NCBI GenBank assembly: GCA_963826185.1
Contig: CAWGVY010000002.1
Span: 18,705 to 82,704, forward strand
From: an uncultured Actinomycetes bacterium
GTDB taxonomy: Bacteria; Actinomycetota; UBA4738; HRBIN12
Direction of reading: 5' to 3'
Length of the DNA: 64,000 nucleotides
The position numbers and the translations under genes were made by a program. Below, one piece after another: positions 1 through 64,000 of the stretch; positions within the stretch are counted from its first letter, which is position 1; the number at the start of each line of letters is the position of its first letter. The notes under the pieces were generated by a model. That model was given only the letters and a program-made list of their open reading frames with translations. It was not told where the DNA came from and made no database searches.

Positions 1-109
1 CAGCCGGCTGGCCGTCGGGGGTTCGCACCGAATCGGGCATCGCGAAATGGGCCCGATACATCATGCTGGAGACATCAAGCAGTAAGCGGCGGTGACCGTT
101 GGGCTTCAT
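1..109 (-). CDS. 5'-3' exonuclease / DNA polymerase I N-terminal domain (partial, continues beyond left edge)
   Basis: Reverse-strand ATG at 109 gives MKPNGHRRLLLDVSSMMYRAHFAMPDSVRTPDGQPA. This resembles the usual LLLDGxSLxYRAFFA start of FEN-type 5'-3' exonucleases. Absent from the ORF track because it is truncated by the window edge. Confidence 0.55.
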   Translation of the reverse strand, partial: MKPNGHRRLLLDVSSMMYRAHFAMPDSVRTPDGQPA

Positions 110-155
110 CTCAGATGCCCACGTCCCACGCACCCGGCCGACCCTGGATCGATCA

Positions 156-575
156 TCATTCGCCTGCGTTGGAGCCTTTGGGGATGAACGCGGTGACGGA
201 GATCTCAACGATCGCGTCGGGCGAGTAGAGCTGCGTCACACCGACCGCGGTCCAAGCCGGGAAGGGCTCTATCGTGACGAATTCGCGGTGTATCTCGGTC
301 ATCAGATCGATGTCGCGCCGGAAGTTCACGTGGTAGGTCGTCATCGAGACGACGTCGTTCCAGCTCGCGCCGGCCGCACTGAGCACCTCGCCGACTTCCT
401 CGTAGGCACGCCGCATCTGATCCTCCGGCGAGTCTGCAGACGAGCCGGTACATCCGGCGACGAACAACAGGTCATCAACCTGGACAGCTGGAGAAAGGCG
501 GGTCCTCCGGTACCACTCGAGATCTTCCCCCCATGCGTCGGGTTCGATAGCCCTTCGTTCGTTCATCAGCGACAT
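156..575 (-). CDS. RidA/YjgF/UK114-family protein
   Basis: Last 139 codons of ORF 156..1025(-), starting at ATG 575 (MSLMNERRAIE...LLFVAGCTG...MTTYHVNF...TAVGVTQLYSPDAIVEISVTAF). The upstream 150 codons are Ser/Thr/Arg-rich shadow sequence. Confidence 0.8.
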   Translation of the reverse strand: MSLMNERRAIEPDAWGEDLEWYRRTRLSPAVQVDDLLFVAGCTGSSADSPEDQMRRAYEEVGEVLSAAGASWNDVVSMTTYHVNFRRDIDLMTEIHREFVTIEPFPAWTAVGVTQLYSPDAIVEISVTAFIPKGSNAGE

Positions 576-678
576 CCTCTTGGACGATGGACAGAGGGAC
601 AACCTGAGACGCCCGATGAACGGATCCGCGCGGGGCCGGTACATCGCCACTTCGACACGTCGAGGAGTGATCGGTGGG

Positions 679-1197
679 TCACGCGCCCAACGTATCGGTG
701 GCCGGCCAGGGGAGTTCGAACGCGTCGAGGAGGTTGTCGAGATCGCCCGGAGAGTGCCCGCACTCGGTGAAGTACCGGGCAAGCTCGCTCCGGTGCTGCG
801 TGCCATGGCTGACGATGTGGGACACCACGAGCCATCGTGGCCGCAGGAAGCGAGCGTCAGTTCCCCACGGCTCGGCCAGCGCGTTGTCGTCGAGCGACTC
901 GACGAGCGTACGGAGCCGCGCGTCTTCCTCGAGGCAGAACGCGTGCAGGGCGCCGAGGTCATCGAGCACGTACCCGTGGTCCCACACGTACGTCTCGCCC
1001 ACGTCGTTGCCGATGCAGAACTCACGCCAGCTCCAGTCGACGTCGACGAGATGCCGGATCGTCCGGAAGGCGCTCCCGTGGTCGAGCACCCCAGGCCTCT
1101 GAAACTCCTCGTCGGACAACTCGGCCGCGATCGTCAGGATCCGATCGTTCGCCCAGGCGTGATACCGAACGAACGCGAGCAGGGAGTTGCCATCCAT
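679..1197 (-). CDS. DinB-family (DinB_2) metal-dependent protein
   Basis: ORF 679..1197(-): MDGNSLLAFVRYHAWANDRIL...RHLVDVDWSW...VSHGTQHRSEL. Typical DinB four-helix-bundle His pattern. Confidence 0.75.
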   Translation of the reverse strand: MDGNSLLAFVRYHAWANDRILTIAAELSDEEFQRPGVLDHGSAFRTIRHLVDVDWSWREFCIGNDVGETYVWDHGYVLDDLGALHAFCLEEDARLRTLVESLDDNALAEPWGTDARFLRPRWLVVSHIVSHGTQHRSELARYFTECGHSPGDLDNLLDAFELPWPATDTLGA

Positions 1198-1375
1198 CCG
1201 CCAACCCTAGCGGGGCCGTCGGCTAGCGTCCTTCGGGTCGCCTATGAAGCTCGGTACATGATCGTCACCACACACATCCAGAAGGATCCTGTGGGTCACG
1301 CCGACAGCGCAGCGCACTCCTCGCGCCACATGCACCTTTCTTCGAAGGACCCGCGACTTCCCGGGCCCGAGTCGT

Positions 1376-1468
1376 TCAGCTGTTGGCGCGGTGGCTCCGG
1401 CGACGAGCGATGATGATCGCCGCGATGGCGATGACGACCGTGCTGATGAAGATGACCATGCCGTCCAT
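1376..1468 (-). CDS. Candidate 30-aa hydrophobic peptide (single TM plus basic tail)
   Basis: ATG at 1468 is preceded by AAGGGAGGCAGC (a GGGAGG Shine-Dalgarno 5 nt upstream). Product is MDGMVIFISTVVIAIAAIIIARRRSHRANS, stop at 1376-1378. Too short for the ORF track; it is the tail of the shadow ORF 1376..1978(-). Confidence 0.35.
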   Translation of the reverse strand: MDGMVIFISTVVIAIAAIIIARRRSHRANS

Positions 1469-1594
1469 GCTGCCTCCCTTCGCGCAACTCCACACTTGCA
1501 CGAGGCGGCGGCAACGACGAGGGTCGAACGTCAGTGGTTCAGCAGGACTCCTGCGTGGCCGCGTTGAAGCACCAGCGCATCGTAGAGTCCCCGA

Positions 1595-1869
1595 GTGACC
1601 ATCACCTACACCTGGCGCGGCAGCGTTGCGGATGCGGAGCTGAATCGGCTCCATGCCGAAGCGTTCGACACGCAGCTCTACACGGAGGACGGATGGAACT
1701 GGGTCGAGCTCGGCGCGGCATCGGGACCGAGCTCGTGAAGGTGGCCGTCCAGGGGGCGAGGTCTGCCGGGTGTGGATGGCTGCACGTCGACTTCGGCAAG
1801 CAGCTCCGTCCCTTCTACTTGGATGCGTGCGGATCCTCGCCGACGGACGCCGGTTTGATCGCGCTCTAG
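1595..1869 (+). pseudogene. GNAT acetyltransferase remnant (internal deletion plus frame change)
   Basis: GTG 1595 gives VTITYTWRGSVADAELNRLHAEAFDTQLYTEDGWNWVEL, then stop at 1736. The next frame resumes at about 1711 with RRGIGTELVKVAVQGARSAGCGWLHVDFGKQLRPFYLDACG. That is the acetyl-CoA loop (R-R-G-I-G) and C-terminus of a GNAT. The central beta strands, roughly 40 aa, are missing. Confidence 0.5.
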
Positions 1870-1892
1870 GGCAAAGGCTCCCACGCCCGGAA

Positions 1893-2768
1893 CTAGAGTC
1901 CTGCGATGGAGCGCACCGGCGTCCGCGGGCCGAACCGGGGAGCGCTCCGTCCCCCCGCCTCCAGGAGCCGTTGCACACGGCCCCGGTGTCCTCGATAAGG
2001 CTCCAGGAGTTCCAGCATGCGCTCGTCGGTCCCTCGGGGCTCGCCCGCCAGGGTCCAGCAGACCAGGTGCGGGAGGTGGTAGTCGCCGACCGAGACCGCG
2101 TCGGGGTCGGCCATGGCCAGGCGGGTCACCTCGGCCGCGGTCCAGGGTCCGATCCCGGGCCACGCTTGCAGTCGCTCCCTCGCCTCGGCCGCGGGGAGCC
2201 GGTGGAGCTCCTCGATCTGGGCGGCCTGCTCGCACACGCGGCGGATCACCTCGGCGCGGCGGCGTTCCACCCCGAGGGGGTGGAACGCGAAATAGGGAAG
2301 CTCAGCCACCCGACCGGGGTCGGGTGGCAGCCGGAGCTCGGGCGCCGGGCCCGGTGCGGGCTCGGAGGTGCGGAGCACCAAGCCTCGCCATGCGCGCCGC
2401 GCCTCGATCCCCGTGACCTTCTGCTCCAGGATGGCGGGGAGGAGCGCACGCAGCAGGTCGCCCGTGGTGGTGAGCCTGAGGCCTCGGTTCCGACGCCACA
2501 GCGTGGCGACGATCCCGTGCTCGGGCCGGAATCCGGGGGCGGTGTCGTGGGCGCCGACCAGGTCGGGCGCTTGGCTGAGCGCTCGCTCGGCACCGGGACC
2601 CCAGGACTCGGCTCGGATCACATCGCCATCGGCCCATAGATGCAGCGTGGCTGGGCCCTCGGCGGTTCTGGTCGTCCACCACGCCTCGCAGGCGTCGATC
2701 CGGGTGGTGGGATCGTTCGGTCCCCTTCGCAGCGGGAACAACGTGCGCTGCCAGGTCGACCGGTCCAC
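1893..2768 (-). CDS. DNA-3-methyladenine glycosylase II (AlkA-like, HhH-GPD superfamily)
   Basis: ORF 1893..2768(-): ...LLPAILEQKVTGIEARRAWRGLV...LQAWPGIGPWTAAEVTRLAMADPDAVSVGDYHLP... Helix-hairpin-helix plus catalytic Asp context. Confidence 0.8.
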   Translation of the reverse strand: MDRSTWQRTLFPLRRGPNDPTTRIDACEAWWTTRTAEGPATLHLWADGDVIRAESWGPGAERALSQAPDLVGAHDTAPGFRPEHGIVATLWRRNRGLRLTTTGDLLRALLPAILEQKVTGIEARRAWRGLVLRTSEPAPGPAPELRLPPDPGRVAELPYFAFHPLGVERRRAEVIRRVCEQAAQIEELHRLPAAEARERLQAWPGIGPWTAAEVTRLAMADPDAVSVGDYHLPHLVCWTLAGEPRGTDERMLELLEPYRGHRGRVQRLLEAGGRSAPRFGPRTPVRSIAGL

Positions 2769-2828
2769 CCTCCGGCACGATCGACTGGGTCGCCACGGCC
2801 ACAGGGTACGCTCGCTATGGCGGTCCGT

Positions 2829-4256
2829 TCAGCGAGGCAGGTAGCGCGCCATCGCGAAGCCGCCGCATGGTGCAGGATCCGCTCCGATCTCCCCGATCGC
2901 GAGGACCTTATGGTCGGGTTGGATGACGACGGCGTCGATCCTCGAGCTGCAACGCTTCCCTCCGAATCCGGTCGTGACCTTGCCGTCGCCGCCGAAACTC
3001 GGGTCCAGCCGGCCGCCGTTCGTGAGCCGGATCAGGGCGAAGTCGGTGCGTTCGGGCGCACCCTTGCGCATCCCTTCCCATCCGGCCGCGACGATCCTCC
3101 CGTTCGACTGGATCGCGACGTCGAACGCGGCATCAGCACGGTTCCCCACGTGGAACAGCGTGGTGACCCTACCGTGGCGACCGAACATGGGGTCGAGGGC
3201 TCCGTTCAAGCGGAACCGGGCGACGACGAAGTACGGGCCGGGGAGCGCTCCGACCTTCGGCGCGCACCCTTCCATACCCGCGGCCACGATCTTCCCGCCG
3301 GGCTGGATCGCCACGGCGTGGGCCATGGGCGAGCCGCCGCAGAGCCGGCTGTGGAGGTGCTCGATCACCCTCCCGTCGCCCCCGAACGTCGGGTCGAGGG
3401 TGCCGTCGCTCTCGGTAGCGAGCGAGGGCGAATCCAGGCTCCGTGGCGTGGGGGTCGTCGATGGAGTCATCGGCGGAGGTGCCGGCCACCACGATCTTGC
3501 CGCCCCCGGTCAGGGCCACGTCGGCGAGGTTGTCATAGCCGGGAGTGAAGTTGGTTCGGATCTGTCCTCCGTGGCCGAACGTGGGGTCGAGGCTCCCGTC
3601 GAGGGTGTACCGCGCGACCGCGTACCGGTAGTCGAGCAAGGGGCCGCTGGGTCCCGCAGCGAGCGATGCCGGCGGCGATCACCTTGCCGTCGGGCTGGAT
3701 CGTCGCGGCGTTCGCGTACCCCGTGCACGTCGCGCGCGGCCCGAAGCTCGTGAGGAGCTTCCCATCTCCGCCGAAGCTGGGGTCGAGATCGCCATCGGTG
3801 TCGTAGCGGGCCAGCGCGAACAGTGCCCGCGTGCAGTAGGACAGACCCACGGCCACGATCTTGCCGTCGGTCTGGACGACCACATCGTTGGCCATGTCCC
3901 AGCAACCGGGGCCGGTGCGGAACGGGGTCACGACCACGCCGTTCGCGCCGAACGAGGTGTCGAGGCTCCCGTCGGTCTCGTACCGAGCGACGGCCATGCG
4001 CGGGTTCGCGGGAAGTGTCCGCCAACGCGCCGGCCACGACGATCTTGCCGTCGGTCTGAAGCGCCACGCTCGTTCCTGAGCCCGCGCCCGTGGTGACCAC
4101 CTTCCCACCGTGGCCGAACGAGGGATCGAGGTCGCCACCTGCGGCGGCCGCAGGCGGCGCCACGGCGACCGAGGCAGCCATGAAGGCAGCCGTCACCAGC
4201 GGGAGCATCCGGGTGCACGAGCGACGAAGCAGGATCCACCGGGATCGCTCGACCAT
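2829..4256 (-). pseudogene. Secreted delta-60-repeat protein, split by at least 3 frameshifts
   Basis: Four overlapping minus-strand ORFs (3510..4322, 3533..4138, 3169..3639, 2829..3470) each carry the repeat unit DG(S/T)LDP(S/T)FG..G...(Q/A)(P/T)DGKIV(A/V)AG...(F/Y)A(L/V)ARY. The N-terminus has a signal peptide (MVERSRWILLRRSCTRMLPLVTAAFMAASVAVAPPAAAA). Frame changes at about 4015-4025, about 3640-3644 (a G4/C4 run) and about 3414-3418. Confidence 0.75.
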
Positions 4257-4402
4257 CCTGTCCTCCCTTTTCGATGTGCTGGGACCTGGCATAAGCAGTT
4301 CCATCTGCTGTTCGCCCTTCATGTTCGCGGCCAGAGCCGGGTCTGGATGAGGGCCGAACGACCCCTCGCCTGCGGGTCTATCTCCGCCGGCGGGATGCGA
4401 GG

Positions 4403-5221
4403 ATGGGTGGGCCGCCCATGACGTACGCCCTGAACTCGCTTGACACCAGCCGGGTCTACTTCGAGGACGATGGTGGCGCAGGCACCCCGGTCGTGATCCT
4501 CAGCGGATGCCTCGACCCCCTCGACCTGGTGCGAGCCTCGCCGATCGCCCAAGCCCTGCAGGAGCTATCCGAGGAGTTTCGGCTCATCTACGTCGACCAC
4601 CGCGGTCACGGGCGAAGCGACAAGCCGCACGACGCGCGGTCGTACGCCATGCCCTTGCGGGTCGCCGATGTGGTGGCGGTCCTCGACGTTCTCGGCATCG
4701 AGCGAGCGGATCTCGTCGGCATCTCCTGGGGGGGAAGCCTGTGCTTCGGGATCGGAGAGCACGCGTCGGAGCGCGTGCGGTCGCTCACGATCATCGGTCA
4801 GCAGCCATACGAGATCGACCCAGAGGGTCCACTCACCCGTGTCGTGGGAGACGCACTGGCGGCATCTCAGGAGCAGGGCATCGAGGCGCTCGTCCAAGCG
4901 TTCGAGTCCATCGTGGGTCCCTACCCCCAGTCCGTGCGGACGAAGTACCTCGCGAGCGACGCGGCGGCGATGCGGGCTGCCTACAGCGCCGCGATGGCTG
5001 AAGGACCGATCAGCGAGGAACTGGGAGCGTGGGACGTCCGATGCCTCATCTGCTTCGCGGCGGACGACATGGACTTCTTCGATCAAGCGCGACGCGCGGC
5101 CGAGGAGATCCCCAACGCGAGCTTCGTCTCGATCGAAGCCACGGACCACTTCGGGATGGACACGGCCGGGGTCGATCCCGTTCTACCCAGCGTCCTGCGA
5201 ACACTGCGGACCACGAACTGA
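4403..5221 (+). CDS. Alpha/beta-fold hydrolase
   Basis: ORF 4403..5221(+): HRGHGRSD motif, nucleophile elbow GISWGG, C-terminal ...ATDHFG. An alternative start at ATG 4418 is possible. Confidence 0.8.
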   Translation: MGGPPMTYALNSLDTSRVYFEDDGGAGTPVVILSGCLDPLDLVRASPIAQALQELSEEFRLIYVDHRGHGRSDKPHDARSYAMPLRVADVVAVLDVLGIERADLVGISWGGSLCFGIGEHASERVRSLTIIGQQPYEIDPEGPLTRVVGDALAASQEQGIEALVQAFESIVGPYPQSVRTKYLASDAAAMRAAYSAAMAEGPISEELGAWDVRCLICFAADDMDFFDQARRAAEEIPNASFVSIEATDHFGMDTAGVDPVLPSVLRTLRTTN

Positions 5222-5325
5222 GCATCGGTGTTGCTTCGCGCGTCCATGAGCGCCCCGACTAGGCTGCGTTCCGTGCCGACCGTCTACGACCTCTCCCTCG
5301 AGACGCTCGACAATCGGATGCACGC

Positions 5326-6333
5326 ATGGGGCAACCGGGGTACCGCGCGAGCCAGGTGTGGCGGCAGCTGTGGAAGCGAGCTGCCACCTACGGTGAGATG
5401 ACCGATGTTGCTCCGGCGCTGCGTGAACGCCTCGCACATGAGCTGCCGATCGGGGTCGACGTGCTGGACGAGCGGGCGGCGGACGGTGGTGCCACGCGGA
5501 AGTCGCTCTTGAAGCTGGGCGCGAAAGGCCACATCGTCGAGGTCGTGTTGATGGGATATCCCGACCGGGTGACGGTCTGCATCTCGTCGCAGGTCGGGTG
5601 TGCCATGGACTGTGGCTTCTGCGCGACGGGGCAGATGGGACTGATGGGCAACCTGACCGCCGGCGAGATCGCCGCGCAGGTCGTGTGGGCAAAGCGCGAA
5701 GCGGCGAACCTGCCGGACGCGACGCCCCGGCGTCTCAGCAACGTGGTCTTCATGGGCATGGGCGAGCCGCTCGCGAACTACACGAAGGTGCGCGACGCCA
5801 TCACCAAGCTCACGGATCCCGCGGGGATGCGCATGGGTGCCCGTCACATCACCGTGTCGACCGTCGGGCTCATCCCAGGGATCCGGCGGCTGGCCGACGA
5901 CCATCCACAGGTAGGTCTCGCGGTGAGCCTGCATGCGGCCGACGACGCCACGCGCGACGAGCTCGTCCCGATCAACCGTCGGTACCCGCTCGCGAAGCTC
6001 CAGGCCGCGATACACGACTGGCGATCGATCACCCACCGCCGGCCCTCGATCGAGTGGGCGATGATCGAGGGCGCCAACGACACCGACGAGCAGGCATCGT
6101 TGCTCGTTCCGATCGCTCGCGGGCTGGGCGCGCACGTCAACCTGATCCCGCTCAATCCCACGCCCGGCTGGCCGACGCAGCCCAGTCCGCCCGAGCGGAT
6201 CCGCGCCTTCGTGCGCGTTCTGAAGGCGGGCGGGGTCAACGTCACGGTGCGTGACACCCGAGGCAGCGACATCGATGCGGCGTGTGGACAGCTCCGATGG
6301 GAGTACGACCGCTCGGGGGTCCTTCGGGCCTAG
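5326..6333 (+). CDS. rlmN: 23S rRNA/tRNA (adenine-C2)-methyltransferase RlmN (radical SAM)
   Basis: ORF 5326..6333(+): radical-SAM CAMDCGFCATGQ, MGMGEPLAN, C-terminal DIDAACGQL. The conserved N-terminal segment (VPTVYDLSLETLDNRMHAWG, from GTG 5273) lies in another frame. This implies a 1-nt indel near 5329-5333. Confidence 0.9.
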   Translation: MGQPGYRASQVWRQLWKRAATYGEMTDVAPALRERLAHELPIGVDVLDERAADGGATRKSLLKLGAKGHIVEVVLMGYPDRVTVCISSQVGCAMDCGFCATGQMGLMGNLTAGEIAAQVVWAKREAANLPDATPRRLSNVVFMGMGEPLANYTKVRDAITKLTDPAGMRMGARHITVSTVGLIPGIRRLADDHPQVGLAVSLHAADDATRDELVPINRRYPLAKLQAAIHDWRSITHRRPSIEWAMIEGANDTDEQASLLVPIARGLGAHVNLIPLNPTPGWPTQPSPPERIRAFVRVLKAGGVNVTVRDTRGSDIDAACGQLRWEYDRSGVLRA

Positions 6334-6365
6334 GGAGTCGTGAGTGCCGCCGGCCGGCGATCCGT

Positions 6366-6707
6366 TTACGTCGCCTCGCGGTCCTTCCGCTTCTTCGGAT
6401 CCAGCCCCTTGCCGATCCACCCGAGGGCCACGGAGAACAGCACCACGAACGTGGTGACCAGCAGCATCACGCCGACCACGATCACCACGGGGTTGACGTG
6501 GTCGGGTGCGGACCCGATCCATTTCACGATCGCGTAGACGCTCACCAAGGTCCACACACCCACGACGAGCAGCACGGGGAGCAGGGCATACATCACGAAC
6601 GCGGTGCCGCCGAGCGCCATACCGAGGCCGCCCTTCTCAGGGATCTTCGGCGTGCTGGAGGGGGTGACGTGCGCCGGTTCCAGCGGTCGCTCCTGGGGGA
6701 CGGTCAT
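6366..6707 (-). CDS. Small integral membrane protein (3 predicted TM), function unknown
   Basis: ORF 6366..6707(-): three hydrophobic stretches and a basic tail KKRKDREAT. No family recognised. Confidence 0.6.
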   Translation of the reverse strand: MTVPQERPLEPAHVTPSSTPKIPEKGGLGMALGGTAFVMYALLPVLLVVGVWTLVSVYAIVKWIGSAPDHVNPVVIVVGVMLLVTTFVVLFSVALGWIGKGLDPKKRKDREAT

Positions 6708-6770
6708 GCGTCACAGTATCCACCACGGACGGCCGGTTCCGCAGGCTCACCGGCGGTAGCCTCCAGCACC

Positions 6771-7571
6771 ATGAACGACATGGTGCGTCTGGTTGACGTC
6801 GAGGTCCGCGTGGTCGGGTCGGGCGCGATCCTCGGCCCGGTCTCGCTACGCGTCCGCCCCGGTGAACGCTGGGTGCTGCTGGGCCCGAACGGGAGCGGGA
6901 AGACGACCCTCCTCTCGGTGGCCGGAGCGTGGCGACAGCCCTCGGCGGGAGCCGCTTGGGTCCTGGGTGAGCGCCTCGGCGGCACGGACGTGCGACGCGT
7001 GCGTGAGCGGATCGGACACGTTGGGCACACCATCTCGGAACGCCTTCGTGGCGGGTCGTCGGTGCGGGACGTGGTCCTCACCGGTCGTTCATCCACCCTC
7101 GAGACGTGGTTCCAGAACTTCGGCGAGGGCGAGCGAAGAGAGGCCGAGCACCGCCTCGACCAGGTCGGGTGCCTGGCGATGGCCGATCGAGCCTTGGCAA
7201 GCTGCAGCCAGGGGGAGCGAGCTCGCGTGCTGCTGGCTCGGGCGCTGTTCGGTCGTCCCGACCTGCTGTTGCTCGACGAGCCAGCGGCGGGGCTCGACCT
7301 GCCGGGGAGGGAAGCGCTGATCGCCGCGATGGAGTCGACCGCCGCGGATCTGCACGGACCGACGAGCATCCTGGCGACCCACCATCTGGAGGAGGTTCCC
7401 CCCAGCGCCACGCATGCGGCACTGCTGCGCGCGGGACGGTCCGTCGCGGCCGGGCCGATCGAGGCGATCCTCACCTCCGAGCGGTTGACGCAGGCGTTCG
7501 GGATGCCCATCGCGGTGGACCGTCGGTCCGGCCGGTGGACGGCGATCGCCATGCGTGGGCACCCGGACTGA
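6771..7571 (+). CDS. ABC transporter ATP-binding protein (stand-alone, YlmA/ModF-like)
   Basis: In-frame ATG 6771 inside ORF 6282..7571. Walker A GPNGSGKTT, signature CSQGERARV, Walker B LLLLDEP, H-loop ATHH. No adjacent permease. Confidence 0.85.
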   Translation: MNDMVRLVDVEVRVVGSGAILGPVSLRVRPGERWVLLGPNGSGKTTLLSVAGAWRQPSAGAAWVLGERLGGTDVRRVRERIGHVGHTISERLRGGSSVRDVVLTGRSSTLETWFQNFGEGERREAEHRLDQVGCLAMADRALASCSQGERARVLLARALFGRPDLLLLDEPAAGLDLPGREALIAAMESTAADLHGPTSILATHHLEEVPPSATHAALLRAGRSVAAGPIEAILTSERLTQAFGMPIAVDRRSGRWTAIAMRGHPD

Positions 7572-7589
7572 GGGCATCTCCGCAGGTCA

Positions 7590-9128
7590 GTGATGGTACG
7601 TTCAGGCGTCGTGCGACCCCTGGACGGCTCCCGTTCCGCCACGCGTGCCGTGGTGCTCGTCATCGCGGGCTTGCTCCTGTTCGCCATGTTCGCCGCCACC
7701 CCGGGCTCGCCGTTCCAACCGGTGTTGCCCCGAGGGGCTGAGCCCGCCGGTCCACTCCGCTGGCTTGGAGGGATCGCTGGGTTCGATCGGCTGACCGGAT
7801 CCTGGTTGATCGCCACCGGGGTGGCGCTCGCCGCGCTCGCCGTGATCGCGTTCCTGCTCCTGCTTCGTGAGGCCTGGCGAGGCAAGGTCTCCGTGCGGAC
7901 GGTCGTGATCCTGACGGTGGCGTCGAACCTGCTCGTGTTGACGCTACCGTTGCTCTTCTCTCGTGACGTCTACTCCTATGCGTTCTACGGCCGCATCGCG
8001 GGCGTGTACCACGCGAACCCCTACGTGCTGACGCCCGTGGCCTTCGCACACGATGCCCTCTGGCCGTTGGTGGGCCCGAAGTGGGTGGACACACCGGCGG
8101 TGTACGGGCCTCTGTGGACGACGATCTCCGGCGGCCTCGCCCGTCTGTTACGCGACCCGTTGGACCTGGTGGGCTCCTTCCGATGGATCGCCGTGGCCGG
8201 CAGCCTCGCGACGGTCGGCGTGATCTACGACACGGTGAAGCGTCTCTGGCCCGAGCGGGTGACCTTCGCCGTGGTGGCGTTCGGCTTGAACCCGGTGGTG
8301 CTCTTCCATTCGGTGGCCAGCGGCCATAACGATGTTCTGGTTGGCCTGGCGGTCGTGGGCGCGTTCGCGCTGCTGATCCGCGAACGTGAGTTGCCCGCGA
8401 TCGCCGTGCTCTCGCTCGGGGTCCTGGTGAAGGCGACGGTGCTGGTCCCGCTCCTCCTGGTGCTGGTGTGGTGCGTGTCCCGACGTCCCAAGGTTCTCCG
8501 CTGGCGCACGGCCGCGACGCACGTGGGGTTGTCGGCCGCCATCGGGCTGGCGTTCGCCCTCCCGTACCTGCAGACCGATGACCCCACCCTGGGGATGGTG
8601 GAGCTTGCAGGACACGAAGGTTGGCTCGCGCCCTCGGTGTTCATCCGGAATCAGGTGGAGCTCGTGAGTTTCCACACGCTGGGCTGGACCGCCCGGGTCG
8701 CCTTCGGCTTGCTGCTCGTCATCTCGGTCGCGGCCCTGGTGCGCGCGGTTGCCAGGCGCGCACACCGGGCCGACGTTCGTGAGCTCGGCGCGGCGATGGG
8801 GTGGTCCCTGGTGCTCGTCATGTTGCTCGGTCCGGTGCTGCTGCCGTGGTACGCGGCGTGGGTGCTCCCGCTGGTGTGGCTCCTCCCCAGGGCGCCGCGC
8901 GTGGCGGTGATCGGGGCCGGCGTCGCGCTGCTGCTCGCGCAATGGTCCACCGAGCCGTTGCGCTATCCGGGGGCGTTCAGCGTGAACCTATGGATCGGGC
9001 ACTGGATCGTGATGCCGGTGATCACCGGTCTGCTCGTCTGGGTCCTGGTCGATCTGCGGCGCCGACTCCGGTTGGGCCTTGCCCTGCACGATCAGGAGCC
9101 CGTACCCCAGGCCGCCGGCCACCGCTGA
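7590..9128 (+). CDS. Polytopic GT-C-type glycosyl(mannosyl)transferase, DUF2029/GT87-like
   Basis: ORF 7590..9128(+): more than 10 TM segments and an N-terminal loop SRDVYSYAFYGRI...NPY typical of polyprenol-phosphate-sugar dependent mannosyltransferases. Confidence 0.6.
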   Translation: MMVRSGVVRPLDGSRSATRAVVLVIAGLLLFAMFAATPGSPFQPVLPRGAEPAGPLRWLGGIAGFDRLTGSWLIATGVALAALAVIAFLLLLREAWRGKVSVRTVVILTVASNLLVLTLPLLFSRDVYSYAFYGRIAGVYHANPYVLTPVAFAHDALWPLVGPKWVDTPAVYGPLWTTISGGLARLLRDPLDLVGSFRWIAVAGSLATVGVIYDTVKRLWPERVTFAVVAFGLNPVVLFHSVASGHNDVLVGLAVVGAFALLIRERELPAIAVLSLGVLVKATVLVPLLLVLVWCVSRRPKVLRWRTAATHVGLSAAIGLAFALPYLQTDDPTLGMVELAGHEGWLAPSVFIRNQVELVSFHTLGWTARVAFGLLLVISVAALVRAVARRAHRADVRELGAAMGWSLVLVMLLGPVLLPWYAAWVLPLVWLLPRAPRVAVIGAGVALLLAQWSTEPLRYPGAFSVNLWIGHWIVMPVITGLLVWVLVDLRRRLRLGLALHDQEPVPQAAGHR

Positions 9129-10841
9129 GGCGGCGGTCGCTCCCGCCGATCCACCCAGCGAGACGCCGAGCCGCTCGAAGGCCAGGGCGACCAGGATCAG
9201 CACCGCCACGCCGAACCCCGGCGCGGCGGCCACAGCCCCGACACCGTCCGGCAGTGCCCACCGCGCCCATCCGTACCCGGTCGCAACGAGCAAGATCACG
9301 ATCTCGGCTGCCGCCCATGCGATCCTCCACGGGGTCGATGGGGCGAGCTCACCCGGGAGTGGCGACAGGGGCCGGGGGTTCGGCACGGACGATGTGACCG
9401 CGTCGTCCCACCGCACGAGGCGAGGATCCTTCGGATCGTCGATGCCCCGGTTGAACTCGCGGATCACGAACGTGGCGACCGGGCCCCGGGGGATCGCGTC
9501 CAGCGATGTGCGCGACATCGTGTCGTACTCGGGGTCGCCGATCGCGGTGGGCCGGTGCTCGAGGAGGGCGTCTGCATCGCCCACGTAGACGTAGGCGTCG
9601 GCCGCGCGCTCCGGGGGGATGGCCGCCCGCACGATGTTCATGGCGTGCGCGTACAGGAACGTCGCTGTGCCGGGGCCGCCGTTGACCACCATGACGAGCG
9701 GCGTGCCGGCGGGGAGCGTCTCGGCGATCCGCCCGACCATCGTGGCCGACGCCAGATCGTCGGGCGACATGTAGGTCTGCTGCTGGCCTCGGGCAGCGAC
9801 CGCTCCAGCGGCCATCGCCAGGACCAGTGTCGCCGCCACCGGCCAGGCGAGCCACACCGCCCGTCGGGCGATCGCCTCCCAGACCCAGACCACCCCCAGC
9901 GCTGCAAGCGCGGGGAGGGCGAAGGCGAAGGTGATGATCCGATCCGGGGGGAACCATCCGGTCGCGATCCCGATGGGCACACCGGCGAGCGACACGGATC
10001 CCCACGACACCAGGAACCGGCGCGTGAACCCCCAGGCACGTGGGGCGCCGGCCACCGCCAGCGGCAGCAGCACCCAGGGGACGTAGCTCCCGATCTTCTG
10101 CCGGAACCGCTCCAGATAGTTCGCCCCAAGGGAAGCGTCCAAACCGGACCGTCGCAGGAAGGCATCCTTCGATGTGTCCACCCTTAGCCGGGTCGGGCCC
10201 GACAGAGAGGACACCAGGCCGGCGCCCACGACGACGGCACCCCCACCGACGGCGACCATCGTGCGTCCCGCGTCCGACGACCATCCCCGTTCCGATGTGC
10301 GGAGCCACGCCCAGGCGGCGACCAGGCCGAGGATCCCGGCGCCCACCAGGAAGAACTGTGGGTGCGCCAGTCCACCTCCGCCCAGCAGTAACGCTGCAGC
10401 GATCGTCCCCCGCCGTGACCGGGCGGCCAGGGCGGCGCCGGCGGCGAAGAACGGCACCGTGAACGCCAGGTTGGCGATGTAGCCGCCACTCAGGTGTACG
10501 GCGTACAAGCCCACCAGGACCCCAGCCAGCAGCCATGCCCATCTCCCCCCTTGAGCGCGGCCACGCACGAGCGCGATCGACCCCGTTCCCGCGCATGCCG
10601 CGAGCGCGTTCTGGAGTCCGCCGACCGTCGCGACGAGCGGCAGGTGCAGCATGCCCGCGACCGTGGGGATCAGCGCCGGGATCCCCGGGCGTTCGCCCAC
10701 GAGCGAGATCCCCTCGCTCGCTCCCACGCGCGCCCACCACAGGTAGACGGGGACGTCGGGCCCGACGCCGAACGGCCAGTGATGCGTGAACGTCGGTCGC
10801 AGGTAGAACGCGAGCAATGCTGCGGCGAGGCCCACGATCAA
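8988..10841 (-). CDS. Large polytopic membrane protein, function unknown
   Basis: ORF 8988..10841(-), 617 aa. Many TM segments flank a soluble insert of about 130 aa. The 3' end overlaps the convergent gene 7590..9128 by 141 nt. Confidence 0.6.
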   Translation of the reverse strand: MIVGLAAALLAFYLRPTFTHHWPFGVGPDVPVYLWWARVGASEGISLVGERPGIPALIPTVAGMLHLPLVATVGGLQNALAACAGTGSIALVRGRAQGGRWAWLLAGVLVGLYAVHLSGGYIANLAFTVPFFAAGAALAARSRRGTIAAALLLGGGGLAHPQFFLVGAGILGLVAAWAWLRTSERGWSSDAGRTMVAVGGGAVVVGAGLVSSLSGPTRLRVDTSKDAFLRRSGLDASLGANYLERFRQKIGSYVPWVLLPLAVAGAPRAWGFTRRFLVSWGSVSLAGVPIGIATGWFPPDRIITFAFALPALAALGVVWVWEAIARRAVWLAWPVAATLVLAMAAGAVAARGQQQTYMSPDDLASATMVGRIAETLPAGTPLVMVVNGGPGTATFLYAHAMNIVRAAIPPERAADAYVYVGDADALLEHRPTAIGDPEYDTMSRTSLDAIPRGPVATFVIREFNRGIDDPKDPRLVRWDDAVTSSVPNPRPLSPLPGELAPSTPWRIAWAAAEIVILLVATGYGWARWALPDGVGAVAAAPGFGVAVLILVALAFERLGVSLGGSAGATAASAVAGGLGYGLLIVQGKAQPESAPQIDQDPDEQTGDHRHHDPVPDP

Positions 10842-10886
10842 GGCGAGGTCGATCCGCGTGCGGGTCCGCTCGGGCGAGTCCGTGCC

Positions 10887-11489
10887 CTACCCCGTTGCGC
10901 TGAAGGTGCCTAGCGCGTTGATCGACAGGGCGCCGTTCGTGCTGGCGAGAGCGGTGCATCGATAGCTGCCCCCCATGGCGTTCGGCAGAGCGGGGTCGAT
11001 CGTGATCTGACATTCGCCGGCGATCGATCGGAACTCCGCCTTCTTGCCTTCAACCCGCAGCGTGAGCGTCAACGCACGCGTCCCCGACGTGGATTGCACG
11101 CTGGTGAACGATTCACCGCCGATCCCGAGCGACTGCCCCGACGGGCCCGTCCACACCAAGGCCATCCCACCGGGCGGGGGCTCCCAGATCGCCGGACTGC
11201 CCAACGAGCCGAACGCGATCGTGGTCACCATCCCTCCCGTGACGGTCGCCGAGGCGGTGCCGGCGTTCACGGCGCCGGTGATCCCCGGTGAGGAGGTGGG
11301 TGGCAGGCTCCCGCTGGGGCTGACCGTGACGCCGGTGCTTCCGGTGGCCGGGCTCGCGGGCGACGTGGCTGGAGGGGGTGAGGTGGCGGTCGGGACCGGG
11401 CCGAGCGACGAGGTGGTGTCACGGTTGCAGGCGCCGACCGCCAGGGGGAGTGCTATCAAGGCGGCGACGATCGTGAGGTTCCTGCGCAT
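10887..11489 (-). CDS. Lipoprotein, function unknown
   Basis: ATG 11489 within ORF 10887..12308(-): MRRNLTIVAALIALPLAVGAC (lipobox VGAC), then a Pro/Ser/Thr linker and a beta-rich domain. Confidence 0.7.
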   Translation of the reverse strand: MRRNLTIVAALIALPLAVGACNRDTTSSLGPVPTATSPPPATSPASPATGSTGVTVSPSGSLPPTSSPGITGAVNAGTASATVTGGMVTTIAFGSLGSPAIWEPPPGGMALVWTGPSGQSLGIGGESFTSVQSTSGTRALTLTLRVEGKKAEFRSIAGECQITIDPALPNAMGGSYRCTALASTNGALSINALGTFSATG

Positions 11490-11564
11490 CGTGTTTCGAC
11501 TCCTCGTCGGTGGCTGACTGTACTCCACCCGGCCGGCCCGGCGGCGCCTGCTAGCATCCCGCGC

Positions 11565-12950
11565 ATGCTGGACCGGGAGCTCGCAGAAGACGTGCTCCGG
11601 GCCGCCCGTCGCCGCGGAGGCTCGTTCGCGGAACTGTTCGTCGAGGAGCGCTCGTCGACATCGATCCGTCTGGACGACGGGAAGGTCGAGGAGCTGACCA
11701 CAGGGCTCGACCGCGGGGCAGGGGTTCGTGTGGCGCTCGGCACGTCGTACGGCTACGCCTATTCCAACCGCCTGGATCGCGAGGCGCTGTTGGAGGCAGC
11801 CGAAGCCGCCAGCGCGGCTCTGCGGGACGGGGCCGGCGGTGACGTCGTCGATCTGACCGAGCTCACGGGCAGGGGCACGAACCGGGTGGAGCGTCCCGCC
11901 GGCGAGGTGCCCGCCGCCGACAAGGTGGCGTGGCTCCAGGAGGTCGACGCCGTTGCCCGCGCCTACAGCCCCGAGGTGCTGCAGGTCGTCGGGGTTTACG
12001 GCGATTCCTTGCAGCGCAAACTGATCGCGACGTCGGACGGGCGATGGGTCCAGGAGGATCGCCCCAGGATCCGGATCGTGGCCCAGGTGGTGGCCAAGCG
12101 CGAAGACGTCATCCAAACGGGGCTCTTCGGGCCGGCGGCCTGTTCGGGGGTGGAGTTCATGGAGCGGTTCACCCCCCGGGCCACCGCTGAGCTGGCCGCC
12201 AAGCGTGCTGTGACGATGCTCGACTCGATCCCCGCGCCCGCCGGCGAGATGACGGTCGTCCTCGCGCCCGGGATGGGAGGGGTCCTGTTCCACGAAGCCG
12301 TCGGCCATCCGCTCGAGTCAGACGCCGTGGACAAGGAGGCCAGCGTGTATCGCGGGTTGATCGGTGAGCGGTGCGCGAGCGAGCTGATCAACGGGGTCGA
12401 CGACGCATCGGTCCCCAACGGCTGGGGATCGTTCGACTTCGACGACGAGGGTCAGCCGTCGCAGCGGACGGTCCTGTTCACCGAAGGCGTCCTGCAGAGC
12501 TTCCTCTACGACCGGCTGCGTGCGGAGAAGGCGGGAGTGGCCTCGACCGGGAACGGTAGGCGCGAATCCTACGCGCATCCACCCGTGGCCCGCATGACGA
12601 ACACCTACATCCTGGACGGCGGGTCGGAGCCCGACGACGTCCTGTCCTCGACCGTCAGCGGTGTGTACGTCACCTCCCTGGGCGGTGGGCAGGTCAACCC
12701 CGCCACCGGGGATTTCGTGTTCGGGGTCAGCGAGGGGTTCGTGTTGGACCACGGTCGCGTGGGCGCGCCGGTCCGCGGCGCGAACCTGATCGGGCGCGCC
12801 ATCGAGGTCATGAGTGCTGTGGATGCGGTCGCGAACGATTTCGACACGTGGGAGGGCGTCTGCGGCAAGGATGGTCAAGCGGCCCCGGTGGGCAGCGGGT
12901 CGCCCACGCTGCGGATCTCGAAGATCACCGTGGGAGGCACCGGTGCCTGA
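11565..12950 (+). CDS. tldD: Metalloprotease TldD
   Basis: ORF 11565..12950(+): TldD/PmbA-family sequence with HEAVGHPLESD metal site. Its stop overlaps the start of the pmbA-like partner. Confidence 0.9.
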   Translation: MLDRELAEDVLRAARRRGGSFAELFVEERSSTSIRLDDGKVEELTTGLDRGAGVRVALGTSYGYAYSNRLDREALLEAAEAASAALRDGAGGDVVDLTELTGRGTNRVERPAGEVPAADKVAWLQEVDAVARAYSPEVLQVVGVYGDSLQRKLIATSDGRWVQEDRPRIRIVAQVVAKREDVIQTGLFGPAACSGVEFMERFTPRATAELAAKRAVTMLDSIPAPAGEMTVVLAPGMGGVLFHEAVGHPLESDAVDKEASVYRGLIGERCASELINGVDDASVPNGWGSFDFDDEGQPSQRTVLFTEGVLQSFLYDRLRAEKAGVASTGNGRRESYAHPPVARMTNTYILDGGSEPDDVLSSTVSGVYVTSLGGGQVNPATGDFVFGVSEGFVLDHGRVGAPVRGANLIGRAIEVMSAVDAVANDFDTWEGVCGKDGQAAPVGSGSPTLRISKITVGGTGA

Positions 12951-14283
12951 GCTGGACGAGCTGGTTCGGGCGGCCGTGGACGCTGCGGAACCGGATGAAG
13001 CCGTCGAGGCCTACGCCGACGAGACCCGCCAGACCGAGGCCAGCGCGCTGCGAGGCGAGGTCGAAGGGCTGTCGTTCTCGGAGTCGCGCGGCGTGGGGGT
13101 GCGGGTGATCCGCGATGCACGGCTCGGCTACGCATGGGCCGCTGACCCGACGCCGGACGAGGTGCGCGACACGGTGCGCCGCGCCCGTGAGAACGCGGCG
13201 CTCGCCGAACCCGACGAGTTCAACGTGTTGCCAGGTGTCGAGGCCGCCGAGCCGATCTCCGCGCTGTTCCGTGAGGATGCGGCCCATCTCTCCACTGACC
13301 AGAAGGTACAGATGGCGTTGGACCTGGAGGCGCGCTCCGTGTCGCGGGATCCACGGGTGACCAAGGTGGATCTGGCGCAGGTGGGTGACGCCGTCTCGCG
13401 GTGTGCGATCGCCTCCACGGCCGGTGTCGAGGCCGGGTATGCACGCACGGACGCCTGGTGCGTGGTGGTGACCCTCGCGACCCAGGACGACGAAACGCAG
13501 ACGGGGTTCTCGTACAAGATCGCACGCGGCCTGGACGAACTCGGGTGGGAGTCGATCGCCGATGAGGCGGTGGAACGGAGCATCCAGATGCTCGGGGCGC
13601 TGAAGCCGCCCACCGCCAAGGTCCCCGTGATCTTGGATCCGTTCGCCGCCACGAACTTCCTTGGTGTGCTGGCGGGGGCGCTGAGCGCCGAGGCCGTACA
13701 GAAAGGCAGGTCCCTGTTCGCCACGATGGTGGGGGACCAGGTCGGCTCCCCGCTCGTCACGATCGTGGATGACGGGCGGGTGCCCGACGGGCCAGGCTCA
13801 TGCCCGTTCGACGACGAGGGCGTGCCGAGCGGCCGGACCGAGCTCTTCTCGGGCGGACGCCTCAACGGGTTCCTGCACGATGCCTACACGGCCGCGCGCG
13901 CTGGGGAAGGGCAGCGGAGCACCGGGAACGGCAAGCGGGGCTACCGCAGCGCTCCCGGCGTGGGCACGTCCAACTTCTTCCTGGATGCGGGGACCCGGTC
14001 CTTCGAACAGCTGCTCGCTGAGGCGGACGGCGGCGTCTTGATCCGCGACGTGTCCGGCGTCCACAGCGGCGCGAACCCGATCAGCGGGGAGTTCAGCGTG
14101 GGGGCCACCGGCCTGCGGATCGGGGGCGGGACCCTCGGTGAGCCCCTGCGGGAGATGACGATCGCCTCCACGTTGCCCGAGATGCTGGCGGGGATCTCGG
14201 CCGTCGGCGATGACCTCCGGTTCTTCTCCAGCGTGGGAACGCCGTCGATGTTGATCGGCGAGATGACCCTCGCCGGTGTCTGA
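12943..14283 (+). CDS. pmbA: TldD-partner protein PmbA/TldE
   Basis: GTG 12943 (GTGCCTGA overlap with the tldD stop) inside ORF 12814..14283. Reads VPELDELVRAAVDAA...GVGVRVIRDARLGYAW...SGVHSGANPISGEFS. Confidence 0.85.
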   Translation: MPELDELVRAAVDAAEPDEAVEAYADETRQTEASALRGEVEGLSFSESRGVGVRVIRDARLGYAWAADPTPDEVRDTVRRARENAALAEPDEFNVLPGVEAAEPISALFREDAAHLSTDQKVQMALDLEARSVSRDPRVTKVDLAQVGDAVSRCAIASTAGVEAGYARTDAWCVVVTLATQDDETQTGFSYKIARGLDELGWESIADEAVERSIQMLGALKPPTAKVPVILDPFAATNFLGVLAGALSAEAVQKGRSLFATMVGDQVGSPLVTIVDDGRVPDGPGSCPFDDEGVPSGRTELFSGGRLNGFLHDAYTAARAGEGQRSTGNGKRGYRSAPGVGTSNFFLDAGTRSFEQLLAEADGGVLIRDVSGVHSGANPISGEFSVGATGLRIGGGTLGEPLREMTIASTLPEMLAGISAVGDDLRFFSSVGTPSMLIGEMTLAGV

Positions 14284-14291
14284 AGGAGCAT

Positions 14292-14310
14292 CTAGTCTGA
14301 GTCAGACTAG
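14292..14310. repeat. Perfect 19-nt palindrome CTAGTCTGA-G-TCAGACTAG between convergent genes
   Basis: Read directly. It lies between the pmbA stop (14281-14283) and the stop of the convergent NTF2-like gene (14302-14304). It could form an 8-bp hairpin or act as a dimer-binding site. No U-tract. Confidence 0.5.
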
Positions 14311-14700
14311 CTTCTCGACCTTCCGCTCGACGTCCTTCCGTGCGATGAACCATTCACGGAAATCGCTGCAGCGACCCTCGTCGTTGAAGCGCATCAGGAA
14401 CACGTTGTCGTAGATGCGGTCCGGATCGCCGGCATCGTCGAAGTAGGTGCTGACCCCGGTCGCGGCGGCCGCATCTCCCTCCACCGCGTGGGGCTCGTAC
14501 CAGGCGTCCCACGTGCCGGGCTCATCCGGATCTTCCAGCCAGGACTTCGCGATCGCTTCGCTGCCCCGCAACGGCTCGTCCGCCGGGTGATAGCGGTAGG
14601 TGGCATCGGCGCTGAACAGGTCCTCGATGGCGGTTCGCTCGTTCGCCCGCCACGCCGCCACGTACCGATCCAGCCAGCGCTGTACCTGCTGCCGATCCAT
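14302..14700 (-). CDS. SnoaL-like / NTF2-family protein
   Basis: ORF 14302..14700(-): MDRQQVQRWLDRYVAAWRANERTAIEDLFSADATYRYHP... Typical SnoaL-like N-terminus. Confidence 0.7.
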   Translation of the reverse strand: MDRQQVQRWLDRYVAAWRANERTAIEDLFSADATYRYHPADEPLRGSEAIAKSWLEDPDEPGTWDAWYEPHAVEGDAAAATGVSTYFDDAGDPDRIYDNVFLMRFNDEGRCSDFREWFIARKDVERKVEKLV

Positions 14701-14746
14701 CCCCGCTCTCCTTGTTCCGCTCGTCGGTGTCCGAGCCTACCGTCAC

Positions 14747-15583
14747 TCAGAAGGTGGCGGGGCGCACCCCGGTCGCGATGAGCGCGAAGATCAGCGCAGC
14801 CATCGCCAGCCGGTACCACATGAACACCTTGAACGTGTGGCGCTTCAGATAGGTCAACAGGCCCGCGATCACCAGATACCCGCTCACGGCCGAGGCGACG
14901 AACCCCCAGAAGAACTGCGCCTGATAGCCCTGGAACCCGTTCTGCAGCACGTCGATGCCCTTGTACAGACCCGCACCCGCGATGATCGGGAGCGAGAGCA
15001 GGAACGAGAAGCGCGCCGCCGACTCACGGTCGATGGTCAGGAGCCGGGCCGCCGTCATCGTGATGCCCGAGCGAGAGATCCCGGGCTGCAGGGCCAATGC
15101 CTGGGCGCTGCCCAGGAACAATCCGGTCCGGGGGCCGATCGATTCCAGGCTGCGCTCACTGCCCATCTTCGCGTCCACGTACCACAGCACCACGCCGAAC
15201 ACGCCCAGCATGATGGCGATCAACCAGGGTTCGCCGAGCGTCTCCTGGATCACCGATTCCAGCGTCGCACCCAGGATCACACCCGGGATCGTCCCGATGA
15301 TCAAGGCCCACGCCAGGCGCTCGTCCACCGAGGAGATCGAGCGTCGGGAGATGGACCCGAACCAGGCCTTGAGGTAGCGCCACGCATCGTGCCGGAAGTA
15401 GATCAGGGCGCCCAGCAACGTCCCCATATGCAGCGCGACGTCGAAGGTCTTGTTGAAGTCCGCGTTGGCGAAGATGGAGGCGTTCCAGCCGAACAACCAC
15501 GGCACCAGGATCAGATGACCGGAACTCGAGACCGGCGCGTACTCGGTGACGCCCTGGGTGAGGCCCAGGATGATCGCTTGCAA
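14747..15583 (-). CDS. uppP: Undecaprenyl-diphosphate phosphatase
   Basis: ORF 14747..15583(-), TTG start: GLTQGVTEYAPVSSSGHL and PGISRSGITM motifs of BacA/UppP. Confidence 0.9.
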   Translation of the reverse strand: MQAIILGLTQGVTEYAPVSSSGHLILVPWLFGWNASIFANADFNKTFDVALHMGTLLGALIYFRHDAWRYLKAWFGSISRRSISSVDERLAWALIIGTIPGVILGATLESVIQETLGEPWLIAIMLGVFGVVLWYVDAKMGSERSLESIGPRTGLFLGSAQALALQPGISRSGITMTAARLLTIDRESAARFSFLLSLPIIAGAGLYKGIDVLQNGFQGYQAQFFWGFVASAVSGYLVIAGLLTYLKRHTFKVFMWYRLAMAALIFALIATGVRPATF

Positions 15584-15673
15584 GATGCTCAGGGGGTTGT
15601 CTCCTTCCGGCAGGTCCGCGTCAGCCTAGCGGTTGGGCGTGCTCAGAGATGTGGAGAACGAGTTGCGGCGCAA

Positions 15674-16354
15674 CTAGGGCGAGACGACCGTCGGACTGGG
15701 TGTGGAAACGGGCGGCTGGACCGTCATCACCAACGTCGCGAAGGCCGCGGCGTAGGCCAGATCCTCGGCCGTCGATGGATCCACCAGCAGGACCAGCACG
15801 GGTCCGCCCGCCTGTCCGACATCTGTCGGACCCTCGGATCGTGGCGCCAGCACGCGGGCAACGGGGACCCCTTCGGCCACCGTCTCCACGTGGGGGCGGC
15901 CTCCCCCGAACGTCCCCAGCACGTCGACCACGTCGCCCGGCACCACCGTTCCGACCGGCAACCCCGAGGGGACCAGGAACGCTCGCAGGCCGTCGGGAAC
16001 CACGGCCGCCACCGGACCGACCGCGGATCCTGCGAGACGGGTCGAGGTGAGCACCTCGCCCGACGCCACATCGGCCGCCAGCACCCGCCCCACCGCGGAC
16101 CCGTCCGCAGGCGTCGCGTCCGGCGGAAGCACGCCGGCAGGGATCGGTTGATCCCGGAGCATCTCGGCGGTCAGCGTGGTCCCGCGAACCAGGTCCTGGG
16201 TGACGACGACGGCTGTGACGGGAGTGCCGAGGTCGGGCCGTCTCGCCTCCACGCGGCGGGCGTAACCCTGCATCACCAGCACGGTCAGCGATCCGCACGC
16301 GATGGCGAGCCCGAAGAACGCTATCGCCGACAGCGGCAGCTTGCGGCGGAACAT
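15674..16354 (-). CDS. SAF-domain protein, CpaB/RcpC-like (orphan)
   Basis: ORF 15674..16354(-): N-terminal TM, SAF-like segment VVVTQDLVRGTTLTAEML, then a C-terminal RcpC-like domain. No other tad/flp genes nearby. Confidence 0.65.
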   Translation of the reverse strand: MFRRKLPLSAIAFFGLAIACGSLTVLVMQGYARRVEARRPDLGTPVTAVVVTQDLVRGTTLTAEMLRDQPIPAGVLPPDATPADGSAVGRVLAADVASGEVLTSTRLAGSAVGPVAAVVPDGLRAFLVPSGLPVGTVVPGDVVDVLGTFGGGRPHVETVAEGVPVARVLAPRSEGPTDVGQAGGPVLVLLVDPSTAEDLAYAAAFATLVMTVQPPVSTPSPTVVSP

Positions 16355-16475
16355 GGCTGGACGCTACGGAGGAGCGACGACCGGCGCCGTGATCCCGGTC
16401 ACGTCTGCGCGGACGTTCGCTGCGGCGTCGCTCGCGCGAGGTGAGTCGGAGCCGCCCCTCCGGTACCGTTGCCCG

Positions 16476-17318
16476 ATGCGACTCCGACTCCAAACTCGCC
16501 GGCTCTTGTTGGGTCTGCACGGGTTGGCGCTGTTGCGCGGCTGGCCTTTCGGCGATGCCGCCGAGGCTGCCGAGAACATGGACATGATGCGGGGCATCCT
16601 GTCTGGCCACGCGGATCCGGACCCGCCCGAAGTGGAGGTCGATCATCCGGGACTCCAGGCCGCCTATCGCTCCTGGTCCGACACCTACGACGAGATGTGG
16701 AACGGCCTGATCGAGATCGAGGAGCCGGTCCTTCGGGCCGCCCTGTCCTCGATGGAACCGGGCAACGCCCTGGACGCGGCGTGCGGGACGGGTCGGGTCA
16801 GCGCGATCCTGGCGGACCGCGGTCACGACGTGGTCGCGATCGACGCCTCGCCCGAGATGCTCGACCGTGCCAAGGCGAAAGGGATCCCTGCCCGCTTCGA
16901 ACTGGGCGACCTCGAGCATCTCCCCCTGGATGACCAGAGCGTCGACCTGGCGGTCGCATCGTTGGCGTTGACGCACTCGCCGTCGTTGGACGAGGTGTTC
17001 GCAGAGCTCACCCGAGTGGTGAGGACCGGCGGCCGGATCGTGCTTTCGGATGTCCATCCAATGGCCGTAGCGACGGGCGCGCAGGGCTTCTTCAGACGCG
17101 CCGATGGCTCGCGAGTGGTCGTGGAGAACCATGTGCACTGGGCGAGCGCGTACGTGAACGTCGCGGTTGCCCAGGGACTCCGCATCGAACGGTGCGAGGA
17201 GGTTCCGGTCGACGAGCCATTCATGTCGCAGATGGGCGACGAAGCGATCCGGCTAGCGGCGCATGGTGCCTTGATCGGCCTCCCCCTCGTGCTGATCTGG
17301 GTCATGCGCAAGCCCTGA
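16476..17318 (+). CDS. Class I SAM-dependent methyltransferase
   Basis: ATG 16476 within ORF 16302..17318. SAM motif I LDAACGTGRV and DASPEML. A later start (MDMMRG) is possible. Confidence 0.75.
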   Translation: MRLRLQTRRLLLGLHGLALLRGWPFGDAAEAAENMDMMRGILSGHADPDPPEVEVDHPGLQAAYRSWSDTYDEMWNGLIEIEEPVLRAALSSMEPGNALDAACGTGRVSAILADRGHDVVAIDASPEMLDRAKAKGIPARFELGDLEHLPLDDQSVDLAVASLALTHSPSLDEVFAELTRVVRTGGRIVLSDVHPMAVATGAQGFFRRADGSRVVVENHVHWASAYVNVAVAQGLRIERCEEVPVDEPFMSQMGDEAIRLAAHGALIGLPLVLIWVMRKP

Positions 17319-17325
17319 GCTTGCT

Positions 17326-17505
17326 TCAGTCCCGGGGCGCCTTCTTCCTCGACAGGGGCAGGGTGCGAACACGGAACTCCTCGAGGGCGTCGCGGCCCAC
17401 GATCATCGACACCGACTCCCTGATCCGATCGCCCACGGCGTTCGGATCGATGTCGTCCGTGCTCTTGAAGGCCAGCTCGACGCGGATCAGGACGGGTTCG
17501 GCCAT
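17326..17505 (-). CDS. Candidate 59-aa protein coupled to mtnP
   Basis: ATG 17505 lies 4 nt after the mtnP stop (17510-17512). Product is MAEPVLIRVELAFKSTDDIDPNAVGDRIRESVSMIVGRDALEEFRVRTLPLSRKKAPRD, with GC-rich third positions like neighbouring genes. Just below the ORF-track length cutoff. Confidence 0.4.
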   Translation of the reverse strand: MAEPVLIRVELAFKSTDDIDPNAVGDRIRESVSMIVGRDALEEFRVRTLPLSRKKAPRD

Positions 17506-17509
17506 CGGC

Positions 17510-18304
17510 TCACTCCCCGAACCGGGCGCCGGCGAGGGCGGTGGCGCAGGGGCAGTCGCGCTCCTGCGGGAGGTCGGGGATCACGGCGAACAGCAGATCA
17601 CGGAGCTTCTCGTTGTTCTCGGTGAACACGCGCACGACCTCCTCATGGGTGACGGGCGGCACGTCTTCGACGCCCACGTCGTAGTCGGTGATAAGCGAGA
17701 TGCTGGCGTAGCAGAGCTCCTGCTCGCGCGCCAGCAACGCTTCGGGGTACTGGGTCATGTTGATGACCTCCCAACCGGCGGTGGCGAACCAGGCGGACTC
17801 GGCCCTCGTGGAGAATCGCGGGCCTTCGATCACGACGACCGTGCCGCGTTCGTGGATCGGGATCTGGAGTTCGTGGCCTTTCGTGATCGCGACCTGCCGC
17901 ATCGTCTCGCAGTACGGGTCGGCGAACGAGATGTGGGTGGTGACCGGGCCATCGTAGAACGTGTTCTCTCTCGCCCGGGTCCGATCCACCAACTGGTCGC
18001 AGATCACGAAGTCTCCGGGCCGCACCGTGGGCTGCAGCGATCCGCTGGCGTTCGGACCGAGGACCCGGGTGACGCCCAACTCCTTCATCGCCCACACGTT
18101 CGCGCGATAGGGAACCCTGTGTGGCGGGAACTCGTGCTTCAGACCGTGCCGCGGGATGAACGCCACCGTCCGGCCGCCCACCTCACCGATCACCGGCGGG
18201 GCGCTGGGAGGGCCGAACGGCGTGTCGACCTCCACCGTCTCCATGTCGTCGAGGAAGGCGTAGAAGCCGGACCCTCCGAAAACGCCTATCTCGGCCGTGG
18301 CCAC
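17510..18304 (-). CDS. mtnP: S-methyl-5'-thioadenosine phosphorylase
   Basis: GTG 18304 within ORF 17510..18541(-): VATAEIGVFGGSGFY...FIPRHG...VINMTQYPEALLAREQELCYASISLITDYD. The N-terminal 79 track codons are shadow sequence overlapping the next gene. Confidence 0.9.
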   Translation of the reverse strand: MATAEIGVFGGSGFYAFLDDMETVEVDTPFGPPSAPPVIGEVGGRTVAFIPRHGLKHEFPPHRVPYRANVWAMKELGVTRVLGPNASGSLQPTVRPGDFVICDQLVDRTRARENTFYDGPVTTHISFADPYCETMRQVAITKGHELQIPIHERGTVVVIEGPRFSTRAESAWFATAGWEVINMTQYPEALLAREQELCYASISLITDYDVGVEDVPPVTHEEVVRVFTENNEKLRDLLFAVIPDLPQERDCPCATALAGARFGE

Positions 18305-18305
18305 C

Positions 18306-18641
18306 TCAGTCCTCCTTATTCGATGTCGACGAACCGCTCGATCCCGAGTCCTTCGACGAGCTCGAGGCGCCGTCGGACTTCTTCTCGGTCTTCGTTTCTG
18401 AGGAGGAGGACTTGTCCGAGGACGCGGCGTCCTTCTTCCCGGTGTCGGGCTTGGGTTTGGCCTTCTTGCCATGGTCAGTGGCGTAGAAGCCGGATCCTTT
18501 GAACGAGATCGCGGGAGGAGTGAACACCTTCCGGAGCTCACCGCCGCACTCCGGGCATTCCTTCAGGGGGTCGTCCTTCATGGACTGCACGATCTCGAAC
18601 AGGTGTCCGCAGCTCCTGCAGACGTATTCGTAGGTGGGCAT
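18306..18641 (-). CDS. FmdB-family zinc-ribbon protein with Ser/Lys-rich disordered tail (resembles the Rv0991c/Ruc type)
   Basis: ORF 18306..18641(-): MPTYEYVCRSCGHLFE...CPECGGELRKVF...FKGSGFY followed by a low-complexity S/K/D tail. Divergent from galU, as at the mycobacterial locus as I recall it. Confidence 0.8.
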   Translation of the reverse strand: MPTYEYVCRSCGHLFEIVQSMKDDPLKECPECGGELRKVFTPPAISFKGSGFYATDHGKKAKPKPDTGKKDAASSDKSSSSETKTEKKSDGASSSSKDSGSSGSSTSNKED

Positions 18642-18753
18642 GGCCGGACGAGTCTAGCGAGGCATCCATGCCCACGGCCCCTCCCCGCGGCCTACATCGA
18701 AGGAACGACTGGCGGCGTTCGGTGGTCGGAACGTACACTCGCGTTCCGTCGGA

Positions 18754-19647
18754 GTGGAGGGTGCCCACGTGAAGGTCAGGAAAGCGGTGATCCCCGCCGC
18801 CGGGCTCGGGACACGGTTCCTTCCGGCGACCAAGGCGCAACCCAAAGAGATGCTGCCGGTCGTCGACACCCCCGCGATCCAGCTGGTCGTCGAGGAGGCC
18901 GTCCGGGCGGGTCTCACCGACATCCTGATCATCACGGGCCGGAACAAGCGATCCATCGAGAACCACTTCGACCGCAACGTCGAGCTGGAGTTGTTCCTCG
19001 AGGAGAAGGGGAAGTTCGACGACCTGAAGATGGTGCGCGGGCTCTCCGAGATGGCGGACATCCATTTCATCCGACAGGGCGAGGCGTTGGGGCTGGGGCA
19101 CGCGGTGAGCATCGCCGAGCCGCATGTGGGAGGGGAGCCGTTCGCCGTCCTCCTGGGCGACGATCTGATCCACGAGTCCGTGCCGCTGCTCCCCGAGATG
19201 CTGCGTGTGCACGAGAAGTACGGGCGGAGCGTCCTGGCCGCCCAGGAGGTCTCGAAGGACGAGATCTCGCTCTACGGGTGCATCACGCCGGAGTTCGTGG
19301 ACGAGAACCTGGCGCGCGTGATCTCGGTGATCGAGAAGCCCTCTCCAGAGGAGGCCCCTTCTAACCTCGCGGCGATCGGTCGCTACGTGTTCACCCCGGA
19401 GATCTTCCCGGCGATCCGCCAGACGAAGCCGGGCCGTGGCGACGAGATCCAGCTCACCGACGCGATCAATCTGCTCGCGCAGGAGCAGGCGGTGTACGCC
19501 TTCACCTTCGACCACGGTCGCTACGACGTGGGCAACAAGCTGGACTACCTCAAGGCCACGGTCGAGATGGCGATCGAGCGCGATGACGTTGGACCCGCGT
19601 TCCGCAGCTACCTTGCCGATCTGGTCCAGCGAAAGAAGCTCGTCTGA
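18754..19647 (+). CDS. galU: UTP--glucose-1-phosphate uridylyltransferase
   Basis: ORF 18754..19647(+): KAVIPAAGLGTRFLPATKAQPKEMLPVVD, LGDD, VEKP motifs. Start is GTG 18754 or GTG 18769. Confidence 0.9.
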   Translation: MEGAHVKVRKAVIPAAGLGTRFLPATKAQPKEMLPVVDTPAIQLVVEEAVRAGLTDILIITGRNKRSIENHFDRNVELELFLEEKGKFDDLKMVRGLSEMADIHFIRQGEALGLGHAVSIAEPHVGGEPFAVLLGDDLIHESVPLLPEMLRVHEKYGRSVLAAQEVSKDEISLYGCITPEFVDENLARVISVIEKPSPEEAPSNLAAIGRYVFTPEIFPAIRQTKPGRGDEIQLTDAINLLAQEQAVYAFTFDHGRYDVGNKLDYLKATVEMAIERDDVGPAFRSYLADLVQRKKLV

Positions 19648-19679
19648 GGCCCGATCCGGAGCCTCTGTAGACTCCGGGC

Positions 19680-20945
19680 ATGGCCAACGCTCATGCCGCC
19701 GTGCACGACCACGACTCAGGTGATGGATTGGTCCCGGTGGACGAAGCGCGGGAGCGGGTGCTCTCGGCCGTCAAGCCGTTGGCACCGTTGGAACTGCCGC
19801 TGACCGACGCCTTCGGGTGCGTGGTCGCGCAGGACATGGTCGCCGCCATCGACCTGCCGGAGTTCCCTTCATCGGCGATGGACGGTTTCGCCATCCGCGC
19901 TGCGGATACCGCCGCCGCATCCCCCCAGAGCGCCGTGGAACTCCGCATCGTGGGCCGATCGATGATCGGTCACCGCCCCGAGGCGACCGTCGGGATCGGT
20001 GAGGCGGTGGAGATCGCCACGGGGGCCCCCATACCGGCGGGCGCCGACGCCATCGTTCCGGTGGAGAACAGCGAGAAGGCGAACGAGACGGTCCGTCTCT
20101 TCCAGGCGCCCGCACCGGGCACCCACGTCCGCCCGGCGGGCGAAGACGTGAAGACCGGCCAGGTCCTGGTGGAGCGCGGCAAGCGCCTTGGTCCGCCCGA
20201 GCTGGGCCTGCTCGCGAACGCCGGACACCCCACCCCGCTGGTCCACCCGCGTCCGCGGGTGGTGGTGTTGTCCACCGGCGATGAGCTGATCCCACCTACC
20301 GAGACCCCCGAGTTCGGTCAGGTGCGCGATTCCAACGCGTTCACGATCTTCGGAGCGTTGCGTGATGCGGGCGCCATGCCGGTGCTCGCGGGGATCGTCC
20401 GTGACGACGTCGAGCAGCTGAAGGAAACGGTGCTCGACTACGTGATCCAAGCCGACGCCTTCATCTCGTCGGGAGGTGTGAGCGTGGGCGAGCGCGACGT
20501 CGTGAAGGCCGCCTTCTTCCGGCGGGGGGACATCGCCTTCTACAAGGTGGCCATGCAGCCCGGGATGCCGCAGGGGTTCGGCCACATCGAGGGCAAGCCG
20601 TACTGGGGGTTGCCCGGGAACCCCGTCAGCGTCTTCGTGAGCTTCGAGCAGTTCGTCCGGCCCGCGATCTTGAAGATGATGGGACGCACCCAGTTGGCGC
20701 GTCCCGAGGTCACGGCCACCCTCACGCAGGACGTGGCCGGTCCTGTGGGCAAACTGCAGTTCGCGCGGGTGCTCGTGGAGCGCACGCGAGAGGGGTGGCG
20801 CGCCACGCCCACCGGCGCCCGAGGGTCGAACCTGATCTCCACGGTGTCCCGCGCGAACGGTCTGGCGATGATCCCCCCCGGCATCGAGGTGGCGCCCGCC
20901 GGCTCTCCCGTCCGCGTCCAGGTGTTCCGCGCACCAGAGGACTGA
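19680..20945 (+). CDS. moeA: Molybdopterin molybdotransferase MoeA (gephyrin-like; possible Glp role)
   Basis: ORF 19680..20945(+): FPSSAMDGFA, STGDEL, SSGGVSVGERD, GLPGNPVS motifs of MoeA/gephyrin E-domain. Confidence 0.9.
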   Translation: MANAHAAVHDHDSGDGLVPVDEARERVLSAVKPLAPLELPLTDAFGCVVAQDMVAAIDLPEFPSSAMDGFAIRAADTAAASPQSAVELRIVGRSMIGHRPEATVGIGEAVEIATGAPIPAGADAIVPVENSEKANETVRLFQAPAPGTHVRPAGEDVKTGQVLVERGKRLGPPELGLLANAGHPTPLVHPRPRVVVLSTGDELIPPTETPEFGQVRDSNAFTIFGALRDAGAMPVLAGIVRDDVEQLKETVLDYVIQADAFISSGGVSVGERDVVKAAFFRRGDIAFYKVAMQPGMPQGFGHIEGKPYWGLPGNPVSVFVSFEQFVRPAILKMMGRTQLARPEVTATLTQDVAGPVGKLQFARVLVERTREGWRATPTGARGSNLISTVSRANGLAMIPPGIEVAPAGSPVRVQVFRAPED

Positions 20946-20950
20946 TCACG

Positions 20951-21430
20951 GTGGGCTCGCAGCAAGCCGGCGCTGATGGGGTCACCCGGATCATCGAGGT
21001 CGGCGCGAAGCCCGAGACCGAACGCACAGCGGTGGCCGAGTGCTGGGTGTCTATGACCTCCGAGGCCGTCGGAAACCTCCTCGCCGGCACGAGGAAGGGA
21101 TCACCCATCGAGACCGCGAAGATCGCCGGCGTGATCGGCGTGAAGGAAACGCCACGGCTGTTGCCGCACTGCCACCCGATCCGCGTGACGGGGGCCGAGA
21201 TCGTGATCGAGCCCGACCCGGCCGCAGGCCGCATCCGTGTCGAGGCCACCGTCCGCGCCATCGATCGGACCGGGGTGGAGATGGAGGCACTCACCGCCGC
21301 CGCCGTCTCCGCACTGAGCCTCTACGACACGGCCAAGGCGTTCGACCGTGCATCGCGGATCGATGGACTTCGTCTGTTGTCGAAATCGGGCGGAAAGTCC
21401 GGTGACTACCGGGCCGAGCCCTCAGCCTGA
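20951..21430 (+). CDS. moaC: Cyclic pyranopterin monophosphate synthase MoaC
   Basis: GTG 20951 within ORF 20795..21430: KGSPIETAKIAGVIGVKETPRLLPHCHPI...DRTGVEMEALTAAAVSALSLYD. Confidence 0.85.
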   Translation: MGSQQAGADGVTRIIEVGAKPETERTAVAECWVSMTSEAVGNLLAGTRKGSPIETAKIAGVIGVKETPRLLPHCHPIRVTGAEIVIEPDPAAGRIRVEATVRAIDRTGVEMEALTAAAVSALSLYDTAKAFDRASRIDGLRLLSKSGGKSGDYRAEPSA

Positions 21431-21541
21431 AGCGCTCGGACGGCCTACCGCATACGTCCTACCGGGTCCGGGGTAACGGGACGTGACGGGAACACGGCTT
21501 GTGAAAAAGTGCTTCGGATCCTTTCGATGTGATTGAGAGCC

Positions 21542-21584
21542 CCTAGATGTGGTGCTAGCTTCCAGTTCCAGCCTAGATGTTGTG
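21542..21584 (+). promoter_or_regulatory. Direct repeat CCTAGATGT(G/T)GTG x2, 30-nt period, in a low-GC leader
   Basis: Read directly: 21542-21554 and 21572-21584, in the 190-nt moaC to SepX/GlpR-like intergenic region, which is visibly lower in GC. Confidence 0.35.
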
Positions 21585-21620
21585 TACGAACCGGGATCGA
21601 ACACCGACGGGAGGCTGGGT

Positions 21621-22205
21621 TTGGAGTGGCTGCTCCTGGCCGCGTTAGGCATCATGTGGGCGGCGTTCCTAATGCCCTCCGGACGTCGCAGGCACTCGCC
21701 GGACGCGAGCGTCCTTGACTTCGAACGCAGGATGGAGCTCTTGGCACAGGCGGAAGTTCAGGGAACCAGCGGTCGCTGGATCGTGACCCCTCGTAAGGGC
21801 GTGCGCTTCGTCGGCACGGCCGAGCGCAAGCGGGCGCGCGCCCGCGAGCGCCGCAAACAGGTGTTCACGTTCCTGTTGGAGGCCATCGGCCTCACGTTCA
21901 TCATCGGGCTGGTGCCACCGCTGCGGGTGATGTGGACGGTCAGCATGATCCTGGGCGGGATCCTCCTGCTATACGTCTGGCTCTTGCTCTCCATGAAGCA
22001 CCGGGCGGACTCGCCCGCGCACGAGAAGGCGCGTGCCGCGAAGGCGCCAACCCAGCGCGTCGCTCCCATGGCGGCCGCCCAGCGGTATGTCGCCGAAGGA
22101 CGGAGCACCCTGGCACGTTCCACGTTCAACGGCCTGGGCGCCGTCGACGAGAGCGACCGCGTGCATGTCGTCGTGCGACCGGCCGGCCAGATGGTCCACG
22201 CGTAG
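21621..22205 (+). CDS. Membrane protein, SepX/GlpR-like (candidate gephyrin-like-protein receptor)
   Basis: TTG 21621 is preceded by GGGAGG 6 nt upstream. N-terminal TM LEWLLLAALGIMWAAFLMPSGRRR, then a basic linker and two C-terminal TMs. It sits downstream of galU-moeA as in Actinobacteria. Track start 21549 was rejected because codons 21549-21620 are AT-rich at third positions. Confidence 0.5.
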   Translation: MEWLLLAALGIMWAAFLMPSGRRRHSPDASVLDFERRMELLAQAEVQGTSGRWIVTPRKGVRFVGTAERKRARARERRKQVFTFLLEAIGLTFIIGLVPPLRVMWTVSMILGGILLLYVWLLLSMKHRADSPAHEKARAAKAPTQRVAPMAAAQRYVAEGRSTLARSTFNGLGAVDESDRVHVVVRPAGQMVHA

Positions 22206-22217
22206 CGTCCACACCGC

Positions 22218-22856
22218 GTGGACCTCGACGATCTCACCACCCAGCTCCATGCTCGCTTCGACGCGAAGAACGCCGCTCGCGAACGGGCCATCCCTGCGGC
22301 TCGTCGGTCGATCCGCGCGAGTGCGAACGCGATCCGCGCCGTGCACCGCGGGGAGTTCGAACGTGCCGGGGAGCTGATCGCGGAGTCGCGCTCCGCCCTG
22401 CGGGAGGGTATCGATGCCGTCGTCGACCATCCGGACGTGCGGTTCGCCGGCTATCTCCAAGACGCCCAGAAGGAGTACGCGGAGGCGAACATCACCTTCG
22501 CGCTGGTCGCGGCGGAGCCGCTCCCGTCACCCACGGAGCTGGGCGTCGAGGACGCGCCCTATCTCAACGGCATGGCGGAGGCGATCGGCGAAGGGCGGAG
22601 GTTCGTGCTGGACACGTTACGAACCGGCGACGTCGCCCGGGCCGAGGCGATGCTGGGGGCGATGGAGGATCTCTACGGGGTGCTGGTGACGATCGACTAT
22701 CCGGACGCTCTCACCTTGAACCTGCGGCGATCCACCGACGTGGCGCGTTCGCTCATCGAGAAGACGCGTGGTGATCTCTCGATCGGCCTCGTGCAACGCG
22801 ATCTCGAGGACGCCTTGGAGCGGCACGCGCGACAGGTGGGAAGCGGCCCGAGCTAG
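22218..22856 (+). CDS. Translin/TRAX-family protein
   Basis: ORF 22218..22856(+): all-helical. AQKEYAEA acidic pair and YLNGMAEAIGEGRR (resembling the Y..G..D..GEL.R pattern I associate with translin/TRAX). Confidence 0.65.
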   Translation: MDLDDLTTQLHARFDAKNAARERAIPAARRSIRASANAIRAVHRGEFERAGELIAESRSALREGIDAVVDHPDVRFAGYLQDAQKEYAEANITFALVAAEPLPSPTELGVEDAPYLNGMAEAIGEGRRFVLDTLRTGDVARAEAMLGAMEDLYGVLVTIDYPDALTLNLRRSTDVARSLIEKTRGDLSIGLVQRDLEDALERHARQVGSGPS

Positions 22857-23527
22857 CGATCGCGGCGCGCGACGCGGCGGCGGTCCCAGATCCGCGCCGC
22901 GCGCGTGAGGGTGCCGATCCTCTGGGGCGACGGCAGGATCTCCTCGGGCAACAGGCGGACCCCGTAGGCATCCAACAGGGCACCCTGCACGAGGTCGGCA
23001 TCCAAGCGGTCGACCGGGTCCTTCACCCGGTCCTGGTGGACGGCGCAGCTCGGGCTGAGCTCTTCGTCACGATGCACGAGCACGACGCTGGGGTCGGCGG
23101 GCCAGTCACCGATGCGGATGCACCAGGGACAGGTCAGGCGGAGTCGCGACGGATAGGCGTATTCGGCCCGCCACCCCTTCGTGTGTTCGATCACGCGTCC
23201 CCACAGGGCGACCTGACCCACCACCGCCGCAGGTCCGCCCGGCCGGACCAGCGCCGCCGGGTCGCTCGCCGCGTGGTAGCCACAGGTGCAGAACTTGTCC
23301 GGACTCCGGTGGGGCACCCCGTCGGGGTCCAGCTCGGCGTACAGGCGGGTGTGCGACCCGCTGCATGTGGCGGCGGGCGCTCGGCCCGGCTCCCACACCG
23401 CCCGTGGGGTGGTGGGGGCAAGGCGCGGCCCGCGACCGCTGCGCGTCAGCCGCCACGCGCGGAACCCCAGGATCGCCTCGTCGGAACGATCGATCGGGAG
23501 TTGCCCGGGGGTGGTCCATCGGCCCAT
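22853..23527 (-). CDS. Cys-rich hypothetical protein
   Basis: ORF 22853..23527(-): FCTCGYHA, LTCPWC and SPSCAVH cysteine clusters. No family recognised. Shares a CTAG stop overlap with the convergent translin-like gene. Confidence 0.5.
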   Translation of the reverse strand: MGRWTTPGQLPIDRSDEAILGFRAWRLTRSGRGPRLAPTTPRAVWEPGRAPAATCSGSHTRLYAELDPDGVPHRSPDKFCTCGYHAASDPAALVRPGGPAAVVGQVALWGRVIEHTKGWRAEYAYPSRLRLTCPWCIRIGDWPADPSVVLVHRDEELSPSCAVHQDRVKDPVDRLDADLVQGALLDAYGVRLLPEEILPSPQRIGTLTRAARIWDRRRVARRDR

Positions 23528-23576
23528 CAGATGTCTCCAGGCCAGGGTACGACGCCTGCTACGCTGAGGCCGACAC

Positions 23577-23653
23577 GGGGGTGTAGCTCAGCCCGGTAGA
23601 GCGCTGCCTTCGCACGGCAGAGGCCAGGGGTTCAAGTCCCCTCACCTCCACCA
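23577..23653 (+). tRNA. tRNA-Ala (anticodon CGC), CCA encoded
   Basis: Folded by hand. Acceptor GGGGGTG/CACCTCC with the G3:U70 Ala identity pair, D-stem GCTC/GAGC, anticodon stem CTGCC/GGCAG with loop TTCGCAC, T-arm AGGGG-TTCAAGT-CCCCT, 3' ACCA. Confidence 0.95.
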
Positions 23654-23700
23654 CCAGCTCGCACTTCAGGTTCACCCCCAACGCGCCGAAGCCTTTCGAC

Positions 23701-24198
23701 ATGGACTCGAAGAAGATCTCTTTCGCGGCGGTTGCGGTGAGCGTGGCCGGGTTGTTCGGAGCCCTGGCGACCTTCCTGACGTGGTGGACGTACCAGGCCG
23801 GGCTGAAGGGTGGCTCGTCCGTCGACGTCTCGATCAAGGGCGTCAGCAACTGGACCGGCCAGGTGGCTGCGGTAGCCGGGTTCGCGGCCCTCGTGTTCGG
23901 CGCCGCCAGCATCCTGATGAACGATTCCAGTCTCGAGCGGATCTTCCTCATCGGGATGGCCGTGGCCTCGGTGATCCTGACCGGCGCCGCCCTGATCGGC
24001 GCCCTCTCGATGGACTCGATCGTTCAGAGCTCGGGAGGGCCCGTGGACGTGGTATCGGCCTCGCGAGGCGTGGGACTGCTGGTCACCCTCCTCGCCGGTG
24101 TGGTGGCGTTCGCCGGTTCCCTGTCGCTGGGAGCGGCCGCCCAGGCCGCCGACGCCTCCGCCGAGGAGCCGGTGCAGGAGGCCGCTGAAGCCGGGTAG
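23701..24198 (+). CDS. Integral membrane protein (4 TM), function unknown
   Basis: ORF 23701..24198(+): four hydrophobic segments and an acidic tail. Confidence 0.6.
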   Translation: MDSKKISFAAVAVSVAGLFGALATFLTWWTYQAGLKGGSSVDVSIKGVSNWTGQVAAVAGFAALVFGAASILMNDSSLERIFLIGMAVASVILTGAALIGALSMDSIVQSSGGPVDVVSASRGVGLLVTLLAGVVAFAGSLSLGAAAQAADASAEEPVQEAAEAG

Positions 24199-24208
24199 CC
24201 TTCCCCGC

Positions 24209-25456
24209 GTGCAGACCACCGACGCACGCACCTGGTGGGAACGGCCCGGGCTCGACGTCCGCGCCGGACGCCTCGCGATCGCCGGACGCGACGCTGAGGC
24301 GCTCGCGCACGAGCACGGCACCCCTCTGTTCGTCTACGACCTGACCGAAGCCCGGGATCAAGCGCGGGCGCTCCAGGAGGCGCTGTCGGCCACCGGTCTC
24401 GATCACCGCGTCCGGTACGCGATGAAGGCGCAACGCGAGCCGGCGTTCCTGGCCGCGTTGCGTTCCCTTGGCCCACCCGGTTCGCCCGAGAGCGTCGGTA
24501 TCGACGTCTGTTCGCCGGCGGAGCTCGAGTACGCGCTCGCTCACGGGTTCACGGTCGAGGAGATCAGCTACACGGGGACGAACCTGTCCGAGCGCGACCT
24601 CGACCGGATCCTCCCCACGGGCTGCCACGTGAACGTCGACCTGTTCTCTCAGCTCGAGCGGGTGGGGCGGCGCGCACGCGGACGGACCATCGGCCTCCGC
24701 GTGAACCCGCGGTCGGGTGCGTCGCGGGAGACCGCCGGCGAGACGAAGTACGCGGGGACGCGGCCCACGAAGTTCGGCGTCTACCCGGAGCGTCTGGACG
24801 AGGCCGTGGAGGTGGCGAGCCGGTTCGCCATGACGATCGACACCGTCCACGTGCATTCTGGCTACCTCTACTTCGACGACCAATTGCCGGCGGTCGACGA
24901 GACGATGCGGCGCGTGGCCGAGATGACCGCCCGCCTCCAGGCCTTGGGCTGTCCCATCATCGAGGTCAACACCGGCGGTGGATTGGGCGTGCCGTTCCGG
25001 CCGGACGACCGCCCGCTGGACCTCACCGCGTGGGCGGCGATCATGCAGAGGCATTTCGGGTCGCTGGGCGTCGCGGTGGCCACCGAGCCGGGTGACTTCA
25101 TCGCGAAGCGCAGCGGGACCCTGCTGGCCGAGATCGTGACCGTGGAGGACCGCGACGGCGCGACCTTCGTCGGGGTGGACGCGGGGTGGAACCTGGCCTG
25201 CGAGCACTTCGCCTACGACATCCCGTTCCACCCGATCCTGTGCCGGGCTGCCGATGCGTCCGCTGCCGGGTCGGTCACGATCTCCGGCAACATCAACGAG
25301 GGAGATGACCTCTTCGCCGAGGAGTGGTCGATGCCGGAGATGCACGAGGGGGATGTGATCGCCCTCCCCAACGTCGGTTCGTACAACGCGGCCATGACCT
25401 CGGCCCATTGCCTGCGCGAGCCGGCAGCGGCGGTCTGCTTCGACGACCGCGTGTGA
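24209..25456 (+). CDS. PLP-dependent decarboxylase, Orn/DAP/Arg decarboxylase family (LysA-like)
   Basis: GTG 24209 within ORF 24098..25456: YAMKAQ (PLP-Lys), HVHSGY, GGGLGVP, EPGDF, GSYNAAM motifs. Confidence 0.8.
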   Translation: MQTTDARTWWERPGLDVRAGRLAIAGRDAEALAHEHGTPLFVYDLTEARDQARALQEALSATGLDHRVRYAMKAQREPAFLAALRSLGPPGSPESVGIDVCSPAELEYALAHGFTVEEISYTGTNLSERDLDRILPTGCHVNVDLFSQLERVGRRARGRTIGLRVNPRSGASRETAGETKYAGTRPTKFGVYPERLDEAVEVASRFAMTIDTVHVHSGYLYFDDQLPAVDETMRRVAEMTARLQALGCPIIEVNTGGGLGVPFRPDDRPLDLTAWAAIMQRHFGSLGVAVATEPGDFIAKRSGTLLAEIVTVEDRDGATFVGVDAGWNLACEHFAYDIPFHPILCRAADASAAGSVTISGNINEGDDLFAEEWSMPEMHEGDVIALPNVGSYNAAMTSAHCLREPAAAVCFDDRV

Positions 25457-25484
25457 TCCGACGGCTGCATCCGAGCGCGGCGGT

Positions 25485-26753
25485 ATGCTCCGCGGCATGT
25501 CTCCCGCGCCAGCAGATCGCACCGTCGTCCGTGCCGGCCGCCTGATCGACGTCGAGGCAGGTGAGGTCCTCACCGACCAAGCGATCGCGATCGAAGGGGA
25601 CCGGATCGCGTCCGTCGGATCCTTCGCGGATCCGGTGGACGATGCGACGCTGATCGATCTGTCTTCGTGCACGGTGCTGCCCGGCCTCATGGACATGCAC
25701 GCGCACATGGTGGGCAACGTGGAGGGGAGCGAGACCTACGCCGCCCTGGCGATGCGCAGTGGAGCCCAGGAGGCGATGACGGGCGTGCGCAACGCGCGGG
25801 ACACCGTGATGGCAGGGTTCACCACGGTGCGCGACATCGGGACGTTCCGGGCGTTCGTGGATCTGGCGCTGCGCGATGCGATCGATGCGGGCTGGACGCC
25901 GGGACCCAGGATGTTGTGCGCCGGCCCCTTCGTCACGTCTTCGCAGGGGGGCGGCGATATCCCGGGCCTCGCCGTGGACGTCGACGAGCGGCTGCCCAGG
26001 GATCTTCGTTTCGGTGTCGCGAACTCCGCGGACGAGGTCCGTGCGGTCGTGCGCGAGATCCTGCACCGCGGCGCGGGATTCATCAAGGTGATCGCCACCG
26101 GCGCGGTCCTCACCGAAGGCACCACGCCCGGTGCCCCTGAGTTCAGCGAAGACGAGATCCGCGCCGCGGTGGAGGAGGCGTCGTACTACCACGCCCACGT
26201 GGCGGCGCACGCGCACGGCGCCGAAGGGATCAAACGGGCCGTCCGGGCCGGCGTGCGTTCGATCGAGCATGGGTCGTTGATGGACGACGAGGCGATCGCG
26301 TTGATGCTCGAGCACGGGACCTACCTGGTCGCCGACATCTACAACGGCGACTGGATCAACGAGATCGGCGGTCGGGATGGGTGGTCGCCCAACTCCCTGC
26401 GGAAGAACCGCGAGACGACCGATGCCCAGCGCGAGGGGTTCGCGAAGGCGCTGGCGGCCGGGGTGACCATCGCTTACGGCACCGACTCCGGCGTGTATCC
26501 GCACCGATTCGTAGGCCGGCAGTTCGCCTACATGGTGCGCCACGGGATGACGACGATGCAGGCGATCCAAAGTGCCACGACCGTGAGCGCCGAACTGATG
26601 GGCTGGCAGGCAGACGTGGGCGCCCTGTCGCCGGGACGGTACGCGGACCTGGTGGCCGTGGACGGAGATCCGCTCGAGGACATCGGGCTATTGGAGGAGG
26701 TCACCTTCGTGATGAAGGGCGGCACCGTGGTGCGCTCAACTGTAGACTGTTGA
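25485..26753 (+). CDS. Amidohydrolase-family metal-dependent hydrolase
   Basis: ORF 25485..26753(+): LPGLMDMHAHM, AHAHG, SIEHG, YGTDSG metal-ligand motifs. Confidence 0.8.
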   Translation: MLRGMSPAPADRTVVRAGRLIDVEAGEVLTDQAIAIEGDRIASVGSFADPVDDATLIDLSSCTVLPGLMDMHAHMVGNVEGSETYAALAMRSGAQEAMTGVRNARDTVMAGFTTVRDIGTFRAFVDLALRDAIDAGWTPGPRMLCAGPFVTSSQGGGDIPGLAVDVDERLPRDLRFGVANSADEVRAVVREILHRGAGFIKVIATGAVLTEGTTPGAPEFSEDEIRAAVEEASYYHAHVAAHAHGAEGIKRAVRAGVRSIEHGSLMDDEAIALMLEHGTYLVADIYNGDWINEIGGRDGWSPNSLRKNRETTDAQREGFAKALAAGVTIAYGTDSGVYPHRFVGRQFAYMVRHGMTTMQAIQSATTVSAELMGWQADVGALSPGRYADLVAVDGDPLEDIGLLEEVTFVMKGGTVVRSTVDC

Positions 26754-26756
26754 CAC
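26736..26756 (+). promoter_or_regulatory. Candidate GntR-type operator A: TCAACTGTAGACTGTTGACAC
   Basis: Two ACTGT repeats plus TTGACA. Overlaps the amidohydrolase stop and lies 2 nt before the TTG start at 26758. Shares ACTGTYGAC with sites at 32092, 39952 and (degenerate) 43055. Confidence 0.4.
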
Positions 26757-26757
26757 T

Positions 26758-28353
26758 TTGACCGGGACCTACGACGCGATCGTGGTCGGTGGCGGCCACA
26801 ACGGGCTCGTCGCCGCCTTCTATCTGTCGCGCGCGGGTCTTCGAACGGTGGTCCTGGAACGTCGGCCGTTCGTGGGTGGCGCCTGCAACACCGAGGAGTT
26901 CGCCCCGGGGTTCCGGGCCTCGACCGGGGCTTACGTTCTGTCGATGCTACGCGCGTCCATCTGGCGAGACATGCGCTTGGTGGAGCGCGGCATCGTGGTC
27001 GATCAGGCGGGGCCATCGCTCAACCTGACTCCGGATGGAGCCCGATACGAGCTGGGCGACGATATGGCCGCCAACGTATCGGAGACTGCGCGTTTCTCGC
27101 CGAAGGACGCCCGCGCGTTTCCGGTGTTCGAGCAGGATCTGGCCGAGCTGGCCAAGGCCGTGCTGCCGTCGTTCGAGTGGACGGCTCCCGATCCCCGGAT
27201 GCTGAACCCCCAGCACCTTCGCGACCTCTCGAAGTGGGGGCGGATCGGCTGGAAGCACCGCCGGAACCTGCAGGAGCTGGCGTACCTGTTCTCGACCTCA
27301 GCCACGCAGTTCCTGGCCGAACGGTTCGAGGATCCCCACGTCATGGCGGCGCTCGGGTGGCATGCGATCAACGACTCTGTGGCCGGCCCATCCACGCCGG
27401 GAACGGCGTACGTGCTGCTGCATGACCATGCCAGCGAGGAGACCGGTGGTGGCGTCCGTCAGTGGGGGTTCGTCCGTGGAGGCATGGGTCGCGTCACCGC
27501 GACGATGGCCGAGGCGGCCCGGGAAGAAGGGGTCGAGATCCGCTGCGAAGCGGAGGTGGAGCGGGTCCTATCCCGCGGAGGCGCGGCCATCGGCGTGCGA
27601 CTGGCGAGCGGGGAGGAGCTGCGCGCGCGTCGCATCCTGTCGAACGCGGATCCGAAGCGGACGTTCCTACGGCTGTGTGATCCCGCGGACCTCGCACCCG
27701 ACTTCACGGCGAAGATCCGCGCATACCGATGCCAGGGGACCAGCATGAAGATCAACCTGGCACTATCCGAGCTCCCGATGGTGCAGGGTCTCCCCGAGGG
27801 CGGTCCGCAGCGTTACCACACGGGGATCATGGAGCTGAACCCATTCATCCCCGACATGGACTTCCAGCAGGCGCAGGCCGTACAGGGGATCGCGGCGGAC
27901 CCGGCGCACATCGAACTCTGCTTCCCCACGGTCCACGACCCGAGCCTGGCGCCTGAGGGTAGGCACATCATGACGATCGACGTGAACTCCCAGCCCTACG
28001 GGCTGCGTGATGACTGGGACCAGGTGAAGGAGGCGCGGGCCGACCGAGCCGTGGACCAGATCGCTGAGTCCTTCCCCAAGCTCCCGGATCTCATCGAGCA
28101 CCGGCAGGTCCTGACCCCGTTGGACATGGAACGCGTGATGGGACTCACCGGGGGCCATGCCCTACACGGCGACATGGCGCCGGACCAACTCCTCTTCCTG
28201 CGCCCCGTGCGCGGATGGGCCGACTACCGGACGCCCATCCGCGGGCTCTACCTGTGTGGAGCGGGGACGCATCCAGGCGGCGGGGTGACCGGCGCGAACG
28301 GTCGCAATGCAGCGCGCGAGGTGCTGCGCGACGCGCGGAAGTCTCGTAAGTGA
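26758..28353 (+). CDS. FAD-dependent oxidoreductase, phytoene-desaturase (CrtI/COG1233) family
   Basis: ORF 26758..28353(+): YDAIVVGGGHNGLVAAFYLSRAG dinucleotide fold and C-terminal GLYLCGAGTHPGGGV. Confidence 0.8.
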   Translation: MTGTYDAIVVGGGHNGLVAAFYLSRAGLRTVVLERRPFVGGACNTEEFAPGFRASTGAYVLSMLRASIWRDMRLVERGIVVDQAGPSLNLTPDGARYELGDDMAANVSETARFSPKDARAFPVFEQDLAELAKAVLPSFEWTAPDPRMLNPQHLRDLSKWGRIGWKHRRNLQELAYLFSTSATQFLAERFEDPHVMAALGWHAINDSVAGPSTPGTAYVLLHDHASEETGGGVRQWGFVRGGMGRVTATMAEAAREEGVEIRCEAEVERVLSRGGAAIGVRLASGEELRARRILSNADPKRTFLRLCDPADLAPDFTAKIRAYRCQGTSMKINLALSELPMVQGLPEGGPQRYHTGIMELNPFIPDMDFQQAQAVQGIAADPAHIELCFPTVHDPSLAPEGRHIMTIDVNSQPYGLRDDWDQVKEARADRAVDQIAESFPKLPDLIEHRQVLTPLDMERVMGLTGGHALHGDMAPDQLLFLRPVRGWADYRTPIRGLYLCGAGTHPGGGVTGANGRNAAREVLRDARKSRK

Positions 28354-28399
28354 TGGCACCGACGATGGTGGGCTCGGTCCCACCGGAAAGGGGTAGCGC

Positions 28400-29866
28400 A
28401 TGAGCCGCAACGCCCGACGATCCGATCTCTCGAGGCGCCAGTTCCTGAAGGCCGGCGCCGCCGGCACCGCGGCGGGCGCGGTGGCGCTCGGTGTCCCGAC
28501 GCTGGCCAGTGCCGCGCCGAAGCCGAAGATCCGCGGGCCCAAGCCTCGGACGGCGGGATTGATCACGGCTGGGCCGGAGATCGGTCTGCCGCCCGGGTTC
28601 AGCTACACCGCCTTCGGTCAGTTCGGCTCCGCCATGTCAGACGGATTCATCACGCCGCCGATCCACGACGGCATGGGTGTGTTCGACGCCGGCGGCGGGA
28701 CCTACCGGATCGTGCGCAACCACGAGCTGGGCGAGGGCAACGACATCGGTCCCGGACGCCCAACGGGTCTGAAGTCCACCGCGTGGGATCCCAAAGGCCG
28801 AGGGTGCACCACCACGATGACCGTTGACAACGACGGGAACCTGTTGGAGAGCTTCATCTCGCTCAACGGCACCGACACGAACTGTTCGGGCTCGCCGACC
28901 CCGTGGGACACCTGGCTGACCTGCGAGGAGACGACCGCCGGCGTGAAGTCCGGGCTGCAGAAGCCTCACGGCTACATCTTCGAGGTGGATGCCTTCGCCG
29001 ACGAGCCGGTGCTGACGAACCCGCACAAGGCGATGGGACGCTTCCTGCACGAGGCGGCCGCGGTCGATCCCGATACCGGCGTTGTCTACATGACCGAGGA
29101 CAACGGGCCCGATGGGTTCTACCGGTTCGTCCCCAAGACCTTCGGCAAGCTCAACAAGGGAACGGTTCAGATCCTGAAAGTGAAGGGGCAGCCCGGGTAC
29201 AACACGGTGATCGGACAGACGGTCGGTGAGGTCTTGCCAGCGAAGTGGGCGACGATCACCGATCCGGATCCGGCAGACGCCGAGGACCATCCCGACGCCG
29301 TCTATCGGGAGGGCCGTAGCAAGGGAGCCGCGCGGTTCCTGGGTGGGGAAGGCTGTACCTTCCGCGCCAACGGTGGTACCGACCCCGGCTCGTGTGTCTT
29401 CAACTCCTCCGACGGAGGTGATGCGGAACTCGGCCAGATCTGGCAGTACACGCCCACGAAGAACGTCGGAGATCTGGACGAGGATGGCGAGCTCGTCCTC
29501 CTCTATGAATCGGTCGACGAGGCTGCGATGCAGGGGCCCGACAACCTGTGCACCAGTCCCGGTGGAGCCATCATCGTGGCCGAGGACGGCGACGCCACGA
29601 ACTTCCTACGGGCGCTCCTTCCCGACAACACGCTGATCACGATCGGCGAGAACCTGGTGTCGGTGCGGATCGCCTACATCGATTCCTCAGGGATCGTGTT
29701 CGATCCCGACACGCCGTTCGACGACTACAACTTCACGACCGGCAACGGGATGTCGGAGTTCGCGGGATGCCGCTTCAGCCCCGACGGGAAGTTCCTGTTC
29801 GTGAACATCCAGGTGCCCGGGATCACGTGCGCGATCACGGGCCCGTGGGGCAGTATCGGACTATGA
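28400..29866 (+). CDS. Tat-exported DUF839/PhoX-family beta-propeller protein
   Basis: ORF 28400..29866(+): twin-arginine signal SRRQFLKAGAAG, then NHE, TPWDTWLTCEE, FSPDGKFLFVNIQ motifs. Confidence 0.75.
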   Translation: MSRNARRSDLSRRQFLKAGAAGTAAGAVALGVPTLASAAPKPKIRGPKPRTAGLITAGPEIGLPPGFSYTAFGQFGSAMSDGFITPPIHDGMGVFDAGGGTYRIVRNHELGEGNDIGPGRPTGLKSTAWDPKGRGCTTTMTVDNDGNLLESFISLNGTDTNCSGSPTPWDTWLTCEETTAGVKSGLQKPHGYIFEVDAFADEPVLTNPHKAMGRFLHEAAAVDPDTGVVYMTEDNGPDGFYRFVPKTFGKLNKGTVQILKVKGQPGYNTVIGQTVGEVLPAKWATITDPDPADAEDHPDAVYREGRSKGAARFLGGEGCTFRANGGTDPGSCVFNSSDGGDAELGQIWQYTPTKNVGDLDEDGELVLLYESVDEAAMQGPDNLCTSPGGAIIVAEDGDATNFLRALLPDNTLITIGENLVSVRIAYIDSSGIVFDPDTPFDDYNFTTGNGMSEFAGCRFSPDGKFLFVNIQVPGITCAITGPWGSIGL

Positions 29867-31222
29867 ACGAAGGGTCCGGCCCCGGCGGCGAGATCGAGGT
29901 GCCACGCATCCTGGCCGCGCCGCCGGGGCCGCGCACCCGCGACACCCTGGAGCGGCTGGGCAAGGTGCTGTACCGGGGCCTGGCCGACGAGCTCGGACCG
30001 TTCGTGATCCGTCGCAAGTCGGGGTGGGAGATCGAAGACGTGGACGGCAACGTCTACCTCGACTTCATCAGCGCCATGGCCTCGGTTCCGTTGGGAGCCG
30101 CGCCGAGAGGACATCACGGAGGCGGCGGTGGAGGCGCTCCGCCGCTACGGCAACGAGGACACCCACTACTTCGCGAACGAGTACGTGCTGCCGCTCGTGG
30201 AGAAGCTGCTGGCCGTGGCGCCGGGACAGCTCGCCCGTGTGGACATCGCCTTGAACGGCACGGAGGCCGTGGAGACCGCGATCCGCTTCATGCGCCGCGC
30301 CACCGGCCGGCCGATCGTGATCGGCTTCATGGGTGGCTACCACGGAGAGGCCGGGACCGCGGGCGCGGCCGGCGCAGAGGACGCGGAGATCTCCTACGGG
30401 TACCGGGCCCTGATGCCGGGCTTCGTGCACGTTCCCTACCCTAACCCGTACCGCACGCCGTTCCGGGCCCGACCCGGCGGCTGCGGCGACGGGACCGTGG
30501 ACTACCTCCGCGATCACGTGCTGCACCATGTCGTCGATCCCCGCGAAGTGGCGGGCTTCGTGATCGAACCGGTGATGGGTTCGGGCGGTTGCGTCGCGCC
30601 GCCCGAGGCGTTCTGGCGGGCGCTTACCGAGCTCTGCCACGAACAGGATCTCCTGCTGTGTGCCGACGAGGTGAAGACGGGGTTCGGCCGAACGGGACAC
30701 CTGTTCGCGGTCGAGCGCTGGGGGGTCGAGCCGGACCTGATGGCGTTGGGCAAGGCGATGGGTGGCGGCGTGATGCCGATCGGCGCCGTCCTGGGGACCG
30801 AACGCGCGATGGACTTCGGCGATCTCTCCACCGGTTCCACCTGGTCGTGGCTCCCCGCAGCCTGCGCCGCCGCGATCGAGACCCTCGACGTCTTCGAGCG
30901 CGAGCCGATCCTGGAGCACGTGCGGGCGCTGGAGGAGGAGGGCCGCACCTTGTTGGAGCCGTTGCGCGACCGCTACGCACCGGTGGGTGACGTCCGCGTG
31001 GTGGGCTGCTTCATGGCGATCGAGTTCGTGAAGGACCGCGAGACGAAGGAGCGCGATCCCGAGCTCGGCGAACGCGTCGCACGGGCCTGCATCCAACGCG
31101 GGTTGCTGGTCGACCTCACCTCGACATCCCTGCACCTGCAGCCCTCCCTCGTGACGCCCGTCGAGGTGCTGAGGCAGGGGGTGGCCATCTTGGACGACGC
31201 GATCGCCGAGGTCCTGGGGTGA
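29863..31222 (+). pseudogene. Class-III (omega) aminotransferase, one frameshift
   Basis: ATG 29863 (ATGA overlap with the phoX-like stop). The N-terminal 78 aa are in the frame of ORF 29548..30444 (...YLDFISAMASVPLG). The rest is in ORF 30128..31222 (...REDITEAAVEALRRYG...ADEVKTGFGRTG...). Frame change at about 30094-30104. Confidence 0.8.
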
Positions 31223-32103
31223 TCGAGCCGGAGGCGTTCGAGGAGCTGGCGGGTGGGCTGAACCATCCCGAGGGCGTCGCGTGGAACCCGGTCGACGGGC
31301 GCGTCTACGCGGGGGGCGAGGGCGGCGAGATCTACGCGGTCACCTTGGACGGGACGGTGCAGCAGGTGGCGTCGAGCGGTGGGTCGATGCTGGGCGTGGC
31401 CGTCGACGGTCAGGGGCGCGTGTACGCATGCGATGCGGGGCGAGGGGAGATCGTGCGTTGGGACCCGTCATCGTCGGCGTTGACGACCTATGCGCGCGGG
31501 GTTGCCGGCGAGGACATGGACTGCCCCAACGTGGCGGCCTTCGGGCCCGACGGCGCTCTGTACGTGACCTGCTCGGGCGAGGAAGGGCGGCCCGAGATCC
31601 TTCGGGTCCCCGCGGGCGGCCAGGTGGAACGGTGGGCCACGTCGGTGCCGGGCTATCCCAACGGCGCACTCGTGAGCCCCGACGGGGCTTGGCTCGTGGT
31701 GGTCGAAGCCCATGAGCAGCGCCTGGTCCGGATCCCGATCCTCAGCGATGGCGCGGCCGGGAAACCGGAGCTGGTGGCGGAGCTTCCCGATACGGACCCC
31801 GACGGCGTGGCTCTGGACGCCGAGGGACACTTCTGGGTCACGCTCTATCGACCCGACGGGCTGGCTCGGATCGGACCCCACGGCGAGGTCAGGATCGTGG
31901 TGGACGATCACCTCGCATCCACGCTCGATGCGCCCACCAACATCGCCTGGGTCGGCGAGGTGCTCGATCGCACGGTGGTCGCCAACGTGGGAGATACCTT
32001 CCTGGCCATCGCGGACCTGGGGGTCGAGGGGGCAGCCGCTGCACCACCCCATCCTCGACTGACGAAACGTCGTCCTGTGGCGGCCCGGACGGACTGTCGG
32101 TAG
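31219..32103 (+). CDS. SMP-30/gluconolactonase/LRE-family protein
   Basis: ORF 31219..32103(+), GTGA overlap with the upstream gene. Six-bladed propeller repeats (HPEGVAW, PNG, PDGVALD). Confidence 0.75.
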   Translation: MIEPEAFEELAGGLNHPEGVAWNPVDGRVYAGGEGGEIYAVTLDGTVQQVASSGGSMLGVAVDGQGRVYACDAGRGEIVRWDPSSSALTTYARGVAGEDMDCPNVAAFGPDGALYVTCSGEEGRPEILRVPAGGQVERWATSVPGYPNGALVSPDGAWLVVVEAHEQRLVRIPILSDGAAGKPELVAELPDTDPDGVALDAEGHFWVTLYRPDGLARIGPHGEVRIVVDDHLASTLDAPTNIAWVGEVLDRTVVANVGDTFLAIADLGVEGAAAAPPHPRLTKRRPVAARTDCR

Positions 32104-32115
32104 ACTGTCGACAGT
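32092..32115 (+). promoter_or_regulatory. Candidate GntR-type operator B: GACTGTCG-GTA-GACTGTCGACAGT
   Basis: GACTGTCG repeated at an 11-nt period. The second copy is part of the perfect palindrome ACTGTCGACAGT (32104-32115), which overlaps the GTG start (32114) of the grdE-like gene. Confidence 0.45.
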
Positions 32116-33372
32116 GTCATCCACGCTCGCTGATCTCGAGATCGCGACGTTCGCGGTCGACGAGGTCGTCGAGGGGGACCAGACAGGGCGGGACGGACGC
32201 ACCTTGGTGCTGTCGCTCCCGCAGCTCGCGGTCGGAGCCGGGGAGCCGGCGCTGGCGGAGGCCACGGTCGAGGTCATCCGTCCCGGCGATCCCGTTCGCA
32301 TCGCCAACGTCCTCGACGCCGTGTTGCCCGACGCCCGCGTCGACGATCCTTCGGCCACCTTCCCGGGCGTCGTCGGCTCCGCCGAGGCCGTGGTGGGTGG
32401 CCGGCTCCACCGGCTGACCGGCGTGACGGTGTTGCCCGTATGCGACTGGGCTGCCGCCGGATACGCGGACGCCGCGGAACTCCCCGACAGCTTCGTGGAC
32501 ATGGCAGGACCCGGCGCCGATCGGAGCCCGTTCGGCGCCACGACGAACCTGGTGGTGCGATGCGTCCCGCAACCGGGCGTCTCCGCCGCCGACGCCGATG
32601 CGGCGGTCAGACGGGCGTGCCTACGGCTCGCCAGTGACCTGGCCCTGAGCACGGCTGAGGACGAACCCGATGCCGTGAGGTCGATCGGGCCTGTGGCCTA
32701 CCCGCGATCCTTCCCTGGCCTCGATCGCGGTGATCCTTCAGGTCGCCTCGGAAGGCCCGTTGGTCGACACGTTCTGGCGCGGCTCGCCGATGCGCCCCCT
32801 GACGCCGAGGATCGCCGATCATCGCGAGGTGCTGGGAGGGTGTCTCACGAACGGCGCATACGACTGGCCGGGGGTGCGCAACGTGACCGCGCACTACCAA
32901 GACGGAGCGTTGCTCGTGCGGTGCTGCTCGAGGCCGACGGTGACCGTCTCCGCTACGCGGGCCTGGTGCTGACGCCCGGCTACCTGGACGACGCGGCCGA
33001 GAAGCGTCGGGCGGCGGAGCGCGCCGCCACGCTCGCGGACAGCTTGGGGCCGATGGTGTCGTGTGCACGACCTTCTCCTCCGGCAACTCACACACCGACA
33101 CGATGCTCACGGTCCGGGCGTGCGAAGCGATGCGGCCTGCGGACCGTGGCGCTCGTCGCCGAGACGAACGGTGGGCTCACCGATCACGTTCCCGAGGCCG
33201 ACTGCCTGGTGAGCACGGGGAACGAGGACGAGCTGGTGGAGCCGTGGAGCCCCGCTCGCGTGATCGGTGCGCAGGACGGTGCGCGAGCGGGCGAGCGGGT
33301 CCCGACCGTGCACTACCTGGCGGGCTGCACCGCAGATGGGCGACGCGCGATGGACGGCGGTGCCGGCATTGA
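32114..33372 (+). pseudogene. grdE: Glycine/sarcosine/betaine-reductase component B alpha/beta proprotein (GrdE/PrdA family), at least 4 frameshifts
   Basis: N-terminus in ORF 32114.. (LEIATFAVDEV...VEVIRPGDPVRIANVLDAV...FPGVVG). It continues in ORF 32730..32972 (IAVILQVASEGPLVDT...AHYQDGALL), then back to the first frame (LLEADGDRLRYAGLVLTPG). Next comes ORF 33061.. (ADGVVCTTFSSGNSHTDTMLTVRACEAM), then the first frame again (GLRTVALVAETNGG...). Shifts at about 32695-32725, 32920, 33046-33049 (G4 run) and 33133. The 3' end and stop are uncertain. Confidence 0.75.
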
Positions 33373-34659
33373 TCGTCCATTACCTGAACCAGTTCTTCGC
33401 GGGGTTGGGCGCGGAGGAGGCCGCCGGTCACGAGCCCGTCCGGATCGACGGGCCGGTGGGCCCGGGGCGCGGCCTGGTCGGCTGCCGGCCTTCGTCCCGA
33501 CATCACGCTCGCCTGCGGCGACGACTTCTTCGGTGAGCGGGAGGCCGAGGCGCTCGCCATCCTGGTGGGCTGGCTCGACGAGCTGCAGCCCGAGGTTCTG
33601 GTCTGCGGACCCTCGTTCGGATCGGGCCGCTACGGCTACGCGTGCGGGGTGCTGGCCCGCGAGGCAGGGCGACGAGGCATCCCGGTGGTCGCCGCGATGA
33701 CCGAGGACTCGCCCGGGGTGCTGGCCTCAGAAGGGGCGGCCTACATCGTGCCGACGGGTTCCAACGTCGCGGCGATGAAAGACGCCCTGCCCGCTATGGC
33801 GTCTCTGGCGTCTCGGCTCGCGGCCCGCGAGCCGGTCGGACCCGCCGAGCAGGAGGGCTACCTGCCCCGGGGGTTGCGGACCAATGTCTTCTCGGACCGC
33901 ACGGGGGCCGAGCGGGCGATCGATCTGTTGCTCGCGAAGCTCGCCGGCGATATCCGCACCGAAGTCACGCCGCGTGGGGATCGCGTGCCGCCTCCGCCGG
34001 CCTTGGCCGATCCCGGTGCGGCAACGATCGCTCTGGTGACCGAGGCGGGGTGCGTTCCCCAGGGCAATCCCGACCGCCTGCCGTCGCGTCACGCGCATCA
34101 GTGGCTCCGCTACGCGATCGCCGACCTCGACGGGCTGGATGCGCCGGCCTACAGATCCGTGCACGCGGGCTTCGACACCCACGCCGCGAACCTGGATCCG
34201 AACCGGCTCGTCCCGCTGGACGCGGTCCGCTCCCTCCAGCGTGCCGGGCGCATCGGCGACGTGTATCCGGCGTTCTTCACCACATCGGGCGTCGACACGC
34301 CCGTGGCCGTCGCCGCGCGCTTCGGCCAGGAGATGGCGCTGGAGCTCCGTGAGGCCGGCGTGCAGGCGGTGATCCTCACCGGGACCTGAGGCACCGGCAC
34401 GCGTTGCGGGGCAACGCTGGCGAAGGAACTCGAACGGGAAGGGATCGTGACCGTGTTCGTGACGGCGTTGCCGACGATCGCGCAGATGGTGGGCGCCAAC
34501 CGCATCCTGCGCGGTGTGTCGATCGCGCATCCCACCGGCGATCCCTCGCTGTCGGTGGGTGACGAACACGCCTTGCGCGAACGGATGGTGGGCCGAGCGC
34601 TGGACATGCTGGCGTCCGACGTCGGGCCGGGCACGGTGTGGGAACGGGAGGAACCGTGA
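33360..34659 (+). pseudogene. grdB: Selenoprotein B of glycine/sarcosine/betaine-reductase type (GrdB/GrdF/GrdH family): Sec-UGA at 34387-34389 plus one frameshift
   Basis: GTG 33360 gives (M)PALIVHYLNQFFAGLGAEEAAG. Frame change at about 33478-33486 into the frame of ORF 33565..34389. That ORF and ORF 34447..34659 are in the same frame, separated only by TGA 34387: ...GVQAVILTGT-U-GTGTRCGATLAKELEREGIVTVFVTALPTIAQMVGANRI... This is the conserved Sec context of GrdB. Confidence 0.85.
34401..34417 (+). promoter_or_regulatory. Candidate SECIS hairpin for grdB
   Basis: Perfect GCGTTGC-GGG-GCAACGC stem-loop starting 11 nt after UGA 34387-34389, with a G-rich apical loop. Confidence 0.5.
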
Positions 34660-35973
34660 GCGTGCGGCGCGCCGCCGTGACCGCGGCATCCTTCGTCCTG
34701 GAGCACGTTCCCGACCTGGTGCGGTATGGGTCCAAGCCGGCCAGGGAGCGAGGCGCAGCTGCCCGAGCTCCTGAGATCCCTGCGCTCGTTCGATGACGCG
34801 GTCGCCTATCCGCCGAACCAGGTGTTCATCGGCAACCTTGCACCCCAGGATCTTTGGGATCGCCCCAGGGACTGGTGGGAACACCCCCTCGAAGGCGCCG
34901 CCCCGACCGGCTCGACGGGCGAGGTGATGGATCCTGACGCCTTCTACGACCTGATGCGGGAGGTCGATCGGTTCGATCTGGTCACGTCCGAGTTCGTTCC
35001 CGAGTCCCGCGCGCTGCCCCTCTACCGCGGTACCGCGATCGTGGGAGCGATCGCCCCCGAGCATGAGCAGGACGAGTCGTTGAGCGCCTCCGTGTTGCTC
35101 GAGAACCTCGCGATCAAGGCGAGCGGCGTCCACGCCCTGCGCGATCTGCTCCAGCGAACGCAGATCGACCCCGCATCGATCACCCACGCGATCGGCTGTG
35201 GCGAAGAGGCCGTCGGCGACCGATACCAGCGCGGAGGCGGCAACATGGCCAAGGCGATCGCGGAGGAATGTGGTCTGCTGCGCGCTGCCGCGATCGATGT
35301 CAAGTCGTTCTGTGCGGCACCCGTTCACGCGATGGTCCTGGCCGCCGCCCTGATCGGGTCGGGCATCGAGGAGCGCGTGGTGGTGGTGGCGGGGGGCTCG
35401 CTGGGCAAGCTCGGGATGAAGTTCGAGGGAGCGCTCTCCAAGGGCTTCCCGATCCTGGAAGACGTACTGGCGGGGATGGCGATCCTCCTGGAGCCGGCGG
35501 ACGGCTCCAACGGACCCGTCCTGCGCACCGATGCGGTTGGCAGGATGCCGGTGCAGGCCGGCAACGCTCCCCAGGCTCAGCTGGAAGCGCTGGTGGGCTG
35601 CCCCCTCGACGCCCTGGGGATCACGGTCGGCGACGTGGGGACGTACGCCACCGAGATCCACAACCCGGAGATCACGCAACCGCAGGGCGGTGGCGACGTT
35701 GCGGACCGCAACTACAAGATGTTGGCCGGCCTGGGCGTGGTGCGCGGAGAGCTCGACCGGACCGACATCGCGGGGTTCGCGCGGGCACACGGGATGCCCG
35801 GGTTCGCGCCGACCCAAGGACACATCGCCAGCGCCGTTCCCTGGCTACCGCACGCGCTCGCCCGCATGCGGGCCGGTGAACTGCATCGAACGATGCTGAT
35901 CGCGAAAGGGTCGCTGTTCCTGGGACGCCTCACGCGTCTGTGGGACGGCGTGTCCGTGACGCTCGAGACCTGA
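34656..35973 (+). pseudogene. grdC: Glycine-reductase component C beta subunit (GrdC, thiolase-fold), one frameshift
   Basis: GTG 34656 (GTGA overlap with the grdB stop) gives VSVRRAAVTAASFVLEHVPDLVRYGSKPAR. Frame change at about 34745-34750 into ORF 34726..35973 (...LRSFDDAVAYPPNQVFIGNL...GGGNMAKA...). Confidence 0.8.
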
Positions 35974-35982
35974 GGAGGATCG

Positions 35983-36366
35983 ATGATCGATGCCACCGTG
36001 GACACCTTCCAGGAGCTCGCCGGCACCGGCGAGGTCTTGGTGGACATCTGGGGCCCGCAGTGCCAGCCGTGCCTCGCCCTGATGCCGGCGGTTGAGGCCC
36101 TGGCGGAGACCTACGGCGATCGCGTGCGGTTCGTGAAGGTGAACGCGCCGGAGAACCGGAGGATCTGCCGGGACCTGCGGGTGGCCGGCCTTCCCGCCTA
36201 CGTGACCCTGCGCGACGGGGTCGAGGTCGAGCGACTCACGAGCGCCGGGACCACGCCCAGGCAGATCGAGGACGCCATCGTCCGACTCGTGAACGGAGCG
36301 CCGGCGGTCGGTCCGCCGGTGCCGGAACACCTGCGCGAGCAGGCCGAGACCGCCGAAGGGGGGTGA
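35983..36366 (+). CDS. Thioredoxin-like protein with atypical active site WGPQCQPC
   Basis: ORF 35983..36366(+): thioredoxin fold with a CQPC dithiol, located between grdC and grdA as in clostridial grd operons. Confidence 0.8.
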   Translation: MIDATVDTFQELAGTGEVLVDIWGPQCQPCLALMPAVEALAETYGDRVRFVKVNAPENRRICRDLRVAGLPAYVTLRDGVEVERLTSAGTTPRQIEDAIVRLVNGAPAVGPPVPEHLREQAETAEGG

Positions 36367-36369
36367 CCC

Positions 36370-36828
36370 ATGGATCTACAGGGCAAGAAGGTGATCGCTC
36401 TCGGAGAGCGGGACAGCGTTCCCGGTGAGGCGATCGCCGAGGTGGCGCGTTCCGCCGGTGCCGAGGTGATCGAGGTGCGAACGGAGTGCTTCGTCTGAAC
36501 GGCGTCCGGTGCCATGGATCCGGACAACCAGGCGCTGATCAAACGGATCGTCGATGAGATCGGCAGCGACGACGTCGTGGTGATGCTCGGAGCCGCCGAC
36601 GCGGAGGCGGTCGAGGTCGCCGTCGAGACCGTCCGAGATGGCGATCCCGCCTGGGTGGGTCCATTGGCCGGGGTCCAGTTGGGACTCCCCGTGCTGCACG
36701 TGTTCGAGGACGAGGTGAAACGTCAGGCCGACGACGGCGTCTACGAGGCGCAGATCGGCTTCTTCGAGATGACCCTGGACGTCGACCAGGTGAAGGAGGC
36801 GATGAAGCGCGCCCGCGGCGAGACCTGA
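36370..36828 (+). CDS. grdA: Glycine/sarcosine/betaine-reductase selenoprotein A (Sec-UGA at 36496-36498)
   Basis: ATG 36370 gives MDLQGKKVIALGERDSVPGEAIAEVARSAGAEVIEVRTECFV-U-TASGAMDPDNQALIKRIVDE...GDPAWVGPLAGVQLGLPVLHVFE. The TGA is in frame with ORF 36514..36828. CFVUTA(A/S)GAMD is the GrdA active-site signature. Confidence 0.9.
36504..36525 (+). promoter_or_regulatory. Candidate SECIS hairpin for grdA
   Basis: GTCCGG-TGCCATGGAT-CCGGAC stem-loop beginning 5 nt after UGA 36496-36498. Confidence 0.45.
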
Positions 36829-36832
36829 GCCG

Positions 36833-37906
36833 TTACCGCCGCTTCGCGACCTCGAACTGGGCGGTCGTGGGAGCGGCGAGCGTCTGGTCGCCCGAATCCA
36901 ACGTGAAGTCGAACGATCCCATCGGGCCGGTGAGCGTCCAGGTCGTTCGCTTGCAGTGCGGTCCGGTCGCGACGACCTTCGCGCCCTTCGTGTACGTCAT
37001 CGTCCCACCCGGTTGCACGAAGGGTTGTCCGATGTCGCTCAGGATCTCCACCTGCGTAGGCGTCGCCGTGATCACCTCGGGATCGCCGAACGCGAACAGC
37101 AGGTGCGTGACGACCGCGACACCCACCTGCTCCTGCTCCTGGAGCACCAGCGCGTTCTCCTCCCTCGAAGAGAACGCGTCGATGATGTACCCGCCCATGC
37201 CGACCGGCTGCAGGCCGTCGAACGTGCGGCCCACGTCGCAGGTCGTGCCGAATGGGCACGGGTTGTCGGTGTACTTGTCACGCTCGATCGTCGCACGGAC
37301 GTGCGAGATGTTGACGTCCGAGGGCATCTGTGGATCGGAGTAGCCGGGGAAGAAGGTCATGGAGCCACGGAGCATGCCGCGACGCCGGCTGCGGGTCGTG
37401 AGGAGCGCGCCGGTCTTGGGACAACGGTCCTTCGATCGCGTGATCGGACCCAGACCTTCCAAGTCCATGAAGATGGCGCCGTAGCCGGGGATCAAGCCGG
37501 TGTCCAGCCCCACGTGACGCAACTGCGCGTCGAACTGCAGGGATCCCGCCGGCAGGTCGAACTCCCAGATGTGGACCTGCTCGGGGTGGGTTCCAGACGG
37601 GGCGGCGCGGTCCGCGATCACGCGCAGGTTCGGGTCCGAGGGGGGCGAGCCCGGTCCCGGACGGTACTGAGAGGCTTCAAGCGACCAGAAGTAGGGGGAC
37701 CCGTCCACCTTGAAGGGCGCCGTGGTGAGGGTGGTGTAGGAGGCTCCTCCCGCACGCCGATGCGGGGCTGACGGATGGATGAGCCGATCCATCCGCCGGG
37801 GCAGGTGGTGGGCCGCGGCGGCCGACGCTGCCTCGAACGAGGTCAGCATCAGGGCGCCCACGAGCACCAGGGCGGTCGATCGGATCCGGCGAGAAGCGGT
37901 CAGCAC
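36833..37906 (-). CDS. Secreted hypothetical protein (357 aa)
   Basis: GTG 37906 is preceded by GGAGGG. Signal-like VLTASRRIRSTALVLVGALMLTSFEAASAAAA. This is the C-terminal part of track ORF 36833..38845(-). No family recognised. Confidence 0.6.
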   Translation of the reverse strand: MLTASRRIRSTALVLVGALMLTSFEAASAAAAHHLPRRMDRLIHPSAPHRRAGGASYTTLTTAPFKVDGSPYFWSLEASQYRPGPGSPPSDPNLRVIADRAAPSGTHPEQVHIWEFDLPAGSLQFDAQLRHVGLDTGLIPGYGAIFMDLEGLGPITRSKDRCPKTGALLTTRSRRRGMLRGSMTFFPGYSDPQMPSDVNISHVRATIERDKYTDNPCPFGTTCDVGRTFDGLQPVGMGGYIIDAFSSREENALVLQEQEQVGVAVVTHLLFAFGDPEVITATPTQVEILSDIGQPFVQPGGTMTYTKGAKVVATGPHCKRTTWTLTGPMGSFDFTLDSGDQTLAAPTTAQFEVAKRR

Positions 37907-37974
37907 GAGGTCCCTCCACGTTCGACTCGACGATGAGGAAGGTATCGGCCGTGGGGGGGCGTTTCCACAACCCT

Positions 37975-38797
37975 CTAGCCCGTGAGGGGGCGATCGGGCG
38001 GCGAAGGAGGTGCGTCGGCGTCGTCGTACCAGCTGCCGCCGCCCAGCTCGCCCCCGTCCACGATCAGCGTTTGGGCGCTGATGAAACGAGCATCGTCGCT
38101 CGCGAGGAACAGCACCGCCATCGCCTGATCCCGGGGGGTCCCCGCGTGCCGCAACGGGATCCGGGAGAGATAGCGAGTGACCAGATCGCGTTCGCGGGGA
38201 TCGGCGGCCATCTCCGCTTCGGCCTCCGGGGTGATCGTCTCCCCCGGAGCGACGCAGTTCGCGCGGATCCCGTGGTGGCCCATCTCGTGGGCCACGGCCT
38301 TCGTTGAGCGCGACCAACGCCGCTTTCGACGCGTTGTAGATCGATTCGGGTGATTCGTTCTGGAAGGCGTTCGCGCTGGCGATGTTGACGATCGAGCCGG
38401 GGGAACCGCGCTCGATCAGGTGCCGGCAGACGTCCTGCATCAACAGCAGTGGGGCTCCCACGTTGACGGCGAAGCACGCGTCGAGATCTTCGGTCGTGAC
38501 GTCGAGCACCGGGCCGTCGGGCTGGGCGCCGGCGTTGTTGACCAGCACGTCGACCCCTCCTTGGGTCTCGATCGCGGCCGGGACGATCGTCCGCACCTGG
38601 GTCGGGTCCGCCAGGTCGGTGGCGTGGGTCCGCAGCCGACCAGCGTGGGGATGCGTGGCCGCCATGACCTCGAGCCCCTCCTCCAGGACGTCGGTGGCCA
38701 GCACGCTGGCGCCCTCATCCAGGAAGGCGTCCACGATCCCACGTCCGATCCCCCGGGCGCCTCCGGTCACGATCACGCGTCGTCCCTCGAACCTCAT
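37975..38797 (-). pseudogene. Short-chain dehydrogenase/reductase (SDR), one frameshift
   Basis: ATG 38797 gives MRFEGRRVIVTGGARGIGRGI...NNAG...YNASKAALVAL in the frame of ORF 36833..38845. It continues as TKAVAHEMGHHGIRANCVAPG...IVDGG in ORF 37975..38295. Shift at about 38303-38308. Confidence 0.8.
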
Positions 38798-38804
38798 CCT
38801 TCGT

Positions 38805-39933
38805 TCACCCCTCCTGGCCGGCTCGGACGACCCCGAGCGTGACATCCTGCAGCGCTTCGGGATCCAGCTCGACCCCGATTCCCGCGCCGTCCGGTGCGTC
38901 GATGCATCCGTCCTCTCCGGTCCGCAGGGTGCGCGTCACCCCGTATTCGAACGGTTCCGGCGGCACCGCCTGCTCGAAGAAGGACGTCCGTTCGAAGGCC
39001 AGCGCGGCGTGCAGGTTGGCGGCTTGGATCACGGTGTGGCCGTAGCTGGTGAGCTCGACCGGCAGGCCGGCTTCGGCCGCCACCTCCATCAGGGACGACG
39101 TGGGGGTCAGGCCACCCACGAACGACACGTCAAATCGGACGGCGTCCCAGGGGGGATCGCGGAGGATGTCGCGCAACAACCGCGGGTCCCAGACCGCGTC
39201 GCCGGCGGGAAGGATCGGTACGTCCTGCACGGCTCGGCCGAAGCGCTCGGTACCCGGGAAGATCGAAGTCGGGGAGGGGGGCCTCGAACCAGCGAGCCCC
39301 GATCTCCGCGCAGACCCGCGCCACGCCGAGGGCACCGTCGGCGTCGTAGCGGCCCTCAGCATCGTGCATCACCGTCAGGGAGCCGAACGCGGATCGGATC
39401 GCCCGCAGCAGGGCGGCGTCGCGATCGGGGTCGCCCCACGCGTGCACCTTGATCGCCCCGAACCCAGCCTGGACCTGATCCTCGATCGCGCTCAGGTAGT
39501 CCGTCTCAGCGTCGAAGGTGGGGATCGAGGCGTAGGAGGGCAGGGCGTCCGAGCGACCGGGGCCCAGGATCCGTCGCAACGGCTCGCCCGCGCGGCGGGC
39601 GGCCAGATCCCACAACGCGATGTCCACGGTGGACCGGACGGCGGGCGGGAACGGCGAGGTCCCATCCTCGCTGAGCATGGCCGCCACCCGGTTCCGGTCC
39701 TCGGCGTCGATCCCGATCAGCGGCGGGATCAGGGTCCTCAGGGTCTCCAGCGGCGCTCGATCCCAGTCCCCGTAGGTATCGGAGTCGTAGGCGCCGATGC
39801 CCGCGACACCGTCCTCATCGGTGATGCGCACGAGCGTCGTCGTCGTGAAGACCTCCGGTTGGAACGAGGTGTAGCGGAAGCGTTCCACGGGCGGCCCGAT
39901 CGCTCGTGCCTCCACGTCCCCGATCCTCGACAT
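38805..39933 (-). pseudogene. Enolase-superfamily enzyme (mandelate racemase/muconate lactonizing family), one frameshift
   Basis: N-terminus in ORF 39130..39933(-) (...GIGAYDS...IKVHAWGDP...MHDAEGRYD...WFEAPLP). C-terminus in ORF 38805..39362(-) (VPILPAGD...VRFDVSFVGGLT...). Shift at about 39234-39245. Confidence 0.75.
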
Positions 39934-39951
39934 CGCCCCTCCGGGTCATCG

Positions 39952-39969
39952 GTCAACAGTCGACAGTCG
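39952..39969. promoter_or_regulatory. Candidate GntR-type operator C: GTCAACAGTCGACAGTCG (reverse complement CGACTGTCGACTGTTGAC)
   Basis: Lies in the 53-nt divergent region between the enolase-SDR operon (start 39933) and the gntR gene (start 39987). Contains two ACTGTYGAC units on the minus strand. Confidence 0.5.
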
Positions 39970-39986
39970 CATGCTAGGCTACGCCG

Positions 39987-40673
39987 GTGACGGATGCGGC
40001 AACCTCCACGCCCCTGGCGCCGCTCGCGGCACCTCGATCGTTGGCCGAGGATGCAGCCGACCGCATCCGCGAGCAGATCCTGTCGGGGGGGTTCCATCAA
40101 GGCGAACACCTGGTGGAGGCCAAGCTCGCAGAGCAGTTGAACATCAGCCGTGGGCCCGTCCGAGAAGCCTTCAAACTCCTCCGCGCCGAGGGCCTCCTCA
40201 ACGAAGAGCCGCGCCGCGGCACGTTCGTGGTCAGCCTCACGGCGGACGACGTGCGTGAGATCTACGGGCTGCGCGCCGCGCTGGAGAGCCGCGCCGCGAG
40301 GCTGCTGGCCCGCGGTCGAGACCCGGGGGCGATCGCACGGCTCCGCGGGCTGGTGGACCAGATCGACGCCGCTGTGGCCACCGGCGACGCGGTGGCGGTC
40401 TCCAGAGCCGACCTCGCGTTCCATGAGGGCCTGTGCGAGCTCTGCGGGAACGCGCGGATCCTGGAGGTGTTCGACCGCTACGTCCCGATGCTCCGCGCCC
40501 TCCTCCGGCTGGACGAGCGGGTCCTGCGTTCGTTGGACGAGGTGTCGATGCAACATCGGCCGTTCGTCGAGGCGATCGAGGACGGCGACGAGGATCTTGC
40601 ATCCCGTCTGCTGGCCGAACACGCCGAGCACGCGGGCGAGCTGATCGCCGGCGTCGTGGCCACGAACGGATAG
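39987..40673 (+). CDS. GntR-family transcriptional regulator, FadR subfamily (FCD domain)
   Basis: ORF 39987..40673(+): wHTH LVEAKLAEQLNISRGPVREAFKLLRAEGLL plus a helical FCD effector domain (DLAFHEGL...HRPFVEAI). Confidence 0.85.
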   Translation: MTDAATSTPLAPLAAPRSLAEDAADRIREQILSGGFHQGEHLVEAKLAEQLNISRGPVREAFKLLRAEGLLNEEPRRGTFVVSLTADDVREIYGLRAALESRAARLLARGRDPGAIARLRGLVDQIDAAVATGDAVAVSRADLAFHEGLCELCGNARILEVFDRYVPMLRALLRLDERVLRSLDEVSMQHRPFVEAIEDGDEDLASRLLAEHAEHAGELIAGVVATNG

Positions 40674-40718
40674 CGCCGCCCACTCACGTTCCGCCCGCCG
40701 CCTGCCGATACGTTCAGG

Positions 40719-41597
40719 ATGATGACGCGAACCCGTTCGTTCCGGCTGTTGTCCGCCGTGCTCGTGTCCGCCTCGCTCCTGGCGGCCTGCGGCTCCGATG
40801 CACCCTCGCACGCGACCGGCGGGGTCGGGTCGGACGGGAGCGTCGACCCGGTGGCGATGATCCAGGCCGCTTCGGACAAGGTCCTGCAGGCCAAGGCCCT
40901 CCACATGACGTTCGGGATGGAGATCTCGGCGGCGGGTCAGACGATCTCGGGATCGGGAGAGGGCGACGTCTCGCTCGAGGGCCTGCAGCAGCACATGACC
41001 TTCCACTTCGACCGCATGGCAGGGCTGAGCGACGGGATGGACATGGAGTTGATCCTCGACGGCCACGTGATGTACATGCGGTCCTCGATGTTCTCCCAGC
41101 TCCCCGGCCTCGGTACCGACTGGGTCAGCATGGATCTGAACGACACCGTGCCGGGGTTCGAGCGCCTCGCGTCCTTCGGCACCGGCCAGAACGATCCCTC
41201 AGCGGCGTTCGGCTATCTACGCGGGGTCGAGGACGCCGAGGTGGTGGGCACCGAAGAGATCCACGGTGTGGAGACGACGCACTACCGAGGCACGCTGAGT
41301 CTCGAGGACGCGCTCGGCCAACTCCCCGAGGACATGCAAGCTGATTTCAGCCAGGTGATGGCCCAGTTCCGCCAGCAGTTCGGCACGGTCACGATGCCGT
41401 TCGACGTGTGGGTGGACGCGGACGGACAGCTGCGCCGCATGACCTACCGCATGGAGACCGACGGAGGTTCGATGGGGGCGGCCGGAGCGTTCTCGATGAC
41501 GATGACGATCGACATCACTCGCTACGCCGATCACCTGACGCTGGACCTCCCGGCCGCCGGCGACGTCACCGACGTCAAGGACCTGTCCTTCGGCTAG
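40719..41597 (+). CDS. Lipoprotein, LppX/LprG/LolA-like fold suspected
   Basis: ORF 40719..41597(+): lipobox LLAAC, and a repetitive beta-rich body with Met-rich segments. Confidence 0.55.
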   Translation: MMTRTRSFRLLSAVLVSASLLAACGSDAPSHATGGVGSDGSVDPVAMIQAASDKVLQAKALHMTFGMEISAAGQTISGSGEGDVSLEGLQQHMTFHFDRMAGLSDGMDMELILDGHVMYMRSSMFSQLPGLGTDWVSMDLNDTVPGFERLASFGTGQNDPSAAFGYLRGVEDAEVVGTEEIHGVETTHYRGTLSLEDALGQLPEDMQADFSQVMAQFRQQFGTVTMPFDVWVDADGQLRRMTYRMETDGGSMGAAGAFSMTMTIDITRYADHLTLDLPAAGDVTDVKDLSFG

Positions 41598-41613
41598 ACC
41601 TCAGCGGTGTCGC

Positions 41614-43008
41614 TCACGTGTTGGGGATGAAGACCTTCAGCAATTGACCTCCTTCGCCACGTGCCGAATCCGGTCGCAGACCGGGACCGGGCTGGCGGAC
41701 ATGGGTTCCATGAGACTCGACGTCGAGCAGCCACCATCCGCTGCCGAAGAACGCGCTGGCATCGATCACGCCCGAGGTCTCCCACACGCCCCTTCCGGCC
41801 AGATCGATCAGCCACTTGAACGGATCCACGCGCGCGGCCGCCGTGAGCGATCCGCTGCTGAGGTCGTAGACGAGCACACGCGCCCATCCCGATTCCGTGT
41901 TGTTGCGATCCTCCTGGATCACCAGGGCCTCGTCGCTGATGCCCAGGTTGTCCGGGTTCACCATGGCGTCGCCGGCGTCGCCATCTAGCACGACCTCGAG
42001 CGATGCCTTCCGCGGCTTCGTCGGGTCGACCGTGAGCCGGTAGATCCTGCCGTGGAGCGTCTCGCGTCCGTAGGAGCCGGTGTCGGAGAAGTACACGACG
42101 CCGGGGTCGTTCGGGTCCGCCGTGGCGTCTTCGATGCGCACGAAGGCGAAGGCGCCGACGTCGTCGCTGGCGGCGTTCAGGGCCGCCGGGCTCAGGGAAC
42201 CGGCGTGCGGGATCGTGACGAAATGGCCCTTCATGACGTCACCGAGCTGGATGTCGTCGGTGGAGGGATGTCCGTCGGTGTGACCGTTGGGCACCCAGGC
42301 GCGCAACGATCCGTCGCCGCGGATCAGGTCACCGAAGGTCTGGGAGAAGAAGGCGTACGCCTGCGACTTCCCGGCGTCGCCGTCCTCGGAGACGAACGTC
42401 ACGGCCCGTCGCAAGCCGTCAACGGGCACGACGTTCTCGTGGAACATGTGGCCGAGCCACGGCATCTCCCGGTGCTGACCGCTGATCGCGTTCATCCCCA
42501 CCGCCACCCCGTTGTGCGCCGACGTGGGGGATTCTTCGCCGGTGAAGTACCACGGGGTGCCCGTGTGCAGGGTGAACAGCGTGGACGAGCAGAAGGCCTC
42601 GTAGCCTTCGGAGCCGTCGATGGGATAGGTCGCGGCGTTGACCTCCCCGTTGTTGTCCAGCGTGAGGTGCGAGACGCGGGAGTTGGCCACGTCCCCGTCA
42701 CGCCGAGCGAGCTCGTGGTTCATGAAGAGCTCGATCGTGCTGGCGGAACTCCGGTACGCGCCGAGCCCGTCGGGCACGCCGGTCATCTGATACCCGAAGC
42801 GCTTCCCACCGATGATGTCGCCCGCCGACAGGAGCGGCTGGATCTGGACCCCCGCGGCGACACCCACGATGAAGGGACGGGTGGAGGTGACGAACCCTCG
42901 CGGGGCCACGCCATGGCCCGGCACGCGTGCCGACGCTGAGGGGAGCACCAGCCCCATCACGGCGGCCATGATGCCGACCACGCGTATCGTCCTTCTCGTA
43001 CCCCTCAT
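41614..43008 (-). CDS. Secreted DUF839/PhoX-like beta-propeller protein (second paralog)
   Basis: ATG 43008 within ORF 41614..43275(-): signal MRGTRRTIRVVGIMAAVMGLVLPSASA, then NHE and TPWYFTGEE motifs, with a VYFSDTG segment also read. Confidence 0.65.
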   Translation of the reverse strand: MRGTRRTIRVVGIMAAVMGLVLPSASARVPGHGVAPRGFVTSTRPFIVGVAAGVQIQPLLSAGDIIGGKRFGYQMTGVPDGLGAYRSSASTIELFMNHELARRDGDVANSRVSHLTLDNNGEVNAATYPIDGSEGYEAFCSSTLFTLHTGTPWYFTGEESPTSAHNGVAVGMNAISGQHREMPWLGHMFHENVVPVDGLRRAVTFVSEDGDAGKSQAYAFFSQTFGDLIRGDGSLRAWVPNGHTDGHPSTDDIQLGDVMKGHFVTIPHAGSLSPAALNAASDDVGAFAFVRIEDATADPNDPGVVYFSDTGSYGRETLHGRIYRLTVDPTKPRKASLEVVLDGDAGDAMVNPDNLGISDEALVIQEDRNNTESGWARVLVYDLSSGSLTAAARVDPFKWLIDLAGRGVWETSGVIDASAFFGSGWWLLDVESHGTHVRQPGPGLRPDSARGEGGQLLKVFIPNT

Positions 43009-43054
43009 CGAGAACCCCTTCCGCTCGAACGTGCTCGTGCGGGGGGTAGTGTCG

Positions 43055-43067
43055 GTCAACCGTTGAC
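43055..43067. promoter_or_regulatory. Inverted repeat GTCAAC-C-GTTGAC (candidate operator D), plus an extra GTCAAC at 43091-43096
   Basis: Lies in the divergent region between the DUF839-like gene (start 43008) and the potD-like gene (start 43133). ACCGTTGACA differs by one base from ACTGTTGACA at site A. Confidence 0.4.
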
Positions 43068-43132
43068 AATCTGCAAGTTCGACGGCTACGGTCAACTGGG
43101 CATCCGAGGGGCATGTCCGGCGGGGAGGATCG

Positions 43133-44256
43133 ATGAAGGCAAGGCGGTTCCTGATCGGTGCGGCGATGGCGACCGCCCTGGTCCTGGTGATGGCGGCCTG
43201 CAGCAACGAGGACGCGTCCTCCGGATCGAGCGCCGCCGGCACGAACCCCGCCGATCCCGCGTCGATCACCGGCAAGGTTCGCCTCTTCTCCTACTCAGAC
43301 GGCTTCGATCCCGAGTACATGTCGACCTTCTACGAGACCTATCCGAACATCGATCTGGAGACCGCCTCGTTCAACTCGAACGAAGTGGCCGTCGCCAAGA
43401 TCCAGGCGGGATTCCAGGCGGACGTGATCAACAGCTGCGTGGACGAGGCGACCCTGGAGATGGTGAACAAGGGGATGTACATGCCACTGGACACCTCGCG
43501 CCTGGAGAACTGGGATGCGATCTGGCCGGGCATGAAGATCCCTGCCCGGGGGTGCAGGTCGACGGCCAGGCGTACCTCGTGCCAGTGGATGCGGGCACCG
43601 CAGGGATCATGTACAACGCCGACGAGATCACCACGCCCCCCACGTCGTGGAAGGACCTGTTCGATCCACAGTACGAGGGGCGAGCGTCGCTGGAGGACCT
43701 GGCGATCACGGCGCTGGATGTCGGTGCCCTCGCCAACGGGATCGCGAACCCACTGGAGATGACCGACGAGCAGTTGGCACAGGTGACGCAGTACCTGAAG
43801 GATCACCGCGCATCAGTTCCGCACGTTCTACCAGGGGCAAGCCGACATCCGCGCGCAGTTCAAGTCCGGCGAGGTGATCATCTCTTCCGGCTACCCGGGC
43901 GACGCGAAGCAGATGCGAGAGGAGGACGGCGTGAACGTGCAGTTCGTGGCGGCTGAAGAGGGCCAGATGTTCTGGACGTGCGGGTACGGCATCAGTCCCG
44001 ACATCGATCCCGGAGAACCTGGACGCGGCCTACGCACTGCTGAACTGGTACACATCGCTGCCACCGCAGATCTACGCAGCCACCAACTGCAACTTCCTCG
44101 ACGTCGAACGAGGGGATCATCGACGCGGTCCCCAAGAAGGTCGTCCAGGAAGCCGCGCTGGATTCTCTCTACAGCCTGGACAACGCGATCCCCGCTAGCC
44201 CTCCAGACGACCGTGCGGCGTGGATCGCGGCGTGGACCGAGGTGAAGGCCTCCTAG
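43133..44256 (+). pseudogene. PotD-type (polyamine/amine) ABC substrate-binding lipoprotein, 4 frameshifts
   Basis: Lipobox VMAAC. Reading frames alternate between ORFs 43133.., 43063.., 43874.. and two unlisted frames. Segments read ...WPGMKI / PGVQVDGQAYLVPVDAGTAGIMYN...YLKDHR / QFRTFYQGQADIRAQFKSGEVIISSGYPGD...GISPDIDP / ENLDAAYALLNWYTSLPPQIYAATNCNFLDV / NEGIIDAVPKKVV...AAWTEVKAS. Shifts at about 43540, 43812, 44012 and 44106. Confidence 0.75.
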
Positions 44257-45173
44257 TGGCTCAGGCGGTCTCCGAGCGCGCCGGTCTGCCGGTCACGGAC
44301 CTGGCCGGGGCGGCCCGGTGGCGGCGTCGACGCGCCCTCAACGCCTGGGGCTGGCGCGCGTTCCTGGCGATCGTGATGTTGGCCCTGTTCGGCCCGCTCG
44401 TGATCCTGGTGCTGTTCTCGTTCAACGACGCCAGCGTGCTGGCGTTCCCACTGGAAGGGTTCACGCCCCATTGGTACGCGGACGCACTCGTCGGATGCCG
44501 ACGCTCCGCACGGCCATCGCGAACTCTTTCGCCGTCGCGTTGATCGTGGCGCCCTCTGAGCCTCGTGTTGGGGACCCTGGCGGCCTTCGGGCTCACGAGG
44601 TTCCGGTTCCGTGGACGGGGGCGGTCGGCGGACTGGTCGGCGCCCCGCTGGTCCTGCCGTGGCTCATCGTCGGCATCGCCGCGCTGATGGGCTACGCCAG
44701 GGCGAACATCGACCTCAGCCTCAGGACGGTGATCGCGACCCAGACGGTCTGCACGTTCCCGCTTGTGACCGCGATCGTGGCCGCGCAGCTCTTCCGCTTC
44801 CAGAAGGTGCAGGAGGAGGCCGCCATCGACCTGGGATGCACGCGCCTTGCAGGTACTGCGGCACATCATCCTGCCGCACATCTTCCCCGCTCTCGCGGCG
44901 GCGACGATCTTCGCGTTCACGTGGTCGTTCAACAACTACGAGATCAGCGCGTTCACGCTCGGGTTCCAACAGACGTTCCCTGTGTGGGTCTTCTCGTCGG
45001 TGCGCAACCCCGATCACACCGCCGTGGTGAACGCGATCTCGACCCTCATCTCGCTCGCACAGCTGCTGTTGATCTGGCTCGCGCTCCGTCTGCTCCGGTC
45101 GCGCTCGGGGGACGAAGGAGCGAAGAGCCTGATCGCCGGCACCGAGGCCGTGGCGGCGGGGGCGAAGACCTAG
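44256..45173 (+). pseudogene. PotC-type ABC permease, 4 frameshifts
   Basis: GTG 44256 (overlaps TAG 44254-44256). Segments read ...FSFNDASVLAFPLEGFTPHWYADAL / TLRTAIANSFAVALIVAP / LSLVLGTLAAFGLTRFRFRGRG / AVGGLVGAPLVLPWLIVG...EEAAIDLG / QVLRHIILPHIFPALAAAT... Shifts at about 44495, 44554, 44617-44621 (G5 run) and 44846. Confidence 0.75.
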
Positions 45174-46055
45174 ATGGCAGCGGTCGAAGACGTTCTCGAG
45201 ATCCCCCGCGGCGGCGGGAAGCCTCGTGGATCCGGACGCGGTGCGTTCGGGATCCTGTTCGCCCCCGTCACGCTGCTGATCCTGTTCTTCCTGTTGCCCT
45301 TCCTGATCATGGTGCAGATGAGCGTGGTGAAGTACCCGCCCAACCTGTCCAGCGGGTACACGCTCAGTCACTACGTCGAGGTCCTGACGAACGACCTCAA
45401 CCCCCACATCGCGTGGACCACGATCACGATCGCCACCACGGCCATGGCGATCATGCTCTTGATCGCGATCCCGCTCGCCCACTTCATGGTCTTCCGAGCG
45501 GGGAAGTGGGAGCTGTTCCTGCTGCTGTCGCTCGTGCTGGCCGACGAACTGGCTCCCGTGGTGAAGGTCTACGCTTGGCAGGTGATCCTGGGTCGCAACG
45601 GGATCGCCAACTGGCTGATCCCGGGACCGCCGGTCGAATGGCTCCTCTACAGCAGGTTCGCGGTGATCCTGACCCTGGCCACCACCTACATCACCTACAC
45701 GACGATCCCGATCTACGCCGCGATGAAGGCGATCGAGCCCTCGATGTTCGAGGCGGCGACCGATCTGGGCGCGGGATGGTGGCAGCAGTCGCGCAAGATC
45801 CTGATCCCGCTGGCGGCCCCCGGCATCTTCGTCGCCATGATCCTGGTGTACATCCCGATGCTCACGGACTTCGTGACGTCGGACATCGTGGGAGGAGCCG
45901 GTTCCTTCATGATGGGCCAACGCGTCCGCAACCTGATCCTGGAGCAGGGCGACTGGGGAGCGGGATCCGCGTTGAACTTCCTCCTCCTGGGGATGTCGGT
46001 CGTGCTGTCTCTCGTGGCCTACCGCCTCGCCAAGCTGAACAGGATCGACGCATGA
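45174..46055 (+). CDS. PotB-type ABC permease (intact)
   Basis: ORF 45174..46055(+): six TM segments and the EAA-type loop FEAATDLGAGWWQQSRKILIPLAAPG. Confidence 0.85.
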   Translation: MAAVEDVLEIPRGGGKPRGSGRGAFGILFAPVTLLILFFLLPFLIMVQMSVVKYPPNLSSGYTLSHYVEVLTNDLNPHIAWTTITIATTAMAIMLLIAIPLAHFMVFRAGKWELFLLLSLVLADELAPVVKVYAWQVILGRNGIANWLIPGPPVEWLLYSRFAVILTLATTYITYTTIPIYAAMKAIEPSMFEAATDLGAGWWQQSRKILIPLAAPGIFVAMILVYIPMLTDFVTSDIVGGAGSFMMGQRVRNLILEQGDWGAGSALNFLLLGMSVVLSLVAYRLAKLNRIDA

Positions 46056-47245
46056 GCGCGAACGGGCAGCCGGGTCGCGAGGGCGAGATCCAGGTGGAGC
46101 GTTGCACGAAACGTTTCGGCGACGTGACGGCGGTGAACGACGTATCGATCACGATCCCGGGCGGAGAGTTCTTCTCGATGCTGGGACCGAGCGGGTGCGG
46201 GAAGACCACCACGTTGCGGATGATCGCCGGGTTCGAAACGCCGGACGAGGGCCGGATCCTTCTGCAGGGGCAGGAGGTCACGCACGTCCCGCCCGCGAAG
46301 CGCAACGTCAACATGGTGTTCCAGGCCTACGGGCTGTTCCCGCACATGACGGTCGCGCAGAACATCGCGTTCGGCCCGAAGATCAAGAAGCTGCCGCGCC
46401 AGGAGGTCGCCGAACGTCTGATCGAGATCCTGAGGGTCGTGCGGCTGGAGGGATACCAGGACCGCCGCCCCGGACAGCTCTCGGGGGGGCAACAGCAGCG
46501 TGTGGCCCTGGGTCGTGCCCTGATCAACCGCCCCGCCGCGCTCCTGTTGGACGAGCCCCTGGGAGCGCTGGATCTGAAGCTTCGCAAGGAGATGCAGCTG
46601 GAACTCAAGGATCTGCAGCAGCGCACCGGCACCACGTTCGTCTACGTCACGCACGATCAGGAGGAGGCGATGACGATGTCCGATCGCATCGCCGTCATGA
46701 ACGGTGGCGTGGTGGAACAGCTCGCCACGCCTCGCGAGCTCTACCAGCGCCCCGCTTCGGCCTTCGTAGCCGGGTTCATCGGGACGTCGAACCTGATCGA
46801 ACTGCGGGTCGACCGGCGCGAGGACGGGCTGCTGACCATGGATCTCGGCGGAGGCCAGCGGATCCTGGCGATCGACCCCGAGGCCTCGCCGGGCGCCCCC
46901 GGCGTCGACGCTCACGCCACCATCACCGTGCGTCCGGAGTGGATCAAGGTGGCGAGTGGTGACGTCGGGATCGGCGACTCCCAGGTGACCGGCACGGTGG
47001 TCGACGTCGTCTACCTGGGGTCGGTGACCCAGCTGATCGTGTTGCTCCCGACGGGAGAGCAACTCACCGTGCACCGCCTGAACGACGAGGTCGGCGCCGA
47101 GGACCCGACGCCGGGTCGACAGGTGACCGTGCACTGGGCGGCGGAGCACAGCTACGTGGTGGGATCGTCCGTGGGCGTGCCCGCGGCCTCGGAAGACCCC
47201 ACCCACGGCGGGGGCGGCCAGGCGGCCGCCCCCGCCACCACCTAG
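46052..47245 (+). CDS. PotA-type ABC ATPase
   Basis: ATG 46052 (ATGA overlap). This is the last 397 codons of the chimeric track ORF 44318..47245. Walker A GPSGCGKTT, LSGGQQQRVALGRAL, LLLDEP, and a C-terminal TOBE-like domain. Confidence 0.9.
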   Translation: MSANGQPGREGEIQVERCTKRFGDVTAVNDVSITIPGGEFFSMLGPSGCGKTTTLRMIAGFETPDEGRILLQGQEVTHVPPAKRNVNMVFQAYGLFPHMTVAQNIAFGPKIKKLPRQEVAERLIEILRVVRLEGYQDRRPGQLSGGQQQRVALGRALINRPAALLLDEPLGALDLKLRKEMQLELKDLQQRTGTTFVYVTHDQEEAMTMSDRIAVMNGGVVEQLATPRELYQRPASAFVAGFIGTSNLIELRVDRREDGLLTMDLGGGQRILAIDPEASPGAPGVDAHATITVRPEWIKVASGDVGIGDSQVTGTVVDVVYLGSVTQLIVLLPTGEQLTVHRLNDEVGAEDPTPGRQVTVHWAAEHSYVVGSSVGVPAASEDPTHGGGGQAAAPATT

Positions 47246-47264
47246 AGGAGGAAGGACCGCAACC

Positions 47265-48599
47265 ATGTCCACCGACACCGGCTCCATGACGGCCGAGCAG
47301 ATCATCGAGGACTCCAAGCGCTTCACGCTGTTCGACTGGCAGGCGCAGTCGAAGGTGTCGCCGCTCGCGATCGATCGCGCCGAAGGTGTCTACATGTATG
47401 GCGTGGACGGCAGGCGCTGGATCGACTTCAGCTCGCAGCTCATGGGCGTCAACATCGGGCACGGGGACAAGCGCGTCACCGAGGCGATCGCGCGCCAGGC
47501 CGAGAAGCTCCCCTACGTCTCCCCGTTCCAGGCCTTCGAGGGCCGCGCGGTCCTTGGGCGCAAGCTCGCCGGGCTGTGGCCCGGGGACATCGAGAAGACG
47601 TTCTTCACCCTCGCCGGAGCCGAGGCTAACGAGAACGCCGTGAAGATCGCGAAGCTCGTCACGGGCCGCCAGAAGGTGCTGGCCCGCTACCGCTCCTACC
47701 ACGGATCGACGTTCGCCACGATGGCGATGACCGGCGATCCCCGACGGTGGCCCAACGAGGCACCGCCGATGCCGGGCGTGGTCCACGTGATGGACCCGTA
47801 CCACGGCCCCAAGCGTGGGTTCGACGATGCGCCCACCGCCCTGGCGTTGCTGGAGGAGACGATCGAATTGGAGGGCCCGCAGACGATCGCGTGCTTCATC
47901 CTGGAGCCGGTGACGGGGACGAACGGGATCCTGATCCCCCCGGATGGATACCTGCAAGGTGTGCGCGAACTCTGCACGGCCCACGGCATCCTGCTGATCG
48001 CCGACGAGGTGATGTGTGGATGGGGCCGAACGGGGGAATGGTTCGCGGTGAACCACTGGGACGTGGTACCGGACCTGATCACCACCGCCAAGGGACTCAC
48101 CTCCTCCTATGCTCCTCTGGGCGCCGTGGGGATGCGCCCGGAGCTGGCCGCCTACTTCGAGGACAACGTGTTCTGGGGCGGTCTCACCTACAACACGCAT
48201 CCCTTGGGCGTGGCCGCCGCGATCGCCGCGGTGCAGGTCCTGGAGGATGACGACCTCATCGGTAACGCGAAGCGGCTGGAACCTGTGATGCGCGCCCATC
48301 ACGAGGCGCTCGCGGCGAAGCACCCCAGCGTCGGGCGCTACCGCAACATCGGGCTGTTCGGGATCTTGGAGCTCGTGAAGGACCGCGAGACGATGGAACC
48401 GCTCAGTCCCTTCAACACCGTGAGCGAGCCGATGGCCGAGTTGAACCGGTTCCTGCTCGACAACGGACTCGCCACCTTCATCCGGTGGTGGAACGTGATG
48501 ACGAACCCACCGCTGTGCATCACCGAGGAGGAGCTGGCGGAGGGCTTCGAGATCATCGACCGGGCCTTGGAGATCTCCGACGCTGCCATGGAGTCGTGA
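47265..48599 (+). CDS. Class-III (omega) aminotransferase
   Basis: ORF 47265..48599(+), strong RBS GGAGGAAGG. ADEVMCGWGRTGEWF, TTAKGLTS (PLP-Lys) and GLTYNTHPLG. Confidence 0.85.
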   Translation: MSTDTGSMTAEQIIEDSKRFTLFDWQAQSKVSPLAIDRAEGVYMYGVDGRRWIDFSSQLMGVNIGHGDKRVTEAIARQAEKLPYVSPFQAFEGRAVLGRKLAGLWPGDIEKTFFTLAGAEANENAVKIAKLVTGRQKVLARYRSYHGSTFATMAMTGDPRRWPNEAPPMPGVVHVMDPYHGPKRGFDDAPTALALLEETIELEGPQTIACFILEPVTGTNGILIPPDGYLQGVRELCTAHGILLIADEVMCGWGRTGEWFAVNHWDVVPDLITTAKGLTSSYAPLGAVGMRPELAAYFEDNVFWGGLTYNTHPLGVAAAIAAVQVLEDDDLIGNAKRLEPVMRAHHEALAAKHPSVGRYRNIGLFGILELVKDRETMEPLSPFNTVSEPMAELNRFLLDNGLATFIRWWNVMTNPPLCITEEELAEGFEIIDRALEISDAAMES

Positions 48600-49477
48600 T
48601 GGGGGAGCGGATCGGGTTCATCGGCCTGGGGATCATGGGCAGGCCCATGGCCCTTCACCTGGTGGAGGCGGGCTACCCGCTCACGGTGCATTCGCGCAGC
48701 CCCGGCCCCGTGGACGAGTTGGTCGCGGCGGGGGCTGCGCGGGCCGAGGGGCCGGACGGCGTCGGCGCGGCGAGCGACATCGTGATCACGATGCTCCCCG
48801 ACACCCCGGATGTGGATCAGGTCCTGTTCGGGCAGGGCGGGGTCTCCGAAGGCCTCCAGGCGGGAAACCTGGTGATCGACATGAGCTCGATCGATCCGAT
48901 CCCCACGCGCGCGTTCGCCGAGCGCCTGGCGGAACGCGATGTGGCGATGCTCGACGCGCCGGTCTCGGGTGGGGAGAAGGGAGCCTTGGAGGCCACGTTG
49001 TCGATCATGGTGGGGGGCGCGGAGGAGTCGGTCACGCGGGCGATGCCCATCTTCGAGACCCTGGGGGCCAGCGTCGTGCACGTCGGGTCCTCGGGCGCCG
49101 GGCAGATCTGCAAGGCCTGCAACCAGCTGGTGGTCGCCGCCACGATCGAGGCGGTGGCCGAGGCGCTGGTCCTGGCCGAGCGCGCCGGGGTGGACCCGGC
49201 GAAGGTGCGCGAAGCCCTGATGGGAGGGTTCGCAGGATCCAAGATCCTGGAGGTGCATGGGCAGCGGATGCTGGACCGTGCGTTCGACCCGGGGTTCCGC
49301 GTGCGGCTGCATCGGAAGGACGCCAGGATCGTGATGGACGCGGCCGCGGAGGTGGGCGCGCCGGTGCCGTCGTTCACCATCGTGGCCGAGCAGTTCCAGC
49401 GCTTGATCGACCGAGGTGGCGGCGAGCTAGACCACTCGGGCTTGTTCACCCTCTTGGAGGCCGAACCGAGCCGCTGA
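48599..49477 (+). CDS. NAD(P)-dependent beta-hydroxyacid dehydrogenase (tartronate-semialdehyde / 3-hydroxyisobutyrate reductase family)
   Basis: ATG 48599 (TGATG overlap) within ORF 48485..49477: IGFIGLGIMGRPMA, DAPVSGG, GAGQICKACNQ. Confidence 0.85.
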   Translation: MGERIGFIGLGIMGRPMALHLVEAGYPLTVHSRSPGPVDELVAAGAARAEGPDGVGAASDIVITMLPDTPDVDQVLFGQGGVSEGLQAGNLVIDMSSIDPIPTRAFAERLAERDVAMLDAPVSGGEKGALEATLSIMVGGAEESVTRAMPIFETLGASVVHVGSSGAGQICKACNQLVVAATIEAVAEALVLAERAGVDPAKVREALMGGFAGSKILEVHGQRMLDRAFDPGFRVRLHRKDARIVMDAAAEVGAPVPSFTIVAEQFQRLIDRGGGELDHSGLFTLLEAEPSR

Positions 49478-49993
49478 GGTCACACCCGACGGCTCGCCGT
49501 ACATCCCGCGATCGGGCGCGCGGTCGGCCTCGAGGTCGCGATCGGAGTAGCCGTCGGTCGTCAGGGAGACCCGGATGCGCTTGCCGATGTGGAACCACCA
49601 GCGAGCGAACCGACAACCGATCACGTCGCCATGTTGGAGGGTCCCCGTTCTGGAGCCCCCGTGGCGGAGCGCGTGGACCTGGCAATCGAACCATCCGGCG
49701 CTCGCACCGTCGTACATGAGCTTCACGCGGTAGTCGACCCGGCGGTCGCCGACCGTGTCGAGTCGCCATCGCATCAGGGCGTAGGTGAAACGAGCGGATC
49801 CGAACCGAGTGAAGCCGACCGTGAGGGCCCGTCCGCCCCCGCTCCTGAACACATGGACGAACGCCCTTCGGATATCCAGCGCCGAGCGGACATCGTCGGG
49901 ATCGCGACCTCCGATACTGTACGCGGACGCCGGTGTCGGCGCGAGCAGGAGCATCGAGGCCAGCAGCGTCGCCATCACGGCTGCCTTCCTCAT
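49427..49993 (-). CDS. Secreted hypothetical protein
   Basis: ATG 49993 (ATGA overlap with the acyltransferase stop): MRKAAVMATLLASMLLLAPTPASA. Its 3' end overlaps the convergent dehydrogenase gene by 51 nt. Confidence 0.55.
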   Translation of the reverse strand: MRKAAVMATLLASMLLLAPTPASAYSIGGRDPDDVRSALDIRRAFVHVFRSGGGRALTVGFTRFGSARFTYALMRWRLDTVGDRRVDYRVKLMYDGASAGWFDCQVHALRHGGSRTGTLQHGDVIGCRFARWWFHIGKRIRVSLTTDGYSDRDLEADRAPDRGMYGEPSGVTSAARFGLQEGEQARVV

Positions 49994-51228
49994 CGGTGGT
50001 TCCCTCCTTCGGGTCCGTCCACGCTGCGTCTCGGCCGTTCGAACCGCCCGAAGACGAGCACCAGGCCGAACAGGATCACGCCCGGCACGATGAGCCACAG
50101 GGGTCGCTCCAGCCACCATCGCAGGGTGCTGTCGGTCTCCTGCCCGTATCCGAGGGGCCACAACAACAGGATCGCCAGCAGGTAGGCGGTCATGTGCCAC
50201 AGGAACAGGGTCATGATCACGCTGTTGATCGCGATCGTGAACCGCCACGGCCTGCGGTGGTCGAGCCATCGAGTGAGGCTCGGGCGCAGGAGCATCGCGG
50301 CGCCGATCGACCAGACCCCGCCCAGCAGGAAGCACAGGGTCGGCGGGTAGGCGTTCGACACGGCCTCGACGTCGGTGCCGAGCAGGCTCTTCGGATAGGT
50401 GCCGATCCCCGGGAACCAGGTGTGACGCACGTCGCCGAACAGCTGCCAGAAGGGCGGGTTCGTCAGCAGGACGAGTCCGGCGAGGCCGGCCGCCACCATC
50501 GCCCAGAAGGCTCGAGGTGGCCAACGCGTCATCCGCCCGTCGCCGTAGAGATGTCCCAGCTGATGGGGGAACAGGAGGACGAACACGACGTTGCACCACC
50601 GCACCAGCGGGTGTCCACCGATGAACCCGACAGCGTCCGAGACGACCGCACCCAGCAGCATCACGGCCGGCACCCACAGGCCGAACCGACGGTTCAGGGC
50701 GATCGTCCACGGGCTCACGATCGCCACGACCAGGTAGACCGCCAAGAACCACAGCGGCCCGAACGGGATCGTGGCGCCCGGGGGCAGAACGCCCCGGAGG
50801 AGGCGGGTCTCGCCCCACAGGGGTGGACCCGCCTGGGTGCCGACGTTGGCCAGGTGCAGGACGATCATCACGACGGCCCACACACCCAGGAACACCAAGG
50901 ATGGACGCAGCAGCCGGTCCAGCCGGCTTCGGATGAAGGCACCGGTGGTGGCCCCGCGCCGCTGGGAGGACTCGTACGCGACCTGGTTCGCATACCCGCC
51001 CACGAAGAAGAAGATCGGCATCACCTGCAGGAACCACGTCGCGAGCCAGAGCCAGGAGGTCTGACCGATGGCGCTGGTGCTGCGGACGAGACCGCCATCC
51101 CAGACGATCATGCCGATCATCCAGTGCCCCGCCACCACGGCCAGGATGCTGACGGCGCGGAGGAAGTCGACGTAGCGGTCACGCGTCGCCGGCGTGGCGG
51201 CGACCATCTCGTCGAGCCGGGCGGTCAT
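49990..51228 (-). CDS. Acyltransferase family 3 membrane protein (OafA/OpgC-like)
   Basis: ORF 49990..51228(-): RYVDFLRAVSILAVVAGHW, FFFVGGY, about 10 TM segments. Confidence 0.8.
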   Translation of the reverse strand: MTARLDEMVAATPATRDRYVDFLRAVSILAVVAGHWMIGMIVWDGGLVRSTSAIGQTSWLWLATWFLQVMPIFFFVGGYANQVAYESSQRRGATTGAFIRSRLDRLLRPSLVFLGVWAVVMIVLHLANVGTQAGPPLWGETRLLRGVLPPGATIPFGPLWFLAVYLVVAIVSPWTIALNRRFGLWVPAVMLLGAVVSDAVGFIGGHPLVRWCNVVFVLLFPHQLGHLYGDGRMTRWPPRAFWAMVAAGLAGLVLLTNPPFWQLFGDVRHTWFPGIGTYPKSLLGTDVEAVSNAYPPTLCFLLGGVWSIGAAMLLRPSLTRWLDHRRPWRFTIAINSVIMTLFLWHMTAYLLAILLLWPLGYGQETDSTLRWWLERPLWLIVPGVILFGLVLVFGRFERPRRSVDGPEGGNHR

Positions 51229-51390
51229 CGCGTCTCCCTCCCGTCAGGGTCTACTTCGCGAACCCGAACAGGTCAAGGAACCACCGCACGCCTCCTGACC
51301 AGGTACGCGCGCCTGCCGGAGCGAGCCGTGACTTGTGGGCATAGATCTGTCGTCGGACGACCCCGGGAACCCCGGTGGTAGCGTCCAGCC

Positions 51391-52146
51391 GTGCCCACCG
51401 TCGCAAGGATCAACGTCACGCCGGTGAAGTCCACGGCGCTGCACCACCCCGCGTCGGTTGAGCTCGAGACCACCGGGCCGGTGGGTGACCGCCGCTTCTT
51501 CTTCGTGGACGACGCTGGCGAACGGTTCGGCGGCGATGCCAAGGCGCCGCTGATGGTGGTGCAGGCATCCCTGGAGGGGGAACGGTTGGCGCTCCGGTTC
51601 CCGGACGGCCGCGTCGTCGAAGGGGTCGCGAGGCCCGATGGGACGGCGATCTCGGTGGACTACCTGGGCGAACCGGTGGGGGCCCACCTGGTGGGCGGCA
51701 CGTGGAGCCGGGACCTATCGGATCACCTTGGTCGGAGCCTCCACCTGGCGTACCTCGACGAGCCGGCGACCCTGGTCGACGAGCCGGTGACGATCGTCTC
51801 GCTCGCCTCGGTCGAGGAACTGGGACGCCAAGGCGGGAAAGACGATCTGGATGCGGATCGGTTCCGCATGACGTTCGAGCTGGACGGGTGTGAGCCTCAC
51901 GAGGAAGACACGTGGACGGGGCGGAGGATCGCGGTCGGTGACGCGGAGCTGGAGATCGGAACGGGGATCCCCCGTTGCGTGATCACCACCCTCGATCAGC
52001 GGACCGGGCGTCCGGACTTCCCCACCCTCAAGGTGATCGCCGGCTACCGGGATCCGCTCCCCGACCGTGAGATGCCCTTCGGGATGTATGCGACCGTGAC
52101 CCGTCCGGGAACGGTGAGCGTGGGCGACGCCGTCACGCCCGGTTAG
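51391..52146 (+). CDS. MOSC-domain protein
   Basis: ORF 51391..52146(+): beta-barrel N-domain plus MOSC core ...DRFRMTFELDG...GIPRCVITT... Confidence 0.75.
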   Translation: MPTVARINVTPVKSTALHHPASVELETTGPVGDRRFFFVDDAGERFGGDAKAPLMVVQASLEGERLALRFPDGRVVEGVARPDGTAISVDYLGEPVGAHLVGGTWSRDLSDHLGRSLHLAYLDEPATLVDEPVTIVSLASVEELGRQGGKDDLDADRFRMTFELDGCEPHEEDTWTGRRIAVGDAELEIGTGIPRCVITTLDQRTGRPDFPTLKVIAGYRDPLPDREMPFGMYATVTRPGTVSVGDAVTPG

Positions 52147-52478
52147 CTGCGTCCGGCGGGTTCCTTGGTGGCCCATCGCTCGGCCCACTGGCCGAGCTCG
52201 TCCATCACCTTCGACAGATCTCGACCCCGCTCGGTGAGGCCGTACGCGATCCGCACCGGGGTGTCGGGGGTGACGGTACGTGTCACGATGCCCCCAGCCT
52301 CCAACTCCTTGAGCCGCTCCGAGAGCAGGGCGTCGCTGATGTGGGGGATCGAGGACTTCAGATCCGAGAACCGGGTCACGCCCGCTTGCAAGGCACGCAC
52401 GAGCTGCGGGTTCCACCGCTTGCCGATCAGCTCGGCGGCCCGTTGGAAGTGCTCACAGATCGGGGATTCCTCGGCCAT
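52143..52478 (-). CDS. HxlR-family winged-helix transcriptional regulator
   Basis: ORF 52143..52478(-): CEHFQRAAELIGKRWNPQLVRAL...RFSDLKSSIPHISDALLSERLKELEAGGIV. Confidence 0.85.
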   Translation of the reverse strand: MAEESPICEHFQRAAELIGKRWNPQLVRALQAGVTRFSDLKSSIPHISDALLSERLKELEAGGIVTRTVTPDTPVRIAYGLTERGRDLSKVMDELGQWAERWATKEPAGRS

Positions 52479-52612
52479 CTCGTCATCCTAGTGCGCCAGT
52501 GATGAGGTACGGGAAGATGATGAACTAAGGAATACAGAGTACCTTGCCTCTCGTTAGTGACGTAGTAGGGCGCCGCTAGGGGCGGGGCCGCACGGTAGAA
52601 GGAGGCCATGCG

Positions 52613-53179
52613 ATGGCACAGGCAGTTCGCGAGATCCAGGGCGTCGAAGCGCCACCGGCAGGGACGTACGAGCTCGATCCGGGCCACACCACGGTGGAGT
52701 TCGTGGGACGTCACATGCTCTCGAAGACCCGAGGTCGCTTCACCGAGTTCTCAGGAACCGTCGTGATCGGAGACACGGTCGAGGCGTCCAGCGCGGAGGT
52801 CGAGATCCAGAGCGCCAGCATCCAGAGCAACCTGGAGCAGCGTGACAACCACCTGAGGAGCGGCGACTTCCTCTCGATCGAGGATCACCCCACCATCACG
52901 TTCGCGAGCACCGCCGTGCGGATCCTCGGCGGGAACGCCTTCGAGCTGGACGGCGACCTGACGATCAAGGGCACCACCAGGCCCGTCACGCTGACGGGCG
53001 AGTACCAGGGTTGGAGCCCGGACATGGAGGGCAAGCCCATGTTCGCCGCCTCCGCCAAGACCTCGATCGACCGCGAGGACTGGGACATGACCTGGAACAT
53101 GGTCCTGGAGACCGGTGGCCTGTTGGTCGGCAAGAAGGTCGATCTCGAGATCGAGGTCGAGGCCCACAAGGTCGCCTGA
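52613..53179 (+). CDS. YceI-family polyisoprenoid-binding protein
   Basis: ORF 52613..53179(+), GGAGG 7 nt upstream: YELDPGHTTVEF...RDNHLRSGDFL...GDLTIKGTTRPVTL. Confidence 0.85.
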   Translation: MAQAVREIQGVEAPPAGTYELDPGHTTVEFVGRHMLSKTRGRFTEFSGTVVIGDTVEASSAEVEIQSASIQSNLEQRDNHLRSGDFLSIEDHPTITFASTAVRILGGNAFELDGDLTIKGTTRPVTLTGEYQGWSPDMEGKPMFAASAKTSIDREDWDMTWNMVLETGGLLVGKKVDLEIEVEAHKVA

Positions 53180-53211
53180 CCCCGCATCGCACGGACGCTC
53201 GGGCTCGCGCC

Positions 53212-53817
53212 TCAGTCGATGGGGCGCGGGCCCGATGCTCCCGGTTCGTACGACGCCAGCTCGAACAAGGTCTCGTACTTCACGACCACGTCGTCGGCCG
53301 TCCACAGATCGGCCGTCCACCCGTCATCGAGGCTGGTGTAGGTCCACCGGGTGGCGACGAATCGGCCCGCCGGCGTTGCGACCGCTTCCTGCCCGTGGCG
53401 GTCGTAGCGCTGGCGGACCATCGTCGCCTCCAGCGTGACCGGAGCGAGGTAGACGACGTCGACGTCCGCGGTGGTCGTGAGTCGTCGGCAGGTGATCGCG
53501 TTGGTCGCGGGTGTGAAGTAGTCCAGGTGGGTCTGCGAACCGAACGGGATCTGGACCTCGACGCCGTCGCGGAAGCCGACGAGCGAGTCTCCCCGCGTCT
53601 CCAACAGCAGGTCGTGTGACCCAGTGTCTATCCGAACGCGCGCCACGCGCCAGGAAGCGTCCACCGCCACGTCCACGGTCTCGTGGTGCGGCTCGGGGTC
53701 CTCCGTCTGGATCTCCGCGAAGTAGCGCCACCCCATCGGGCCCGGCGCGCATCGGAAGTCCTCGCTCCCCACGACCGTTCCTTCGCCGTCGGACACCGTG
53801 TACCGACCCTGCGGCAT
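53212..53817 (-). CDS. DUF1089-like (putative glycolipid-binding) protein
   Basis: ATG 53817 within ORF 53212..54006(-): ...WRVARVRIDTG...DYFTPATNAITCRRL...VVKYETLFELAS. The pattern resembles PF06475-type proteins. Confidence 0.5.
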   Translation of the reverse strand: MPQGRYTVSDGEGTVVGSEDFRCAPGPMGWRYFAEIQTEDPEPHHETVDVAVDASWRVARVRIDTGSHDLLLETRGDSLVGFRDGVEVQIPFGSQTHLDYFTPATNAITCRRLTTTADVDVVYLAPVTLEATMVRQRYDRHGQEAVATPAGRFVATRWTYTSLDDGWTADLWTADDVVVKYETLFELASYEPGASGPRPID

Positions 53818-53818
53818 G

Positions 53819-54973
53819 TCAGCTCGCCGGCAAACCCAGGTCACGAGCCAGGATGAGCCGCTGGATCTCGCTCGTGCCCTCCCCGATCTCCAGGATCTTC
53901 GCGTCTCGGTAGAAGCGCGCCACCGGGAACTCCTCGATGTAGCCGTAGCCTCCGTGGATCTGGACCGCGTCGTTCGCCGAGGCCACCGCCGCCTCGCTGG
54001 CGACAAGCTTGGCGACGGACGCCTCCGCCGTGTGGGGCCGTCCCTGGTCCCGGAGCCAGGCCGCTCGGTACGTGAGGAGCCGCGCGGACTCCAGGCGGGC
54101 CCGCATGTCGGCGAGCTTCGCTTGGATCAGTTGGAACTCCCCGATGGTCTTGCCGAAGGCCGTGCGCTCCCCGGCATATCGAAGGCTGTGATCCAGGCAG
54201 GCTTGGATCAGCCCCACCGCGATCGCCGCCACGCTGATCCGCCCGCCGTCCAGCGCTTCCAGGGCGTGGGGGAAGCCGCGGCCGCGCGGGCCAAGGAGGT
54301 TCTCCTGCGAGACGCGGCAGTCCGTGAACGCCAGCTCATGCGTGTCGCAGGCGTGCCATCCCATCTTCCGGTACGGGGGCCCCACGGTGATCCCCTCCGC
54401 ATCGGCGGGGACCAGGATCGTGGATAGACCTCGTGGCCCGCCGCCCGGCTCGGTGGCCGCGGTCAGCACGTGCACGCCGGTGATCGGGGTGCCGCTGTTG
54501 GTGATGAAGGACTTCGTCCCGTCCAGGACCCAGGCGTCGCCGTCCACGCGCGCCGTCGTGGTCGCGGCGGCTGCGTCCGATCCCCCTCCCGGCTCGGTGA
54601 GCGCGAACGAACCCAGGATCTCGCCCCGCGCGATCCCGGGCAGCCAGCGGCCCCGTTGCTCGTCGGTCCCCAGACGCGCGATCATGCCGCCGGCCAGTCC
54701 TGACGACACCGACACCGTGATGGCCACCGACTGATCCGCACGCCCGAGCTCTTCCAGGGCCACGCAGTTCGTGAGCGTGCCGGCGTCCACTCCGCCGTAC
54801 GCCTCCGGCAGCGTGAGCCCGAAGAACCCGAGCTCGCCCATCTGGCGCACCACCTCGAGGGGGAACGTCTCCTCGCGGTCGTGACGCTCGGCCGCGGGTG
54901 TCACCACCTCGGTGGCGAACTCCCGGACGACGTCCCGCAGCTGCTGCTGCTCCGGCGAGAGGTCGAGATCCAT
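53819..54973 (-). CDS. Acyl-CoA dehydrogenase
   Basis: ORF 53819..54973(-): LTEPGGGSD, GWHACDTHE, GGYGY, and C-terminal EIGEGTSEIQR. Confidence 0.9.
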   Translation of the reverse strand: MDLDLSPEQQQLRDVVREFATEVVTPAAERHDREETFPLEVVRQMGELGFFGLTLPEAYGGVDAGTLTNCVALEELGRADQSVAITVSVSSGLAGGMIARLGTDEQRGRWLPGIARGEILGSFALTEPGGGSDAAAATTTARVDGDAWVLDGTKSFITNSGTPITGVHVLTAATEPGGGPRGLSTILVPADAEGITVGPPYRKMGWHACDTHELAFTDCRVSQENLLGPRGRGFPHALEALDGGRISVAAIAVGLIQACLDHSLRYAGERTAFGKTIGEFQLIQAKLADMRARLESARLLTYRAAWLRDQGRPHTAEASVAKLVASEAAVASANDAVQIHGGYGYIEEFPVARFYRDAKILEIGEGTSEIQRLILARDLGLPAS

Positions 54974-55407
54974 CAGATCTCCTCCGGACCGAAGCCTTCG
55001 ATGTCGAGCATGGACCCCACCCGATCCTCGCGCAGGCGCACCGAGACGCGCATGTCCACCGAGGGGGTCTCGACGTCCACCAGATCGTGCATCAGCACCG
55101 TGTCGGCGCCGTCCAGTTTCACCAGGGCGAGGGTCCGCGGCGGATCCAGCGGCTCACCGTCGATCCCGGACCGAGCCACCGTGTAGGACCACACGGTTCC
55201 TCCGGGGCCGCATTCGGTGTCGGCGGCGAGCTCGGCGAAGCAGCGTTCGCAGAAGATACGCGCGGGCAGGTAGGTGAGCTCGCAGGCAGTGCATCGGGAG
55301 CCGAGCATCACCCCCCGGTCTCGCAGCGCTTCGAGGAAGGCCGTGGTTCCCACCCCGGGCGTGTAGCGGAACCCGACGGGAAGCTCGCCTCGAACGGTGC
55401 GGGTCAC
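54973..55407 (-). CDS. Zn-ribbon / OB-fold protein (DUF35)
   Basis: GTG 55407 (GTGA overlap): ...CTACELTYLPARIFCERCF... followed by an OB-fold segment. The stop overlaps the ACAD start. Confidence 0.75.
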   Translation of the reverse strand: MTRTVRGELPVGFRYTPGVGTTAFLEALRDRGVMLGSRCTACELTYLPARIFCERCFAELAADTECGPGGTVWSYTVARSGIDGEPLDPPRTLALVKLDGADTVLMHDLVDVETPSVDMRVSVRLREDRVGSMLDIEGFGPEEI

Positions 55408-57128
55408 GGCGCCACCGCGGCCACGCGACGCGCCGGATCCACCGGCCGGAAATAGGCGATGTCCAGGATCGAACCGGACCGCTCCTCGATCGGTCGCCAC
55501 ACGGCCTCGACCTCCAGCCCGATCACGACGTCGCGCGGAGCGACCTCGTCGAGCATGTGGAGGAACCCTCCCTCGCTGGCACCGCGCAACCGGATCACCG
55601 CCGGGACCTCCGGGGGATCGAGCCGTTCCATGTCCCAGCGCACGTGGCAGATCGAGAAGGTCTCCACGATGCCGATGTCCTCGACCGTGTCCCAGGTGTC
55701 GGTGGGGCGGAAGCATCGTTCGCAGAAGGTGCGGGGCGGGACCAGCGTCCGCTTGCACTGCGCACAGACGGTGGCCACGATCCGGCCCTCGCGGAGTCCC
55801 TCCAGGAACGCTCCCATCGCCTGCCCCGCGTCCCAGTCGTACGCGGCGTCCAGCCGGTCCTCGACCGCGCCGGTCGCGCTTCGGAAGGCGGCGTCTGACA
55901 GGGGCGTGGCCCGCGGAGCGAGCGGTGGGGTCGCCATCTCCGTCGCCACCGTCGCGGGCCCGCCACCGGTTCCCATGACGACGACGGTCCCCACCTGCAT
56001 CAGATCGCCCCACGCCTGCGCCACCCCGCGCTCAGGTGTCCCCGGGACCTGGCGCGCTCCCGCCTCCCCTCGGAGCTGCCAGTAGAGCTCGGCGATCTTC
56101 ATCAGGCCGGCGGCGGCTATGGGGTTCCCGACGCCCAGCAGTCCGCCACTGGGGCATACGGGCAGGTCGCCGTCGCGCTGGGTGATGCCGGCGGCGACGG
56201 CTTCTGGCGCCTTCCCTCTGTCGAACAGCTGCAGGCCCTCCAGGTGGTGCAGCTCCTTGTAGTCGAAGGGGTCGTACGGCTCGGCGACGTGGATCTGTTT
56301 CCTCGGTTCCGTGACCCCCGCCATGTCGTAGGCCATGCGCGCCGCGTTCTCCACGTACTGCGGATACACCAGGTCGCGGTTCGTCCAGTAGGTGGTGTCC
56401 AGGTTCCATCCGACCCCCTGGATCCACACCGGGGCGTCCGTGAGGCTGCCGGCCACCTCCTCCGACGCCAGCACCAGGGCCACGGCGCCGTCGCTGATGG
56501 GGGAGACGTCCAGGCGTTGCACCGGCCACGCGAGGGTCTCCGAGGCCAGCACGTCGTCGACGGTGATCCGCTCGTCTCCCAGCAGGGCGGCGGGGTGGTC
56601 GGCCGCGTTCCGCTTGTTCTTCACCGCGACGGCGGCGATGTCCCGCTTGTCCAGTCCGTAAGCCTGCATGTAGCGGTTCATCTCCAGGGCGAAGATCCAC
56701 AGCAGGTTCGGCCCCAGCGGGCGTTCGATGATGTTGTCGAAGATCGTGAGGAAGGCGCCCTGCGGATGGGGCTGGCAGCTGGACATCTTCTCCTCGGCCA
56801 CCACCAACACGACGTCGGCGACCCCCGAGGCCACCGTGTACCACCCTTGGATCGGCGCGAACACGCCGGTGCCGCCACCCACGTAGGTGCGGATGAACGG
56901 CTTGTTCAGGGCTCCGCAGCCGTCGGACAGGTACTCGCCCTTGCGGTGGACCCCATCGAACGCGTCGGGCGCGGTGCCGCAGCACACGGCGTCGACACGC
57001 GCCAGATCGATGCCGGCACCCTCCAGGGCCTGCTTCGCTGCGATCCAGCTCAACTCCTTACCGGTCTCTTGGGCTCGGCGCACGAACCGGGTCATGCCGG
57101 CTCCCACGACCGCGACGCGGCGACCCAT
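55404..57128 (-). CDS. SCP-x-type thiolase-like protein fused to a C-terminal DUF35 Zn-ribbon/OB-fold domain
   Basis: ATG 57128 within ORF 55404..57236(-): MGRRVAVVGAGMTRF...VVAEEKMS...SGGLLGVGNPIAAAG..., then with no stop ...GTGGGPATVATE-MATPPLAPR...CAQCKRTLVPPRTFCERCF... Confidence 0.75.
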   Translation of the reverse strand: MGRRVAVVGAGMTRFVRRAQETGKELSWIAAKQALEGAGIDLARVDAVCCGTAPDAFDGVHRKGEYLSDGCGALNKPFIRTYVGGGTGVFAPIQGWYTVASGVADVVLVVAEEKMSSCQPHPQGAFLTIFDNIIERPLGPNLLWIFALEMNRYMQAYGLDKRDIAAVAVKNKRNAADHPAALLGDERITVDDVLASETLAWPVQRLDVSPISDGAVALVLASEEVAGSLTDAPVWIQGVGWNLDTTYWTNRDLVYPQYVENAARMAYDMAGVTEPRKQIHVAEPYDPFDYKELHHLEGLQLFDRGKAPEAVAAGITQRDGDLPVCPSGGLLGVGNPIAAAGLMKIAELYWQLRGEAGARQVPGTPERGVAQAWGDLMQVGTVVVMGTGGGPATVATEMATPPLAPRATPLSDAAFRSATGAVEDRLDAAYDWDAGQAMGAFLEGLREGRIVATVCAQCKRTLVPPRTFCERCFRPTDTWDTVEDIGIVETFSICHVRWDMERLDPPEVPAVIRLRGASEGGFLHMLDEVAPRDVVIGLEVEAVWRPIEERSGSILDIAYFRPVDPARRVAAVAP

Positions 57129-58192
57129 CAGCCCTGCCCCCGGAAGATGGCCACGCATGAGCCGGTGCTGGGGACGTCGCGGGTCACGCACGCGAGGGCG
57201 ACGTCGGCGTCGCCGGAGCGGATGCGCTCGACGCACGACAGCGTTCGCGCCAGCCCGTGGGCCTCATGGAGATATCCCTCGCCCAGCGCGCCGCCGGATG
57301 GGTTGACGCGTTCGCTCGGGAGCTCGGCTGCGTCGCAGACACGGACGGCGGCCAGCTGACGATGGGCGTAACGGTCGTCCACCTCGACGACGTCCAGATC
57401 CCCGGGCACCACGGATGCGCGTGTCCATGCCGAAGCGGCCGCGAGCTCCAGGGAGGCAGAGCACCAGCCCCACCGCCGGCTCTCGATCGAGGGGGCGTCC
57501 TGCCGCCAGTCGATCGCATCCAGGACCACGCCGCGTTCACCGGCACGTTCGTCGTCGGCCAGCACGAGGACGATGCAGCCGTCGGCGCTGGGAGCCACCT
57601 GGTCCGCCGTGAGCGGATCGAACAGCGGCGTGCGATCCGCGGGGCGATCGGCGAACGAGGCCCGGGGGTTGTCGCGCGCATTGATGCGGTTGTCCGCGGC
57701 CAACTCGCTGCACGTGTCCGCCGTCAGGCCGAGCTCGTGGAGGCACCGGCGCATCTCCAGTCCCGCCACCGCCATCGCCGCGACGCCCAAAGGACGGTTG
57801 AGCACCGGGTCGAGCGCGAACCGGTCGATCCGACCCTGGGACACGACGTCGCTGGCTTTCGAGTGAGCCTCGACAGCCACCACGGAGGCGATGCCGCTGC
57901 GGATCAGCATCGCGCCAGTCGCGAGGCCGAAGAGTCCATCGCCGGCGACGGTCTGCACCGGCCTCTGGACCGCTCCCAGCTGATCGGGCACGTACTCGTC
58001 GAAGATCGAGGTGCCCTCATCGAAGTCTTCGGAGCAGCACACGAACGAATCGATCTGGGTTCGCGGATCGATCCGAGCATCCGCGTAGGCCATCCGTGCG
58101 GCCTCGAACATCAGCTCTTTGTAGGAGACGCCTTCGGTGGTGGGCGCGAACCCGGACCAGCCCGCCCCCACGATGCGTACCGGTGGTCCCAC
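57128..58192 (-). CDS. Second thiolase-like (SCP-x/Ltp-type) subunit
   Basis: GTG 58192 within ORF 57128..58318(-): VGPPVRIVGAGWSGFAP...VVAVEAHSKAS...NPSGGALGEGYLHEAHGL. The stop overlaps the next start (TGATG). Confidence 0.7.
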   Translation of the reverse strand: MGPPVRIVGAGWSGFAPTTEGVSYKELMFEAARMAYADARIDPRTQIDSFVCCSEDFDEGTSIFDEYVPDQLGAVQRPVQTVAGDGLFGLATGAMLIRSGIASVVAVEAHSKASDVVSQGRIDRFALDPVLNRPLGVAAMAVAGLEMRRCLHELGLTADTCSELAADNRINARDNPRASFADRPADRTPLFDPLTADQVAPSADGCIVLVLADDERAGERGVVLDAIDWRQDAPSIESRRWGWCSASLELAAASAWTRASVVPGDLDVVEVDDRYAHRQLAAVRVCDAAELPSERVNPSGGALGEGYLHEAHGLARTLSCVERIRSGDADVALACVTRDVPSTGSCVAIFRGQG

Positions 58193-58253
58193 GGGAGGGT
58201 TATACCGCGAACGGCGCGAACCCACGCGCGGGGCCCCGCGGTACGGTGGCGCC

Positions 58254-60224
58254 GTGAGCGATCTGGTGTGGACGCCCTCGGACGAGTACGTGGAGCGAGC
58301 CAACGTCACGCGGTTCATGCGAGCTCACGGCGTCGCCACCTACCCGGAGCTGGTGCAGCGATCGATCGCCGACATCTCGTGGTTCTGGGACGCCGTCGTC
58401 CGAGACCTGGGGATCGGATTCTCCACGCCGTACCGGCAGGTCGCGGACCTCTCGCGCGGCCCCGAATGGGCCACCTGGTTCGAGGGGGGCACGATCAACC
58501 TGACCGAACAGTGTGTCGACCGGTGGGCGGATCGCACCCCCGATGCCGAGGCCGTCATCTGGGAGGCGGAGGACGGCGAGGTTCGCCGGGCGAGCTACCG
58601 GGAGCTACGACGGATCACCGACCGGCTCGCTCGCGGACTGGTGCGGCTGGGCGTGGGCGCCGGCGACAGGGTCGGGATCTTCATGCCGATGGCGATCGAG
58701 ACCGTCGCCGCGGTGATGGCGTGTTCGAAGCTGGGCGCCGTCTGGGTGCCGATCTTCAGCGGCTTCGGTGCGGACGCGGTGGCGGCCCGTCTCCGGGACG
58801 CCGGGGCATCCTGGATGATCACCGCGAACGCCTTCCTGCGCAAAGGTTCCGTCGTTCCCATGGGAGCGATCGCCGCTCGGGCGGCGGCCGAGTCTGGGAC
58901 CGAGTGTCGTCTACTAGTCTGGAACAGACTACCTCGCGAGGGCGGGGTCACCGATCGGGCCGGTGACGTGGGTTGGGATGATCTGCTCGCGGGTCCGGCT
59001 GAACCCTTCCCGGCCCCGGCGCTTCCCAGCGAGCACCCGTTGTTCATCGGATACACGAGTGGGACGACCGGGCGACCGAAGGGCGCGCTGCACGTGCATG
59101 GTGGCTTCCTGGTGAAGGTCGCGCAGGAGGTCGCCTATCAGGTCGACGTCCGACCCGGCGACGTGCTGCACTGGGTGACGGACCTGGGCTGGATCATGGG
59201 TCCATGGGAGATCGTGGGGGCGTTGGCCCTGGGATCCACGGTCCTGCTGACGGAGGGGGCGCCCACCCACCCGGGTCCCGACCGCCTGTGGGCCACGGTC
59301 GAGCGCCACCGCGTGACCACCCTCGGCGTCTCGCCCACCTTGATCCGGGCGTTGATCCCGGCGGGTGACGAGCCCGTGCGATCCCACGACCTGTCCAGCC
59401 TCCGGATCCTCGCCTCCACCGGCGAGCCGTGGAACCCCGATCCGTACCGGTGGTTCTTCGAACGGGTGGGCGGCGGCCGGTGCCCCGTGATCAACCTTTC
59501 CGGCGGGACCGAGGTCGGGGCCTGCTTCCTGTCCCCCCTGCCCATCACCTCGCTGAAGTCCTGCACCCTCCGTGGCCCCTCCTTGGGGATGGACATGGCG
59601 GTGGTGGATCAGGACGGAGCTCCCGTGCTTCCCGGGGAGGTGGGCGAGCTGGTATGCCGGCAGCCCTGGCCGTCGATGACCCGCGGCGTCTGGGGCGATC
59701 CGGAACGGTATCTGGACACCTACTGGCGTCGGTTCCCGGGGATGTGGGTGCACGGCGACTGGGCCAGCGTCGATGACCAGGGCTACTGGTTCCTGCACGG
59801 CCGGAGCGACGACACGCTGAGCGTGGCGGGCAAGCGGATCGGCCCGGCCGAGGTCGAGTCCGCCCTGGCGTCGCATCCGGCGGTCGCCGAGTCGGCCGCG
59901 ATCGGGATCCCGCATCCGGTGAAGGGGGAGGCGATCTGGTGCGTCGTGGTCCCGATGCCACGGGCCGATGCCGACGAAACGCTCGCCGGGGAGCTCACAT
60001 CGGTGGTCGCCGATCAGCTGGGTCGGTCATTCGCCCCGTCGGGCGTGGTGTTCGTGAGCGCGTTGCCGAAGACGCGGAGTGCGAAGATCGTGCGCAGGGC
60101 GATCCGCGCCGCCGCTGTGGGCGACGATCCCGGCGATCTTTCATCGCTGGAGGACCCCGCCGTCCTCGACCCGATCCGAGACGCATTCGCGGGACAACGT
60201 GCGGGCAGCCGGTCGGATGACTAG
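58254..60224 (+). CDS. AMP-forming acyl-CoA synthetase (acetyl-/acetoacetyl-CoA synthetase-like)
   Basis: GTG 58254 within ORF 58137..60224: YTSGTTGRPKG, WVTDLGWIMG, STGEPWNP, GDWASVDDQGYWFLHGRSDD, LPKTRSAKIVRR. Confidence 0.9.
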   Translation: MSDLVWTPSDEYVERANVTRFMRAHGVATYPELVQRSIADISWFWDAVVRDLGIGFSTPYRQVADLSRGPEWATWFEGGTINLTEQCVDRWADRTPDAEAVIWEAEDGEVRRASYRELRRITDRLARGLVRLGVGAGDRVGIFMPMAIETVAAVMACSKLGAVWVPIFSGFGADAVAARLRDAGASWMITANAFLRKGSVVPMGAIAARAAAESGTECRLLVWNRLPREGGVTDRAGDVGWDDLLAGPAEPFPAPALPSEHPLFIGYTSGTTGRPKGALHVHGGFLVKVAQEVAYQVDVRPGDVLHWVTDLGWIMGPWEIVGALALGSTVLLTEGAPTHPGPDRLWATVERHRVTTLGVSPTLIRALIPAGDEPVRSHDLSSLRILASTGEPWNPDPYRWFFERVGGGRCPVINLSGGTEVGACFLSPLPITSLKSCTLRGPSLGMDMAVVDQDGAPVLPGEVGELVCRQPWPSMTRGVWGDPERYLDTYWRRFPGMWVHGDWASVDDQGYWFLHGRSDDTLSVAGKRIGPAEVESALASHPAVAESAAIGIPHPVKGEAIWCVVVPMPRADADETLAGELTSVVADQLGRSFAPSGVVFVSALPKTRSAKIVRRAIRAAAVGDDPGDLSSLEDPAVLDPIRDAFAGQRAGSRSDD

Positions 60225-60233
60225 GGTCAACGG

Positions 60234-60702
60234 GTGAGTCAACCCAGCCACAAGCAGGAGAACCGTGAGCTGCTCGAGCTCCTGAACGAGGTACGGGTGG
60301 TGGTGCCCGGTGTCCAGGTGCTGTTCGCGTTCCTGCTCACGATCCCGCTGTCCAGCGTGTACCAGCGGTTCTCGTCCTTCGAGAAGAACACCTACGTCTT
60401 CGCGTTCTTCGCGACCACGGCCGCGGCGATCCTCCTGATCGCGCCGTCGGCCTACCACCGGCTGCGGTGGCGCCAGGGCGACAAGGAGGCGCTGCTGATC
60501 ACCTCGAACCGCGTGACGGTGGTCCGGCCTGGTGCTCCTGGGCGTGGCGATGGTGGCCGTGGTGGCGCTGGTCGCCGAGCAGGTGTTCAGCGACACCGTC
60601 GCCACCGTCATGACCATCCTGGTGGCTGCCTTGATCCTGGTGATGTGGTTCGGGATCCCCCTGTCGAGGAAGTTCCGCGTGGGCGACGGATCGTCGTCCT
60701 AG
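60234..60702 (+). pseudogene. DUF6328-like membrane protein, one frameshift
   Basis: ORF 60234.. gives ...ELLNEVRVVVPGVQVLFAFLLTIPL...APSAYHRLRWRQGDKEALLITSNRVTVV. The hydrophobic C-terminus GLVLLGVAMVAVVALVAEQVF...VMWFGIPLSRKF is in the +1 frame (stop 60700-60702). There is an extra C at about 60524. Confidence 0.6.
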
Positions 60703-60714
60703 ACTGACGGGCCC

Positions 60715-61530
60715 ATGCGGGTCGCCCTGTGTCAGATGAACGCCGGTGATGACGTCGCCGCGAACCTGGACATCGCCGAGGGTCTCCTGGAGGAGGCCGC
60801 CGGAGAGCGGGCCGATCTGGCTGCCCTCCCGGAGTACCTGAGCTACCTGGGTCCGTCCGCGCGTCGACCCGAGCTGGCCGAGCCGATCCCGGGACCGACC
60901 TCGGATCGCTTGGCGGCGAAGGCTGGGGAGACCGGGATGTGGGTGCTGGCCGGTGGTCTGTTGGAGGCGGATGGCGAACGGGTGCACGACACCGCCGTCC
61001 TGTACGACCGGTCCGGCGAGCCGGTGGCTCGCTACCGCAAGATCCATCTGTACGACGTCGACCTGCCGGGCCAGCCCCCGTTCCGGGAGTCGGCCACGAT
61101 CACGCCGGGTGAGCAGCTCGTGACCCACCGGGTCGACGATTGTCGGGTGGGGCTGTCGGTCTGCTACGACCTGCGGTTCCCCGAGCTCTACCGGGGACTG
61201 ATGGCACAGGGCGCCGAGGTCCTCCTGGTTCCGGCGCAGTTCCAGTTCGCGACGGGCAAGGACCATTGGCACACGCTGCTGCGAGCACGCGCGATCGAGA
61301 ACCAGTGTTTCGTGGTGGCGCCGGGGCAATGGGGTCCCTACGGGGATCCGGAACGGGGCCGCCGATCGTACGGCCATAGCCTGGTGGTCGACCCCTGGGG
61401 GCGGGTGATCCTGGAAGCTCCCGAAGAGGGGACCGGCGTGTGGGTCACCGAGCTGGACCTGGCAGAGCTCCGTCGGATCCGGCAGACGTTCCCGGCGCTG
61501 CAGCACCGACGGCTGGGCACGTCCTGCTGA
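60715..61530 (+). CDS. Carbon-nitrogen hydrolase (nitrilase superfamily, omega-amidase/Nit-like)
   Basis: ORF 60715..61530(+): Glu (ALPEY), Lys (YRKIHLYD), Cys (VCYDLRFPE) catalytic triad contexts. Confidence 0.85.
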   Translation: MRVALCQMNAGDDVAANLDIAEGLLEEAAGERADLAALPEYLSYLGPSARRPELAEPIPGPTSDRLAAKAGETGMWVLAGGLLEADGERVHDTAVLYDRSGEPVARYRKIHLYDVDLPGQPPFRESATITPGEQLVTHRVDDCRVGLSVCYDLRFPELYRGLMAQGAEVLLVPAQFQFATGKDHWHTLLRARAIENQCFVVAPGQWGPYGDPERGRRSYGHSLVVDPWGRVILEAPEEGTGVWVTELDLAELRRIRQTFPALQHRRLGTSC

Positions 61531-61555
61531 CGCTCCAGGTGGGGGAACGACGCAT

Positions 61556-62125
61556 CTAGCCGGGGGGGAGGTCCGCGAGGGTGTCGATGTCCGGCGGCGC
61601 GTCCGAGTCGATCGGGACCTCCTCGACCCAATCAGGGTGCGACGCCATCAGCACCCGGGCGCCCACGTCGCCGTGGAGATGCCCCGCCTCCGCATAGATC
61701 TCTCGGGAGAGCAGCGCCGGACCGGGGCCGTCGTTGAACGCGGCTCGGACGATCTGCTTGCGGGTAGCCCGGAAGCGCTCGATCAGGGCGAGCACCACGG
61801 ACGGAGCGATCCCGGGTTGATCGGCCACCAGCACGACCGCGGCCTCGCTGTCGTCATCGACGTGATGGAGCGCGGCGGCCAGCGACGTGGCCTGCCCGTC
61901 CTTGAACGCAGGGTTGCGCACGAACATCCCGTTCGGGGGAAGGTGCACGGCGGCCTCGACCGCGTCCGCATCGTGGCCCGTCACCACCAGGATCTGGTCC
62001 ACCCCCGATGTCTCCAGGGTGTCGATGGCGTGCTGGGTCAGCGTCTTCCCTCCGACCACGGCGAGCTGCTTCGTGCCCCCGAACCGCGACCCGGTGCCCG
62101 CGGCCAGCACGATCCCGGAGATCAC
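61556..62125 (-). CDS. Molybdenum-cofactor cytidylyltransferase-like nucleotidyltransferase (MocA family)
   Basis: ORF 61556..62125(-): GIVLAAGTGSRFGGTKQL... NTP_transf_3 pattern. Adjacent to cox/xdh accessory genes. Confidence 0.75.
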   Translation of the reverse strand: MISGIVLAAGTGSRFGGTKQLAVVGGKTLTQHAIDTLETSGVDQILVVTGHDADAVEAAVHLPPNGMFVRNPAFKDGQATSLAAALHHVDDDSEAAVVLVADQPGIAPSVVLALIERFRATRKQIVRAAFNDGPGPALLSREIYAEAGHLHGDVGARVLMASHPDWVEEVPIDSDAPPDIDTLADLPPG

Positions 62126-62126
62126 G

Positions 62127-62774
62127 TCAGGACGTGGACCGTCCGCCGAAGAGCTTGCGGAAGAAGTTCGTGATCAGAGCCCAGATGGCCGCGATCCCCA
62201 GACCGATGCCACCCACCGGTTTCGCGGCGGCGGGGGACGCCGCGGGAGCGGCGGGCGCGCTCGACGTGTCCGGAGCCGCCGCCGGAACGGCGGCGGCCCC
62301 CTCGCCCGACACGGACGCCTGCTGCGCCGCCATGCCGGCCTGCAGGCAGTCGGCGAACTGCTGGGTCAGCTTCTTCGAGATCTGGGGGAGCAGGCCGCGC
62401 GAGAGTTGCGCGGCGGCTCCGGTGAGGGTGATGTCGGCCTGCATCTTCACGGTGCTCTCGTCGGGCGAGGATCCCGGTTCCAGCCAGGAGGTGACGGAGG
62501 CGTTCGCGGCGCCCTTACCTTTCTGCTCCATGCCCTTTGCCTTCAGGACCACGCGGTGGGCCTCGTCGTCGCGCTCGGTCATCTCGACCGTCCCCGCGAA
62601 CGACATGCTCACCGGGCCGAACTTGGCGTTGAGCTTGCCCTTCCAGTTGCGCTCGTCGACGACCTCGGTGAGCTCAGCCCCAGGCATGCAGGGCGCGATG
62701 CGCTCCACGTCCAGGAGGTAGTTCCACAGGAGGTCGGTCGGCGCCTTGACGGTGAACTCGTTGTCGATCTGCAT
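62127..62774 (-). CDS. CoxG-like SRPBCC protein with Ala/Pro linker and C-terminal hydrophobic anchor
   Basis: ORF 62127..62774(-): MQIDNEFTVKAP...LWNYLLDVERIAPCMPGAEL... (CoxG), then an A/P-rich linker and GGIGLGIAAIWALITNFF. Confidence 0.75.
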   Translation of the reverse strand: MQIDNEFTVKAPTDLLWNYLLDVERIAPCMPGAELTEVVDERNWKGKLNAKFGPVSMSFAGTVEMTERDDEAHRVVLKAKGMEQKGKGAANASVTSWLEPGSSPDESTVKMQADITLTGAAAQLSRGLLPQISKKLTQQFADCLQAGMAAQQASVSGEGAAAVPAAAPDTSSAPAAPAASPAAAKPVGGIGLGIAAIWALITNFFRKLFGGRSTS

Positions 62775-62835
62775 GGGGGAAGCCTACTTCCACCGGCGCT
62801 TCCAGCGCCTCGCGTGGAGCACGGAGCCGGAAGGA

Positions 62836-63810
62836 TCAACCGTCGTCCCGGCGGGCGGCCGGTGCATGCGGTGCCACACCGTAGCGGGCGGGGTCGGCTT
62901 CGAACGCCTCCAGACACCCCGCCGAACAGAAGTAGTACGTCTTCCCCTCGACCACCGTCCGGAAGCGGGCGTCGGCCACGTCCACCGTCATCCCGCACAC
63001 CGGATCCAGTTCCTCGTGTCGGGTCGAGGGGCTCGGCGAGCCACCCTCCAGCTCGCCGGCTCCTTTCATGCGGACGATCTCTCCGAGGATCGCCACGGCG
63101 ATCTCCTCGGTGGCGACGTGACCGAGATCGAGCCCCGCGGGCGCATGTACCCGAGCCAGGTCCTGGTCTGGCACGCCCCGATCCCGCAGGTACCCCAGCA
63201 CCGACTCCGCACGTTTCGCCGACGCCACCAGTCCCACGTAGGCCGCGGAGGTCTCCAGCGCACGCTGCAGCGCCTCCTCATCGAAATGCCCCTGCGTGGC
63301 CACGACGACGAACGCCCCGGGCTCCACCGACGACAGGTCGGCGTCGTCGATCACCGTGCTCCGCCAGCCGAGCGCCTCGGCGAGGGCGGCCAAGGTGGCC
63401 GCGGCGGGGGATCGGCCGATCGCGACCAGCTGCGGTTGCGGCAGGACGGGTTCCACGTAGACCTCCAATGCGCCTTCGCTCTGGCACGCGATCGGCACCG
63501 TGACCACGCCGGCGCGTTCGTGTCCCTCCAGTTCCTCCGGTGTTCCCATGAAGAGCAGAGTGGGGGTGCCGTGCTCTAAGGCCTTCAGCGCCTCGCGGAC
63601 GACCGTCGGCTCGGCGCAGGCGCCTCCGAGCCAGCCCCGCACCGAGCGATCGGGCGTGATGAGTGCTGTGGCGCCGGGCTTGCCGGACGACGGCGACCGG
63701 CTCCACACGACCGTGGCCAGCACGAACGGCTGCCCGTCGCGGGACAGCGCAGCCGCCAGTTCCAGGACGTCGGGCTTCAGGCGCCCTTCGCCTCCTGGAT
63801 CGCGCCCCAT
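62836..63810 (-). CDS. XdhC/CoxI-family Moco-insertion chaperone fused to a C-terminal YHS (TRASH-like) metal-binding domain
   Basis: ATG 63810 within ORF 62836..63996(-): ...FVLATVVWSRSPSSGKPGA...WLGGACAE...VAIGRSPAA...VVVATQGHFDEE..., then DPVCGMTVDVADARFRTVVEGKTYYFCSAGCLEAFEADP. Confidence 0.75.
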   Translation of the reverse strand: MGRDPGGEGRLKPDVLELAAALSRDGQPFVLATVVWSRSPSSGKPGATALITPDRSVRGWLGGACAEPTVVREALKALEHGTPTLLFMGTPEELEGHERAGVVTVPIACQSEGALEVYVEPVLPQPQLVAIGRSPAAATLAALAEALGWRSTVIDDADLSSVEPGAFVVVATQGHFDEEALQRALETSAAYVGLVASAKRAESVLGYLRDRGVPDQDLARVHAPAGLDLGHVATEEIAVAILGEIVRMKGAGELEGGSPSPSTRHEELDPVCGMTVDVADARFRTVVEGKTYYFCSAGCLEAFEADPARYGVAPHAPAARRDDG

Positions 63811-64000
63811 ACCTTCGCCGAGGTGAGCGGCATGTCGATGTTGGTCACGCCCAGCGGTCGAAGCGCGTCGATCACGGCGTTCACGTATGCCGCGGGGGAG
63901 CCCACGGTGGCCGACTCGCCCACCCCCTTCGCGCCGATCGGGTGGTGAGGCGACGGCGTGACGGTCTCGAACAGCTCGAACTTCGGGGTCTCCCACGCGG
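63777..64000 (-). CDS. Molybdopterin-dependent dehydrogenase large subunit (CoxL/XdhA-type), C-terminal fragment running off the right edge
   Basis: Reverse translation gives ...AWETPKFELFETVTPSPHHPIGAKGVGESATVGSPAAYVNAVIDALRPLGVTNIDMPLTSAKVWGAIQEAKGA, stop at 63777-63779. Typical C-terminus of aerobic CO/xanthine dehydrogenase large chains. Confidence 0.7.
   Translation of the reverse strand, partial: AWETPKFELFETVTPSPHHPIGAKGVGESATVGSPAAYVNAVIDALRPLGVTNIDMPLTSAKVWGAIQEAKGA

Follow-up and report, generated by a model that had tools for sequence, protein, structure and literature searches.

A grdA gene with an in-frame UGA, very probably read as selenocysteine, in a Grd-type operon of uncultured Actinomycetota

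In the known Grd systems protein B is formed by a pair of subunits, GrdB/GrdE for glycine, GrdF/GrdG for sarcosine and GrdH/GrdI for betaine. Few bacterial selenoproteins are as widespread, or have been known for as long, as selenoprotein A (GrdA) (PMC5029168, Table 3; PMC13188914), which ranks fourth among bacterial selenoprotein families by the number of organisms (PMC5029168, Table 3); references cited within PMC13188914 trace its recognition as UGA-encoded to the 1980s and 1990s. Its CxxU motif has also been described (PMC13188914). The catalytic cycle can be taken from the family literature (PMC13188914; PMC9908766). By analogy, the protein B encoded at the locus studied here (GrdB with a GrdE-like partner) would be substrate-specific and would transfer a carboxymethyl group to the selenol on GrdA, whose redox centre would be Cys40-x-x-Sec43. 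Cys40 would then attack, forming a Se-S bond, the acetyl equivalent would be released to protein C (GrdC) and GrdA would be re-reduced by the adjacent thioredoxin, its presumed reductant.

In the present study we analyzed a 64-kb stretch of DNA, called the window hereafter, in which the region 36370-36828 very probably constitutes a single ordinary grdA gene, coding for selenoprotein A of a Grd-type complex, with UGA 36496-98 read as selenocysteine. As judged from its sequence, it is a further example of a long-known gene type: the full-length profile match (PF04723 and NF040748), the CxxU motif with an in-frame UGA and the N-terminal segment are all found in the same protein. The operon runs in one orientation in the order grdE-like, grdB, grdC, trx, grdA (Table 1) and is conserved in a clade of Actinomycetota that are uncultured and come mostly from soil.

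Table 1. Features of the grd operon and sites of frame change in the window
Feature	Position	Strand	Description and basis
Aminotransferase gene	near 30110		frame change
grdE/G/I-like gene, protein B partner subunit	32114..33372	+	Pfam Gly_reductase; frames by piecewise tblastn
grdE-like gene, frameshifts	between 32680 and 33350		at least 5 frameshifts; frames 2,3,2,1,2,3 (piecewise tblastn)
grdE/grdB junction	33366-33375		orthologs GCATGACGATC with overlapping TGA stop and ATG start; window GCATTGATC, 2 nt shorter
grdB, selenoprotein	33369..34659	+	Sec TGA 34387-89 in LTGT-U-GTGTRCG; Pfam GRDB 293 bits; translation
grdB, frameshift	near 33470		
grdB SECIS hairpin	34401..34417	+	GCGUUGC-GGG-GCAACGC; Rfam, folding, covariation
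grdC, protein C beta subunit	34656..35973	+	GTG start overlaps grdB stop (GTGA); NCBIfam NF040746 514 bits, cut-off 450
grdC, frameshift	near 34740		N-terminus in another frame
Thioredoxin gene (trx)	35983..36366	+	intact; Pfam Thioredoxin
Shine-Dalgarno sequence before grdA start	36356..36363	+	AAGGGGGG; read from sequence
grdA, complete coding sequence	36370..36828	+	152 codons including Sec43, plus stop TGA 36826-28
CxxU redox motif	36487..36498	+	Cys40 (TGC), Phe, Val, Sec43 (TGA 36496-98); sequence; ECFV-TGA-TASGAMD in 53/53 loci
Hairpin after grdA UGA	36504..36525	+	GTCCGG (36504-09)-N10-CCGGAC (36520-25); present in window, SECIS role putative
SDR gene	near 38300		frame change
MR_MLE gene	near 39250		frame change
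Solute-binding protein gene	between 43540 and 44110		3-4 changes
First permease gene	between 44500 and 44850		two changes

The grdA gene and its product

The sequence reads, from ATG 36370, 42 codons up to the in-frame TGA 36496-98, and past this codon the frame stays open, via ATG 36514, until it ends in the stop 36826-28. The original prediction had described this reading, with the frame running on into the open reading frame 36514..36828, and every coordinate proved to be correct. It had also stated that the 42 N-terminal codons were missing from the open reading frame track, and indeed 36514..36828 (104 aa) is the only part of grdA in the mechanical list. The joined translation, 152 aa long, contains ...TECFV-U-TASGAMDPDNQ... 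The stop codon of the thioredoxin gene (TGA, 36364-66) is placed between the Shine-Dalgarno sequence and the grdA start.

For profile searches of the joined protein, Cys was written at the UGA position. The score was 193 bits against Pfam GRDA (PF04723), whose cut-off is 22, over profile positions 1-147 of 147, and 196 bits against NF040748 (cut-off 130), the NCBIfam equivalog model for "glycine/sarcosine/betaine reductase complex selenoprotein A". This match is far beyond chance, and both scores agree with the claim that the joined product corresponds to GrdA along its whole length. A profile search of the N-terminal segment had been proposed as a check, and residues 1-42 match Pfam GRDA unaided, at 48 bits (E 1.5e-12, profile positions 1-40); the 104-aa piece alone gives 118 bits over positions 47-147. 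The joined score is higher than the sum of the pieces, 48 + 118, and the surplus comes from the CFVUTA stretch across the UGA.

Orthologs were collected in a scan of one genome per species, which gave 48 loci, and 6 more loci came from ENA metagenome contigs. All but one of the scan loci (47/48) belong to uncultured Actinomycetota or Actinomycetes MAGs, many with MFD isolate names and others from short-read assemblies. The GrdA of the window is 91% identical to the ortholog of locus L001 over residues 1-152.

Operon make-up and frameshifts in the Grd island

Locus L003 provides an intact version of the operon, with products of 418 aa (GrdE-like), 428 aa (GrdB, with U), 439 aa (GrdC), 119 aa (thioredoxin, with CQPC) and 152 aa (GrdA, with U). 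The thioredoxin of the window is 82% identical to its L001 ortholog and scores 90.8 bits against the NCBIfam clostridial TrxA model, below the cut-off; the CQPC active site was read in the orthologous thioredoxins of L003 and L055. Regarding a complete Grd complex, grdB and a grdE/G/I-type partner are adjacent, both frameshifted in the window, and from the grdC and grdD pair only grdC was found at the locus. No PlsX-like grdD (protein C alpha subunit) and no trxB are present in the 64-kb window or within 8 kb on either side of loci L001-L006, and grdD could be located elsewhere in the genome. Neither selA, selB, selC nor selD was found in the 64-kb window, a tRNA-Sec search gave none in the window or in 49 related loci, and a scan of the operon for promoters and terminators found none. 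The conserved neighbours comprise class-III aminotransferases, an SGL-family protein, an SDR, an enolase-superfamily (MR_MLE) enzyme, a GntR regulator and an ABC importer. The stretch of about 1.1 kb that separates grdA from the SDR gene (36833-37975) has a coding-type GC3 signal on the minus strand and no Pfam family; it is missing from some orthologous loci, e.g. L049.

With respect to the type of Grd system, the B selenoprotein of an intact ortholog falls in the TIGR01918 subfamily (401 bits) and carries a U-x-x-C-x-x-C motif. None of the substrate-specific NCBIfam cut-offs for the glycine, sarcosine or betaine equivalogs is reached by the intact orthologs, with 404 bits against GrdF (cut-off 800), 369 against GrdB (602) and 366 against GrdH (775) for the selenoprotein, and 169 bits against GrdG (780) for the partner subunit. 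In the GrdE-like subunit of L003 (3608-4864, ortholog of 32114-33372), Cys is absent from about residue 200 to about residue 310. In C. difficile GrdE, the pyruvoyl group is formed from Cys242 (PMC9908766). Compared with that protein by position only, the GrdE-like subunit may be an unprocessed, GrdI-like one.

In comparison with the orthologs, the window bears at least 15 frameshifts, all of them within 29.9-44.9 kb, and grdA is intact. The SGL-family, trx and GntR genes, the second permease, the ATPase and the second aminotransferase of this island are also intact. At the grdE/grdB junction, the loss of 2 nt eliminates the ATG and brings grdB into phase with the C-terminal frame of grdE. Beyond 29.9-44.9 kb, Pfam domains are covered completely in about 16 genes, and wherever the frame switches on the same strand a stop codon is found; a GC3 frame-plot scan was too coarse inside the grd genes and showed ordinary gene boundaries in the rest of the window. 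Homopolymer context was not consistently present at the frameshift sites. Since grdE-like, grdB and grdC are frameshifted, the intact grdA may lack working partners, and it is uncertain, from the state of these neighbouring genes, whether the Grd system works in this genome.

A serious possibility, although not the favoured one, is that grdA is real but a remnant: the Grd catabolic island of 29.9-44.9 kb would be in the course of being lost, and grdA would be intact merely through its shortness. Such decay would account for frameshifts in the aminotransferase, grdE-like, grdB, grdC, SDR, MR_MLE, solute-binding protein and permease genes, for their strict clustering next to complete genes outside the island and for the 2-nt deletion between grdE and grdB, by which their ATG/TGA overlap is abolished. 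Bacteria have documented cases of selenoprotein gene loss (PMC1794560), and about 15 random events over about 13 kb would spare a 459-nt gene with a probability of roughly 0.6. However, all in-frame segments are free of nonsense mutations, and no more than one gap interrupts each main in-frame alignment of grdB, grdC, SDR and MR_MLE, a pattern typical of consensus indel errors and not of natural decay. The out-of-frame stretches are also up to 96% identical in protein to the orthologs. In addition, gene disruptions differ from one to the next of the long-read assemblies of one species (L001-L006), a sign of assembly noise in such data, and at least one related MAG has two copies of the locus (L015 and L018), a duplication that can confuse polishing. 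In this sense, a local consensus artefact is somewhat likelier than real decay. The intactness of grdA is uninformative here because the gene is only 459 nt long.

Two further observations concern the related assemblies. L015 and L018 are two contigs of one MAG (MFD09730.bin.2.61) and both carry the grd locus; a single genome can therefore contain it twice. Locus L001 has one extra G at about 5895, just after the grdB UGA (GGCACAGGGCACG versus GGCACAGGCACG in the near-identical L002-L006), which shifts the frame and is an example of indel noise in metagenome assemblies.

The SECIS of grdB and the hairpin after the grdA UGA

We also found that grdB is missing from the open reading frame list, being cut at its UGA. 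The Pfam GRDB match stops exactly at TGA 34387-89, and the frame LTGT-U-GTGTRCGATL continues to the stop at 34657-59; this TGA is kept in the orthologs. The hairpin that follows fits the bacterial SECIS consensus, with a 7-bp stem, a GGG loop and the apical loop 18 nt after the UGA. It matches Rfam SECIS_4 (RF01990) at 37 bits, against a gathering score of 38 (E 3e-6, over 34390-34427), it folds with -10.4 kcal/mol, a stability reached by none of 200 shuffles, and 98.7% of cells are paired across 32 distinct orthologs. Six grdB orthologs show a compensatory change from U-A to C-G via a non-synonymous Thr-to-Val substitution, and a consensus-model scan finds the element in 32/32 sequences. The presence of a UGA at the known Sec site of grdB together with a covarying SECIS_4-type element argues strongly that the lineage decodes UGA as selenocysteine.

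Unlike the grdB element, the sequence after the grdA UGA is off the SECIS consensus and belongs to no Rfam SECIS family. The hairpin GTCCGG-N10-CCGGAC, pointed out in the original prediction, exists at the place given there; its implied role as a SECIS did not gain comparable support, given that covariation was absent, the hairpin deviates from two of the four consensus criteria and Rfam gave no match. According to these criteria, a bacterial SECIS has a loop of 3-9 nt, an upper stem of 4-16 bp, a G in the first two loop positions, 16-37 nt from the UGA to the apical loop and an MFE of -7.5 kcal/mol or lower (PMC13188914, Fig. 2A legend). The hairpin agrees in its MFE of -9.9 kcal/mol and in the G at position 2 of its loop UGCCAUGGAU, and departs from the consensus in its loop of 10 nt on a 6-bp stem and in its spacing of 11 nt (36499-36509). 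Its stability is not clearly beyond chance (z -1.9; 9 of 200 shuffles fold equally well). The UGA plus 42 nt of grdA folds with -16.7 kcal/mol.

We consider it unlikely that this hairpin serves grdA as its functional SECIS. It begins 5 nt after the UGA with a perfect, G+C-rich stem, the second base of its loop is an invariant G, and at the synonymous pair Ser46.3/Pro51.3 C-G is found in 12 orthologs and G-C or G-U in 11. Yet four of the six pairs are invariant because they are fixed by the Ser-Gly...Pro-Asp codons (UCN-GGN...CCN-GAY), and the loop G because an Ala codon begins with it. Of the pairs that are free to vary, the two at synonymous sites, one is open in 25/44 and the other in 21/44 orthologs, about half of the set, the covariation score in these 44 sequences is matched by 175 of 500 shuffles, and the 6-bp stem as such is not conserved among the orthologs. 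Competing folds, namely the helix 36511-17 with 36528-33 and a long imperfect stem, score equally well, and other helices, e.g. the former, are predicted at least as often among the orthologs. In the Rfam search no SECIS family matched the sequence after the grdA UGA, whereas the grdB element was matched.

Other approaches to a SECIS in grdA gave similar outcomes. A consensus-model scan, in a simple implementation, detected none after the grdA UGA in the window or in 40/45 orthologs. Mean base-pair probabilities over 45 grdA orthologs gave no pair above 0.42, and the synonymous-site entropy along grdA displayed no obvious suppression after the UGA. The comparison of MFE with synonymous recoding downstream of the UGA was non-discriminating, with a mean z of about 0 for grdA and grdB alike; as the clear grdB SECIS was missed by this test, an MFE excess is unusable in the G+C-rich sequence considered here. 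A recent review states that a subset of bacterial selenoprotein genes departs from the SECIS consensus (2026; PMC13188914). Further downstream in grdA, codons 97-105 (GPLAGVQLG, 36658-36690) contain the otherwise rare codons GGT, CCA, TTG, TTG and GGA, conserved in 30-43 of about 45 orthologs, and a conserved 7-bp hairpin, GGGGUCC-AGUUG-GGACUCC, is located within the same stretch.

Decoding of the grdA UGA and comparison with known Grd systems

The orthologs argue for selenocysteine at the grdA UGA. ECFV-TGA-TASGAMD is found in one frame, with the codon always being TGA, in all 53 motif-bearing loci, and the terminal grdA stop is TGA in 37 orthologs, TAG in 11 and TAA in 2; given the varying terminal stops, the constant internal TGA is unlike an ordinary stop. 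Orthologs that start at the downstream ATG would have spoken against the prediction, and none was found, the upstream frame and the TGA being kept throughout (53/53). The codon aligned with ATG 36370 is ATG in 44 orthologs and GTG in 5, and GGAGGTGA or GGGGGTGA lies 6-10 nt 5' of it in nearly all ortholog loci; in the window, no Shine-Dalgarno-like sequence was read 5' of ATG 36514. Codons 1-42 of grdA vary synonymously among the orthologs and the amino acids are conserved. TGA is also the ordinary stop of trx, grdB and grdA, therefore the genetic code is not reassigned.

An AlphaFold model of a Cys homologue with 68% identity, of moderate confidence (pLDDT 67, pTM 0.65), places strands b1 and b2, of four, and helix a1 within residues 1-42; its CxxU loop is disordered. 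On this model, the 104-aa product alone would be an incomplete fold, with half of the beta-sheet missing. Searches of PDB sequences with GrdA, the GrdE-like protein and GrdB gave nothing useful, and Foldseek with the GrdA-type model against the PDB returned generic alpha/beta matches alone (E of 0.009 or higher, TM about 0.35).

The alternative that UGA 36496-98 is a plain stop, yielding a 42-aa peptide and a separate 104-aa protein from ATG 36514, is what open reading frame finders and gene callers put out, and it might draw on the ATG 15 nt 3' of the UGA and on the failure to find a consensus SECIS for grdA, but it is extremely improbable: ATG 36514 codes for the conserved Met49 of the GAMD motif, present in all GrdA proteins, and has no Shine-Dalgarno sequence, both pieces lie within one Pfam domain that scores higher for the joined protein than for the two pieces together, the TGA is present in every ortholog though their real stops vary, and Cys-type homologues run straight through with TGC or TGT. 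Selenocysteine at position 43 of a single GrdA thus is the reading that we adopt in what follows.

Regarding other codons at this position, Cys-type GrdA genes were observed with TGC in an ENA soil contig (L055, 394-396) and with TGT in a contig of a Bathyarchaeota MAG (L050, about 495-497). A survey of 2006 knew of no Cys homologue of GrdA at that time (PMC1794560). One further sequence, P0052, has GGA at the Sec position on a contig with 1.4x coverage, which is probably an error.

The main value of these findings concerns annotation, since the window contains two selenoprotein genes, grdA and grdB, that are interrupted at their UGA codons in the open reading frame list. Truncation at UGA by gene callers is a familiar artefact. 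Here, gene callers cut the orthologous grdA genes into products of 42 and 104 aa, and among the best 120 GrdA relatives in a collection of 5.8 billion proteins, 116 start at the Met after the UGA, i.e., they are stored as fragments. In this sense, counts of the selenoproteome and of Grd metabolism in soil Actinomycetota are likely too low. The pair of grdA and grdB also marks the lineage as a selenocysteine user.

Literature searches gave no paper dealing with Grd systems of soil Actinomycetota. The locus is somewhat unusual in its host clade, its operon make-up and the missing consensus SECIS for grdA. Tentatively, the operon may represent an uncharacterised, Actinomycetota-specific Grd branch, a reductase for a new substrate, with a protein B of no known substrate class, possibly without a Cys-derived pyruvoyl group, a grdC without adjacent grdD and a grdA UGA decoded without a consensus-type SECIS. 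If so, the linked ABC transporter would bring in the new substrate, the aminotransferase, SDR and enolase-superfamily enzymes linked to the operon would prepare it, and Grd chemistry would take place in soil bacteria not known for Stickland-type chemistry. The operon offers a concrete system for asking which compounds Grd enzymes reduce in organisms other than the classical anaerobes and to what extent recognition by SelB can depart from the consensus.

Compared with known systems, the differences are in the host, the gene order and the surroundings of the UGA. Instead of a Clostridia-type anaerobe, the host here is an uncultured, high-G+C (68.5%) Actinomycetota lineage. The gene order is grdE-like, grdB, grdC, trx, grdA, with no grdD or trxB nearby, and no consensus-type SECIS follows the grdA UGA of the window. 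The selenoprotein of protein B falls in the TIGR01918 subfamily and its partner carries the Pfam Gly_reductase domain, as in the described protein B pairs, but the orthologs differ from GrdB/GrdE, GrdF/GrdG and GrdH/GrdI in scores far below every substrate-specific cut-off. In its own features the gene resembles known grdA: the product has about 150 aa and a full-length profile match, the CxxU motif has its UGA-encoded Sec at the same position, and the gene is linked to grdB, grdC and a thioredoxin gene.
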